A DNA stretch of 63,853 nt, filler included, from Reticulomyxa filosa (Eukaryota; Protista; Foraminifera): the NCBI GenBank assembly GCA_000512085.1. It is 23 parts of 23 records of this genome, joined end to end, with 100 filler letters (N's around TTAATTAATTAA, not from the genome) between each part and the next. Parts side by side here need not be neighbours in the genome. Positions count along the whole stretch, not along the records: positions 28,979 to 31,946 come from ASPP01023858.1; 22 more parts are not named here. One strand, written 5' to 3'. A program made the position numbers and the translations under genes. Below the pieces are notes generated by a model, which worked only from the letters and a program-made list of their open reading frames with translations, was not told where the DNA came from and made no database searches. How positions within the stretch are numbered: position 1 is the stretch's first letter; each line of letters begins with the position of its first letter. Positions 1 through 63,853 of this stretch are shown piece by piece.

Positions 1-48
1 ATAATGTTGTTTTTTTTTTTTTTTTTATGTGTACATATTTTGCTGTTC

Positions 49-469
49 CTCACCATGATCGCAGAAAAAAGTCCATGACACTCCGTAACATGTTATGATA
101 AATATTATCCAAGAACTCCATGACGGTGCTGGAATCAACGATGTTGTATTCACAAGAATATGGTACGGTGCGTATACTTTGTTTGTGTATATGTGTGAAT
201 AGTTCTTCTTTTTTTTTTTTTTTTTTTTTGGTGTATATTTTTTTTAATTTGAAATAATTAATATTGCGCACCACACGTGCGGAAAACTAACCGTAACAAA
301 ACAACAACAAAACAATGTCTAATATTATCACCGAATTTGGATATCTTCTTTGTATTGCCACGCTTTTCTTGTTCACAAAAAACATGTACACATGATACAC
401 ATGGATTGGCAAAAAGCACGCTGAAATTGCCAAACACACGTATGACGCTGTGGACAATGCATCCACCAT
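49..469 (-). CDS. 5' exons of a multi-pass membrane protein (runs off the window start)
   Basis: MVDALSTASYVCLAISACFLPIHVYHVYMFFVNKKSVAIQRRYPNSVIILDIVLLLFCY: two hydrophobic helices with a basic IQRRYP loop; GTTAG donor; second exon ...VPYSCEYNIVDSSTVMEFLDNIYHNMLRSVMDFFLRSW. Confidence 0.45.
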
Positions 470-732
470 TACTCTTGGTTTTTTTAAGTTGTCGCTATTG
501 AGTTTTGCACGAAAATTACCTCGTGCTGCGCTACTTTAAAAAGGTAAACGTATGCCGCAGTTGCAATTGAAAATTTAAATTGCACAAAAACTTCTTTTGC
601 ATTGATTTCTTAGTCCAATATAGGTAAAACTAATATGATCGATGGAAATGTGTCTATACTAAAGTTTTTCAAGTACCCCTTTGAGTGTAAGGGGACTTCG
701 TAACGAAAAACACTGCATTGTATTTATCATAC

Positions 733-1832
733 ATGGACCCTTTTTTTGGGTTAGTATATATAGTCCTTTACCCCTTTGAAGTTGTATCGAATGTGCTTCT
801 AGTTGCTCTGATTATTTTTATTTCAGTTACGTAGCTTTTGTGTGTCTGAGCAACGAACAAGCGACCAAACAAGTGGTACTTACAATACAGAAAAAGATAA
901 AGACAAAAAACGTATTCTTATTTGTGCCAAATGTGATTGATTACATTCGAATTTTGTTTGTATTGTATGCGACATATCATATGACAACTAACCCAGAGTT
1001 GTTTTTGCGCATGATATTCTATTCAGGTGTAAAATCGTTTAAAAACAAAAAAATGACAAAAAAAAAGACAGTAAAAAAAAATAAAAAAAATAAAAAAAAG
1101 GTTGTTTGGACTTTGTGGATGGAATGATTGCACGAGAATTGAAACAAACATCCCGATTTGGAGCATTGTTGGATGTGGCATGTGACAATATGACAAGAAC
1201 GATACTGTGGACTGCAGCATTTTACCACGGCCAAAACAAAGCCTGGAGCGAGTATTTGTCGACTATTACCGCGGCCAACAGCAGTCTCGATCAAAATGTG
1301 TTAGCACCACGAAATGACACGAAAGAATTGGTTACGCCATCATGGCTATTTGTCATTGGCATTTATTGTATCACCGAAGAGTGGTTATGTCTTGTCGTCA
1401 CACAAGCATGGTCTTTCATGAATCGTTATGCATATTTATTTATATATGCATATATGTATATGTATATATGTGTATATGTATATATGCATATATGTATAAC
1501 ATATACACATACACATAAATGTATATTTGCTGTTATCATTTGAAATAATAGAGGATCATTGGAAGAATCGAAAAAAAGATGAACCGTTTCTTGTGCGTAA
1601 AACGTTTGAGAATGGGTTCAAAAATCCACTTGGATTTGTTGTCATTTTGTCATTGTATGCTGTGCCCTATTATTTGTGTGTTGGGCAATTGAGCTCTACC
1701 AATTCATGGACTGCCATGCTATTTCTTTGCATCTTTGTCCCCGCCAGAATCATCGCTGTTTATGTGTCTTGGTATGTCATTTACACTTTCATTCTTGATA
1801 TCGATGTCATTTCCAAACCCCAGCGAAAGTAG
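733..1832 (+). CDS. CDP-alcohol phosphatidyltransferase (PI-synthase-like), 4 exons
   Basis: Exons ~733-749, 827-1026, 1101-1424, 1552-1832 splice in frame; VFLFVPNVIDYIR plus signature DFVDGMIARELKQTSRFGALLDVACD (D-G-x2-A-R-x8-G-x3-D-x3-D). Confidence 0.85.
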
Positions 1833-2393
1833 CCAAAAAGTCCACTTTTCTTCCCCCCCCCCCTTCCCCCCTCCTCTCCCTTTTGACAAGGGAAACAAGG
1901 GAATAAAGGAAGTAAAACAATACATTGAATATAAAAAATCTAAAAAAAATTATATGATAGTACGAAATAACAAATAAACAAACAAAAACAAAAGTAGTAG
2001 TGTCTCATTACTTGTTTTGTTTAGAACTTGAACTTTCCCTTTTGCATTTGTTGTTTTAAACTTTAGTTCAAGTTTTGACCGTGTTCTTGTTAGGCTGTGT
2101 TTTTCTTCCTTTTGTGGCTGCGTTGTTGCTACCTTTTCGGTTCTGGTCTCTTGTTCTTGTTCCTGCTATGTAACTCTTTGTTTTGTGGCAGTATCGGTTG
2201 TCATCCATTGTAAACAATGTTTTTGCTCACAACAGCAAATTTTCAAGTGAACTCTTCCTTTTTTTTTTCTTTCGAATGATAAAAATTTTGCTTCATTAAA
2301 AAAACTGACAGTGTTCATTAGTTATGTGTTTTCATTTTTTTGAAGACAAAGAGATTCACTTAAAAAGGAACTGAAATTGGGTTTGACATCAAA

Positions 2394-3119
2394 ATGAGCA
2401 AGCTTGGGTTGCAGTTGATCGACGAACTGTTTACTTTGCTAAATAATGAGTCAATATACGAGTATACAATAGCAAAATATGAAGATGTGGCTCAAATGGT
2501 GAAAGTAATGGTTGACGCGTTTTATTTTGGTCCTGTCAAAGACCCTTGTGTGTCACTTTTACCAAGTCGCATTTATGCAGACTGGTGTTACGTGTGGATA
2601 ATAAGTACCTGGCATAAGAAAAGCTATTTTTGTGCGAAGCACAAATATTCGAGAGAATTGGTTGGAGCATGTTGTGCCGAAGACGAAGAAGAGACATCCA
2701 TGGAACCATATGAGAGTTTTTTGTATGATGTGCAACAGGAAAAAGGATTTGTGGGGTCCCTTAATGAGCTATGTGCTGAATTAAAGAAGGATTTTGTGGA
2801 AGAGCAAATCAAGATTGGATCTGCTTGGTACATTGAGAATTTATGTGTTGACCCTGCCCACAGGAATAAGGGTATAGCAAAGCGATTAATCCAAGAGTCA
2901 GTGTCACTGGCAAAAACGCTAAAACCTTATCGCATTGTGTTTGCAGAGTGTAGTAACTCGATTTCTTTTCGATGTTTTCAAAAATGTGGCTTCACTTGTT
3001 TTCGTGAGCTCAAATATAAGGATTGGGAACACCCAAAAAAGAGTGGGAATTTCCCATTACAGAAATACAACTCGATCTCAATGTATGACACTCTTCGATT
3101 GATTGTTTTTTCCTTTTAA
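2394..3119 (+). CDS. GNAT-family N-acetyltransferase, intronless
   Basis: 241-aa ORF; motif A YIENLCVDPAHRNKGIAKRLI; C-terminal AECSNSISFRCFQKCGF. Confidence 0.85.
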   Translation: MSKLGLQLIDELFTLLNNESIYEYTIAKYEDVAQMVKVMVDAFYFGPVKDPCVSLLPSRIYADWCYVWIISTWHKKSYFCAKHKYSRELVGACCAEDEEETSMEPYESFLYDVQQEKGFVGSLNELCAELKKDFVEEQIKIGSAWYIENLCVDPAHRNKGIAKRLIQESVSLAKTLKPYRIVFAECSNSISFRCFQKCGFTCFRELKYKDWEHPKKSGNFPLQKYNSISMYDTLRLIVFSF

Positions 3120-3950
3120 ATGGACCGTAATATCAGATTGTTGTGTGTCTGAGATTCACTTCGCATTCAAAGACTTTTTTTTTTTTTTTGGTAGTCAAAA
3201 AATTTTTTTTAAACTTGTATATTGTGTTTCCTTACTTAATTGTTGGGACTGAACCAAACTATTTCTGGCAATTAAAGAAGGGAACCCGATATCTATTTTT
3301 TTTTTCAATCAACAGCTACACTTTCCTTTTTTGTTGTTGTATGAACAACCAATCAAATCAAATACAAACGTGTTGCACATTTTCAATGCTCGCAAGAATA
3401 GTAATTGTGTGGATATCGTTGTTTGATTGCTATTGATTTTTTTCTTTTTTTTTTTTTTTTTTGTAATTGTTTATATTTTTTTTTTTTTTTAGTACGCACC
3501 CTGCTCTTGTATACTATGTACGGAAAACCACAGTTACACCCGAATCTCTTTTTTTTTTTGTTTGCAGTTAAAAAAAAAAATGAATAACTTCGTTTTGTTT
3601 CGATGCAGGTGCCGACTTTCTATCACTTGATTTTTTTAAAAAAAGTTCTAATCTGGGTTAACGGCAATATCTTTGGAGAGCGTAACAGACAAAGAGAAAA
3701 GAATCGGCATACATTTTTGAATTTTTCCCAAGGGTGGGAAGTTTTTCAACAATAAAAACGGACAAAGAGAAAATACAATGCCCACCATAAATGGATAAGC
3801 AAAGAACAAAAAAAAGTCCCCTATTACTACCATGTTTTAACACAGACAAACTCCACAATAAACAGACGATATGTTGTCATTCTTTGGGTAATTATAGCTT
3901 TTCTTTTATCAAAAAAAAAAAAATTAATACACTTGTTTTTATACGTTGTA

Positions 3951-5538
3951 TCACAGCCCCGATGAACAAATAAACCTTTGCAAGAAGCTTTTCTTTTTGA
4001 CATTTTGAACACCTTTCTCATTTTTATTTGACGTCGGATTGACTGAATCTGAAGGATCTATACTGGTACCACTCGCATCAAATAGCCGAATGGTGTTGGA
4101 CATGTGAACGTACCCAATAGCAACAGTCTCGGTATGCACATGCGGGGTATGAACCAATCGTCCTGCGGCTCGTGGTCTCATTAATGGAGAATGACTGGAC
4201 GGATGATGGTTTGCCACCATCGTCCATTGCATATTTGTCACAGATTGATCCTCATGATAACTACAACTGTCGCAGCTTGATTTCCCACGCAATTCAAACC
4301 TTGACGAAAGTGTTTGGACTCTATTCATTGTCATCTCAGTTTTTAATTCGTCTTTGTTTTCCATCTCGAGTGATTTGGCTGACAATTTCGAGTTCACACT
4401 TAAATCGAGGATGGAATTTGTGTTCAACGATTCACTTGCTGCTGTTCCTCCGTCCCATTGGAGTTCTTGACAAAGCATACCACAGCACGCACAATGCTTG
4501 CCGATTCTCTTGCAAAACATAAACGAAAAATAACTACGTATACAGTTTCTGAAAACACAATCCATACGTAACCTTTGGCGAACATGTCAAAAAAAAAAAA
4601 TAAATAAATAAATAAATTATATATTTATTATAATAAGAATAAAATTTTTTGAACAGGAACTTGTGGAAGCGATGCTTACATGGCAATTCCACAGCGCCAA
4701 TTGAAGGATTGATCTCTTGCAAACAGAAACAACATTCATTTAATAGACGGTTGATAAACTCTTGCCATGACAATTTTTTCTGACTTGCGTCGAGGATAAT
4801 TGCTCCCGAATTGCAAATTGCAAATCGTGCGTGTGTAACACGTTCTCGAAGCCCATCAGGACTAAGAGTCTGAATTAAAAGTATAATAATGTTGCCATGA
4901 AAAAACCACAACGATTAATGATAACAAATAATAAAGTAGTAAAAAAAAATCTTTTTCTAAATACTTTGAGTATTGTCTCATTTGATTCTCAACTTTTCCT
5001 AATCTTGTCACAGCAATCGATCCAGGATAGGTGTTTGATAAACGAATGATTATTCGAGATGGATTCTCTTGTACTTTCTCTGCTGCTTCCATTGTGCTCA
5101 AGAATAGCCAAAACAAGTTGTCACACCAGGCTTCTTCCAATACTGTTAGTATATATCATTACGTGCCCCCTTATTTCCAATTCGATACATGTAGTGAGCC
5201 ATATACACATCACATAAAAAAAAAAAAAAAAAAAAAAATAGCACTTTGAAGATTGCATTCTTTGAAATCTGTCCATTGCAATATCTTACGAAAGGATGAA
5301 CTTTCAACAAAGCAATTCTTCAACGGCTTCTCTGTCACCAATACTTCCAATCGATCCAATATTCTTTTCTGTTTCTTCAACATGGATCCGACATCGTCTG
5401 GCTCTTTCCCTTCGCGTATTTTTTTTTTTTTAGAGCCAATATTTGTTTAATCATCACTGAAACTCGTATTCACACATAAAGACAAAACAACGCACCATAA
5501 TTTGAAATAATGCTTTGCGAATTTTGTGTTGGATTCAT
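3951..5538 (-). CDS. RING-H2-like zinc finger protein, multi-exon
   Basis: Spliced ORFs give CCFCLQEINPSIGAVELPCKHRFH / DCVFRNCIRSYF...HCACC, then a Ser-rich tail; start and 5' exons uncertain. Confidence 0.55.
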
Positions 5539-5948
5539 CTCTAATCAATTTGGAGGTTTTGGAGATATTTGGAGTTCATTTCCTCAGGGTCCTTAGATCA
5601 ATCGTTACCAATACGAAACATAAAATCGGGCGCAACTTCAGAGGGATCTTATGCATTCCCAACTAATTTTTTGCAAATTATGACCTTGCATGTTGTGCAA
5701 AACCTGGTAACGCAAAAAAGTAGCATACTCTTTTTTTTCCTCAGTAACAGTGTCAACTTTTCAAAGAGTACATTAAACCTAATTTGAAAAATTTAAAACA
5801 GACGAAAGAAAAATAACACGCACTTTGTGTTGACAATAAAAAGCAAGTACAAGAATTTGTAAGTAAAATATATCGTTTTTGAAATTGAAAAAAAAGAATA
5901 GTTGTTTTTTCGAAAGAGGAGGGACTTCATTTCAATTAGAATGTATCA

Positions 5949-6533
5949 ATGGTGGATGCAATAAAAAGTGTATTTTATATAAAAGGTACGTCCTTGTTAG
6001 ATAATACTTGGACATTTCTGCAAACACGGCAAGCCGTGGCCGCAGTAGTAATATTGATAGGGTCAGTTTATCCACTCGTGCTGAAATGGACGAAAGGGTT
6101 GGAAAAATCAAAAACATCAGAAACAGTAGAAATGGACGAGGAGGCAGAGAGCAGTAGCACAGACTCACAAAACTATCCATTTATGATCGGAGTGGCAATA
6201 CTATTGAAGAATATGATAATGTTGGGATATTATTTAATACAATATTACAAATTCCGACGTATGATACCGACCCACAAATATAAATATTATCATCCCATTG
6301 GCAATGATTCGATATTGTCTTTTAGTGACAACGAGACCATACATCACTCTCTACATCGTCATCGATGGTCTCATCGTTTCAAATATGGGGATACAGGGCA
6401 TTACAATCCATATCTTACAAAATCCGATTCAACGCCGACATTGTTCATCCCGGCGGCAATTGTTGCCAAGGGTGTCAATGAAAATTACAATAGCACTATC
6501 GTTTCGAATAATGCTACTATTAATAATAATAAC

Positions 6534-6585
<52 letters not shown>

Positions 6586-8348
6586 GCAATAATAATGAAA
6601 ACAATACCAATAAAGCTCCGGAAAGTGTTCGAACAATCTCTTCTTTGAAAGACCCTTCCATCAATCGTGCGCATGGAGTGTTTAGCACAACTTCGACAGT
6701 GGGATTGAACAACCACCCGTTGGATCACACCAACTTTCGTCTTTCCGATGCGACAAAAGAAAAGTTAATGCATCGCTTATTCATATATACAACATTAATA
6801 TACATATATATATTAATGTTGTATATGTGAATAATATTCGTCGTCTCCCTCTGTCAAAAAAAAATGAAATTTTTTCTAAATTGAACAAATGGCATACATA
6901 GTGACACACCTTTTCCCTCCCTCCCCCCCCCATCCCCTCCTATGATAACAGTACTACAATGAACATTGGAGGTCACTTGCATCAGCGTCATATCAATACT
7001 CACAACAGTCCGCCGGGACATACTACCGTCACAAAAACTGCCCATATTGCTTCACAAACCACTCATGTCCGTGTGTATTATACAAAAAGGAAGAGATATT
7101 ATCCTTTTTTTTTTTTTTAAAAAAAAAATAAATAAAATAATAGTAATAACAAGAAACAAGCGATCGATACACACCTCATTCATTTGAACACGTATATACA
7201 TTTTTAAAAAAAAAAAAAAGAAAAAGGACAAAAGCAGCGCGTATGAATACGACACAATGACGGAGAAGGAGAGTATAAACAATGAAAACGAGAGCAGTGA
7301 TGGGACGTCAATGGACGGATATGAGCGACGACGGGAAGAAGAAGAAGAAGAAGACGACGAGCGCATGCCCGCGAATGCGCAAATGCGCGGAAAGGATAAG
7401 CATAAGAATAAGAATAAGAATAAGAATTGGAATGGAGATGAGAATGAAAACAGTGAGAACAAGGAGGAGGGAGAAGAAGAAGATAATGATGAAGATGATA
7501 ATGATAATGATAATGATAATGATGATGATGATGATGAAGAAGAAGAAGAAGGAGTAGAGAAAATAAAAGAATGGTCGGAATGGTTAAAGTGGTCATTGTA
7601 TTTGGCACCAAATGCAATTCTGGTATTGTTGAATGACATTCTAGCGTTGTATAGCTTGTCGTACGTGACAGTGACGACGTACGCGATATTTATGCAAATG
7701 TCGCTGTTGTTCATTGTGATCGTGAGATATTTTTTCCTGTCAAAGACGTTGTTCAAATCGCAGTTCATGAGTGTGATAATAAGCATAACGGCGATGGCAC
7801 TGTTCAAAACGGTGGAGATGCAAGAGTATAACTACAAACACACAAAGACAACGACGCAGGAGTATGCATGGCATGACTTTATCGGCATCTTTGTGTGCAT
7901 GATTCGAGGCATATTGAAAGCATGTGATTTAGTATACGTAGAGTGGTTCATTCATCATTTGAAGGCGTTGGAGTTTTATGAGAAGCAAGCCATTGTCAGT
8001 ATATGGTTTGTCGTGTGCAGTTTGATGTATATGTTGTTCCATCACTTTGAAGACATTTTCATTTTGCAAAGACCATTGTTGGATGGCTTCACGCTCAGCA
8101 CATATGTGTTTGTGCTTTACGGCGCCTTCTTTTCGGTCATGATCTATCTGCTCATCTTGCAACTCGACGCCCTGGTCATGGGCTTTTGTCAGCAATGCAC
8201 CGTCCTGTTGTCCGTCCTTCTCGACGTCGTCATCTTCAAAACCTATGTCAGCGCCGGCATGTGGCTGTCCGCGTTCATCGTCGTCATGTCCATTTCGCAA
8301 TACTCTTTGATTCAGTTTGAAACTAATGACAAGCAAGTCAATGTCAAT
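5949..8348 (+). CDS. Nucleotide-sugar transporter, SLC35A-like, with a long low-complexity insert (3' end cut by contig end)
   Basis: N-terminal TMs (VAAVVILIGSVYPLVLKWTK; YPFMIGVAILLKNMIML); core SLYLAPNAILVLLNDILALYSLSYVTVTTYAIFMQMSLLFIVIVRYFFLSKTLFKSQFMSV followed by further TMs. Confidence 0.8.
6522..6596 (+). repeat. (AAT)n coding microsatellite (poly-Asn)
   Basis: About 21 consecutive Asn codons in frame in the transporter ORF. Confidence 0.95.
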
Positions 8349-8448
8349 NNNNNNNNNNNNNNNNNNNNNNNNNNNNNNNNNNNNNNNNNNNNTTAATTAA
8401 TTAANNNNNNNNNNNNNNNNNNNNNNNNNNNNNNNNNNNNNNNNNNNN
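8349..8448. other. Artificial contig linker N44-TTAATTAATTAA-N44 (first of 22)
   Basis: Identical 100-bp spacers with stops in all six frames at 8349-8448, 10162-10261, 13461-13560, 14640-14739, 17230-17329, 19308-19407, 20457-20556, 24756-24855, 28879-28978, 31947-32046, 33474-33573, 35473-35572, 37745-37844, 39557-39656, 42986-43085, 49749-49848, 52016-52115, 54206-54305, 55348-55447, 56519-56618, 57619-57718, 58794-58893. Confidence 0.99.
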
Positions 8449-8932
8449 CGTGGAAATCTATGCGTTTTGAAAATGAACTTGTGGAACATTTTTCTTTTTC
8501 CAACAATGAGGATTTGACAGCAAATGATTTTGATTCAACACTGTATTCATAGGAGCCATTTAAATATAACATTTTGCAATCTACTGTACAAGATTGCCAT
8601 TTATGCCGAAAGAATAGCCATAATTTCAAAACTAGATTGCGTGCAGAATATTATACAAAAAAAACTAAATGTGAAGTGATATTATTTGCTTCCTAAAAAC
8701 TAGATCATCAGCACAAGTTAGAAAAAAACTAACTTTTGACAAATCGAGGATCACCATTTGCTTATATTGAAGACTTTTCTTTTTTCAAAAAACGTTCAAA
8801 TGTTTACTTAACAACAAATAAAAAAAATTGGAAAGATCTCAAATTTAAGGCACCCGACATTGTTTTGCACAGGCAAAAATGTGAATTTTTTGCTTAAAAT
8901 TAGCAAAAAGATATTCTGTTGTCCTTGCGGTC

Positions 8933-10120
8933 TCAGCGAGAAGGAATCTTTTGATCAACGTACAAGTGAACGGCCTCTCCCAGACCAAGCTCATTGAAAC
9001 TTTGAACCCAAATATCCCCACACCAACGTGTCAATTTATGAACTAATTCAATTTCAACAAAGTTTTTATCGGCACCAATTTCAGCGATTTTGGGCTCAAA
9101 GTCTCTTTGTATTATTTGAACCACATATCCATGAACTTGATAAGTTTTGAGATCGGAGGGTTCAATTGCTATGCGCAAGACAGGTACTTTTTCCGAAGAG
9201 CGATCGACATGCTTGTTGTTCCTTTCTCTCGTTGCACTACTATCGTCTGCATATTTTTTTTCGTCTTTGACAATCTCAGGAGAGTCCTCTCTTTCTATCA
9301 TCTTTTTCACAATATTTACAGTCACTTTTGGTTTCACCGCGAGTTTGCCTGAAACGGAGCCAATCATTTCTTGTCGTATTGGTGCCGAGTTGTAACTTTT
9401 TTTTTCCCCCCCCCCCCACGTCCCAATGTGTCCACAGCATGTATATACATACATTTGTATATGTATACAAATAATGCAAGGAAATGAAAAAACTCTAAGG
9501 AAATTTTTTTCAAAGGAATGGCATATTTGCTATGGCAATACTGCAAACAATCCTGATAAAACTGCTTTGCTTTTTCTACTGTAACGGCTTTCTCCGTATC
9601 GGATGTGGCATTCCAGTGCTGAGTTTCGAAAGTATTTTCCCATTGGATGGCTCTATCCAACCACTTTTGGTTCTCCTTCAATGCCACTTGCAACACTTGG
9701 CGTTGAATACTCTTTTGCTGTTGCACTTCGCTCAGTAATTGATTAAAGGCTTGCTGTACTGCCTTCTGGTTCTCCGCAATCTTTGCACATACCTTTGTTA
9801 CTTTGTCCTCCATTTCTTGCTCCATTTCTTTCAGTCTTTTTTGCTGCTTCTCGATTTGCGTCTTTGCTTCGGCTCCAATTTGCTTTTGCAATTCCTCAAT
9901 GTCCGACTGCGTTTTGCTCTTTTCTTTTTTTATTTTCGATTTGGAGTCGTGATCTTCATTTGCATCCATATTTGTCTTGCACATCAATTTTGACTTTGGC
10001 TTGTCCTTTGTCTTGGGCTTTGCTCTTTGATCCGGGTTTGCCTTTGCTTTCGTTTTTGTTCTCGCTTTTGTTTTTATCTCAGACTCTCTTGCTTCGACCT
10101 CCAATTTTGACGGCTGCTCT
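8933..10120 (-). CDS. Hypothetical Lys-rich/coiled-coil protein, last two exons
   Basis: ORFs 9364-10104 and 8933-9454 separated by an intron-like (TA)/poly-C tract; heptad-like IEELQKQIGAEAKTQIEKQQKRLKEMEQEMEDK. Confidence 0.55.
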
Positions 10121-10121
10121 T

Positions 10122-10161
<40 letters not shown>

Positions 10162-10483
10162 NNNNNNNNNNNNNNNNNNNNNNNNNNNNNNNNNNNNNNN
10201 NNNNNTTAATTAATTAANNNNNNNNNNNNNNNNNNNNNNNNNNNNNNNNNNNNNNNNNNNNCAGAAATAGACAAAATTAATATTTTATAGACTCATTTAA
10301 CTTGCACTTTTTTATTCTATTGTGGATTGATCTCAGTTCTAAAAAGTGACACTGTTTACAATTGGCGTTTGACGAAATACATGCTGCGTTTTGGAAGAAA
10401 GATTACAAACTTTTCTACTAAGAGGAACTTGACTCTTTAAAGAACTTTATCAATTTGGAATTATACACATTTTAAACGGAAAG

Positions 10484-11473
10484 ATGGGAAGCTATTGTTC
10501 ATCATGCTCAGATAAAACTCATATAGAAAATACACGTGCAAAAAGAGAACCAATATTGACAGAAGTTATTTCACTGTTGGCTTGTTGTTTTAGTTGGCTT
10601 GAAACCTGCAAAATTGTACACCAAAAACTAAAACGCACTTTTTACAGAAACAAGAGAGTTCAATTTCGAACATTCAAGCAGATGGAATGGTTGGCAAAAT
10701 CCTTGTGTCTTGGAGTTTTTTAAAGAATTTTTCTGAGTGTCAAAATATTGCAAGACAACCAATACATTATAAGAATATAAACACATACTTAAAATATATG
10801 TACATATATGTGTGCCGTCGACGTGCGGAATACAACAGCTTTTAAATGAGAGTCAAAGCACAGTATCGTCCAAAAAATCAATGGACTTGAGTAACTTTGA
10901 AAAATTATTTGAAGAGCTGGGTAAATTTATGAAAACTTTACCGCCCAAAAGCAGAAAATATATATGGGATCATGCGGTCACTGAAAAAAAAGGTGACGAC
11001 AATACGAAAAAGGTGATTGACAAAACGACCGATCAAGAACAAATCACTCGACTGTTATGTGATTGCGTCATTGTCTTCATAAAAGTTTCGATGCTTCCAA
11101 ACTGATTTTTTTGGTTGTTTTTATTTTGTTTGTTTGTCTATTTTGTTTTCCTCTTATTCTCCCATTCCAGAGCTTTCCTTTCTCACTTTCTAATGGTATA
11201 CACATCAACAGTATTTAAACCGCAACGAAAAACCATTGAAATCCAAGTCAGTTCTGCCTTATGTGGAACCTGCAGCGCGATGGATATTTGATAACTATGG
11301 GGAATTGGAAAGATTACAATTTGAATTGGAAACCAATTATTTTGCCGATATTCTCGCCGAATATCAAGTTCAGTTGCTATGCTTGTTTAAAAAAAAACTC
11401 ACTGTCGTGTTGTTTACTTTTGTTCAACGAATGTGTTTCTATACTTCAATATGAACAGCATTTCATCAAGTAG
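10484..11473 (+). CDS. Hypothetical protein with predicted N-myristoylation/palmitoylation start, multi-exon
   Basis: MGSYCSSCSDK start; exons ...SNFEKLFEELGKFMKTLPPKSRKYIWDHAV...VFIK | YLNRNEKPLKSKSVLPYVEPAARWIF...AEYQ | HFIK* splice at GT-AG; link to the first exon uncertain. Confidence 0.5.
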
Positions 11474-11868
11474 GAAAGATGCCTCCAAAGATACAAATTT
11501 ACTCAACTCGATCGAATTTGTTGGTGATTCATTTAGATTTTTGTTGTTTGTTTGTTTTTCCTGTGTTTGTGAGCAAAGGGAGATCTTTTTGTATGGTCGG
11601 TATGGTAATGCTCCTGAAGATAAAATAGTTGGTCATCAATAAAAAATTTTGATTTTTTTGTGACAATTTTGGTAAGTAAAATTTCAAATATATTTGGTCT
11701 GCGAGTTTTTTTTGTACGTTCCAATAATTGTTGAATTGTTAATATAAGAGAGGAAAAAAAAATTAACAAACCACACAACCAACAAGACGGTGGCGAGTCA
11801 ATCTTGCTCCTTCATAAAAGTACAACAAAAAAAAGCGGGCAAAAAAAAAAGTAAACGGAGCGTTCGTA

Positions 11869-13426
11869 TCAGCCAGCTTTAGGAAACGTAGCATTCACTT
11901 CTGCACTTTGCTTTGTGTTGTCATCTTGGCCTTGCTGGATGTTATGAGAAATACTGCCACGTCCACTTTGCTTCATATTGTCCAGTTGTTTTTGTAGATC
12001 CTCAACTTGTTTTCCTAACACTGAGTTTGCCATCTCCAAATTTACAATTGCCTAAACAAAATTCATTTGTCACGTTATTATTTTATTTTTTGTGTGTATA
12101 TGTCAAATAGAAAATCTTAACGTCTTGTTTTTTTGCCACATCCGTCGCCAAAGATTTGGAAAAAGCATCCGTTGGCTTTTCTTTGGTTTGCGGTGATGGA
12201 TTGGATGTAGAGGCATTTTTGAAAAAGGAAGCATTCAAATCGGAGCTGGAAGAAGGAGGTGCTCCCCGATTGTTGACAAGACCTCCAGAAGAGGAGGTTT
12301 GATTGAGCAATGGACTTGTAGGTGTTGCTTTAATAGAGTTTCGTGTTGGCGGGGGCGGTAATACCTTGTCGTGAGCACGATCCACCGAAGAGGTATTCGC
12401 CGATGCGTTATTGTTCTTGTTGTTTTTATTCGGTGCAGTAGTGGTTGTTGTTTGGATATTTGCATTCGTATTACCATTCTTTTTTCGATTTTTTAACTTG
12501 GAAATGATGGACGGACGGCCCACTCGCACGCTGTCAACTATGACATCTTGAATGAGTTTTTCGTCGTCCATTGCTGTGGTGGTTATGCTGATATCATCCA
12601 CCGCATGCAAGGCCTCTAACAATGAATGCTCCTTTCGAGCAAGCTATATTTGAACAACAGATTCAATTCAAAGCAACATACTAAACAGCTGTTTAGGATA
12701 CTGTAAAGCCATTTTTATACATGCACATACATATATACATGTATATGTACACATATGTATGTGTACATAGGCGTGTATACATATATTTACATATATATAT
12801 ATGTATATGTATTTGTATATGATAGTAGTTGAAAAACGAAAGAACTGTTTCAGCAAGAACGTCGACTTGTTGTTGTAACAAGTTGTTTTTGTCTTTTAAT
12901 TGTCGTATGACTTTAAATATATCTTGTCCCGCTTCTGCTCCCAATGTTTGTAAAATTCCATTTGTTACTTGCTATTGTATTGTTTTATTGTTGTTTTAAA
13001 ACAAACACAATTGCTTACATTTTCAACTTATTTTTTTCCAGCAAAATTAATTATGCGTAAATATAGATATATGTATAAACATATATATGACATATACGCA
13101 AATACTCTGCACTGACTTCCAATTCTTCGTTGTGCTTTATCTTTAATTTTTGCAGTTTGGACTCGTGATCTTTTTCCATTTTACGTAATATTCGAAATGC
13201 CTCCTCTCTTTCTGAGCTTATCATTGTATTCTGCGTTTCCGCGTGTGTTGATTTTGTTCGTTCTACCTCCAACTGTGACTAATCAATATTTGTAGTATTT
13301 ATTATTCAACACACATATGCATATACATAAGCATCACTTGTTTTGTGTCTCAAGATCAAACCTGCAATTTGGCCGATTTATTTTTGAGTCCTTCGATTTG
13401 TTGAGCATTTCTTTCATTTTCTTTTT

Positions 13427-13430
<4 letters not shown>
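11869..13430 (-). CDS. Hypothetical coiled-coil protein, 3' exons
   Basis: Successive coiled-coil exons (EREEAFRILRKMEKDHESKLQKLK; IRQLKDKNNLLQQQ; AIVNLEMANSVLGKQVEDLQKQLDNMK...FPKAG*) separated by (TA)n/(TG)n introns. Confidence 0.6.
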
Positions 13431-13460
<30 letters not shown>

Positions 13461-14829
13461 NNNNNNNNNNNNNNNNNNNNNNNNNNNNNNNNNNNNNNNN
13501 NNNNTTAATTAATTAANNNNNNNNNNNNNNNNNNNNNNNNNNNNNNNNNNNNNNNNNNNNAATAATTTGTATACAGATCCTTAAAAGCACTTTTGTTTTA
13601 AATATTTATTGTGATAAAATAAAACTCAGGATCCAGGTATTACATTGATTACAATAAAGAAAAAATACATTGTATTACAAAATTGAAGAATTAAATGAAA
13701 TCGTTGACAGATATAAACGTTTAGTATAATTAGCGCTTGTTGTAGATTGGCACATGAATCTAGAAAAAGGAAACATATTGACGATATAACAAATTCATTT
13801 GATAACCAGATATTAGACTTAGCAATAAAACGATTGAACCTTGAAACATGATGACAAAGTATTACAGTAATTACCGAAAGAAACAATAACATTATTTTAA
13901 AAAATTTAATATAATTATTTATTTTAAATATATTATATTTTTTTTTAATACAAAAAAAGTATTGTGAATAGAAAATTTCCTTCTATTATTTTGCTTATTA
14001 TGCAATTGAAATTCAAAGTTAATGTTTTTTTTATATCATCTTATAATCACAAAATAATGTTACTATTTCTTCGTTAAGTGTCATTGTACTTTTTGCAAAT
14101 TTAAAACATGTTGAATCTTTGACTAAACTGAAAAGTTCACTAATTTTTTTACATTGTGCTTTTGCACGGCCACTTTAACAAATTATATAAATTCAGTATC
14201 TTTTTTTTGTCTTTGTTGTTCAAAAAGCCAACGTTTTGGTTCTAAATAATCAATTTTTTGTATTGAATTTTCCATATTATCATTTTATTTGCTTGAATTG
14301 AAATATTGAATAATATACTACAATTTTACTTAGTGTTTTTTGCACGTTGTATTGTTGACTATAGTCTAGTCTTTTTAAGTAATCATAGTTATATGAATGA
14401 TCGCTTAGAAATTTGGTAGCTGATGTCAATTTATGTGTATCAGTACAACAATTTTTCTAATCATTGTTTTGTCAACGATGTCATTATCTTTACACTTTGC
14501 ATTTAAAACAATCAGAAATTTTTGCATTTCTTGTTTGAGTATGTTTATTGCGATAAATACCTGAACTTCAAAGTAATAACAACAATATAAAGAATCTTAT
14601 AACTAACATTTGAAAAAAATAAATACTTATTTAATGGAANNNNNNNNNNNNNNNNNNNNNNNNNNNNNNNNNNNNNNNNNNNNTTAATTAATTAANNNNN
14701 NNNNNNNNNNNNNNNNNNNNNNNNNNNNNNNNNNNNNNNAAAAGTTATTAAAAAACAAATTTCATATTTAAAAACTACAAGATTTGTAGATATTTAAAAA
14801 AAAAAAAATTAGGTCTAAATGTTGATTTT

Positions 14830-15750
14830 TCATGGAGAAAATCAATTATCATCATATGATACCGTTTTAGGCGTTCAGTTTTCTTTGCAACCTACTGTAC
14901 CTTCTGATTAAGTATATTTTGAATATCAATATACATATTTGTAAGTTGTCGGCATTTGAATCGCCTGAATAATCCATTTCCAAATAATGTATTATTTTTG
15001 AATAAATTCGAATAACATTATAAAAAAGAACTGGATCAAATAAAAATTCTATGCAGCATCTTGTTTGAAACGAGAATGTTCTAACATTGCACGCAGCTTT
15101 GTTTTTGTAAGTTCCACTATACTCGAATCGGATCGCTGACTTAACGTTAAGTCAACGACAAAATGGAGACTATGGTGACAACGACACAAACGAAGATAGT
15201 GAGTGTGATTTTAAATCATCACTCTTCAATACTCTTAATTCAATGAAACGCTTTCTACAACGTCAATCGAAATTTTTCAAAACGATGCTTTGTCGGCTTG
15301 CTTCGCTGGCAAAACTGTCAACATATTTATCCAGCTCTTTCCTTTGTCTTTATACGAAAGTGTTACATGCTGTGAAACAACATACTTTTGTAACAGTTAG
15401 AAATCTTAAATGATGACAATGCAATTTGAGACAATCAATATTAACTTATTGTCATTTTTATCTTCAAACACATTGACTTGAAAGATATTGATTTGCTAGC
15501 ACAGCACAATGTGAACGTCAGTAATGTGTTGCGTTCAAAGCAATGCTTTAGAGCTAGTGCGGAATATGTTTCGAAAATAGTTTTTCATGTATCTGTTCAA
15601 TGTACAACTCATTTACTTTTGGATTATTGTCACATGAATTGATCTTTCTTTCAACGGATAAATTGTTGTTCGCATGCTTGTGCATTGTTATTCGAATTAT
15701 TCTTTTCTCTTTTTTGATCGTAGCTGATCATTTTCCAATAAAAAAAAAGT
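14830..15750 (-). pseudogene. Heavily decayed coding-like remnant
   Basis: Short helical-protein-like stretches (e.g. MYIDIQNILNQKVQ*VAKKTERLK) broken by stops; no family recognised. Confidence 0.3.
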
Positions 15751-16967
15751 GTTGCTTATCCGTTAAATAAAATGATCTAATTGTACAAAATATATTCTTC
15801 CAGTTTGCCGCTTTTTCATCACAGGTCACACATACTGCGTTTTAGTCATAGTGACCCAATTACCAAAGACTTAGCACGTGAACGTAGGGCAAGTAACTAC
15901 TGTATATTGCTGAACTCTAAAGTGCATTAGAAGTCCACAATATGTTAAACTCATTCAAAACTCTTTTCACTTATTTTGTTGCTTTCTTTCTTTTCTTGTT
16001 GTTAATTATTCTTTATTTAACTCATTTTTGTTTTATTGGAAACTGCTATTAATAAAAGCATATGTCGTATTATATTTACAACTTGTGTACCTTAGCTTCG
16101 TACAAACACAAAACGTTTTTTGGACTCGTTTTTTGAGTCATAAAAACAAAAAAGCAAACTGGCTTTCACAGTTGTCAGTCATAAAAGATTACAAATTGAC
16201 CAAACTATTTTAAACAAAATATCAACAATAAAAAAGGTGGTTTAATGAATTTTTTTACCTAGCAGTGATTCGGCTTTTGAATAAATATCTTGTCAAAATG
16301 CAAAAATCAGATTGCTTAACTGAAAAATATTTTTTATTTTGTCTTTTGTGTGAAAAATGCATATTTACCAAAATATTAATATAATTATTTGATCGTTGAA
16401 ACCTCATTTGTGAAAATTTTAAATCAAAAAAAGTGTAATCTCAAGTGAATAATAAGACTACCTTACACTTGAAATTGGTAAATCAATATTTGAAGGTAAA
16501 AGGCCTAAGTTCAACAACACTTTTTTAACCAAGAAAAAATGTTAAAAAATGACAAAAAAACATTTAAGCAAAAAAATTCAAAGAGCATCAAAATTAGTTC
16601 AAACATAACGAGAGGCGATTATTTATCGAAAGACTTAGGACATGGTCACAGGGAAACATGTATACAGATGATTACGTTTCGATGTAATTTAAAGATATAG
16701 AAAAGGTTTTTGTTTGGGAACCCGTATCATGTCTGTACATACCAGTAAACCTCGTACCAACCAAGAATAGTAAAAAAACATAAGTTTTCAAAAAAAATAA
16801 AAAAGGTCCGTCTTGGTGTAAGAAATCAACTTTAAAAAAGACACCAATGAAACTGTGAACAAAAGTGTGATCGACAACTTATTCACTCTCAGTTGGAAAA
16901 GTAGCAGAAATTTTTTGTTAAAATGGCCGATTGTCTTTTGGCGTACTTTCACAAAAAGAAAAAAAGT

Positions 16968-17220
16968 TTATTTACGTTCTCTGGCCCACTCAATGAATTC
17001 ATCGACTTGAACTGGCCATGCACCACTGTCGTCATACGAGGCCAGGCTTTTGGTTTCTTTCAAGAAATCATAGACTTGTTCCCAAACGTCCCTATTAACG
17101 ACTTTGAAATCTTCGGACTGTTCGCTCCAAGCCAGCCACTTTTCCAACAACGGTAGCTCTTTTTGTTTGCTTCCCAACACTATTCTCCACAATTGAACTG
17201 CCAAATTAATTGGGATCGTT
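16968..17220 (-). CDS. DCN1: DCN1-like cullin neddylation protein, C-terminal PONY domain (last exon)
   Basis: AVQLWRIVLG...LLEKWLAW...VNRDVWEQVYDF...YDDSGAWPVQVDEFIEW matches the DCN1 C-terminal D-x-x-GAWP-x-x-x-DEF pattern. Confidence 0.85.
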
Positions 17221-17624
17221 TTTTTTTTTNNNNNNNNNNNNNNNNNNNNNNNNNNNNNNNNNNNNNNNNNNNNTTAATTAATTAANNNNNNNNNNNNNNN
17301 NNNNNNNNNNNNNNNNNNNNNNNNNNNNNCTGACGATTTAATAAAATTATTACATTATAACTATGAAAAAGCAGTTACATAATAGAAAAAAGTGCATAGC
17401 AAATTTGAAATAAAGCAATAGTGATAATTGGTTTTTTTATGATCGTAGATAATCTATTGCTGTATCAATTGCAAAAGTAATGATTTTTAGTTAAGATATT
17501 TTATTAGAACAATATAAATTTATTTCATTTTTTTATTGTGATAATATTTTTTGAAAAATATTTCATTAATTTATTTAAGGGGAATCAAATCATGCAAAAA
17601 ATTTTTTTATTGACAAAATGAGGA

Positions 17625-18970
17625 CTATCCCCAAATATAAATTAAACCATTTAGAGAACCATAACACAAATTAATACCACAGCCACTATCATTATTGTTT
17701 TTTTTATCTTTTTTAATCGTATAAATTTAAAACATTGTACTCCGTCGTGTTCTTTATCATCTCCTTGGATTATATACAATTCTTTTTTATTTGATCGAAT
17801 ATCCCAAAATCGAATTGTATTATCTCTTGACCCAGAACATATCACATTTGAGCAACCGCTAGCTTCATTATTATTTATTACAAATGGTGAATATTCAACA
17901 GCACACACATAATGTGTATGCCCATTGAACACTTGAATTTGCTCACCAGATCGAATATCCCATAAACGAACACTTGTATCAGCAGAGCCAGACAATATTG
18001 TATTTGCACCACCATCAATTCCTAACTCATTTGATGCATACTTTACACTACTTACATAACGATTATGTCCCTTAAATACAATAAATTCTTTGGCTGTCTC
18101 AATATCCCATATTCTAATTGTTTTATCCAATGATCCAGAACAAATTGTATATCCATTTCCACCAATCACACCAATATTATTCATTTTATTATCATTATCA
18201 TTGTTATTGCTTTGCAACGGTGAAATATCCACACAAAAAATAGCTTTATATCCATTAAAAACATGCAATGGTTTATACATTTCAACATCCCACAAACGAA
18301 TAGTTTTGTCATATGACACAGAACACAAATATCTACCACTATTAAATGATGAAAATTCAATTCCAAAAACAACGCTTGTGTGTCCATTGAATAATTTTAA
18401 TTGTTGATTATTTTTGACATCCCAAAAACGAATGGTTTTATCGCGTGATGAAGAACAAATAACATTGCAATGACTATTATTCTGATGATATCGTGAAAAT
18501 TTCACACAATGCACATAACCTGAATGACCATTGAATGATTGAATTTGTTGATTTGTTTCAATATCCCATAAACGAACTGTTGAATCATTTGATCCAGAAC
18601 AAATGAATTGACAATCACCAAATGTTGAATAATCGATACTCAACAATTTATTGGCACGTTTATTGAAAGTATTAAGTAATTTGGATGATGAACGAAATAA
18701 ATCAAGCATGAAGAAGTTTGCCTGTATTAAATTGTGGATAAATTATTTATGATTAAATAAAATAAAAGCAAAAAACTTAACATATTTGATAACAAGTTTG
18801 TTGAAATCTTGGATCCATCCTAATTTAATGTTTAATATTCGAATCCAATGATGAATAATTGTTTGGATCTCATCTTCTTCTGACTGATCCACAAATCATA
18901 TGTAAAGAAAAAAGCTAAGCATAACATCTAACTGAAAGATTAAAAAAAAACATACAAATGATAGTTGCAT
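17625..18970 (-). CDS. Expanded-family WD40 protein (subfamily A) with N-terminal IKLGWI module; frameshift near the C-terminus
   Basis: Module exon 18782-18883; main exon with GH...WD repeats and IGGNGYTICSGS insert; family ending NLCYGSLNGLIYIWG* (stop 17625-17627) is out of frame after an A-run near 17700. Confidence 0.85.
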
Positions 18971-19879
18971 TGATATTTCTTTTCGTTTTTTCTTTTGAAC
19001 TCTTCTTAGATGATCTAAGATGAAAAACTTTTTGAATTTTCATATCTCAAAATCAATCAAGGGGTGTCAAAAAACTTTGATAAATGCAAATTGAAAGAAA
19101 ACAATTATTCAAAATTAAGTAATGGTAAAATTGTTGATGTAACTAAAACTAGTGCAATAGATTATATTTAAAAAGGCAATATTTGGAGTGGATTCTTTGG
19201 TGGATCAGTTTCAACATTATTAAAAATCAGCACACAAATATTCAATTAAAAAAAAACACGTGGATTACACTTCAAAAACACTTTGCCCTGTACACTGGAT
19301 GGTTGCTNNNNNNNNNNNNNNNNNNNNNNNNNNNNNNNNNNNNNNNNNNNNTTAATTAATTAANNNNNNNNNNNNNNNNNNNNNNNNNNNNNNNNNNNNN
19401 NNNNNNNACAAATATGTATTATGCCGAAAGTATCATCCAAGCGATTCATTGCAATGTGATGTGATTCGCAAAGCAAGAGAAAAGCTTGGTATTAAATTGA
19501 CAAGGAATTCCAGAATAACATCAACGGATTTTATTCCAAGGCCCAAACATTAGATAAAACTTGCATCAGAAGCAAAGAAGAAGGACATCGATTACAACTT
19601 CCAGTATCTTTATGTTTATCATTTTTTTTATTTTTAGAGAGGGAATGTTATAAATTGAATTCACAGAAATAAAATATTGCAAAACAAGCACATCACTCAC
19701 ACTTGAATACAGTACAAAAGTAACCAACAAACAACATCTAGCTTCAACTTTGCAGCTATAGTTTTAATTTAAAATTATTTGAGCAAAGTTGTGCCATCTA
19801 TCTCATTGTAAAAAGATTTCAATTTATCCTTAAGCTTTGGTGATTCATCAATCGGTTGATTGCCTTTGTCTCGCCATTT

Positions 19880-20456
19880 GTGACCTCGCTCAAACGAAAT
19901 ATCAATGAATGCATGACAATCTTCTCAAATGATTGCGCTTCCATCAGGTTAGACAGGAAATATCGGGGCATCACATGTCTTGGATTATACACTCATTCAA
20001 ATATCCAATGTATATTCTATTGCTCTGTGGAATAGGGATTCAATCCATGATTATTCAGGAATGCTGATCTGTGTTGTGGAATCAAATCTGATTGCAATTG
20101 CAACGCTTTCCTGCGAGCGTTATTTGCAACAAGATCCACTTTATCATTTCCAGGAATCCCAGAATGATCTTTAATCCAATAGATCTCTGGTACGTTATTC
20201 TCATTAAATGTTTTAAATATCTTTTGACAATCAATAATTGGCAATTTATAGATGTCAGAATCACATTTGTTGAATATTGCATTAATCACGAACTTCAATC
20301 TCAGATCCAATATTGGTCGTAATACAATTGATCGGATATTCCAATTCCAACCATTTTAGCATATTTGGATCTTGAATTACAAGTCCTGCCCCTCCAATAC
20401 CAGGATTGGAATATGTGCTTCAATTACAAAATATCACAATACAATCATCATCCAAC
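19880..20456 (-). mobile_element. Degenerate non-LTR retrotransposon, RNase H domain
   Basis: CIVIFCN*STYSNPGIGGAG...TTNIGSEIE...FVINAI...PEIYWIKDHSGIPGNDKVDLVANNARR: RNase HI motifs (W-x-K-G-H-S-G-I-P-G-N-E-x-A-D) with stops and frameshifts. Confidence 0.8.
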
Positions 20457-20556
20457 NNNNNNNNNNNNNNNNNNNNNNNNNNNNNNNNNNNNNNNNNNNN
20501 TTAATTAATTAANNNNNNNNNNNNNNNNNNNNNNNNNNNNNNNNNNNNNNNNNNNN

Positions 20557-21374
20557 ATTTTCTTTTTCATTTTCATTGTCAAGTTCATGATCTTGATCAT
20601 CGCACTCATTGATAGGAGGCAATTGCGCGTCATCTTCGTTGTCGAGTGCAATTAAACTTGGGTCGAGTGAGAACAAGCCATCTTTCAAGTCGATTTTAAG
20701 TGGAGGCGGATGTTGTGTGGTGTCTGTTTCTTTGGATGTTCCACCCTCCTTGGGATGGTGGTTATTATTGTTGTCATTATTCATGCCAATTGTTGAGTCA
20801 GATTTGCACTCTTGCGTGCGTTTCAATTGTGCATTCAACGCATCGACTTTGGCTTGTTTCGCATTGTTGAGCATGCGCAGAGAAGCGGCAGAATGTGTCA
20901 AGTGTTCCGGAACGTTGTCGCGAAAGTCTTCAAAGTAACACGTGTTTTGTGTCAAACTGCCCAAATCGCACTCCGGTGCTATGCTGTCCCAAAGTTCGTG
21001 AAATAAGTCGGTCAAATTTTTTAGTTTGTTGTCACTTGAGAACTGTCGACGGCTTTTTTTATTTTTTATTTTTTATTTTTTAATTTTAAAAATATTGGGC
21101 GGAGGAAGAGTAAAAAAAATAAATAAAAGAATGTTTTTTTTTGCTACCTAAATGTTTTACGACATTGCGGACATTTGGGTGTCTTCTCACAACTTTGTAG
21201 ACCTTTGATGCAGTCCAAACAATAGCTATGAGAACACGGAAGTGTTTGAGGGTTCTTGAACAGGCTTTTGCAGACGCTACAATGTAGATCACGCTTCAAT
21301 GACTCCAAAATTTTCTTTAGCTCATTCTCCACTGCCGCTACTGCATTCATGCGCTCTGCAAACAAATCGCTCAT
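20557..21374 (-). CDS. N-terminal C3HC4 RING protein, BRCA1/BARD1-like (3' part lost at contig end)
   Basis: LKKILESLKRDLHCSVCKSLFKNPQTLPCSHSYCLDCI...CPQCRKTF | RRQFSSDNKLKNLTDLF: RING flanked by helices as in BRCA1/BARD1; BRCT domains not visible. Confidence 0.7.
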
Positions 21375-21787
21375 TTTTTTTTTTTCCTGTACCTATTGCC
21401 AAAAATATCTAATATTTGCTCGCCCTTGCTCACAACGGAGACCAGCTGTAACTGCTGGACACCAAAGCCAGTGGCATTCAAAAATCACAACAAAAAACAT
21501 CACTATTAATATAATTTCAAAACTGCTATCACAATCCTCCTAATAAAATCTTACATTGCCATTATGATTTGGCAACTTGTTTAATTTTTAAAATATTGTC
21601 AATTTTGGAGAAGAGTTTCTTGTTTCAACGTTAATAAAGAAACTCAAGCAATCTGTTAAAGAACAAATAAAATGAGAATAAAATTTAAAATTCTTTAAAT
21701 CCACGGAAATAAGCCAAAGGGTAAGAAGACCGTTACTTGGGATTGTTCCCTTCTTTACAAGGAAAAAATTTTTGAGCTCTTTTTGAA

Positions 21788-23012
21788 ATGAAACGTACTT
21801 TTTTTGGCATTGTCGGTGTATTTGGCTGTGGATTGGCAGTGCTTCACCAGCGTTTTGGACTTAGCTGGCGTAAAAATGACTTGTATTTTTTGAAGAAAAG
21901 TGAAAAGGAGTACTCTCCAACCTTGGTAGAGGCACAAAACCATCCAAACAGTCACAGCAATAATGCAGTAAAAATTCTGTGTCAAAACACGTGGCTGTCT
22001 TACTTTGCTGGTGGTCCAGAACGAGAAGCGAGAGTAAAAATACTGTTAAATGGGATACGAAGAGATATCCCGATATTGTCTGTTTGCAAGAGTTGTTTTT
22101 GTTTGGAGTTGGTCCGTTCTGGATAATGACATCGGAGTTTGAGTCAATCTACAACCACTTGGTCAATCACTTGGGATACACTTATACGACCAACCCTTAC
22201 CAGACATTGCCACTGTTTGGCCAAAACAATGGATTGATGATTTTCAGCAAAATCCCTTTGGACAATCTTGCCAATCGTTCCTTTGCGCTCAACACAAGGC
22301 GACTCTTTACTCAGAAAGGCTTGCTGGCCACTCGCGTTTGTGTCGGCGATAACAATATCTTATTAATTAACACACATTTGGAACACCGAAATAATCGTTA
22401 CAAACTTGGCCAGATCCAACAAGTTTTGTTTTTATTTTCTATATATGTATATAATATAAAGATAGAGTGACTACATTTCTTGCAATGTATATCCAAAAAA
22501 AAAAAAAAAAAAAAAAGGTGCATATTGTGTATTGAATACCATAGATCAAGGAAGAAGTGCAAGAACTATTAAAAAAGTTCCCAGCTATGCAAAGGTACCA
22601 ATGCATATTGGGCGATTTCAACATTTGCTCGAATTATACGTTTGAAAAAAATGAACTACATCGGAGTCCATCCGAAGCATGGAGTCTCCATAATTTTTGG
22701 GAACGCCTCACAACAGGAGAGAAACATAAAGAGAACGGACACGAAGAGGTGAAGTTCTTGTATGACAAGTTGGTGCGAACAATGGCAAATGAACTCTATT
22801 TGCCACATGACGTTTTTATCGAAAAAAAGTGCGTGGATCGCACGTACCGGGTACAGAGTGGCAATAGTGTGGAAACTGAAGCTTGCTATGACCACGTCTT
22901 CATGAACGATACACTCTTTGACTGTGTGAAAGACTTACAAGTCGTTGATTACCAAGAGAATGGACTCGCCATGAGCGATCACTTTGGACTTATGGTCACG
23001 CTGCATTTGTAG
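21788..23012 (+). CDS. Endonuclease/exonuclease/phosphatase (EEP) family protein, neutral-sphingomyelinase-like; internal frameshift
   Basis: VKILCQNTW; PDIVCLQELF; NNGLMIFSKIP; QKGLL; INTHLE; ILGDFN; YDHVF; SDHFGL; N-terminal hydrophobic anchor; one intron ~22422-22544. Confidence 0.8.
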
Positions 23013-23258
23013 TGCGATGCAATATCGGGTTTTGCATGCATTCGTTATTTAGTTGATGCATGTCCAAGGCGTCACAAAAATTGTGTAATTTGGACATCAT
23101 TGCGTTGTGATTTTTTTGCTGTTGTTTTTTCACAAGTTTTTTAAAAAGCTCTAGCAAATAAACACTTTCTGGCAATTTCCTTTTCAAGTTTTGATTAGAA
23201 AAAAAAACTGAAGTCCCTTCCGAGCACCCCATTGTCAAAAATCATTTCAGCTCGAAAA

Positions 23259-23450
23259 ATGGGTTTATGTCTTTCTGTTATGAATGATCAGAAGGCTATC
23301 CCAACCCCCCCTCCTCCTCCCCCGTCTCCATCGTCGTCTTTGAGTAATGAAGATTACAGGCACAGAACATCGGGTGCAAGGATACGAAAAAAAGAAATAA
23401 TGAATGGCGACCTCGACGGGCGATATTACGGGAATGAACGGTTTAAATAA
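23259..23450 (+). CDS. Possible small acylated Pro-rich protein (63 aa) or gene remnant
   Basis: AAAAATG context; MGLCLS myristoylation/palmitoylation-type start; PPPPPPSP tract. Confidence 0.3.
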   Translation: MGLCLSVMNDQKAIPTPPPPPPSPSSSLSNEDYRHRTSGARIRKKEIMNGDLDGRYYGNERFK

Positions 23451-23878
23451 AGACAATTCTTAAAAAGACTTGTGCCAAAAAGTTCAACAGGAAACATAGA
23501 GGACTGCATCTGAGTCTAAAAGTCATCTATGTCAGTGACAGTTGCAAATGGTTTAAAAACAAAAAGCCAACAGAGAATGTTCCAGAAATAGAACAAATAG
23601 CGTCACGAGTATTGTGTTAGTTGGACGTGTTTAAAAAATGATGAAAACACTTTTTACCATCCCAATATTTGGGGTTGGATTTTTTTTGTTGTTATTTGCC
23701 TGATTTTTTCGATAAATTTTAGAATCAAATAAGTGTCTAAAAATTGCGAACAATTTCAAAAGTTGAAAAATTGAACATCTCATCAAAAAAAAAAAGAGCT
23801 AGCAAGAGAGAAAGTGGGAAATGTTAACACCCCCAAAAAAAAAAAAAAAAAAAAAATTAAGAAAAGTAAATGAACTTT

Positions 23879-24755
23879 TTATAACACACGTCCTCTACAA
23901 TTTGAATCACCACAACAGCATTTCATGCTGCTTTCCAAATCACCGAGGATGTTGTAATGATAGTCAATAGTGAGTTCCTCATCGGCATCGATAAAGCGTT
24001 TGCTAAAAAAAGCAATGACGGGACCGCCTTGGGCAATGACGACTTCGATAGCATATAAATTGGGGTTGCAAGAGTGATTAATGAAGCGACTAATATTTCC
24101 AAACATAGTCGCGTCAATGGTAGTAGGACGATAGAAGCCGGTATCCGCGTCCGTCTCCGAGCAGTGGTTTTGAGTCCACAAGTAGCTGAGTCCCTTTTTG
24201 TCATATTCGACCCCCCGTTCAAAGGCAATTTGTTCGGAAATGATTTCGCCGACGTATTCACAAATCAAAGTACCAGGCATGATAGCCTGGCGAGTTTTTA
24301 CCCCCCACCCTTTCTTTGGAAATTTGCATACCAGCAAGTCTAAAAACTCTTGCTTCCTATGTGTTTGAACCACTCGATTGCAGCACATATTCGGGTTTTG
24401 GATGCAATCGCACCATTCATTGCACTCGATTATCTTTTGCGACTTGAACAAGTCCACTTCCCCTTGCGTTTCAAAAAGCCCACGATTCATGTTCATGCGA
24501 TTGCGCCATTTCCTAAATATATGTAATATCATCATTTATTATTATTATTATTATTTATTTTTTTTTAATTTATAAATCATTCAATTTAATTCCATTCAAA
24601 AAAAAAAAAACAAACAAACAAACAAGCAAAAATCAAATTGAACTAAACTTGTCATAAAAAACAAAGTTTGCAAGTTTTTTATGATCATAAGTTAAACAAT
24701 TGGGTGAGAAAGCTTGCTCGTGATCACAGCAAGTGTTTTGAAAGAGACGGCGTGG
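23879..24755 (-). CDS. Pre-SET/SET/post-SET histone lysine methyltransferase, SUV39/EHMT-like (3' exons)
   Basis: IIECNEWCDC...CCNRVVQ; KKGWGVKT; ICEYVGEII; DATMFGNISRFINHSCNPNL; ELTIDY; post-SET CCCGDSNCRGRVL*. Confidence 0.9.
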
Positions 24756-24855
24756 NNNNNNNNNNNNNNNNNNNNNNNNNNNNNNNNNNNNNNNNNNNNT
24801 TAATTAATTAANNNNNNNNNNNNNNNNNNNNNNNNNNNNNNNNNNNNNNNNNNNN

Positions 24856-25926
24856 AAAAAAAGAGAACAAAAGAGATTGAAATGATAATTGCAAATTGGA
24901 TTTATTCACTGTCCATCAAAAAAGGATGGATCGATGATTTTGATGTCATCATTATAAGATATATTCTGGTATTGTATTGCATTGTCATTCCAATTGAAAT
25001 TGAAATACAACAAAATAAAATAAAATAAACAGAGGAAATATTTCAAACCTTTGAACATTCTCCAAGCTTCTCATGGCTATGCAAACAGTGTAAAATTTTC
25101 ACACGATAATAGCAAAGTTGTTTTAGGCTGTGGTAATGGAACAGTCACAATATTAGATATAACATTAAAAGAAGACGCTCAGATGCTAATGGGACATACA
25201 AATGCTGTCCATTGTGCACAGTTTTCACGTGATGGAAAAATGATTGTGTCTTGCTCAAGTGACAAAACAATTCGACTGTGGAGTGTAAAATTACGGCAAG
25301 AAATACGCAAATTGGGGGGACACACTGATGCTGTAACAATAACTCAATTTTCGCCAAACGGAAAAACTATTGTGTCTGTTTCGTTGGATAAAATAATTCG
25401 ATTATGGGATGTAGAATCTGGACAGGAGATAATGCAAATGAAAGGATATCGGGGCAATGTAAATGATATACAATTTTCATTTGACGGTCAACGAATTGTA
25501 TTGGCATCGGACAATGGAGAGATTGAGATTTTGGATGTGTTATCTGGGGAAATAATTTGTGAGTTGAATGGACATCTACGGGATGTACTTAAAGCACAAT
25601 TTTCTTCAGATGATCTTCATGTTATATCTTGTTCAAAGGATAGGACTATTCGGGTATGGGATGCAGCTTCTGGACAACAAATACGACAATCATTGGTACA
25701 GTTAGATAATATATTTTATATACTATTATTTGCAAATATTGAACAGGCCATTGTATTATACACATGGGAGAAGAAGATTGGATTATTGGATTTGAAAACA
25801 GGGATTGAGATGCAGCGATTGAAAAAAAATGCACAGTCTCTAATAGCAATAGATGTTTCATCAGATAATAATACAATTGTATCTGCCTATAAAGATGGAG
25901 CCATTCAACTATGGAAATCGCTGTGA
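24856..25926 (+). CDS. Expanded-family WD40 protein (subfamily B) with N-terminal module (5' end cut)
   Basis: Exon EIEMIIANWIYSLSIKKGWIDDFDVIIIRYIL, phase-0 intron 24969-25032, then ~7 WD repeats (FS-x-DG-x-x-IVS-x-S-x-DKTIRLW). Confidence 0.9.
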
Positions 25927-26479
25927 AATATAATTCTCACAACACCACTTTTGAATTGGTTTTGTTGTTATTTCATTCTCTTTTTGTTTGGCTTGATGCT
26001 GCATCTGAGAATCCAGCTTCTTACTTTTTTTTTTTTTGCTTGTATCTAATTAAGATGGCACAACAAATACTTTGCATTTAAGTTATTTTAAAGTTTGTCA
26101 TGTTTTGCACTAGTAGTTTATTACATTGTTGTTCATCTTTCCATTTTTATTCTTGTTTTCTTATTCTCCACAAAATATCCATGACTCCGAAATATTAATA
26201 CCTTAAATACAAATTTATAGACTGGTTTGTCCATTGGAATTCGAATTACCGACAAACAGAGCTTTAAATTTACAAAGTTCAATAAAAAAAGAAGTTCATT
26301 AAGTTTGAAATTTGTGTTCAGATGGCACAGTATTGATTAATCTCCAACAAAAGTAGTGAAAAATGCATATTCATTCCAATAAAAAGGAGAATACGACACC
26401 AACGTTTGTAAGTTTTCATCAATGTTTTTCACAAACACGTTACCATTGTATAATAGCGACATAATAAATCAAAAATAGC

Positions 26480-27528
26480 CCAAAAAACAAATACAAGTAA
26501 TAATCCAAAATTGGATTCGAATTTTCAGTGTAAAGTTAGGATGGATTGATGACTTTAATAAAATTATTATTTAATTATGTTACGTTATTTTGTTTTGTTT
26601 TTTGCATTCAAATAAAAAATCTAGTTTTATTTTTAAATATTCACTTATTAAACGTATAGATTAGATATTTTAAACTGATAAGGCTTTTACAAGGACACAA
26701 AGATGTAGTAACAAGTATAAGATTATCAACAGATGGTCGCTTCCTTGTTTCATCGTCAAATGACAATACAATTCGAATATGGGATGTTGCATCAGGAAAT
26801 CTACTTGAACTGTTTAGAGGATATTCTGAACATATACATGCCGCAGAATTGTCACCAGACACTAATACTGTTGTGTCTTGCTCAAGAGAAAATACAATTC
26901 TACTATGGGATACAAAATCAATAAGAAAACCACGAAATTTTTCAGGATACTTCAGACCAGCATCGGATGTGCGTTTTTCTCCAAATGGTAAAAATATTGT
27001 GTCAGGTTCATCTGACGGAATAATCCGATTATGGGATGTAAATTCTGGGACAGTAATAAGAAAAATGATAGACCATTCAAGTGAAGTAAATACTGTACAA
27101 TTTTCATCAAATGGTCAAATGATTGTATCAGTATCTCATGATAAAACAATTATTCTATGGGATGCAAAATCAGGTGAAAGTATAAAAGAATTGACTGGAC
27201 ATTCAGGCTCTGTAATGTGTGCTAGATTTTCACCAGATAATCAATTTGTTGTATCTGGTTCCGCATATGGAGTGTAAAAACAGGAAAAGAATTGAAAATA
27301 TTTGAAGGACACTTAAATTTTGTAAGGGATGTGAAATATTTTTCAGACGGTCAGACTATTGTATCTTGCTCAGACGATAACACAATTCGCATATGGGATG
27401 TAAAATTAGTAATCGAAATACAAAAATTAGAAGGCTGTCGTAGTTTTGTGAGTGAAGTGGATGTATCACCAGACGGTAATATGATTGTGTCAACTTGCTT
27501 TGACAAAACAATTCAGATTTGGATGTAA
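26480..27528 (+). pseudogene. WD40 subfamily B pseudogene with N-terminal module, tandem to the previous gene
   Basis: QIQVIIQNWIRIFSVKLGWIDDFNKIII* (apparent extra T near 26571); WD repeats 26660-27528; short deletion near 27261 (VSGS runs directly into RIW) shifts the frame. Confidence 0.85.
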
Positions 27529-27658
27529 AAAAACTTTCAAATTACAAAAAATTCAATTCTCACTTTAATTAATTATTTTACTAAAGTACTATAACCAATA
27601 TTTTTGATTTTTTCAAAAAAAATTAAAGTGTCCTTCAAATCTTTTCAATTCTTTTCCT
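27282..27658. repeat. 40-bp inverted repeat (arms 27282-27321 and 27619-27658)
   Basis: AGGAAAAGAATTGAAAATATTTGAAGGACACTTAAATTTT vs reverse complement AGGAAAAGAATTGAAAAGATTTGAAGGACACTTTAATTTT, 38/40 identical. Confidence 0.85.
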
Positions 27659-28302
27659 AATTCCGTTGCAACCAGAACTTTTGTTCTAGTTCCCTTGTAA
27701 GTCCAACTCTTATCAATATCAATATTCAACCTTTTTAATGTGCCCTAAGAAACTGTAGTAGGATCTTGCAAATATTAATTTCATTATGAAATTAATATTA
27801 AAAAATTAACTTTTAATTTAATTTTAAATTAAAAATTAAAAATACAACTATTAATAAAAATGAGCAAATCAAAGTTGTATAGGAGAACTATCTCCAATGA
27901 ATCTACTGTTGCGACTTAATGTTGAGTTGTAGTTTCATACGTGTCCCTTCCTGAAGAGACAGCATAATCTTACTTTTTTTGTTTTTTTCATTTATAAATT
28001 TGTATAATGTTAAATAAATGAAAATCTTCAAATAAGCATATTTTCAAAAAATTGTTCAATATTTTTATATTTTTGTAATCGTGAAAAAATGTTAAACTGA
28101 TAAAAAGAATATCTAATTATTATAATTTATTTAAAAGTAATATGTTTTAATGATAAATTTTTATATGTTGAAAAAAAAAATTGTTTAAGTTTTGAACGGG
28201 GATAACATTAAAAATTTGAAAAATTTACTATCACATTTTATCACTCAATAAAAAAAAAGAAAAAAAGTAATCTAAGAATTAATGTATGCTTATTTTTTGA
28301 GA

Positions 28303-28536
28303 CCGAAAGATTTTCTTTGATCCATTTCAAGGCTAAGGAGCAATCGCATGGATTGTGGGCGTCATTGCGACAGCCAAAGCACCAAGCGTGCCCACACTTG
28401 CAAATTATGGTAATGACACTCCCCGGCTCGGCTTTGGCCGCAAACGCAGTCTTTGCCCGGACACCATGCAATATTTTTATGTCCTTCCACAAACGATTGC
28501 ACCAAATATTCGTCAGCCCAAAAAGTGCGAATTTCC
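28303..28536 (-). pseudogene. Ariadne-type RBR E3 ligase IBR-domain exon, frameshifted
   Basis: EYLVQSFVEGHKNIAWCPGKDC [frameshift] FAAKAEPGSVITIICKCGHAWCFGCRNDAHNPCDCSLALKWIKEN; no neighbouring RING1/RING2 exons visible. Confidence 0.7.
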
Positions 28537-28589
28537 TATCATAAATATACAAACACAAAATTTAACCACACAATAAAAAATTCAACAAG

Positions 28590-28878
28590 TTATGTGCGCA
28601 TCAGAGTTGCGCAAATAACCACGAGGCAAATTTATTTTTGCACATCATCGAGTTCCTTTCATCAAAAGGGAAGGAACTCAGCGAATTTGTGCGTGTATGT
28701 TTGCTTCAAGTTGCGAAAAGAACTACAAAGCAAATTTCTCTTCGCACATTATCGAGAATCTTTTCATCAAAGCGAAAGAACTCCGCAAATTTGTGCGATC
28801 GTATTACAAACAAATTATATTTAACTTTGTTAGGTGACGTTGTCGCTTGTTTCGTTGTTCAAGCGTGTATTCACAGTA
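28590..28878 (+). pseudogene. Degenerate ~104-nt tandem repeat resembling Pumilio (PUF) repeats
   Basis: Units at ~28626, 28730, 28835 read ANLFLHIIEF / ANFSSHIIEN / DVVACFVVQA, with frameshifts between units. Confidence 0.4.
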
Positions 28879-29077
28879 NNNNNNNNNNNNNNNNNNNNNN
28901 NNNNNNNNNNNNNNNNNNNNNNTTAATTAATTAANNNNNNNNNNNNNNNNNNNNNNNNNNNNNNNNNNNNNNNNNNNNTATATATAATATATATATATTA
29001 TAATATTATATATATTATATATAATATATATAACATATATTATATATATATATACATATATATAAACAGACACAAAA

Positions 29078-29489
29078 CTTGGGTGTATTTGTACTCCAAT
29101 GCCTTCTTTTCTTTTGATAACTCTGTGAGTTGATCTTGAATGACACCATTTGTAACGCCCAAAGTGTCGACTTGCTTTTGCAACTCGTCTATTTTTTGTT
29201 GGTATTTCAAGATCGCATCTTTCATGGTGTTGCGCAGATTTGCAAACAACACCTTCATCCCCTCGGTCGACTCGTCCACTGCTGCATCTGACTTGCTTCT
29301 GCACCATACATTCACCCCCGTTATCATCAACACAAACACTAACAGCTGTATCACCACTGTCAATCCCCATCCCCACCGTCCCGCCTTCCTACAGGGCACT
29401 TGGCACCACAGGCACGAATGATAACACGACGACAACCAGGTCAACCAACTCCCAGCCTCTCTCTTAGGTCGAGTGCGAATGTAATACAT
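29078..29489 (-). CDS. Hypothetical coiled-coil protein fragment
   Basis: SKSDAAVDESTEGMKVLFANLRNTMKDAILKYQQKIDELQKQVDTLGVTNGVIQDQLTELSKEKKALEYKYTQ, then GT donor and (TA)n intron. Confidence 0.45.
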
Positions 29490-30093
29490 TACCTAAGCTT
29501 AGAGGGCGTCTGATGATCTTTTTTCAAGGGGCACAATTTTTTATCAAATTTTTCGTTCTTTTGTTTTTAAAAACACTGCTGGCAGTGAAATGACATATTC
29601 AAACATTGATATTAAAATTACTATCAGAAACCAAAGCAACTAAATTAGTTCAACTCAACATACATTCAAACTCTTCTTTCTTTTCATTCTCCTTCAATGG
29701 CGCTTTTCTTTCTTTTTGAATTGGATTGATGTCTATCCACCTAATTCAATGTTGAAAAATTACATTCTTTTAACTGAGTTAAATCATAAATTGCATGACA
29801 TTTTTTGTCTAAAAGCAAAGGAAATCCTGAAAGAATTAAAACCTATGTTATAAATGATCTCTTTTTTTAGTTGAAGATAATATGATCATTTTTCCAACTT
29901 TTTTCTAATAATACTCAATAAAATAATCATGGCCTAAATGTCCAATATTCAATCCATTACATTTGATCGAGAATATTGCATACTTTTATTTGTTTGAAAT
30001 TTGTAGAGCAAATGAAATGCACCATTTCATTCATTAACACAGCATTTAGTGTATACAAAAAAGAACTGCAAATTAAATGTACTTTTTTGAAGG

Positions 30094-30171
30094 GTTTTTT
30101 AAAGACCCTTGATTAGTCCAAGAAAAAAAAGCTGAAATAGTTTTTCATCCGAGATACTGTCAAAAGAAAAA
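30094..30171 (+). promoter_or_regulatory. Conserved upstream element of WD40 subfamily A
   Basis: GTTTTTT-N5-CCCTTGATT-N24/25-AGTTTTTCATC-NN-AGAT...TCAAAAGAAAAA also present upstream of the paralog on the minus strand at ~18987-19076. Confidence 0.55.
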
Positions 30172-30183
30172 GGAAAGAAAAGA

Positions 30184-31487
30184 ATGTTCTTGACTCTTTT
30201 TAGAATGAAACAAACTTCGACTCAATCATTGGTAAGTTTCAGTTCCAATTTTTTTTTTTAGGGTAAACTTTTTTGTGTCTAAATCAGTCAGAGGAAGAAA
30301 AATTTGAAATGGTTATTGAGAATTGGATTAGAATATCGAATATTAAATTAGGATGGATTCATGACTTTAATAAGCTTGTTGTAAATTATGTTAAGTTTTT
30401 GTGATATAATTATAATTATAATTATTATAATACATATTTTTAATATATAAAAAAGGCAACAACATTCTTCATGGTCGATTCATTTTGTTTAAAGGCAAAA
30501 TTACTTAAAACATTGAATGGACATACCAATAAAGTATATAGTATTGATTATTATAATAACTTAATTTGTTCTGGATCAAATGATAAAACAGTTCGTGTAT
30601 GGGATTTAGAAAAAAATGAAGAAATAAAAAGATCTACTCAGCATGCAGAATATATAACTTGTGTAAAATTTTCATTATATGATTATAATAATAATAAACG
30701 TAATGTTATTTGTTCTTGTTCAGATGAAATTATTCGTTTTTGGGATTTTAAAAATAATGAACAATTTAGAACATTAAATGAACATACAGGTGCTGTTTGT
30801 GCGATTGACTTATCATCATTTAATAATGGCAAATATTTATGCTCTGGATCTGGTGATCGTACAATTCGTTTATGGAATATTGAAACATCAAAATCATTAC
30901 ATATTTTTAATGGACATAATGGTGTTGTTTGGTGTATAGATTTTTCACCATTACAAAGTAATACAGATAATAATAATGTTGGTATTATTGGTGGTAATGG
31001 ATATACTATTTGTTCTGGATCATTTGATAAAACTATTCGTATATGGGATATTGAAACAACTAAAAAATTAATTACATTTAAAGGACATCAATGTTGGGTT
31101 AGAAGTGTCAAATATGGAATTAATGAATTAAGGAATACAATATTATCTGGATCAAATGATAATACTATTCGTTTATGGGATATTAGATCTGGTAAACAAA
31201 TCCAAATATTTAATGAACATAAAGACGCAGTTATGATTGCTAAATATTCACCATTTATAATTAACAACGATGACAACAATGTTAATAATGTCTCAAATAT
31301 ATTATGTTCTGGATCATTAGATAATACAATTCGTTTTTGGGATATTCGATCAAATAAAGAAGAATTATATACTATTAAAGATTGTGATGGAATATATTGT
31401 CTTAAATTTTTACAATTTAAATATAAAAATTATGGTGTTCATTTATGTTATGGTACTTTGAAAGGATTTATTCGTATTTGGGGATGA
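30184..31487 (+). CDS. Expanded-family WD40 protein (subfamily A), intact, 3 exons
   Basis: Exon 1 (ATG 30184 or 30205)...QSL|; module exon 30288-30389 SEEEKFEMVIENWIRISNIKLGWIHDFNKLVVNY; exon 3 30456-31487 with WD repeats ending HLCYGTLKGFIRIWG*. Confidence 0.92.
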
Positions 31488-32279
31488 AAATACGGAAAAT
31501 ATTGAGAATATAGAAAATATGTTAATATGCCAATAGGATTTTCAATTGAAAACTTGTAGTATTACTTTTTTTATTGAAAGCCAAATTCTTTTTTCAGAAC
31601 ATAAAAATGTAATATTGATTTTTTTATTAATTTGTCATAATCGATAATGAGTAATATCAAAGAAACAAATATAAAGCAAAGTTATTACAGAAATTTTATA
31701 TTTAAAAATTACAATTTGGTTAAATCGCTTTTTGTCTTGTGTCTCTTTGTCAATTTTTTCAAATTCTAATTCAAATTGTTTCTAAAGTTCTTCTTTTGAT
31801 CTGAATGGTCCATTTTTGAATATTTTTGTTTTTATATTCATGACTTACATGGAAATTTTTTTTGCAACTTTGAGCGAACTCCAGTCCTAAGCAACAGTTC
31901 AACAGCACGCCTTTTGTTAAAATTATAAATCATTTAGCAATTTTTTNNNNNNNNNNNNNNNNNNNNNNNNNNNNNNNNNNNNNNNNNNNNTTAATTAATT
32001 AANNNNNNNNNNNNNNNNNNNNNNNNNNNNNNNNNNNNNNNNNNNNAAATAATTAAAAAAAATGACAATGTGAAAAAGGAAAAAAAAAAAATAACAATTG
32101 GAAAAAAGAAAAAATGAAAAAAAGAAAAAAAAGATAAAGAGAAAAAGAAAAAAAATATAAAAAAGAATGCAAAAATTTGAAAAAAATGAAAAAGAAAAAA
32201 AGAACGATGGCGCCGACGAATGAAGCTAAGCGGTGTGGAAATTGGCACGAAGTGAAAATCTAGGAGAATGATCGATCAA

Positions 32280-33473
32280 GCAAAATTTTGTGTGCGTGCT
32301 AGTATGCGCAATTTGGTATTGGATATTCAGAGCAAGCTCGCCAGAAAAAAAGAAGAGTTGTTATATGGCGCAAATGTGGAAACGATATTGATATTACGTC
32401 GTTACAAGTGTGGCAGAAACTAGATTGGCCGAAGAAGTGAATTTCAAAGAAAAGATTGCGGACGTCGTTAAGAAATAATCAACATTGCGACCGAGAAAAC
32501 CATTACACCAGTAGCATCGTTCAATGTGGTCGTTTCTCAATTTGTGCGAAAACCAAGAACCAATAAGCAGAAGATAAAGAGAATACCTGGTTGGATTTGT
32601 TTTTGTTTGTTTTTTTAATAAAAAAACTAGTCTTCCTGCATTGCTGAATTTTGTTATGAAATTGTCGTTCATGTTCGCAAATGGCGACATTGCGCGTTTC
32701 CAACATGTACTAATTTCCTACAGCGCGTCACAATGGAAGAAAGCAAGAAGAACAGCGAAAAAATCTCCAATAATAAAAAAGAAAATATGAATATCGCCCT
32801 CCCTTGAACCGACAATCCAAAAGTTGCCGAATTGACGTATGGTGATGGATGCGAGAATTATCAAGAACAGCCATTATTCAAGGCTAAAGTGTGATCCCTT
32901 CGTCACAATAACGATAAGAGAGAAATTCGCCTTTAGAAGATATCATTACACGATGGCGTTGCAACAGTCGAACAAAGTTATCACAGTTCGATCACTGGAC
33001 AATCTGTATCTTGGCCGCTCGACCACAAAAGCAAGATTGCTGAGAAGAAAAACAAAAGGTTGCATATATCGTTTCCATTTTATGTGATTACCGCATTATA
33101 CGTTATCGCAACAGCAGCAAGGCTCTGGATTGGCCGAAGGAGTGAAAAAAAGCAAAGGAGATGACGCTGACATTGTTATTAAATGATCATACATGGTGGT
33201 CGAGTAAATCTACTATTACATGGGACTATTCTTTCGAGGCCGTGATTTAATTTGGCTAAGGAGTTTTGCGAGGCACAAGTCAAGATCCAGCAAACAAGGA
33301 GAATAGAATAATGATGAAGAGGATGATGATGAAGGAAGAAAAGTACTCGGATATCATATCACGTTGGATTAAAAAAAAAAGACAGTCGGATTTGCTGAAT
33401 TCGATCATCTGGAATTGCTATTCATAGTTGCAAGTGGCGATTTTGCGCATCCTTTAACATGGACGAATTTTAC
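32280..33473 (+). pseudogene. Decayed gene with an internal ~700-bp-period duplication
   Basis: 32390-32720 and 33095-33473 share GATTGGCCGAAG[AG]AGTGAA, GTTGGATT, TTGCTGAATT, GCAA[AG]TGGCGA; peptide remnant LDWPKE...EMTLTLLLNDHTWW; many stops. Confidence 0.5.
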
Positions 33474-35687
33474 NNNNNNNNNNNNNNNNNNNNNNNNNNN
33501 NNNNNNNNNNNNNNNNNTTAATTAATTAANNNNNNNNNNNNNNNNNNNNNNNNNNNNNNNNNNNNNNNNNNNNACCATCATTTCAAAACTATTTCTCTTT
33601 TCTTACACAAAATTTTGGCTGATTGCACGATTACTAGTGTAATCAAAATTACATTTTTTAAAATACTGCTCAAAACATTAGTTATTAATATTATAACTAT
33701 TGATTTTAAAGTAAATGAACTTAAGTTACCAAAAAGATAAAAACCTTTAAGTTAATGATGATATAAATAAATACAATTAAGTATTTGTATAATCAAAACA
33801 TGCGAATACTAATGTAGGGCAAGGCCCTAACAGTGCAAAGGAAAGTTCCTGAGTAATTCAGGAAACCCCTTTTTTACAACAACTTACCTTTTCTTCCAAC
33901 TTCTCTTATTCTCTTGTTATTGTCGTTGTTGTTTTATATTCTTCTTTTGTTTAAACTAATTTTGTTTTTGAAAGATTGCTTAAAGAGCAACTATTCGTGT
34001 TACACTTGACATTTCAGTCTAGACAAGCTAGTCAACTTCCTACACTAAAATAGTGAAAATATTAAATCAAGTAACTTAAAAATTAAATAAAATAATTACA
34101 ATTATCAATACAGCAATTATAGCCGTTGATTCAAGTATGCAATTATTTATAGTTAAAAGATCAAATGTGTCAATATGTATTACATATAATTAATGGGCAT
34201 GTTGTCCATCTTCAAAATAATATAAACAGATTTCATTTGAAGGCATAGCTGATTTTTCAAATCATTCATTCTTCAACATATTTATATCAAAGTTTATTAT
34301 AACATTGTTAATTAGAATTAACATTCAAATTGAAAGAACATAGATAATGTTTGCAGTTTTATAAAAATATTTAAAAGATAACATGAAAATAATCACAATA
34401 ATTGTTTCAATATGTATGCATTTGAAAAGAAATTTTAAAAGCAAAAAAAAACTGAATATAGTTAAAGTTAGATTGTGTTAATTTCTGTGTAAAATTTAAA
34501 AGTGAGATATTAAGAAATTGTTGAATATTTACTAATATATACAATATGAAAGAGTTTTGAAGCATTATCGCTTCACATTAACAAGAAATCGAACTTGATT
34601 AGTTTTAGAATACAAGACATCGTATCCTGAAATTAGAATAAAAGTTCACAGGCTATACTGTAACAACAATCTAAATTGAACTTTAGATAACCTTTTTTGC
34701 GTTGATTATACTTATCTGTTTTTCTATAATGATAATTTATAATCAATTGGAATATCACAGTGTTGCTCAACGCTAGTTGCAATAAATTAGACAAGAAGTT
34801 CTTTTCGAAACTATAAAATCTGAATGTTTTACACGCAAAAAGGAACTGAGAAAAAAATGATTTTGGAACGAGTTTCGTCAAATGCGAAATAATAATACCA
34901 GATGTATGAATCACAAACAATGGTAAACGAGAAAGATAACAAAAAACGGTGTAAAGAAAAAAGGAAAAAGCCAACACTTTTTTGTGTGTATGTGAGATAA
35001 TACTCAAAACCATGAATAAAAATAATAACACTAATATTGGGAAAAAACAATTAAATGTGTCAAGGACATGTACAACATACTAACTTTTTCACCAAAGCAA
35101 ACACCATACACACGCAAAAAAAGAAAGAATAACCAATCAAATCTGCAAAACAAAAACAAAAAAACCAAGAGGGAAACCCAGACCTCACTAAACAACGAAT
35201 AAACTATAAAAACCGCAACACACAATAACAGCTCATGCGGCTTATCGAATTCCCCTCCAGCCCTGCAAACAAAAGAGGAAATAAGAGGAAAAAAAAGAAA
35301 ACAGCAAAAATGTATTCACATTTCAAATTCCATACCAGAGCAAAAAAAAAAGAAAAAACTAACATTTTTACAACTTATTTCATCTTTTCTTGTCGTCCAT
35401 ATCATTTTTTTAAAAAGTAAATGAACCTTATTATTGATTCAATGATTTCATAATCTCATCCTACTTTTGCTGNNNNNNNNNNNNNNNNNNNNNNNNNNNN
35501 NNNNNNNNNNNNNNNNTTAATTAATTAANNNNNNNNNNNNNNNNNNNNNNNNNNNNNNNNNNNNNNNNNNNNAAATTATTTCAAAGAGAATAAAGTTAAT
35601 TAAAAAAAAAAAAAAAAAAGAAAAAGTCTTTTGATATGTATACGTGTATGTGTATGTTTTTATATGATATGGGAACATTGGCGACAG

Positions 35688-36579
35688 TGACTTATATTTG
35701 ATCCATTGGCCCATCACATTCGAACGTGGTGATGTGTTATTTCCAACGAACAAAGATGGCTCAATGCGATATGGTGAAGCATATCCATTGGAGTCCACAT
35801 GGAAAGCCATGGAACATTGTGTCGAATTGGGATTAACAAAACACATTGGTTTGTCAAACTTTAACTCAAAACAAGTTTGGTTACTTTTTTTTTTTTTTTT
35901 TGTAATAGAATAATGATCCCCTCCTCCCTTTTTTTTTTTTTTCTTATATCGACAACAATTAGCATTAAAATATAAATATATAAAGATATTGCACATAATC
36001 AAAAATGGTAAAATTCGTCCTGCCGTTTTACAATGCGAATCACATCCATACATGACCCAAGAGAAATTGATCAAATTTTGCAAAGATGAGGGCATCACGT
36101 TTACTGCTTATTCGCCGTTAGGCTCACGCGACCGACCTTGGGCGAAATCAGACGACCCATCTTTATTCGATGACTCGTACTTGAAAGATATTGCCAAAGC
36201 GAAGAACACTAGCATTGCCAATGTTAATGTAGCAGTCGTTTTCGTCTTTTTGATTTGAGAGGAAAGGAAGGGGGGTTCCCCATTATATTTTTAAAAAATT
36301 CTTTAAACTCTATCTTTTTTTTTTTTATAAAAAAAACAGATTTTGATTCGCTATCAAGTCCAACGTGGGGTAACAGTTCTCCCCAAATCCACTCACAAAG
36401 ATCGGATTAAAAGCAATTTGGAAGTGTGGCACTTTGAGTTAAGTGACGAAGAAATGCGTCACGTTGGATCATTGAACCGCAACTGGCGCGCATGTCTTCC
36501 AACTGTTCGGCTAGCTGATGGCAGCATTGTTTCCAGAGATGATAAACATTCTTTCTGGCCTTTTAAAGAAGAATTCTAA
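35688..36579 (+). CDS. Aldo-keto reductase (AKR1-like), last three exons
   Basis: DLYLIHWP; TWKAMEHCVELGLTKHIGLSNFN; LQCESHPY; FTAYSPLGS; VLPKSTHKDRIKSN; WPFKEEF*. Confidence 0.93.
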
Positions 36580-37144
36580 TCCCTTTTGCACTTTCTTTCA
36601 AATTAGCGCTATCATCTTTGTCTATATGCACGGCTTGTGCGCGTTGTTTTGTGTTATTTTTATAATTACATGTGCGATCAAATAATACAATTCACTTTAA
36701 AAAATTCTAATGAATAAACGATGGATTGAGCCTTTATTTGCAATAATATCCTCATTCTTCTACATAAAATCGTTCTTTCATATCAAATGGGTCATGTATA
36801 CCATCACAAACAAAAACAACCTTTCTCTAAGCATCTGTCTTTTTGGTGATTCTGTTTTATAGTTTCTAACGATTATGAGACAAACAGCAGAAGAAATTGT
36901 CAAAACAAAACATTTCATCGAGTGTTGACAACAGCAACGATACTTAAAAAAAAAAAAAAAAAACGCTTCATTTCATCAAAAACGAATACAAACGCAATAG
37001 TTGGAAATATTTTAACATAAATTCAAAGTGGTGAGTTTTCAAGTGAGAAATGCGGAAATAGCAGATAAAAATTAAATGAACAGTATTTTTTTTTTGTCGT
37101 TGCTGCAAGCCAGATGGAACTTTGAATCTCAAACTGGAACTAAG

Positions 37145-37744
37145 ATGAGCAGGTTGGTGAAATCATTTGCCCATGCACTACCTGCGATAATCCCAATAGG
37201 TCGTACGTTGGGACATGTAAGTTGGTTTAATCATCGTGCTCAAGTGCCGTATGGATTTATATTGGCCGTCAACGACCACCGAATACTGTACTTCTTCACA
37301 CTTCAGGACATTGTATCGAGAGACATGCCGTTTGTTCACGTGAATGACATAGTGGAGTTTTCCATTGAAAAAGTGGAAAAGGGTGAGGAAGAAAAAAAGT
37401 CGGAGACAGAGATATTGTCGGGACAAAGCAAAGCTATAATGTATTATGCAAGACGCATAACAGCCCCTCAGGGTAGGCCATTGCAATTTTATAGAAGTCA
37501 GTATTGGCAAAATAAACAAGAAGATAGTTTCGACCCCGCACAGCAGCAAAAGCCATTGTGTCAAGTCTCGAGCGTGATTCACCGCAACAAGAGAATCCAA
37601 GGTGTAGTGCATAGTCAACGAGGAGAGTATGGTTGGATAATTCCGGAAATTTCCGACTGGAAAGCATATAATCTTAAGAAGATTATGTTTCATATCACAC
37701 AAATCCATGTCATTTTTGTTCATTACTTTTTTATTTTTTTTAAT
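37145..37744 (+). CDS. Tandem cold-shock/OB-fold domain protein (3' end cut)
   Basis: LGHVSWFNHRAQVPYGFIL...YFFTLQDI...VNDIVEFSI...ARRITAPQGRPL; second domain IQGVVHSQRGEYGWIIP...IMFHITQI. Confidence 0.65.
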
Positions 37745-37981
37745 NNNNNNNNNNNNNNNNNNNNNNNNNNNNNNNNNNNNNNNNNNNNTTAATTAATTAA
37801 NNNNNNNNNNNNNNNNNNNNNNNNNNNNNNNNNNNNNNNNNNNNTTTATTTTATTTTATTTATTGTTGCTTTTTTTTTATTTTTTTTTTTTTTTTTTAAG
37901 TTTTCGGATTTTTTTAAAAATTATTATTTCTTGCACCTCTTTTTGTTGTGTGTGTGTGTGTGTGTATTGCATATTAATAAG

Positions 37982-39130
37982 TCGTGTCGATGTAAATCCA
38001 GATGTCGAAGACACTGGAGAATGCTATGCGTCTGGATGGTCGGATGTGATATTAGGATATGTGGAAAATTTTGTGGATATTGGCATGGGGATGGTAATAA
38101 CCGATGGTCCATACCCGGGCTTCTCTTGCGCGTCTTTGTCTCACAAGTACCATGACAACTTGAATGACAGCGTATTCAGACAACAGTTTTTACAAAACCA
38201 GTTTTACATTCAAATGAAAGCCCAAAACATCTACGTTCACACTCCGGATTACTATTATTACGTCGGAGGGAACCGAAACAAATACCCTTATGCAGAGAGA
38301 ACTTATACGTTACCTCGTTGGGAAGACATGGTTACAAACAAAAACTGTTATATTTATTATTTATTTTTTTTAAAAAAAAAAAAAAATAAAATATAAAGTA
38401 TTTTCTTTTGTATATTTGTATGTATGTGTGTGTGTGTGTGTGTGAAGACGATATCACGACAATTGATGTTTGATACAAGCTATACGTATCCTCCTTCCAG
38501 TGGATGGATGTTCCTGCCCCTCATCCCCTATCATGAAGGTCCTCCCGACTCCATTTTTGTTCCCTTGTCTAAAAACATTGCCGACTACGACTGGGCTTTG
38601 GGAATGTATTTCCTCTATGCCGTGGCCGCTGAAATTCGTGGATATGAATTGTACGACAACGGTTTGGTGATGCTCATGAATACATATACACACACACACA
38701 TAAAAAGGCTTTTTTTTTGGAAAAAATCTATTTACAAATACGTATATCTCATTTATAATAAAACAAAGAGGACACAAAACAAGTCGTAATTAAATGGACA
38801 ACCATCTTTAAAAACCATCGAGATATTTTGATTAGCGATATAATTCATGTTCGAAGACCCGATAACCAATTTGTTGATTGCATCATGCATGTCAACCCAT
38901 TCTTGTCAGAGAAAGGATTTATTGCTGTCTTCAATCCGCTCACCACCACTGTCAACACTACTTTGCAAATATCGTTGTACTATACTGGTCTCTCTGGCAA
39001 AGCCTATTTGAGTCATGAGGATCAAGCTTATGTTCCGGTCACTTTGACCCAACTGTATAACTTGGCTTTGGATGTATACATGGAACCTCAAAGTATCACA
39101 TACTATGTACTTTCCGATTCTCCCAATTAA
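37982..39130 (+). CDS. Putative glycoside hydrolase (alpha-galactosidase/GH36-like uncharacterised family), 3' exons
   Basis: TDGPYPGFSCAS...H...H...DS...Q; TLPR; GWMFLPLIPYH; RGYELYD; RDILISDIIHVRRPD; HVNP; FNP; LYYTGL: motif series recalled from a family mostly annotated in bacteria as alpha-galactosidase. Confidence 0.7.
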
Positions 39131-39918
39131 TGCAAAGTTGTAATGTAGAGTGTTACTGGTTTTTGCTTTTGAATATAACTATTCTACTTTGCCTTTTGCA
39201 GCGCAAATAATATTTCAATTTAACATACATCATTTTCACTTGCGAAAAAACTACATTTGTAAGGCAATGCCCTAGCAAGTGTAAAGAGAAGCTCTGTCCG
39301 AACGTAGGAATCCATTTTATTCGAAACTACTTCTTATTCTTCACTTCTCTTTTATTTAATTCATTTTAATTTTATGAAGCTTTCTCAAAAGACTATTATC
39401 TTTAAGTTGCAGTTTTATACATACGTAACTGCAGAAAAAACTGTCGTACTTAAATACCATCTTATAAAAAGAGAGATTTTCTCCATGAAAAACAATCATT
39501 TAAATCTAAGTTTTTAAAATACAGTAGTTTGCAAAAAAAACAGTACAAAAAAAAAANNNNNNNNNNNNNNNNNNNNNNNNNNNNNNNNNNNNNNNNNNNN
39601 TTAATTAATTAANNNNNNNNNNNNNNNNNNNNNNNNNNNNNNNNNNNNNNNNNNNNGTTCATATCTTTGGTGGAGCACATAATGAAACTGACGGATATTA
39701 CCATTTTTTCATTGACCTGAGCCAGCTAATCGAGAGAAAAAGATTTAGCATGTTAATCGCTTTTGCAAGCCAGATTCGCACATTTTCCTTTTTTAACAGG
39801 ACATGTAAAAAAAAATACTGAAAATTGGAAGTTTTTTGTTTTCTTTTGATCCAGTGAAATAAAATTTGTTAAAGAAGATTTTTGTGAAATTTAGTTGCAT
39901 CAAGAAAGAAAAAAAACA

Positions 39919-41823
39919 TTAGCGTAAATAATTGAGCCTTGGATTAGAAGGGTCAGGAATATGACTAGTATTAATGACTGAGGGCATTGGTGGTGGGATC
40001 GACTGCCAGGGTTGTGTAAGCCCAACATTGAAATTGGAGATAGGTAAAGAAGGATTAAACTGAAGCAATTGAGGAGTAGGATGAAGATGAGCAGAAGTGG
40101 GAGTAGGGATTGATATTGAAGTAGGGACAGAGGCGCCAGTGGCAGCAGTAACATTAGCAGTAGTAGTACTAGCACTAGCAGTAGCAGTAGTACCATTAGT
40201 GGAATTAGCAAAAGAAGGATATTCTTTGGGGTCTTTTTTCAAGTGATGGAAATGGGTCCTTTCCTCAAAAATGGTCATTTTGGGACCGGAACGGCCAATT
40301 CCCACTTTGGCTTCATTATCCAAAGGACTTTGAAAAATGGACTCAGTAGGTCGAATCAAACTGCCATGTAACCTTTTCTGCGACTTTTTGATTCCTTTCG
40401 TTATAAATCTTTGCCAAGAGTGTTGTTTATTTTTTCTCTCAATTTCGTCTCTTAATTGGTCATGCTTTCTTTTAATTGATTTGATCTTCTTTTGTCTTTT
40501 TTTGCGTTCCATGACCGTTTCATCATCTCCATTTTTTTTCCACAGTGTTTGTGGAATATTCACTTTGGTTTCCAAAGTCAAAAAGCCTTTTTTATCCTTT
40601 TCAATTCGAATGGTTCCATGTTTTGGGTTTGGGTTATTGTCGTTATTATTATCATTCGCATTGGGATGTCCGGCTTTGTTATTTGCAATCACAGTATTGT
40701 TATTGCATAATTGGATATCATACAAAGCCACGGTCGCCCTCGTGTCGTATTTATCAAACTCGACGACATAACGGCCATCGCTTTCAATGGCTATGACAGT
40801 GGCGCGATGGAACGTCCCGTCTTCCTCCCACATGGCCTTCACTCGCGTCCCGACAAACACTTGCGTCACCAAAGGGGGCACATACGTGCGCATAAACTTT
40901 GTGCATGTATTGTACTCGCGACTATAATCCAATATTCGGACGCGATACCATTGGTACTTGGACAGCTTATTCGTATTCACACTTTTATTGTTCGCCGCAT
41001 TGCTCAACAACAGTTCTTCTTTCACCGCGTCAGATATCGCTTCCAGTACCACTGCCATGTACCATCGTCGATCTGGCTCGTATTTAACCTTTTCATCATT
41101 GTTATTATGGATAAAAAAAAAAAAAAAAAAAAAGTTAGTTCGGAAAATCGCAAACGCACAAAATAAATGAACAAACTTGACATCTTTCGCCAATTTCGTA
41201 ATGCGATTTTTCAATACCCCATTCTCTTGGAATGACTTTGGTTTCGTTTGTCTTGTTTGTGCTGAGTAGAGTTGGATGAGTAAGTGCAGCAGTAGCAGAG
41301 GCAGCAGTGATTGTTCCGTCGTCAATGCCAGCGTTTTTCATATCAATGTCGCCACCAGCAATATCGTCTTGGTGGCCATTATGGGGATGCATCGCTGTCA
41401 TATCAGCGCTGCCCAAGGGGGGACCTACTATATCAACGCTCATTGATGGCTTCACGTCGATCGAGGTCGCTGTTCCTTGGAGTTGTTGCTGTTGCAATTG
41501 CTGTTGTTGCTGCTGTTGTTGCTGTTGCAGCTGTTGCAATTGCTTGTCTTTTATTGGATCATATGTTTTCGCTGTCTTCGTATGCACCACTTTTTCTGTT
41601 AATGTTATCACCTCTTCTAGATCTTTTTTTAACTATGTTTTATTTTATTTACACATACATGCTGTTTACACTGCACATTTGTCATATAAAAAGTATATGT
41701 TTTTTTTGTTACAGTTAAGAGGTTTTCACTATATGGACTGGAGGACAGTAAATGCTTGACACGTTTTAGTTGCTCTTTTGATCTCTGCAATTTTGTTTGC
41801 AGCTCTTCAAGATTTTCGGTCAT
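39919..41823 (-). CDS. SPF30: Splicing factor SPF30/SMNDC1-like Tudor protein, 3 exons
   Basis: N-terminus LEELQTKLQRSKEQLKRVKHLLSSSPYSENLLT|LKKDLEEVITLTE; Tudor VGTRVKAMWEEDGTFHRATV; C-terminus KNKQHSWQRF...ESIFQSPLDNEAKVGIGRSGPKMT. Confidence 0.88.
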
Positions 41824-42178
41824 CTTTGTCCCTTCTTCTCTCCCTTTATGAAGCAAAAAAGTTTGAGATGAAAAAGCACAGGTCCCTTGGCTGCGGCAAG
41901 CACTGGACTGAAGATTACAACAAGATAAGATATCTCACAAACTTGTAACATCAAAGGATGCCATTGATGGCTCAAGCAAAAGTCTTTTGTACTTATATTT
42001 TCACAAGCCAAAAAAAGCAAACAAAAGTGGATGATATTTTTTATAATTGCTACCCATCTTCCTGCGTATCATCGCAAAGAAAGTCAACAAAGCCAAACAA
42101 AAATGTTTCCACCCCTTCCCTCCCCCTCAAAAAAAACCCCAAGCTTTATAAAAAGATTCCAAAAAATGCTCTTCTTTG

Positions 42179-42918
42179 TTAGTCAATCTTTTCCGTTCCT
42201 GCTGCCATTTGAATGAAGATTTGTTCCAAAGTGGTTTGATTCAGTGCATAACTCTTGATGTTTATTTTTTGTTTCACTTCTTCCAATGTTTCAAACATCT
42301 CTGCCAATCCATATTCCTCTGGTGCTGTGATCTGTATTATTTTTTTAAAAAAATTAAACCATTAGTGACAGCATTATAAAAAAAAAAAAGTGTATATGTA
42401 TATTTTAAGATCTTAACTCGTATTTTTAAACTATTTCCATGACTTTCCAAGACGATGACATTGGTCTGCCCAAACTCGGCCTGTAAGACATTTGTCAAAT
42501 CTGCTTGGACACCAGGATCAACATCCATATCCAATTGATAGCCTTTGCCATAACGAGATTTTAAGCGTTGAGCAGTTCCCAAGCAACGGAGTTGTCCTAA
42601 CACCATAATACCAATGCGATGGCACAACGCTTCACACTCTTCCATTGAATGCGTTGTCAATATCACTGCACGATGGTGCATTGTTTGGGAGATGAAGTCC
42701 CACATGTGTCGTCTTGAAACAGGGTCCATGCCAGAGGAAGGTTCATCCAAAAAGACAATAGGAGGATTACCAATCATTGCCAATGCCACTGAAAGCTTTC
42801 GTTTGTTTCCACCACTGTACGTGCCAGCTGGTTTGTTGACATACTCATCCAAAGTCAACGTGGTGACCAAGTTATTTGTTTGTGCTTGAATTTCCTCAGC
42901 GGACAATCCTTTGACTAT
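42179..42918 (-). CDS. ABCA: ABC transporter subfamily A, second NBD and C-terminus
   Basis: [37 protein letters not shown]; [14 protein letters not shown]; [18 protein letters not shown]; last exon [16 protein letters not shown]. Confidence 0.95.
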
Positions 42919-43085
42919 TGTATCAATACATGCATATATATTTATATATATATATGTATATATATGTATATATATGTATATATATNNNNNNNNNNNNNNN
43001 NNNNNNNNNNNNNNNNNNNNNNNNNNNNNTTAATTAATTAANNNNNNNNNNNNNNNNNNNNNNNNNNNNNNNNNNNNNNNNNNNN

Positions 43086-44975
43086 CGTTTCAGGAGCACG
43101 CGACGGGTCCATTGTACTGTGGACTGTTAATTGGTTTGTTGCTTTCATATTTTATACAAAATAAATTAACAACAATAATATATACGCATTATATACATAT
43201 ATACATATATGTATACGTATATATTATTGTTGTTACATTCTTTGCAAAATCGAAACACAAATAAAGCTTATCACAACATACAACCCCAAAATCTGTGTAT
43301 GTGTTTGTGGGACAAATGGACGGATGAAGCAAATCGACCAAACTACCAAGACAACCAGTGTTGGGGAAACCCTATCGCTTGCTATCAGTCCATTTTGACA
43401 GCGTGCGTGCGATTGAAATCAACACGAAACTGGGAGTGATTGTTTCGGCCGCCGACGATCAAACTCTGGCCTTGTACAGCATCCCACGCAAGAAATTTGT
43501 TCGTCGACTCTTTTTCAGTGGCAGAGACGAACAAGATGGGAAGGATGAAAACACTCCGCTGCGAGAGACTGTAAAAATTGTGATAAGCGACTTGGGATAT
43601 ATCGTGTTGCATTCGATCGAGGACACCACGCCGGTATTACGCGTTTTCTCATTGAATGGCGTTTTGATCAATCTTTTGCGACTGAATGAAATCCTGTTTG
43701 GAATGGCTTTAGATCAAACCGGCAAAATTTTGATCACCGGAGGTCAAGCATGTACCCTTTCATTTCGATATATTCATAAGTTAAGAGTGTGTTGGGTCTG
43801 TCTGTGAAGCACTTTATTTTTTTTTTTAATTGTATACAAAGCCATGAATAATAAACAATAATAAATAAATGATAAATAAATTAATAAATAAATTAATAAA
43901 TAAATAATTAATAAATTAATAAATAAATAAATAAACAAGTCTTCAATTGATTCAAGAAGTAACCGTGCTCGAAAATCAAAACAAAAGAAAGCCAAGAGAA
44001 AACATCGAAATGGACGAGCTGGACATGGACGACCTGTCAACCCCGAAGAACGATGACGACAATAAACCAGTGCTTGATTTCAACGACAGCAAGGACCACC
44101 ACAGCGAAAATAGCGGCAAAGAGAAAAAGAAAGTAAAGTTTAACGAAAATGTGCACAGTCCGCGAACAGCGCTGACTGCATACAAGCTGAATGCACTGAC
44201 GCCCAGACAGACGCATTCTCCCGCTTGGCGCAACCAAAAAAAAGTGACGCAACATGCAAATGACCCGGAACTGGTAAAGCGCGCGTCCATAAGCATGTCG
44301 TTGAAGAACAAGCGCAAGTCTATGCTGTCGCAAAGGCGCAGGACGTCTCGAAGCTCTGTGAACCCCGGGGAGAGCGGTGCCAATACTGTGCGGTCCACTC
44401 ATTTCCATGGCCGGTTTTCCTTTGTCGACGGAGCTGCGATCCTAAGCGCCTCGCATATCATTGACATTGCAATTGACCCCAATAATCTTTTCCTCATTGT
44501 CGCATGTTTGGACGTGGAGAAGGAGCTATGCAAGCTGTTGTTTTATCCTTTGCCAAACACAAAGTACGAGAAAACTTTGAGTTGTATTGTAAGTCCGTTC
44601 ATCCAGTTGAGTTGCAAAGACGCGCTATTCTAATCTTATTATATTATATTATATTATATACATACATATACACACATATATATGTGTATATATATATATA
44701 CATATATATATATATTTATATGTATGCATATACGTACATATATATATATAATTGGTAATATGCTTGTGGTGTAGATATTGGAAAATTCACAGCGATCAAT
44801 TTGGAGTGTGTCTCGAAAAGGCACAGAAGAAAATTTGTCCACTGACAAAGAAGCCAAACAGGGATTTGTCAACGAAACTCTCCAAAATGTGAGAGAAACA
44901 TCAACCAAAGTGTTTGGAAATGTCAAGTCTTTTTTCAAGAGAGCCACTACCGATGAAAACAATACTGAACAGTGA
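43086..44975 (+). CDS. C-terminal WD40 region of a probable BEACH-domain protein
   Basis: SGARDGSIVLWTV; KPYRLLSVHFDSVRAIEINTKLGVIVSAADDQTLALYSI...FVRRL; VISDLGYIVLHS; LRVFSLNG; ILITGG: pattern of neurobeachin/LvsC-type C-termini; BEACH domain itself not in the contig. Confidence 0.62.
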
Positions 44976-45552
44976 TGTATGTAAAAATAAAAATAAATAA
45001 ATAAACAAAAACTTTAGAATATAAATTTTCATTTCTGCAATTGGTTGAGTCAAACTTCGCCAGTCTTTTTTCCCCTCTTTTTCATTATTTTGATGGAAAC
45101 AAATTTCACATTTATGCGTTTGCATTGATTCTGTGGGTTTGTTTTTGAAAGCATATTTGTTGACTTTTGAGGGGAAAAAAAAAGTGACGAAACGCTTGGG
45201 CGCAATCGAGATTGTTGATTGGTAGTGTGGTGAATGTTCGTTGTGCCCACAGCACAAACATTTGATAATTTACTTTGCACAAGTGTCAATACTCGGTTTC
45301 ATTGACATGGGAGTGGTTTTAATACACATGCTTTTAAACTTTTTGTCCATTTTTTTTGTTTGAAAAGTTTTAAAACTGAAAATATCACATTTGTGTATGT
45401 TTCAATAAAACAAGTTTAAAAAGGCTTCTGCACATAAAAGAGATCAAAGAAGCTTGACCGTTGTTTTTTTTCCAGTACACAAAGAGAGCTTTTACTAACA
45501 GGCTGCTTTTTTTTGTGCTTGAATCGAAGCTAACAAAAATACACAAAGGTAA

Positions 45553-47367
45553 ATGTCTCAAGGGAATGATGAAGAACAAACAACAATGTCAGTTGATAAT
45601 GCTGTGCATTCGTCTCGTAAATTGCAATGCAACGCAAGACTAACAGAAGTGTTTGCGCTTTACTTGTTAGGAGTATCAAACATATCTCCAAACTCAATTT
45701 CGCCAAAAGAATATGCTTTTGTCTCTGGAAAAAAGGTTCTAATTGTACAATTTCCACAATTTTTTTTCTTCTATCATATTGTCATTAATTTTCGCTGATT
45801 AATTTTTCCGTTCTAAAAAATATATGTATGAGAAGAAATGGGAATTGAATAAACGTTTACCTGTTGAGTTGTATCTAACAATGCATCGTGCAGCACTACA
45901 TCAACGTTTGCCAGAAGTGAAGAACGCACCGACAATTAAAAAAGGAGACAGACATGCGGGGTTGAGAAGCTACTTTGCAGACAAGTAAAAAAAAAGAAAC
46001 TTCTGTTGAATTTTCTTAGGAAATTTCTTATCCTGGAAAAGTTAAAGAGGAAGAGTTTGGCTGTGTTTGTACCATTGGGGGAAAAAAAAAAGGATCTTAC
46101 AAATGATTGGTAAATTATGTGATATAAACATGGAAGCAATGGAACAAAAGTATGCAGCAGCGTCAAAGGAAAAAAAAGAGCAGAAAACAGACAGTGCCGA
46201 AAGCAATTTGACATTGAGTGAGTTTGTGTATGAAGACATTCGGCAAGTCCATATGATGAGCCACGAATTGGACAGTAAAACACGACAAAGCTATTTGAAT
46301 GAGCCTTACCTAATTGGAGGTCATAACAATGTGATAGCCTCCGAATCGACACAAAATCGGTATGCAAAATTTAAGGAAGTTGCATGTCGAGATTTGTCAC
46401 GAAGTTTTGATGATAATTCAACGGACAATTTCTCAACCCTTTGCGCTGAAGAAAATCCCAATTTTCACTTTTCAATTCCGGTGAGTATATTAATGCAACA
46501 GCAAAGACAAGTATGTCCTCAATGTAAAAGAAGGGTGTATTTGTACTGTGCAGATTGTGTTTTGCCATTACCATTGCAAGTGCCAGCCAGAGACGATAAT
46601 CACAACAATACCATTACTGATAATAGTAATAATAATAATGATAATAACACGACCGGAGTGGAGGATGAAAAAAAAATACAGACAACACAGCCATCCATGT
46701 ACACTCAAATGAGTTTACCAAAATTACATTTGCCTATCAAAATCGATATCATACGCCATCCGAAAGAAGCAGTCACTGTGTGCTCTAGTATTCATGCTTG
46801 TATCCTTGCTCCTGATGATGTCAAAATGTATGAGTTTCCACATATCCCCGATTATAAAGGTGAACCAGATACCTACTTTTTATACCCTTCTCCAGTTTAA
46901 ATTGCAAAAAAAAAAATAATTATGTGTACATATTTTATTTATTTGTTGTATTCTTCTTTCTCTCAAAAAATGGTGAACAACAACCAACACAACAAAAGAA
47001 AGCAACATATTTGGATGAAATGGATTTGAGTCATGTCAAAAAAATAATTGTAATTGAGAGTCGATGGAGTGGGAATAAAACCATTTATGAACACCCCTCT
47101 TTTGAAGATCTTCCCCATGTCAAAATACGTAATCGTCAAACCTTGTATTGGAGATACCAAGAACACTCCAGAGAATATCTCTCCACTATCGAGGCTATTT
47201 ATTACTCTGTTGTTGACTGCTTTCAGTCGCAAGCGGAACAACGATCTAAATACGATGGTTCTTTGGATGATTTATTACTTTTGTTTGCTTACAACTATCA
47301 AAGAATTCGAAAAGAATTGCAAAATCAAAACAAACGTTTACCGAGAGTGTGGAACAAAAATGGCTAA
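45553..47367 (+). CDS. DTWD1: DTW-domain tRNA-uridine aminocarboxypropyltransferase with N-terminal extension
   Basis: RQVCPQCKRRVYLYCADCVLP; LPIKIDIIRHPKE...SSIHACILAPDDV; FLYPS; TLYWRYQ; YLSTIEAIYY; DDLLLLF; the DxTW motif reads ESRW. Confidence 0.83.
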
Positions 47368-48024
47368 ATTTGGACTTTTTTATGTCATCTTTTAATATCC
47401 TCTTTTATTCAAACAACAAATTCGATTTAAGCAGTCTTTTTTTGAAACGTTCAATAATATAAATTATTCTATCATTTGATCCACTTTCGACTTAATTCAT
47501 TATTTGTTTTTATTTTTTAGTGCTCATCTGTCGTATCATTAACTCTAATTTTCATCAAGTAGCTCCTTTTTCGTACAAGTTATTCGCTGTTTATGTAATT
47601 TTTTTAATTTTTCTTTCCTAAGCGTTAGTTAATTTAATTTTTTGTTAACGTTTGTTTGCATGAAGAGTAACATCTAATCCCTAAGCTTGTGGATGAGTGC
47701 ATACTTCTTACAATGTAAAATAAGACCTGATCATTGCAACATTCATCTCTGTGAACAAAAGATTATTCCATATATCAAAGAAGTCGCATTACAAGGAAAA
47801 AATCCTATTATTTTGAGAACAAGTAAAAATAGCAATTTACCTCAATTAATTGAAAAAGTACTATCCCTTATTCCGAGGAAATTACTGCTTCTAAAAATTT
47901 TCTTTTCCCCAAGCATTAAAAAAAAACATGATTACATCACAGTAATAGAACCACACAAAAGAAGCAAATTTTAAAAGTTGAATCAAAGGACACAAGTGGA
48001 AATAACATATACAACAAAGGGAAT

Positions 48025-48911
48025 TTAGGGGACAGGTGCCACGGTAACGGCTGCACGATCTACTGATTCGATGACCAAAATAAAATCTCTAATGACATAG
48101 CAGTAGTAAAAAATCAAAAGGAGCCATATAACTGGCATAATAATAGCCGTTGGCGAAAGGATCGCAACGTAAATGAGGAAAATGAATTCCAATACTAAGT
48201 TGGCGACCATGTAAAACAAGTACCATCGCAAGTACGTCGCATTGAAGCGTGAGGCCCCTGCACAACATTCACAAAATCAAAAATTTGCTCCAAATTATGT
48301 TTTTTTTAAGAAGAAAAAAATCACTATATAACCTTGGAATCCGTAGAAACACATGACCAGTGCCAAGGCCGCGAACAAAAACAGCCACCAAAGGCCCACA
48401 ACGAGTAACACAATTGCAGCGAGTACCCAATAACAGATCTGCAAGACCGCCATTACCTCTGTAACAAAAGCAAACGACCCATCATAATTTTTTCATAGAA
48501 CCTGCACAACGTAGATACATGTACTCCTGTTCGCCTTTTTTTTCCTACGCAACGTATGCCAACAGGATAGGAGAAGCATAGGCAACAAGTGCGATCGCCC
48601 AGCTTAGATAATATGGCTGCTTGACGGTTGGTGACAGAAACGACTTGAACTGGTGCCATTACTTGTTGTTGTTGTTGTTGTGTTGAAACAACTGCCACTG
48701 ACGTCGCGAACTGTTGGTTAGTTTGGAATTGTTGGTTAGTTTGGAATTGCTGGTTTGGGAATTGCTGGTTTGGGAATTGCTGGAATTGTTGGGGCGGGAA
48801 TTGCTGGAATTGCTGGCCTGGGAATTGCTGAAACTGTTGAGGTGGGAATTGCTGCGTTGGCCGGAATTCTTCAACAGGTTCAAACTGAGTTGGTTGTCCT
48901 TCTTCTTGCAT
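48025..48911 (-). CDS. Four-TM membrane protein with N-terminal QQF(P/Q) repeats, 3 exons
   Basis: About ten QQF repeats, CCLCFSYPVGIR juxtamembrane motif, then four hydrophobic helices (LAPTM/tetraspan-like topology), TAA at 48025. Confidence 0.7.
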
Positions 48912-49156
48912 TGTTTTCGGTCAAAATACTTTCGATAAAGAACTAGCAAACTGATTTACAAAAAGAAAATTTTTAGCTTTTTTGAGATTTCTTCCCCCTT
49001 TTTTCCTGCTAGTTTACCTCTAGTTTTGCTTGAGTTGTTCGACACCAGGGGCAGAGATTTAACGCAACTGCATCACAACTGACAAAACACTTGTAAAAAA
49101 GACAAATACTAACTGATTGTAGTTTTAAACCTGGGACGTAAAAAAGAATTTTATCA

Positions 49157-49310
49157 CAGTAGAATAAAAAAGAAAGCTGACACATTAAACTGCACTTTAT
49201 AACGCAGATTAATTTTTTCCTTGAAAAAACAATACTTAATCAAAATTTTTTTTCATTTAAAAAAATATCTATGAATCGTGTAGTTTTTAAATATCGTTTT
49301 AGTTTTTATT
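49157..49310 (+). mobile_element. Tc1-family terminal repeat copy (diverged)
   Basis: CAGTAGAATAAAAAAGAAAGCTGACAC...GTGTAGTTTTTAAATATC homologous to the end of the transposase-bearing element at 53679. Confidence 0.75.
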
Positions 49311-49584
49311 TTATCTTTCGAAATGTTTCATCAAAATCTTTTTTTAAATTTAAGAGTGTTATTTATTTTATTTTGGTATCTTTGCTCTTTCAAGGCAATC
49401 TTATGATTGTAAAGAAAAATTCTTTTTTTTAATAAAAAGACTTGTTTAATTGGTGATTATTGCTTGCACAAAACCAATGAACAATTTTTCTTTTTCTTTT
49501 TTTTCTAGCTTGTTCGACCGAATTTTAATGTCATTCATCAACAAGTTCTGTCTTGATGTCGCAATGTTTTCATCTAGTCAAATA

Positions 49585-49748
49585 CAGTAAGATAAAAAAG
49601 AAAGTTGACACCTAAAATGCCACCTTATAGAAGTGATTGTGTTTCTACATGAAAAAACAACATTTAACCAAAATTTTTTTTTTAAAATATCTACTAATTG
49701 TGTAGTTTTTAAATATCATTTTGGTTTTTTATTAAGTATTTACAATTT
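49585..49748 (+). mobile_element. Tc1-family terminal repeat copy
   Basis: TA|CAGTAAGATAAAAAAGAAAGTTGACACCTAAAATGCCAC..., closely similar to 53679-53826. Confidence 0.85.
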
Positions 49749-49848
49749 NNNNNNNNNNNNNNNNNNNNNNNNNNNNNNNNNNNNNNNNNNNNTTAATTAA
49801 TTAANNNNNNNNNNNNNNNNNNNNNNNNNNNNNNNNNNNNNNNNNNNN

Positions 49849-50051
49849 ATACAATTCGTTTTTGGGACATTCGAAACAATAAACAATTGCATATGATCAA
49901 AGGAAATGAAAATGAGGATGGTGGAATACGTTCTCTTACATTTTTACCATTAAAAAATAAAGAAAATGTAAGCAAAAAACCTAATGGCAGTGTTTGCAAT
50001 GTCAATTTGTGTTATGGTTCAAATAAAGGTCCCATTCGTATTTGGGGATAA
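49849..50051 (+). CDS. 3' end of a WD40 subfamily A gene
   Basis: TIRFWDIRNNKQLHMIKGNENEDGGIRSLTFLPLK...NLCYGSNKGPIRIWG*, same ending as the genes at 17625 and 31487. Confidence 0.85.
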
Positions 50052-51505
50052 CACAAAAAAAAAAATACCTTGGAAAAAGTAAAATTTTTATTAATTTTTT
50101 TTATTTTGTTTAATTTTGATGCAATGACAACGAAATATGTGAAATATTTAGTGAAAGGCATTTTGTTTTTCATTGATAATTTATATTGCATAATTCAGTT
50201 GTTGTATTTTGTTTATTTCATTTTGAGGAATACTGTGTTATCCCTTAGTTAGTACATTTCTTTTTTGTGTAGAAGAAAACATATTTGAAACGGTTTAAAG
50301 CTGGGCGTTACTCGATGAACACTCAGTAAACAAACGTTCCGAAAATAAGGTCAACACCGAAAGAAAATGTTTTTTTGTATCATTTTTTTTTTTATCATTC
50401 TAACGAATGACCTACACCAAAATATTTTAAAATAGTTGATTAAAAAAATGATGTATTTTTTTTTAGAGTCGCGAATTGGCGAAGCGATTAAAGAGTGACA
50501 AAACTGCAATCATAATTGAGAATTTTTCCTCTTTGATTTTGCAAGATAGAAATTAAGAGTATAATCGCATGTGAGAAAATAAACTCAATTTTCAGATATA
50601 CAATTTGATTAAATTTTGGATGCAAATTTTTCTCAATTCAATTGTGAAACGTAGAATTATGAAAAGAATTGTACAATTTTTAAAAAAATTATACATTTTG
50701 GGTTCAAATAATGAATAATATCACATAAAGAGCTTTTTTTAAGAAAGAAAAAGTTATATTCTTTAATATGAAATAAATAATTTAAATTTAAATTTTAGGC
50801 ATTATATTGAAGAATTTTCAAAGAAAGTAAATTTATAATTGTCATATTTAATTGTTCAAAAAACTATCTTCTCTAAAAAAAAAAAGTAGTTTTTTGTAAG
50901 CTATTTATTGTTTATAGAAAAAATTACATCATATTTTACTTGAACATATAATATATTGTTATTATTTTCATTAACACTGGATCTTCCTTTCTTTACTACT
51001 CAATATCTTTCAATTTTTTTTTTTGTTGTATAATCTATTCGTAGATCCAAAAATATATACATTATTGGCAATATATGATTTTGTGACAGTCTTTTATGTT
51101 TAGTTGAATGTAAAAATTTTTCTCTCGTTTCATATCGAATTTAATTGTCATATTTACTCTCAGTTCTAACATAGACAAGTATTTGGTCTGTTGATGTTGA
51201 CTTTGCTGAGCTAGTCTCCAAATATATCAATAAAGTCAATTCATAATAGTGGCAAATTTAAAAGCTGACATTGGTTTTTATAAAATAATTTGTTTCACCT
51301 TTTTTTTTAACTTAGATTAATACACATATCCTATCACTACAAGAAGGATAATAAATATACGATAAATTTTTAAAAAACAAAAATTTTTTGTAAATTTTTA
51401 TCTTTGATTATTTTTTGCACTTAGTAGCTCTTGGTTTTTTTTGTCAATTTTATTTTAAAATAGACAAAAAAAAAAGGGGTATTGTTTTGAGAGTAATTTA
51501 TTATC

Positions 51506-51830
51506 ATGTTTTCACAACTTCAAAAAGCGTTCTCCAAGATAGATGAGGACATCATTTCAACTGCATTGAAATGGTCTAATGAAAATGTTGAAAAGACAAA
51601 GGATATCTTAACCTGGCTAACAGAGAATACGTAACAATAAATGTTTATTCTCTTTTTTTAATATGCAAAAATATTAAATTATTGCTTATATATTTTAATA
51701 TAGCACAAATTTACAACAACAACATTTGATGCGGCTACTCGAAAGTGTTGGCAATCAAATTAAAAAAACAACCATATCGCAAACATGGAGAAATTGCAAT
51801 CAAATTTTTGCTGACACACTTCCATGAAAG
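51506..51830 (+). pseudogene. Truncated gene with tandem CUE/UBA-like helical motifs
   Basis: MFSQLQKAFSKIDEDIISTALKWSNENVEKTKDIL | ...HLMRLLESVGNQIKKTTISQTWRNCNQIFADTLP*; resembles the CUE pattern L-x-x-x-FP-x-[ILV]-D-x-x-x-I-x-x-x-L-x-x-x-x-x-N-V-E. Confidence 0.5.
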
Positions 51831-52213
51831 AAGAGAAGAAAGTGAAATGGAATTATATTGTGGATTGAAAAATGTGAGATTGGAGAATATTAAAGAAATA
51901 AAATCAGGCTCCATACAAACATGAACGTGAAATTTTGTTTACAAGGTCTTTCATAGATAGTAGTAAAGATGAGAAAACACATAAAGAAGAATATGCATGG
52001 AACGCAAAAATAGAGNNNNNNNNNNNNNNNNNNNNNNNNNNNNNNNNNNNNNNNNNNNNTTAATTAATTAANNNNNNNNNNNNNNNNNNNNNNNNNNNNN
52101 NNNNNNNNNNNNNNNCGCCCCCACCCAAAAAAAAAAAAAAACTTTTGACAAAGAAAGGGATTGAACCAAAATTGTTTATTTTTTTTCCCCTTCTCATATA
52201 ATAGATTAGATTG

Positions 52214-53067
52214 GAACCTTTTTTTGATAACCTTGCGGAAGTCCCATCTTCGTGAGGATTAGACAAAGGCTTTGCACTTTTTAAGCGACTCAAATAACCA
52301 TAGTTTTGGATTTGATCGTCAATAGACTCATTTGCATTCTGATGTCTTGGAATCGCAGCTGCATAATTTGCAATCAACTTTGCAGTTACATCACTAGTTT
52401 GTCTCAAAAAATCTTGCACCTTGCGCTTTGGAATCCTGGCTTCCTCCAAAAGTTGGCACAAATGCTCCGCTGGGATATCTGGTGCCAAACGAACGCTTTG
52501 AATTGTAATATAAAAATATATATATATATTATTACCAAAAAAAAAGAAAAACGTACATATATAAATATATGTATACATATGTTTATACTTTAAAATATTG
52601 CAAGAATTGCCAAAGGTTATATAACAGTCTTTTTTTTTATTAAAAAAAAAAAAAATGAAAAGTATACGTGGCATCTTTTCCAGACATTGCCAATCGTCTG
52701 GCTTCTTTAATAATCTCTTTTTGTTTTTCAACATCTTTCTCATTTAATAGATCGTACACTTTTTCATCTTGAAAGAATGACTGAGCTCTTGTGCTCTCCT
52801 CTCCTGGATAGACAGTTACCGTGCATTCGTTCCCAATATACTCTTTTTCAATTTCTTTTATCTCTTCTTTGTCCAAGTTTAACCCATTCACGATCTCATT
52901 TACAATTTTTTTTTCTTGCTCTGCTGTTCTCTTTACATTTTCAGAGTATTCTTTGCCTGCTGATCTTTTCACGTCCCTGTCAATAACCAAAAGTACGGGA
53001 AAAGAAATAAAGTAAAATAAATACCCAACTTTCTCTGTTTTTCAACTATTGAGCCACGAGCTGTCAT
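52214..53067 (-). CDS. Hypothetical protein, 5' exons
   Basis: MTARGSIVEKQRK | LVIDRDVKR...AMSGKDAT | VRLAPDIPAEHLCQLLEEARIP...; GT-AG introns, continues past the contig end. Confidence 0.6.
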
Positions 53068-53678
53068 GACAATTATTTCCGAAAAAAGTTGAGGATAAGC
53101 AAATTTTTTTAAGTCGAAGGGACTGGAGGAAAGTTTTTCAGAACGCAAAAACAGTTCTAGCTCAACAAAAAAAGCTATTGAAGGCAATCAACAATTTGCG
53201 TGAAAAAAACAAAATAGAAGCGCTTTCAATTAAAGAAATTGTTGGTGAGGATAACGACCCGAAGTTAATAAGCACAAAAAAAAGATAATCGCATGTATTC
53301 GAAAGATACAGAATAAACATGCTTTCTCATTATATTTAAATACTTTTCCTTTTGAGTTAAAGGTGTTTTATTATTTGGGGGATGGTGTCAATCCATGCAC
53401 TTTTTTTTACCACCTTAATAGTGCCCAGACAAAAAACATCACAATGCAACTGTCTATGCAGGAGCTACCAGCGCAAAACGATTCCAAGCACTTTTTTATG
53501 GTAAGTTGATTGACACATCTTTGTCTTTTGTTTTCATTGCCATTTAATTTTTTTTTAGATTGAACAAAAATTGGTAACCTTTCAAAAGAACGATTCCAGG
53601 TGGAGAAGCTTGCCACTAAAATAAAATGTACTTATATAATGTATATATACTAGCGGTCAAAAGTGTTTCAATATTATA

Positions 53679-54205
53679 CAGTATGATAAAAAAGAAAGTT
53701 GACACCTAAAATGCCACATTATATAGATTATTGTGTTTCTCCATGAAAAAACAACATTTAAAAAAAAATCTACTGATTGTGTAGTTTTTAAATATCATTT
53801 TGTTTTTTATTAAGTCTTTACAATTTTTTCAAAAATTTTAATCTTTCATTTACTTTGTTATATCTACTTTGGCTCTTTTGACTGCCTGTATTCTCTTTGG
53901 CATCGACTTTATTAAGGTTTTACAAGTGTTTGTTTCTATTTTTTCACATTCTGCTTCGAATTGGTTCCAAAGCTATTCAGTGGTATTAAATGGTCCTTTT
54001 TTGTGAAAACTTGTTTTTACTATCCACCAAAGATTTTCAATTAGATTTAAATCAAGTGAATTTGGAGGAAAATTCATTATTTTTATTTTTTTTGTTTTAA
54101 CTATTTCATATTTTTTCCGATTTATGGCATGTTGCATTATCTTGCTGGAAAATCCAATACTCTTTATTTTCTAAGCAGTAATTGACGCTATTTAGCATTT
54201 CGTCA
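53679..54205 (-). mobile_element. Tc1/mariner DNA transposon 3' end: decayed DD34E-like transposase plus terminal repeat
   Basis: Minus strand WIFQQDNATCHKS...IMNFPPNSLDLNLIENLWWIVK...LIKSMPKRIQAVKRAK..TK*; element end CAGT at 53679 preceded by TA. Confidence 0.9.
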
Positions 54206-54305
54206 NNNNNNNNNNNNNNNNNNNNNNNNNNNNNNNNNNNNNNNNNNNNTTAATTAATTAANNNNNNNNNNNNNNNNNNNNNNNNNNNNNNNNNNNNNNN
54301 NNNNN

Positions 54306-55027
54306 GGGGGGGGGGGGATTGTAATGAAATTAGGTATAACGGCCAGAGAGCAAAGCAAGATCAAGGAGACATGTCCGTTTGAAAAGTGGGAAGGAGGAAC
54401 AAAAGTGAAGACAGGAGGAAAGGAAATCCACAAACTGGAACGCACTGAAAAGCCGAAAGAAGCCAAACAGATATTGAAACTGCAGGCAAACTGTCCATTC
54501 AGCAAGAGCAAAGAACACTCCAGTGACAGCGAGGACGACGACGACGACGACAACGACGATGACGATGAAGACGACAATTACACGTGCAATTGTCGAGATC
54601 AGTCTTTGAAAGAAATACTCAAACATGTGAGAACAAAGCATAAGGCCGCTGTCACTGAGATTCAAACACGATTGACGAAACAAGCCGCGAATGTAGCCGT
54701 GAATGTATGTTTTGTCATTTTCTCAAATGGATTACCCTTTGTCAAAAAGATTGCATATACACATACATATAAAATGAATGAGTATAGAAGCTAAGTGAAG
54801 AAGTCACACGAGCAGAGAAGCTAAAGACAAAAGAGACGACTTCACCAAAGAAAGGCAAAAGCAAAGACAAGGCCAAGACTAAGACCAAGACCAGCGCCAA
54901 GACTAAGGCTAAAGCCAAAGCCAAAGCCAAAGCCAAAACCAAAGACAAGAGTGATGATGACGATAATAGTAGCAACAATGATGAAAGTAATGATGACAAT
55001 GACGGCGATGATGAGGACGAAGAAGAA

Positions 55028-55086
<59 letters not shown>

Positions 55087-55347
55087 GGAAGACGAGCATA
55101 GCGATGATGACGAAGACGAAAGTGGTGAGGATAGAGTGAAAGGCAAATCGAAAGACAGAGATAAAAAAAAGAAAGACAATGAGAAAAAGAAAGTCCAAAA
55201 AAAAGAAGTAGCCAAAACAACACAGGCCACAAAAGGCAAAAAGACATCCAAAGAGCGTTCCTCCATTCAAGAAAAAAGCATCACCGACGAAAATGATCAA
55301 CAATTGAAAAGCAGCCAAAAAGCAGAGAGAGTATCGGTCCGTGGCGG
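54306..55347 (+). CDS. Internal fragment of a low-complexity acidic/Lys-rich protein with a possible C2H2-like motif
   Basis: CPF...(acidic insert)...YTCNCRDQSLKEILKHVRTKH; (KA/KT)n; poly-Glu (GAA)n at ~55018-55092. Confidence 0.55.
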
Positions 55348-55749
55348 NNNNNNNNNNNNNNNNNNNNNNNNNNNNNNNNNNNNNNNNNNNNTTAATTAAT
55401 TAANNNNNNNNNNNNNNNNNNNNNNNNNNNNNNNNNNNNNNNNNNNNCTTTTGACTACATAATTTCAATATTATTTTTATCTTGTTGTGTTTAATCTTTC
55501 AAAATATTTTTCATTATTTAAATAGAATTCAACCTTTTTTTATCGTAAAAAAAAAACAATTACATTCTTCAATGTCCTTTAGCTAGAGATGATTTCACTA
55601 GGAATTTGTACAAAACAGTCTAAAGAGAAAGGACCATTACAAATAACAACTAATTAAAGAAGAAAAAAAAAACAAACAATTATTTGATTTCAATCAAAAA
55701 TAAAATAAAAAAATAATATACAAACGAACGAAATACTTCAACACAAATC

Positions 55750-56490
55750 ACATCACCATTAGCCAATTGTTGGATGACAAAGGATGCATCGATCCACAAA
55801 AAATCACAATCGAAGAATTTTTAATCAATTTCAACAGCCTCCAAAGTTTTGTTTTTCTGTCAATTTGTTCAATCTTTTTTTTTTTTTATGTATATAATTT
55901 AATACAATGCGTAATTCCTTTTCTCCAATGTCAGTCGACAAATAATTCATGTATTTTTCCGTCATTGTATTTATTTGTCCTGATATTCAATTGGTTCTTT
56001 GTTTTTTGCCATTTGCATTTTCATTAGTAGAAGGAGTCTCATTCTCATTGTCATCATCGCCATAGTCAACATGATCTCATTTGTCATTGTATTTAGTATT
56101 TGATTAGTCTCTTTGATTTCCAATTGCATTGCAAGGATGAGATCAGTGTCTTTGTCTTGTTCTGTTTCTGCATTTTCATTACTATTACTGTTTGCCGCTG
56201 ATTCCTTCATTCCAAATTCCAAACATTATCACCACACAAAGATATTCAATTTCAATAAAATAAAATAAAATAAATACATAAAGACATTACCATGACAATA
56301 GAGTATTCTTTGTCGACAGAAGTGTTGGTTGTCTCAGGAGGAAGATAAGAAGCGTCGACCAAGGGCAAGTTTTCTCCAGTCAATTGTTGTGCCAGCAATT
56401 CATCCATATTCAGTTGATTGACAAAGGCGACGACATTTTCAACTTTCTGTGGTTCCTTTGGACCAGCGTCGACGTCTTCTCTTTCAAGCT
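55750..56490 (-). pseudogene. Decayed multi-exon gene with UIM-like motifs
   Basis: MDELLAQQL and DTDLILAMQLE motifs; frame breaks near 56080. Confidence 0.35.
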
Positions 56491-56618
56491 GTTTGTTATT
56501 TTTATTTCACATTGAGTANNNNNNNNNNNNNNNNNNNNNNNNNNNNNNNNNNNNNNNNNNNNTTAATTAATTAANNNNNNNNNNNNNNNNNNNNNNNNNN
56601 NNNNNNNNNNNNNNNNNN

Positions 56619-57618
56619 GCATTTTCTGGAAAACAAGTTCAATGTTTAGAAGGTCATTCAGGTTCTGTTACTTCTGTTCAATTTTCACCTGATGGTACCA
56701 AGATTATATCTGGTTCTGGTGATAAAACCATTCGATTATGGGATGCATCATCTGGTAAACAACTTCAATCATTGGAAGGCCATTCAAAGGAAGTTGGAGT
56801 TGTCCAATTCTCACCCGATGGAACCAAAATTGCATCAGCTTCCATTGATGAAACAATTCGTTTGTGGGATGTATCATCTGGTACACAACTTCATTGTTTC
56901 AACTATTTTTCTAGTTTTATTCAATTTTCACCTGATGGAAATACAATTGTATCAAATTCATCCAATACAATTGGATTATGGGATGTATTATCTGGAAAGC
57001 AGCTACAATATTTAGAAAATCATAGTAATATCAATTCTGTTCAATTTTCACATGATGGAACTATGATTGTATCAAGTTCGGATGATGGCATTTACTTATG
57101 GGATACATCATCTGGAAAAAAAATTCAATCTTTAGAAGGTAGTCAGGATAATACTTTAGCTCAATTTTCACCAGATGGTACTAGAATTATATCCTGTTTA
57201 GATAGTACCATTCAGTTATGGGATGTATCATCAGGGGCACAAATACGATCTTTGAAAGGCCATTCCGATTATATTAATTGTATTCGATTTTCACCAGATG
57301 GCACAAGGATTGTATCAGGGTCAAATGATACTACAATTCGTTTGTGGGATGCATCACATGAAAAAGAAGTGCAACCTTTGGAAGGTCACACAAATCATGT
57401 CACTTGTGTTCAATTTTCATATGATGGAACCAAAATCGCTTCATGTTCATGGGATAAAACTATTCGCTTATGGGACGTATCATCTAGAAGACAAACACAA
57501 ACTTTGAAAGGCCATAAATACGCAGTTTTTTGTATTCAATTTTCTCCTGATGGAACTAAAATCGCTTCAGGCTCATTTGATGGCATTTGTTTGTGGGATG
57601 TATCATCTGGAAAACAAC
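56619..57618 (+). CDS. Highly repetitive tandem WD40 array (internal fragment, at least 8 complete repeats)
   Basis: Whole 1-kb contig is one open frame of SSGKQ-x-Q-x-LEGH-x-x-x-V-x-x-VQFSPDGTKI-x-S-x-S-x-D-x-TIRLWD units. Confidence 0.92.
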
Positions 57619-57718
57619 NNNNNNNNNNNNNNNNNNNNNNNNNNNNNNNNNNNNNNNNNNNNTTAATTAATTAANNNNNNNNNNNNNNNNNNNNNNNNNN
57701 NNNNNNNNNNNNNNNNNN

Positions 57719-58640
57719 AAGCATTGCAAACGTGCAAAAGTGTCAAACCTGTGGTGTTGATCTGTTACACGGCTTTGGGGTATCGAATGAATTGTGTTCC
57801 CGAGTTGGTTCTAACTTTGGTGAGAATTATCCTATCAATCCAAAGTCATCTCAGTGCATTTGCATATGTGTTTACCAAATTCCCAGATGATCAGAAAGAA
57901 TCGATCCATGCTTTGGTGGACGATACATACAATATCATACAAGAAGAGGAAACTGATGAAGGATATAAAGCATTATTGGCAGATATTGCAGATCAAACCG
58001 AATATAATGTACTTGCATCCGATTTATTGAACGATTCTACCAAAATATTGTTGAAGGAGTTGGCGAATGCACAAAAATTCATTAAGGACCCAGACAAAGT
58101 GTTTCACCCTTTTCTCAAAGAAAGATCCACATCGGCTGTTAATTTACAAGTCGAAAAACACAAAGCGAGCATTTTACATGCATTCAAACACCATCATTAT
58201 CCAATTGTACAAATCAAATTGGACGAACTCGTTGATTTGCAATCAGTGTTGAAAAATGATACAATTGAAATAACTTATCGAGATTGCATCAATCAATTAA
58301 CTCATGATTGGAACACACAAATCAATGTGGACAAACATAAATTTAACAAGTGCATGTAAACTTCACATTTCTTTAGCAAAGAGGATATATTGGCTTACAA
58401 ACAAACAATTGATAAATTGAAATCAGCAGATCCATTGCGAAGACATTTGTACGAGGCCATTTGTATGAGGCCATTTGTACTGATGCATTGATTCAAAATG
58501 TAGATCATCAGACTAATCATTTGATCGAGAAAATAGAAAAACATATTTGAAATAAGATCGAATTACAAATACAATTGTATAAATTGGCGCAAGTTTGAAC
58601 TGACTTTACTGAGTTTGAATCTGTGTATAAAGAAGTTTGT
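57719..58640 (+). pseudogene. Remnant of a large P-loop GTPase-like protein (C-terminal half of G domain plus helical region)
   Basis: KSVKPVVLICY...HLSAFAYVFTKFP (G4-like hhhhTK); in-frame stop at 58357, 14-bp tandem duplication GAGGCCATTTGTA[TC] at ~58454-58480, further stops. Confidence 0.5.
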
Positions 58641-58651
58641 TAATTATTGTA

Positions 58652-58793
58652 AAAAAATAAATATAAAACAAGATCTATGTGAAAAATTCGAAAAAACATT
58701 GGAAGAAATTGATCAACAATTATGATAATCACTAATTGAATCAATGTCAAAAAGAATTCAAGCAGTAATTGATTCAAAAGGAAAACCAACAAA
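58652..58793 (+). mobile_element. Second Tc1-family transposase C-terminal remnant
   Basis: EKFEKTLEEIDQQL**SLIESMSKRIQAVIDSKGKPTK matches the Tc1 tail LI-x-SMP-x-R-x-x-AVI-x-x-x-G-x-x-TKY. Confidence 0.75.
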
Positions 58794-58929
58794 NNNNNNN
58801 NNNNNNNNNNNNNNNNNNNNNNNNNNNNNNNNNNNNNTTAATTAATTAANNNNNNNNNNNNNNNNNNNNNNNNNNNNNNNNNNNNNNNNNNNNCTTGAAA
58901 AAAAAAAAAAAAAAAACAAAAAAAAAAAA

Positions 58930-59902
58930 CATACCCTTCTGAGTGTGCGGATCCATAGGAATTTCTTCGAGGTGACGATAGAAAATCTCCATCTTCCGTC
59001 ATAGCGGAAAGACTTGGTGTATATCTCTGCATCACTTGCTTGCCTTTGTTTTGTACCTTGTGATCGCGATCGCCATCACCGTCATTTGTGTTCTCGTCAT
59101 CATCGTCTTCAGCATAGTCGTCTTCTTCCTCTTCGCTACTGAATTGGTAATGCCAAAATCCCATACCAACCGGAAAAGTCGACGGTGGATTCAAATCATC
59201 ATTATGACTTTTAACACACACGCGTGCTTTCCGTTCTTTTTGATGTTTTTTTGTCTACTCGCAAAGGAAAATAAAATATATACGTATACATATATGTATA
59301 TGTACATATATATACATACGTGTATGTATGTATATATGTGTATTCGTATGAATGATACATCACATGCACAAAACTCAGTTTGATGTGGTGGTGAGGTATG
59401 GCTTCTCTCAAACGTCTTGTTGTGTTTCTCGGTAATGATCCTCTCACTGTATGTCCGTGATGGCGACAATCCCAAAGAGGTCTGTCTTTTTGTAAGGTTG
59501 TCATGGATTGTGTAATTCATGCAATGTTTTGAAGCTGCCATTTTTTTTTTTTTTGTTCGGCTGTGCGTGTATAGAAAAAAAAAAAAAAGGGGGTAGAAAA
59601 GGGAGGAGAGAAAGAACATTCATAAACTCCGAACCCGTCTAGCTTTGTAGTTAACGGTGACTTTGGAAGAAAGTTTGGAAGAAAGTTCGGTTTGAACAAC
59701 CGGGAGCTCATCATCTTCTACTCTTTCTTGAACGTCTATCGTTTCAACTTCAAACTGATGTAGCTTATCGCCAATGGGTTGCAATTCTTCATTTCTTGCG
59801 TTGTGTATATCTGTTCAAAAGTTTTTTTAATCACAAAATTACATACATACAAAACAAAAAAATTCTATCTGATGGATGGCTGAAAATCCTCCTTTTCAAA
59901 AC

Positions 59903-59933
<31 letters not shown>

Positions 59934-60551
59934 GGGCATTGCAAGGTCTTTGGCAAAAAAAAAAAAAAAAAAAATAACATGAAATAATTTTGTGATCAGT
60001 CCAAAGCGTGATATCTTCTGATGGATTGTCGGATTTTGAATTGGTAACACGAATGTACTCTATCGCCATATCTTTGGGAGAAACAATGTTGTGGTTATTA
60101 TCGACGTTCCTGCCATGTACAGAAGCGCCCCGAGAATAAAACCAGTCTCTCACTGCGGATACTGGCACACGCAGATAGTCATATTGCAATAATTTTAAAC
60201 ACTGTGGGCATTTCACTTCCAATGTGTTTTCTTTGTCAGCCAATGTCAATAAATGATGTAGACATTCAGTACATAAATCAATTCCACACTATTTTTTTGT
60301 CAATTGTATGCCTTAGATTATATACACACTGTTAAAACTAAAAGGAGGGGGAGGGGGTGACATCACATAAAAAGTTAATGAAAATTCAATATTACAAAAC
60401 TTGACATGGACGATATGCTACTTCAGTCACTGTCATGTTATTGACGCACTTATCGTTTCAACACCAAGAACAAAAAAAAAATAATAACGTTCTGTCACAA
60501 CAATATAGTCAAAATAGCATTTACCACGATACAACAGGTATTGGTGGTCAT
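58930..60551 (-). CDS. Protein with N-terminal NOT4-type C4C4 RING, multi-exon (3' end cut)
   Basis: Spliced MTTNTCCIV|CVNNMTVTEVAYRPCQ|CGIDLCTECLHHLL...KCPQC = C-x2-C-x13-C-x-C-x4-C-x2-C-x17-C-x2-C; no RRM seen downstream. Confidence 0.7.
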
Positions 60552-60616
60552 CTTTCAAAAGTAACATACGTTAGGACTTAAAAAGTACTAAGGTTGCACG
60601 GCATTTTGTGTTATAA

Positions 60617-61360
60617 CTAAGAAAGGGGCACAATTTGTTCGACGAAAAATTGAATAAATTCGTTCAAACGCAACAAAGAGTTTGGAAAATTTAACTTAAA
60701 CTTCATTTCACTTAAAAACATTAGTACAGAAAGAAAAACACATAAAATCATTTGTCTTGCACCATTGGCGCCCACAACAAATCCACTCACTCTTTTTTTC
60801 TTCCTGCAAGTCTTTTTAGCAAACACTACACTTTCAGGTGCAAAGCGATTTTTTGGAACATCTCTTTGGTCACAATGCTTTGACTGCATACGTTGGAATG
60901 CAAGCACTCAAAATTTATTTTTATATCTCGCTTAGCTTCCAAGGATATTCCCATTTGCTCGCCACACAACCAAAACAATCTCATCATGCGTCGCAATACA
61001 AACTCTATGTGTTAGAAGTATTTGGTCAATTTTCCGAATCGGAATGACAAAGCGAAAAAGGAAAATAAACATATGTTTTACTATACCATAGATTTTTCGT
61101 ATCCATTACTTACACAAAATTGCAAAAAAATATCGAGTCCATAGACCACTACCTAATTGCTGACGTCCACCAATACATGTAGCTATCAGTGAATATGAAT
61201 ACGAATTGGTCAAGACCCAAAAATCTACATTTTTTTTAAAAGAAAGAAAGGATAGTCATTTGTCAAAAAAACAAAAATTAAAAATACATATGTACATACA
61301 TATCAAGTCTATTATGTCATCACTCCGACTAATTGTTTTGATGATTTTTTGTTGAATGCT
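60617..61360 (-). pseudogene. Hypothetical multi-exon gene with an in-frame stop; 5' end close to a MITE-like remnant
   Basis: Exons IQQKIIKTISRSDDIIDLI | DFWVLTNSYSY...LCK*WIRKIY | EFVLRRMMRLFWLC...ALHLK | EMKFKLNFP...VPLS*. Confidence 0.4.
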
Positions 61361-61461
61361 GCAAAGCACAAGTGTAATTAAAGTAATAATACTGTTTTAG
61401 ATTGTTTATATCACATATATACAATGATAATATTGTTTATTCATTTATTGAAACTTTATGT

Positions 61462-61749
61462 CTAATTTTTTAAAAAATATCTACGAATCTAGCACTTTCT
61501 GAAAATGCTTTAAAAAAAGTTGGTAAATTTCATGGTCACGACAAAATCATGATTGTCAAAAATCAATAAAATATTCAAATTTTTTAAACAATTAGTAAAT
61601 ATTTGATAAAAACCAAAATGATATTTAAAACTACACTATTCGTAGATATTTTTAAAAAAATTAGTTCTGGATCTTGTTTTTTCATGAAGAAAATCAATCA
61701 TATCTATAAGGTACCATTTTAGGTGCCAGCTTTCCTTTGCATTATACTG
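61462..61749 (-). mobile_element. Internally deleted Tc1-family element (MITE-like)
   Basis: Reverse-complement terminal repeat ending ACTG|TA at 61749; internal inverted arms 61462-61488 and 61638-61664 (26/27 match). Confidence 0.75.
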
Positions 61750-62207
61750 TATTACAAAATAACTATTTGATCTATTTTCTAATTGATCCACCAAAAAACA
61801 TTTATTCGTTAAGTGAATTGTGAAATTACTTCACAATTTGAAAGGTTTTGTTGTTCACGTTGATGAACTATGATGTAATTTCGATTTTTTTAAAAAGGTA
61901 AATTATATGAAAAAATGTCTCTTTGAAGTACTAAAAATCTTCTACCTGAAAGATTTTTAGTAAGGTACAATTAAGTGTTGTTTTGATTTGAAATTTAAAA
62001 GTGATATTTTCTTATGTTCAAAGCAAGATAATACATTTACATTTTACTTAAGAGGAGGACTCTTTACAGCAAAAGTATATTTGTATTACATTCTTTTTTC
62101 AAAAGACGACGAAATAAATGTGATCGTTTATTTTCATTTTTATTGTAGAAACAAATAATGTGTTGCGTTTCAAAGTGCAAAACAAAAACTGATATAATAA
62201 AGTCAAC

Positions 62208-63853
62208 ATGCAACCAACAGATAATAATGAGCGAGGAAGCACAGATTTTGAGAGGTTTAACAGCCTCTCGATGGAGGATGATCAATTGCTAGATGAGCAA
62301 AACTTACACATGGAGCTGGAAATGGAAGCAGACGCTTTGTTTGACGAGTGGTGTGAGAACGGAGCGCGCTCTCCAAAAGACGATGTGGAAAACGAGTGTG
62401 TGCCAAGTATCAATGTGGACAGTACGATAAATGACAGAAGTAGTCAAGTGTTTGGGACAAGTTTTCAAGTACGAAACGTTGGAGTACAGCCAATGTTGAT
62501 CCAACAGCCTTCAATGTACGTAGCGAATCCAATGCAAATGGCAATGACAGTACCAATGTCAATCCCTTTCAATTACACTCTAGCGCCAGCCAATCAAGGC
62601 AATTTCGGCATGGTTGCCGCATCAGCAAATTTTGACGAAATGGACTATGACAAAATTCCCGAGTATGTTCCAAATGACCAAACAGAAGAGATAAATCCAC
62701 CAGTACGTTTGTCGACTCTTTTCTGATATATGCATATACACATATATATATATATATATATGTATATGTTGTATATGTGTATAACTTTTTTTTTTTTAAA
62801 AAAAAAACAAAACAACTTTAGAGAAGCTCGACTTTCTCAATAATGCCGACCGTCCAAACGAATGCAAATGAGTTCAAAGGCGTGATACCAAACGCGAATG
62901 AAATGGCGAAAGGACATGCATCTCCAGTATCCATTCCAGTGGCGGTTCCAGTTCCCCTGGCATTTTCTATTCCAATATCAGCGCCTGTAGCAGTGACATT
63001 ATCGTGCCAACCTCCAGCCGCCATATCCACCCCTGCATCTCTGTCACTACCACCACCACCACCAGCAATAGCAACAGCAACAGCAATGGCAGCTACAACT
63101 TGTTACTCACCAGAAAACTCTGTTGCCGCTTACATCGGACAAAGGAGGCACGACCTACCACAGACATCGCTGTCGGAAGTGTCGCGGAACTTTACGCCAC
63201 CGTTGTATCGAGACTCAAAAAAAGGGGGCGAGCAGCCCTTGTTACCAAATGATTTTTTGGCCTTGCAATCCCCGAACACGCTTCACACAAAAGCAGAAAC
63301 GGACGATCGTCACCATGGTTCGCTGCGTGCTGCAAGTTAATGGGTGAAAAACATAAAATAAATTTAAACAAAATTTTTTTTTTTTTTTTTTTGTTAAATA
63401 TGAGGTATTAGTATTCACGCAAAGTAAAAAAAAAAAAAAAAAAAGGCGAAACAAAAGTAGAAACGGAAGACAGTGTAAGCGTATCGTCGAAACCTTCGGT
63501 ATCGCGGGGCCAATCGTCGAGTATGAGCAGCTGGAATGCGGAGACGAAGAAGAGCAGCGGAACGCAGGTTGGGATGGACATTATGCAGGTGGCGGCGTCA
63601 ATTCGCTCCGATTGGAAGCTGTGGGATGTGTTGTCCGACATAACGAAGTTGTACTCGCAACTGGTGTATTTACCCGTGCTATGGAATATCATGCAAATGG
63701 TTCCCTTTGTGTGGCTTGGCCATTTCATCGGGGTAAGCGACGCGCCGGAAATGCAAAACTACCGTGTCGCACAAATGACGGGGTATTTATTGGCACAATA
63801 CGGTTGCAACCTATTTGGATGTTTGATCATTGTAGGTAAAGTTTTTTTTTTTT
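62208..63853 (+). CDS. MATE-family transporter with a long disordered N-terminus (5' exons; runs off the window)
   Basis: Exons 62208-62703, ~62822-63335, ~63461-63835; ITKLYSQLVYLPVLWNIMQMVPFVWLGHFIG...AQMTGYLLAQYGCNLFGCLIIVG matches the MATE TM1-TM2 pattern (P...GH[LF]G...A...LA....N..G). Confidence 0.62.

What the first reader, a model, noticed from the sequence alone, without database searches (positions are those of the whole stretch)
30288..30389. Portable 34-aa IKLGWI module on a phase-0/0 exon, fused to two different WD40 scaffolds: candidate novel ubiquitin-ligase adaptor box
Seen: four WD40 genes on three contigs start with the same motif: SEEEKFEMVIENWIRISNIKLGWIHDFNKLVVNY (30288-30389), SEEDEIQTIIHHWIRILNIKLGWIQDFNKLVIKY (18782-18883, minus), EIEMIIANWIYSLSIKKGWIDDFDVIIIRY (~24874-24968) and QIQVIIQNWIRIFSVKLGWIDDFNKIII (~26488-26571). 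In both complete copies the exon is exactly 102 nt with phase-0 introns on both sides. It precedes two unlike propeller types (IGGNGYTICSGS type and FS-x-DG type). Known: F-box and SOCS/BC-box proteins are short helical adaptors plus a variable WD40/Kelch/LRR recognition domain, and they expand by birth-and-death in host-pathogen conflicts. Inference: this is an uncharacterised two-helix box (GWI-x-DF-x-K-x-V-x-x-Y parallels LP-x-E-I-x-x-x-I-x-x-Y) that plugs a large repertoire of propellers into a cullin-RING ligase or other shared effector, possibly a protist intracellular surveillance system.
Basis: partly seen in the sequence, partly recalled or inferred. Interest (0 to 1): 0.85.

Follow-up and report, generated by a model that had tools for sequence, protein, structure and literature searches.

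The report
Portable helical box on foraminiferan propellers
A 34-residue motif, encoded on its own exon and found only in the amoeboid foraminiferan Reticulomyxa filosa, is attached to hundreds of WD40 and Kelch propeller proteins and is probably a shared docking handle, but nothing here shows that it recruits a ubiquitin ligase.

Summary
The piece is Reticulomyxa filosa contig ASPP01023858.1. Window 30288-30389 is a 102-nt exon with phase-0 introns on both sides, matching the deposited protein P0001.

- **Recurrence.** A profile of the box finds 188 protein clusters among 1.84 billion. Every hit that carries a source name is R. filosa.
- **No known family.** It matches no Pfam family, no PDB sequence and no paper.
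- **Portability.** The box also ends Kelch propellers as a separate terminal exon, and it links Kelch to WD40 in single genes.
- **Swapped N-termini.** Other paralogues carry a TRAF zinc finger and coiled coil on the same WD40 cassette, swapped at the exon 2/3 boundary.
- **Variable face.** The WD40 scaffold is nearly invariant except for 26 hypervariable columns. Most follow the GH dipeptide or precede the Asp of SGS-x-D, the loops I take to form the top face. That suggests a recognition repertoire.
- **Structure.** AlphaFold2 gives helix, conserved extended segment (NIKLGWI), helix in the full protein, but one long helix for the N-terminus alone.

Best reading: an autonomous amphipathic docking or self-association box that couples variable propellers to each other or to one shared partner. 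The F-box/SOCS-like ligase reading is untested and has no sequence support. I rate it a new variant of a known design.

The parts
30205..30231 (+). Exon 1 (MKQTSTQSL), with the start codon of the deposited model. An in-frame ATG also lies upstream at 30184.
   Evidence: Sequence; P0001; gene range 1227-2509 of the contig.
30232..30287 (+). Intron 1, 56 nt, gtaagt...atcag, phase 0.
   Evidence: The junction QSL|SEEE is present in P0001.
30288..30389 (+). Exon 2, the 34-residue box (P0001 residues 10-43). Family consensus: SEEEEIQIIIQ[HY]WIRILNIKLGWI[NH]DFDKLVVNY.
   Evidence: W23 is invariant; I9, W13, R15, I19, G22, I24, F27 and Y34 are at least 90% conserved.
30291..30335 (+). Predicted amphipathic helix 1 of the box (P0001 residues 11-25).
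   Evidence: AlphaFold2 full-length model. Hydrophobicity periodicity of 100 degrees over residues 13-27.
30336..30365 (+). Conserved connecting segment SNIKLGWIHD (P0001 residues 26-35), the most conserved part of the box.
   Evidence: Non-helical in the full-length model. Periodicity of 140-180 degrees. Column conservation.
30366..30389 (+). Start of predicted helix 2 (FNKLVVNY). The helix continues into exon 3 up to residue 56 (window 30494).
   Evidence: helix 36-56.
30390..30455 (+). Intron 2, 66 nt, gttaag...aaaaag, phase 0. It contains in-frame stop codons.
   Evidence: The junction VVNY|ATTFF is present in P0001. A GT donor follows the Tyr codon in 8 of 8 WD40-type copies.
30456..31487 (+). 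Exon 3, the WD40 cassette: a linker helix, a seven-bladed propeller and the stop codon.
   Evidence: Pfam WD40 E=1e-47. AlphaFold2 mean pLDDT 88.7. PDB propeller matches at Z 39-40. Hypervariable columns.

Best explanation
The exon encodes an autonomous, lineage-specific amphipathic box: a helix, a conserved extended NIKLGWI segment, then a second helix. It serves as the constant docking handle of three expanded propeller families in Reticulomyxa filosa. The propellers supply variable recognition surfaces. The box ties them either to each other, by box-to-box association, or to one shared and still unknown partner.

**Shown**
- The box is a discrete unit bounded by phase-0 introns.
- It occurs before two WD40 types, after Kelch, and between Kelch and WD40.
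- It is under protein-level constraint.
- It has no detectable relative in Pfam or among PDB sequences.

**Inferred**
- It mediates a protein-protein contact.
- Self-association is the likeliest contact. Kelch-box and box-WD40 proteins look like the two halves of Kelch-box-WD40 genes, each half keeping the box.

The 0.5 confidence is for 'autonomous protein-protein docking box'. Self-association specifically is about 0.3.
For: **A portable unit**
- The same box with the same 5' exon boundary (a phase-0 acceptor in front of Ser) sits before the WD40 cassette.
- It is the terminal exon of at least 18 Kelch proteins, which end ...KY plus 1-5 residues.
- It is a 105-nt phase-0/0 exon between Kelch and a type-B WD40 in L004.

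**Constraint at the protein level**
- Codon-position differences among 15 genomic copies are 0.315, 0.118 and 0.321.
- In the Kelch family the box (0.69 bits mean entropy) is more conserved than the body (1.01 bits).

**Physical character**
- Helix 1 shows 100-degree periodicity and a hydrophobic moment of about 0.55-0.6.
- AlphaFold2 gives a hairpin at pLDDT 70-80 beside a propeller mostly at 90 or above, but one long helix when the N-terminus is folded alone. I read this as behaviour typical of segments that need a partner.

**Domain swap**
- On the same WD40 cassette, other paralogues carry a TRAF zinc finger plus about 120 residues that look like coiled coil by eye in place of the box. I take a coiled coil to be an oligomerising element.

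**Neighbourhood**
- Kelch-box and box-WD40 genes are interspersed and sometimes directly adjacent (L003, L005).
Against: - No interaction was tested. The structure tool returns no coordinates or contact map, so I cannot exclude that the box packs on its own propeller.
- The two AlphaFold2 models disagree on the conformation.
- In the WD40 family the box is less conserved (1.67 bits) than the scaffold (1.08 bits).
- TRAF-type paralogues lack the box, so box-to-box pairing cannot link the two classes.
- Only one genome, a fragmented draft with many faulty gene models, carries the family. Some architectures could be annotation fusions.
- No expression data were available.
Confidence: 0.5

Rival explanations
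1. One reading: the box is a new substrate-receptor box that plugs variable propellers into a cullin-RING or other E3 ubiquitin ligase, through Skp1, Elongin C, DDB1 or a lineage-specific adaptor.
For: - The design, a constant short box plus a variable propeller repertoire, is that of F-box/WD40, F-box/Kelch and SOCS-box/WD40 receptors as I know them.
- Variation in the propeller is concentrated at 26 columns, most of them in the GH-x-x-V-x and SGS-x-D loops.
- Paralogues with the same WD40 cassette carry a RING-like Cys/His region (judged by eye) and a TRAF zinc finger. This links the scaffold to ubiquitin-type signalling.
Against: - No F-box, SOCS-box, VHL-box, U-box or LisH model of Pfam matches any of 69 boxes at E<=10; the only hit is one BTB-like match at E=0.093. 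There is no PDB sequence match.
- The box occurs at both ends of propellers, unlike F-box or SOCS box.
- RING was not detected by Pfam in the TRAF-type paralogues.
- No partner was modelled or tested.
Confidence: 0.15
2. The box is an intramolecular element. It was an inter-propeller hinge in ancestral Kelch-box-WD40 proteins, or it is a cap or latch that packs on the propeller and regulates it. It survives in the truncated families for folding or autoinhibition.
For: - Eight gene models have a single box between Kelch and WD40.
- Helix 2 runs straight into the linker helix of the WD40 cassette.
- PRPF4, LIS1 and G-beta-5 structures align from model residues 33-49, so helices in front of propellers are common.
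- After the final Tyr codon, Kelch-type tails read A|GTA[AG]A in 4 of 5 typical copies. This looks like a decayed splice donor and suggests Kelch-only genes are truncations.
Against: - The box works in both orientations and on two unrelated propeller folds.
- It is kept as the last 34 residues of Kelch-only proteins, and there it is the most conserved part. A leftover hinge would be expected to decay.
- TRAF-type paralogues fold the same cassette without it.
- Its pLDDT is lower than the propeller's.
Confidence: 0.15
3. The box is a targeting signal that places propeller proteins on microtubules, membranes or organelles of the streaming syncytium.
For: - It is a strongly amphipathic, Trp/Ile-rich short element.
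- The host is a giant reticulose cell with fast microtubule transport (PMC13371060).
Against: - There is no direct evidence.
- No known targeting-domain model matches it.
- The conservation is that of a specific folded interface rather than a loose amphipathic helix.
Confidence: 0.08
4. A signalling-motif pair of the fungal NLR kind: the same short motif at the C-terminus of one protein and the N-terminus of a WD40 receptor passes on activation by templated assembly.
For: - The motif lies at the C-terminus of Kelch proteins and the N-terminus of WD40 proteins, and the genes are sometimes adjacent.
- One fragment has a weak NACHT-like region upstream of the box (E=0.005, below the Pfam cut-off).
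Against: - The box is predicted helical, not a beta-arch.
- It is not Gly/Asn/Gln-rich.
- The typical members have no nucleotide-binding oligomerisation domain.
Confidence: 0.04

Closest known systems
F-box substrate receptors (F-box plus WD40, Kelch or LRR)
   Same: A short helical box of some 35-50 residues is joined to a variable propeller, in a large lineage-specific expansion.
   Different: No sequence match to any F-box model. This box also occurs at the C-terminus and between two propellers. Skp1 binding is untested.
SOCS-box proteins (for example WSB1, a WD40 plus a C-terminal SOCS box)
   Same: A short box at the end of a repeat domain. The Kelch-type copies are C-terminal, like a SOCS box.
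   Different: No BC-box or Cul-box motif and no Pfam match. Most copies are N-terminal.
LisH motif and other short dimerising helix pairs in front of WD40 propellers (LIS1, TBL1)
   Same: About 33 residues, two helices directly upstream of a WD40 propeller, hydrophobic and aromatic core. LIS1 aligns from model residues 44-49.
   Different: No LisH model match. The spacing of the conserved Trp/Gly residues differs. Dimerisation is untested.
TRAF7-like proteins (RING, TRAF zinc finger, coiled coil, seven WD40 repeats)
   Same: R. filosa paralogues P0298-P0302 carry a TRAF zinc finger and an apparent coiled coil on the same WD40 cassette.
   Different: The window's gene has the 34-residue box instead. 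RING was seen only by eye, not by Pfam.
Fungal HET-E/NWD-type WD40 recognition repertoires
   Same: A near-invariant WD40 scaffold with variation concentrated at loop positions after GH and before the Asp of SGS-x-D.
   Different: Typical members here have no NACHT domain. The blades differ from one another, while each blade is conserved between paralogues.

Membership tests
WD40 repeat beta-propeller (exon 3) | Repeated GH...WD units that match the WD40 models and fold as a seven-bladed propeller | tested here: met
   Pfam WD40 E=1.2e-47 with 6 stretches. AlphaFold2 pLDDT mostly 90 or above across the propeller. Z 39-40 against solved WD40 propellers.
F-box | Sequence match to the F-box or F-box-like profile (LPxE start, three-helix pattern) | tested here: not met
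   69 boxes scanned against Pfam-A at E<=10 gave no F-box family. The window's own box alone gave 0 families.
F-box | Always N-terminal to the substrate-binding domain | tested here: not met
   The box is at the extreme C-terminus of at least 18 Kelch proteins and lies between Kelch and WD40 in 8 models.
F-box | Binds Skp1 | not testable with these tools
   No multimer modelling and no experiments were available.
SOCS box | BC-box and Cul5-box motifs, with a match to the SOCS_box profile | tested here: not met
   No Pfam match at E<=10.
LisH | Match to the LisH profile | tested here: not met
   No Pfam match at E<=10 for any of 69 members.
LisH | Forms a four-helix-bundle dimer | not testable with these tools
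   Only single-chain prediction without coordinates is offered. The two models disagree: hairpin, one long helix.
TRAF7-like | TRAF-type zinc finger and coiled coil N-terminal to the WD40 repeats | tested here: not met
   This gene has only a 9-residue leader and the box. The paralogues P0298-P0302 do have zf-TRAF, with E from 5e-6 to 2e-3.
NLR / amyloid signalling motif pair | NACHT or NB-ARC domain in the receptor, and a beta-arch motif | tested here: not met
   Only one fragment (P0217) has a NACHT hit, and it is below the cut-off (E=0.005, 17 bits against 26.7). The box is predicted helical.

The most novel reading that the evidence does not exclude
The box is a self-associating connector. 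It lets Kelch-box proteins pair with box-WD40 proteins and so rebuilds, in many combinations, the two-propeller receptor that Kelch-box-WD40 genes encode in one piece. With hypervariable WD40 faces, this would be a combinatorial intracellular recognition repertoire, possibly for self/non-self or pathogen sensing, in a giant syncytial protist. It would be built on an adaptor with no relative in other organisms.
Probability: 0.2. Interest if true: 0.8.

Novelty: new variant of a known kind. Interest (0 to 1): 0.6.

Why it matters
Short constant boxes joined to variable repeat domains are how cells wire large recognition repertoires into a common output; F-box, SOCS-box and NLR proteins are examples.

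Here is a box of that design with no detectable relative. It is confined, as far as the databases show, to one foraminiferan. It is carried by hundreds of propeller genes whose variable positions cluster in the loops I take to form the binding face.

Finding its partner would show what this very large gene investment is for. Candidates include protein turnover, self/non-self recognition in a fusing syncytium, and cargo selection on the transport network. It would also add a new domain family to the catalogues.

The finding also exposes many faulty gene models in the R. filosa annotation.

Tried and rejected
**Searches on the box that found nothing**
- Pfam on the box alone and on 69 boxes at E<=10.
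- PDB sequence search with the profile: only chance hits, best E 0.17.
- ESM Atlas by features: no usable hit. By structure: only generic helical matches at TM 0.52-0.65.
- Foldseek on the isolated N-terminal model: no match. The model is a single helix, so this carries no information.

**Structure**
- VIA-align on the full model returned only WD40 propellers. Helix 1 of the box was never aligned.

**Unavailable or empty sources**
- RNA evidence: no run was listed.
- Literature: no paper on the motif or on an R. filosa WD40/Kelch expansion. The genome paper is not held.

**Ideas rejected**
- 'The box is more conserved than the propeller.' False for the WD40 family, 1.67 against 1.08 bits. True only for the Kelch family.
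- 'The conservation is at the DNA level.' Codon position 2 is far more conserved than positions 1 and 3.
- 'Kelch proteins ending in the box are truncated models of Kelch-box-WD40 genes.' In L003 and L006 no WD40 reading frame follows, and in L003 the next gene downstream is another Kelch gene.

**Not done**
The deposited protein P0001 was used by reference instead.

Full report
**What the piece is**

The 2968-base piece (window 28979-31946) is contig ASPP01023858.1 of the Reticulomyxa filosa draft genome, a freshwater naked foraminiferan. Only one gene is called on it. Its product P0001 (386 aa, 'WD-40 repeat-containing protein') is 100% identical to the translation of the window.

Read from the sequence, the gene has three exons:
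- Exon 1, 30205-30231 (MKQTSTQSL, then |gtaagt).
- Exon 2, 30288-30389.
- Exon 3, 30456-31487 (WD40 cassette and stop codon).

Both introns (56 and 66 nt) are phase 0. P0001 shows exactly these junctions, QSL|SEEE and VVNY|ATTFF. No RNA run was listed, so the splicing rests on the deposited model and the splice signals.

Of the 120 closest paralogues, all from R. filosa at about 50-65% identity, 75 carry the box.

Several of the others are faulty gene models rather than true exceptions:
- Some start at a Met inside exon 3.
- Many of those that do carry the box read through intron 2 after it ('...NYV...').
- Some start 'MILTNLLSIM', which by the genetic code is the +1 frame of HDFDKLVVNY. This is my inference, not checked on a locus.

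The consensus of 69 boxes is SEEEEIQIIIQ[HY]WIRILNIKLGWI[NH]DFDKLVVNY. W23 is invariant, and I9, W13, R15, I19, G22, I24, F27 and Y34 are at least 90% conserved.

A profile of these 34 columns, run against 1.84 billion cluster representatives, finds 188 proteins at E<=1e-3 and 87 at E<=1e-10.

Every hit for which a source name was available is R. filosa:
- The 120 proteins.
- The 30 proteins.
- Nine of the ten hits sampled from the bottom of the listed 150. The tenth is an unnamed repeat protein from ENA.

**It is not a described domain**

- Pfam gives nothing for the window's box, nor for any of 69 boxes at E<=10, apart from one chance-level BTB-like hit at E=0.093.
- The PDB sequence search gives only chance matches, best E 0.17.
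- The ESM Atlas gives no hit by features.
- No paper holds the motif.

The profile hits fall into four architectures.

| Architecture | Count |
|---|---|
| Box, then WD40 type A (IGGNGYTICSGS type; the window's gene) | 146 |
| Box, then WD40 type B (FS-x-DG type) | 28 |
| Kelch propeller, then box as the last 34 residues (...KTKVRVWDxSQL\|SKNEIKxIIxYWIRTLKIKLGWIDDFDKIIMKY plus 1-5 residues, then stop) | 25 |
| Kelch, a charged linker, one box, then WD40 type B | 8 |

At least 18 proteins named 'Kelch motif family protein' belong to the third class.

Genomic loci confirm that the box is its own exon everywhere:
- In L002 and L003 the Kelch-type box is a terminal exon. It follows a phase-0 intron of 77-80 nt and starts at the same Ser or Thr as the WD40-type exon.
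- In L004 it is a 105-nt exon with phase-0 introns on both sides, between Kelch and WD40 type B.
- All 8 WD40-type genomic copies have a GT donor straight after the Tyr codon.
- The Kelch-only proteins are not truncated models. In L003 the next gene downstream is another Kelch gene, and in L006 no WD40 reading frame follows.

Box sequences carry class-specific residues. On a tree of 190 distinct boxes the class label changes 18 times, against 51-59 in the ten shuffled-label runs printed. This points to a few old fusions followed by expansion within each family. With only 34 columns the tree is weak.

**A second kind of N-terminus on the same cassette**

Some paralogues with the same WD40 cassette lack the box. 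The cassette starts F-x-F-D-x-F-x-SSSKLL, which is the start of exon 3. These paralogues carry instead:
- A Cys/His-rich region that looks RING-like by eye.
- A TRAF-type zinc finger (Pfam E from 5e-6 to 2e-3; only P0299, at 27.6 bits, reaches Pfam's 27-bit cut-off).
- About 120 residues that look like coiled coil by eye.

This is a TRAF7-like layout. The swap point is the exon 2/3 boundary.

**The propeller looks like a recognition repertoire**

Across the 120 paralogues the scaffold is almost invariant, with a mean column entropy of 1.08 bits. Twenty-six columns reach 2.8 bits or more.

Through blade 6 these columns sit at GH-x-[x][x]-V-[x] and at SGS-[x]-D, with two strays (77 and 269); the last blade varies at other positions. 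In the AlphaFold2 model the regular positions fall in the D-A loops, the start of strand A, and the B-C turns.

From my knowledge of WD40 structure, those loops form the top face, where ligands usually bind.

The box itself (1.67 bits) is not more conserved than this scaffold. In the Kelch family it is: 0.69 against 1.01 bits.

**Structure**

The full-length AlphaFold2 model has a mean pLDDT of 88.7. It shows helix 11-25, a non-helical segment 26-35 (SNIKLGWIHD), and helix 36-56. That second helix crosses the exon boundary into the cassette. The N-terminal part has pLDDT 70-80, against mostly 90 or above for the propeller.

Folded alone with 85 aligned sequences, residues 11-57 become one long helix at pLDDT above 90.

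Column hydrophobicity favours the hairpin:
- Residues 13-27: 100-degree periodicity, as in a helix.
- Residues 26-36: 140-180 degrees, as in an extended segment.
- Residues 35-56: a weak peak at 85 degrees.

Solved propellers align only from residues 33-57 onward, among them PRPF4, LIS1 and G-beta-5. The tool returns no coordinates, so I cannot say whether the box touches its own propeller.

**Constraint is on the protein**

Among 15 genomic copies, pairwise differences at codon positions 1, 2 and 3 are 0.315, 0.118 and 0.321.

**Interpretation**

The box is an independent unit. It is bounded by its exon, works in either orientation, sits on two unrelated propeller folds, and is interchangeable with a zinc-finger and coiled-coil N-terminus. 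A structural piece of one propeller would not behave this way.

The box is amphipathic and rich in Trp and Ile, its conformation depends on context, and it stands where a coiled coil stands in paralogues. These features point to a protein-protein docking element.

Kelch-box and box-WD40 proteins look like the two halves of Kelch-box-WD40 genes, each half keeping the box. The two kinds of gene are interspersed and sometimes adjacent; L005 has a Kelch-type box about 300 bp upstream of a WD40-type box. I therefore favour self-association of the box, at about 0.3. A shared external partner comes next.

The ubiquitin-ligase adaptor idea remains possible, at about 0.15. It gains a little from the TRAF-like paralogues. 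It has no sequence support, and the position rule for F-box and SOCS box is broken.

**Novelty**

The design of a constant box plus variable propellers is known. This box has no detectable relative and seems confined to one lineage. I rate it a new variant of a known kind, with interest 0.6.

Noticed in passing
window 29079-29480 (ORF 29040-29489, minus strand): An island of 42-53% GC in a contig of 20-30% GC. It holds an unannotated 149-aa reading frame with a membrane-span-like stretch and a coiled-coil-like tail. It has no Pfam match above noise, no significant Rfam match and no tRNA, and it runs into the (TA)n repeat at the contig end.
   Followed up: partly
window 28979-29060: A TA-rich simple repeat, (TA)n with interruptions, at the contig start. 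It may be why the assembly broke here.
   Followed up: no
P0298-P0302 and P0006 (R. filosa paralogues): The same WD40 cassette is fused to a RING-like Cys/His region (judged by eye), a TRAF-type zinc finger and about 120 residues of apparent coiled coil. This is a TRAF7-like layout, swapped with the box at the exon 2/3 boundary.
   Followed up: partly
window 30456-31487 and alignment A2: Twenty-six hypervariable columns lie on an otherwise near-invariant propeller. Most follow GH or precede the Asp of SGS-x-D, positions I take to be on the top face. The pattern is that of a diversifying binding surface.
   Followed up: partly
L001 3647-3748, 5857-5956 and 8036-9550: L001 is a tandem array of four WD40 paralogues. 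It holds an orphan Kelch-type box exon with no Kelch body upstream. It also has a box split by a frameshift (a pseudogene or a sequencing error), and one copy with an unrelated 139-residue N-terminus.
   Followed up: partly
L002 1030-1044; L003 4268-4282 and 6565-6579; L006 6461-6472: After the final Tyr or Phe codon, the Kelch-type tails read A|GTA[AG]A. This looks like a splice donor shifted by one base, so Kelch-only genes may derive from Kelch-box-WD40 genes by loss of splicing.
   Followed up: no
P0003, P0043, P0109 and many of P0001-P0120: Many deposited R. filosa models of this family are faulty. Some read through intron 2 ('NYV...'). Some start at a Met inside exon 3. Some start 'MILTNLLSIM', the +1 frame of HDFDKLVVNY. 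Some fuse neighbouring genes, for example P0121 with two boxes.
   Followed up: partly
P0217 / L008: A 306-aa fragment has a weak NACHT-like region (E=0.005, below the Pfam cut-off) directly upstream of a box. The contig ends after the box, so any WD40 downstream is unseen.
   Followed up: partly
15 genomic box copies (window and L001-L008): The invariant Arg15 is encoded by CGA in 13 of 15 copies. That is an unexpected codon in so AT-rich a genome, where I would expect AGA.
   Followed up: no
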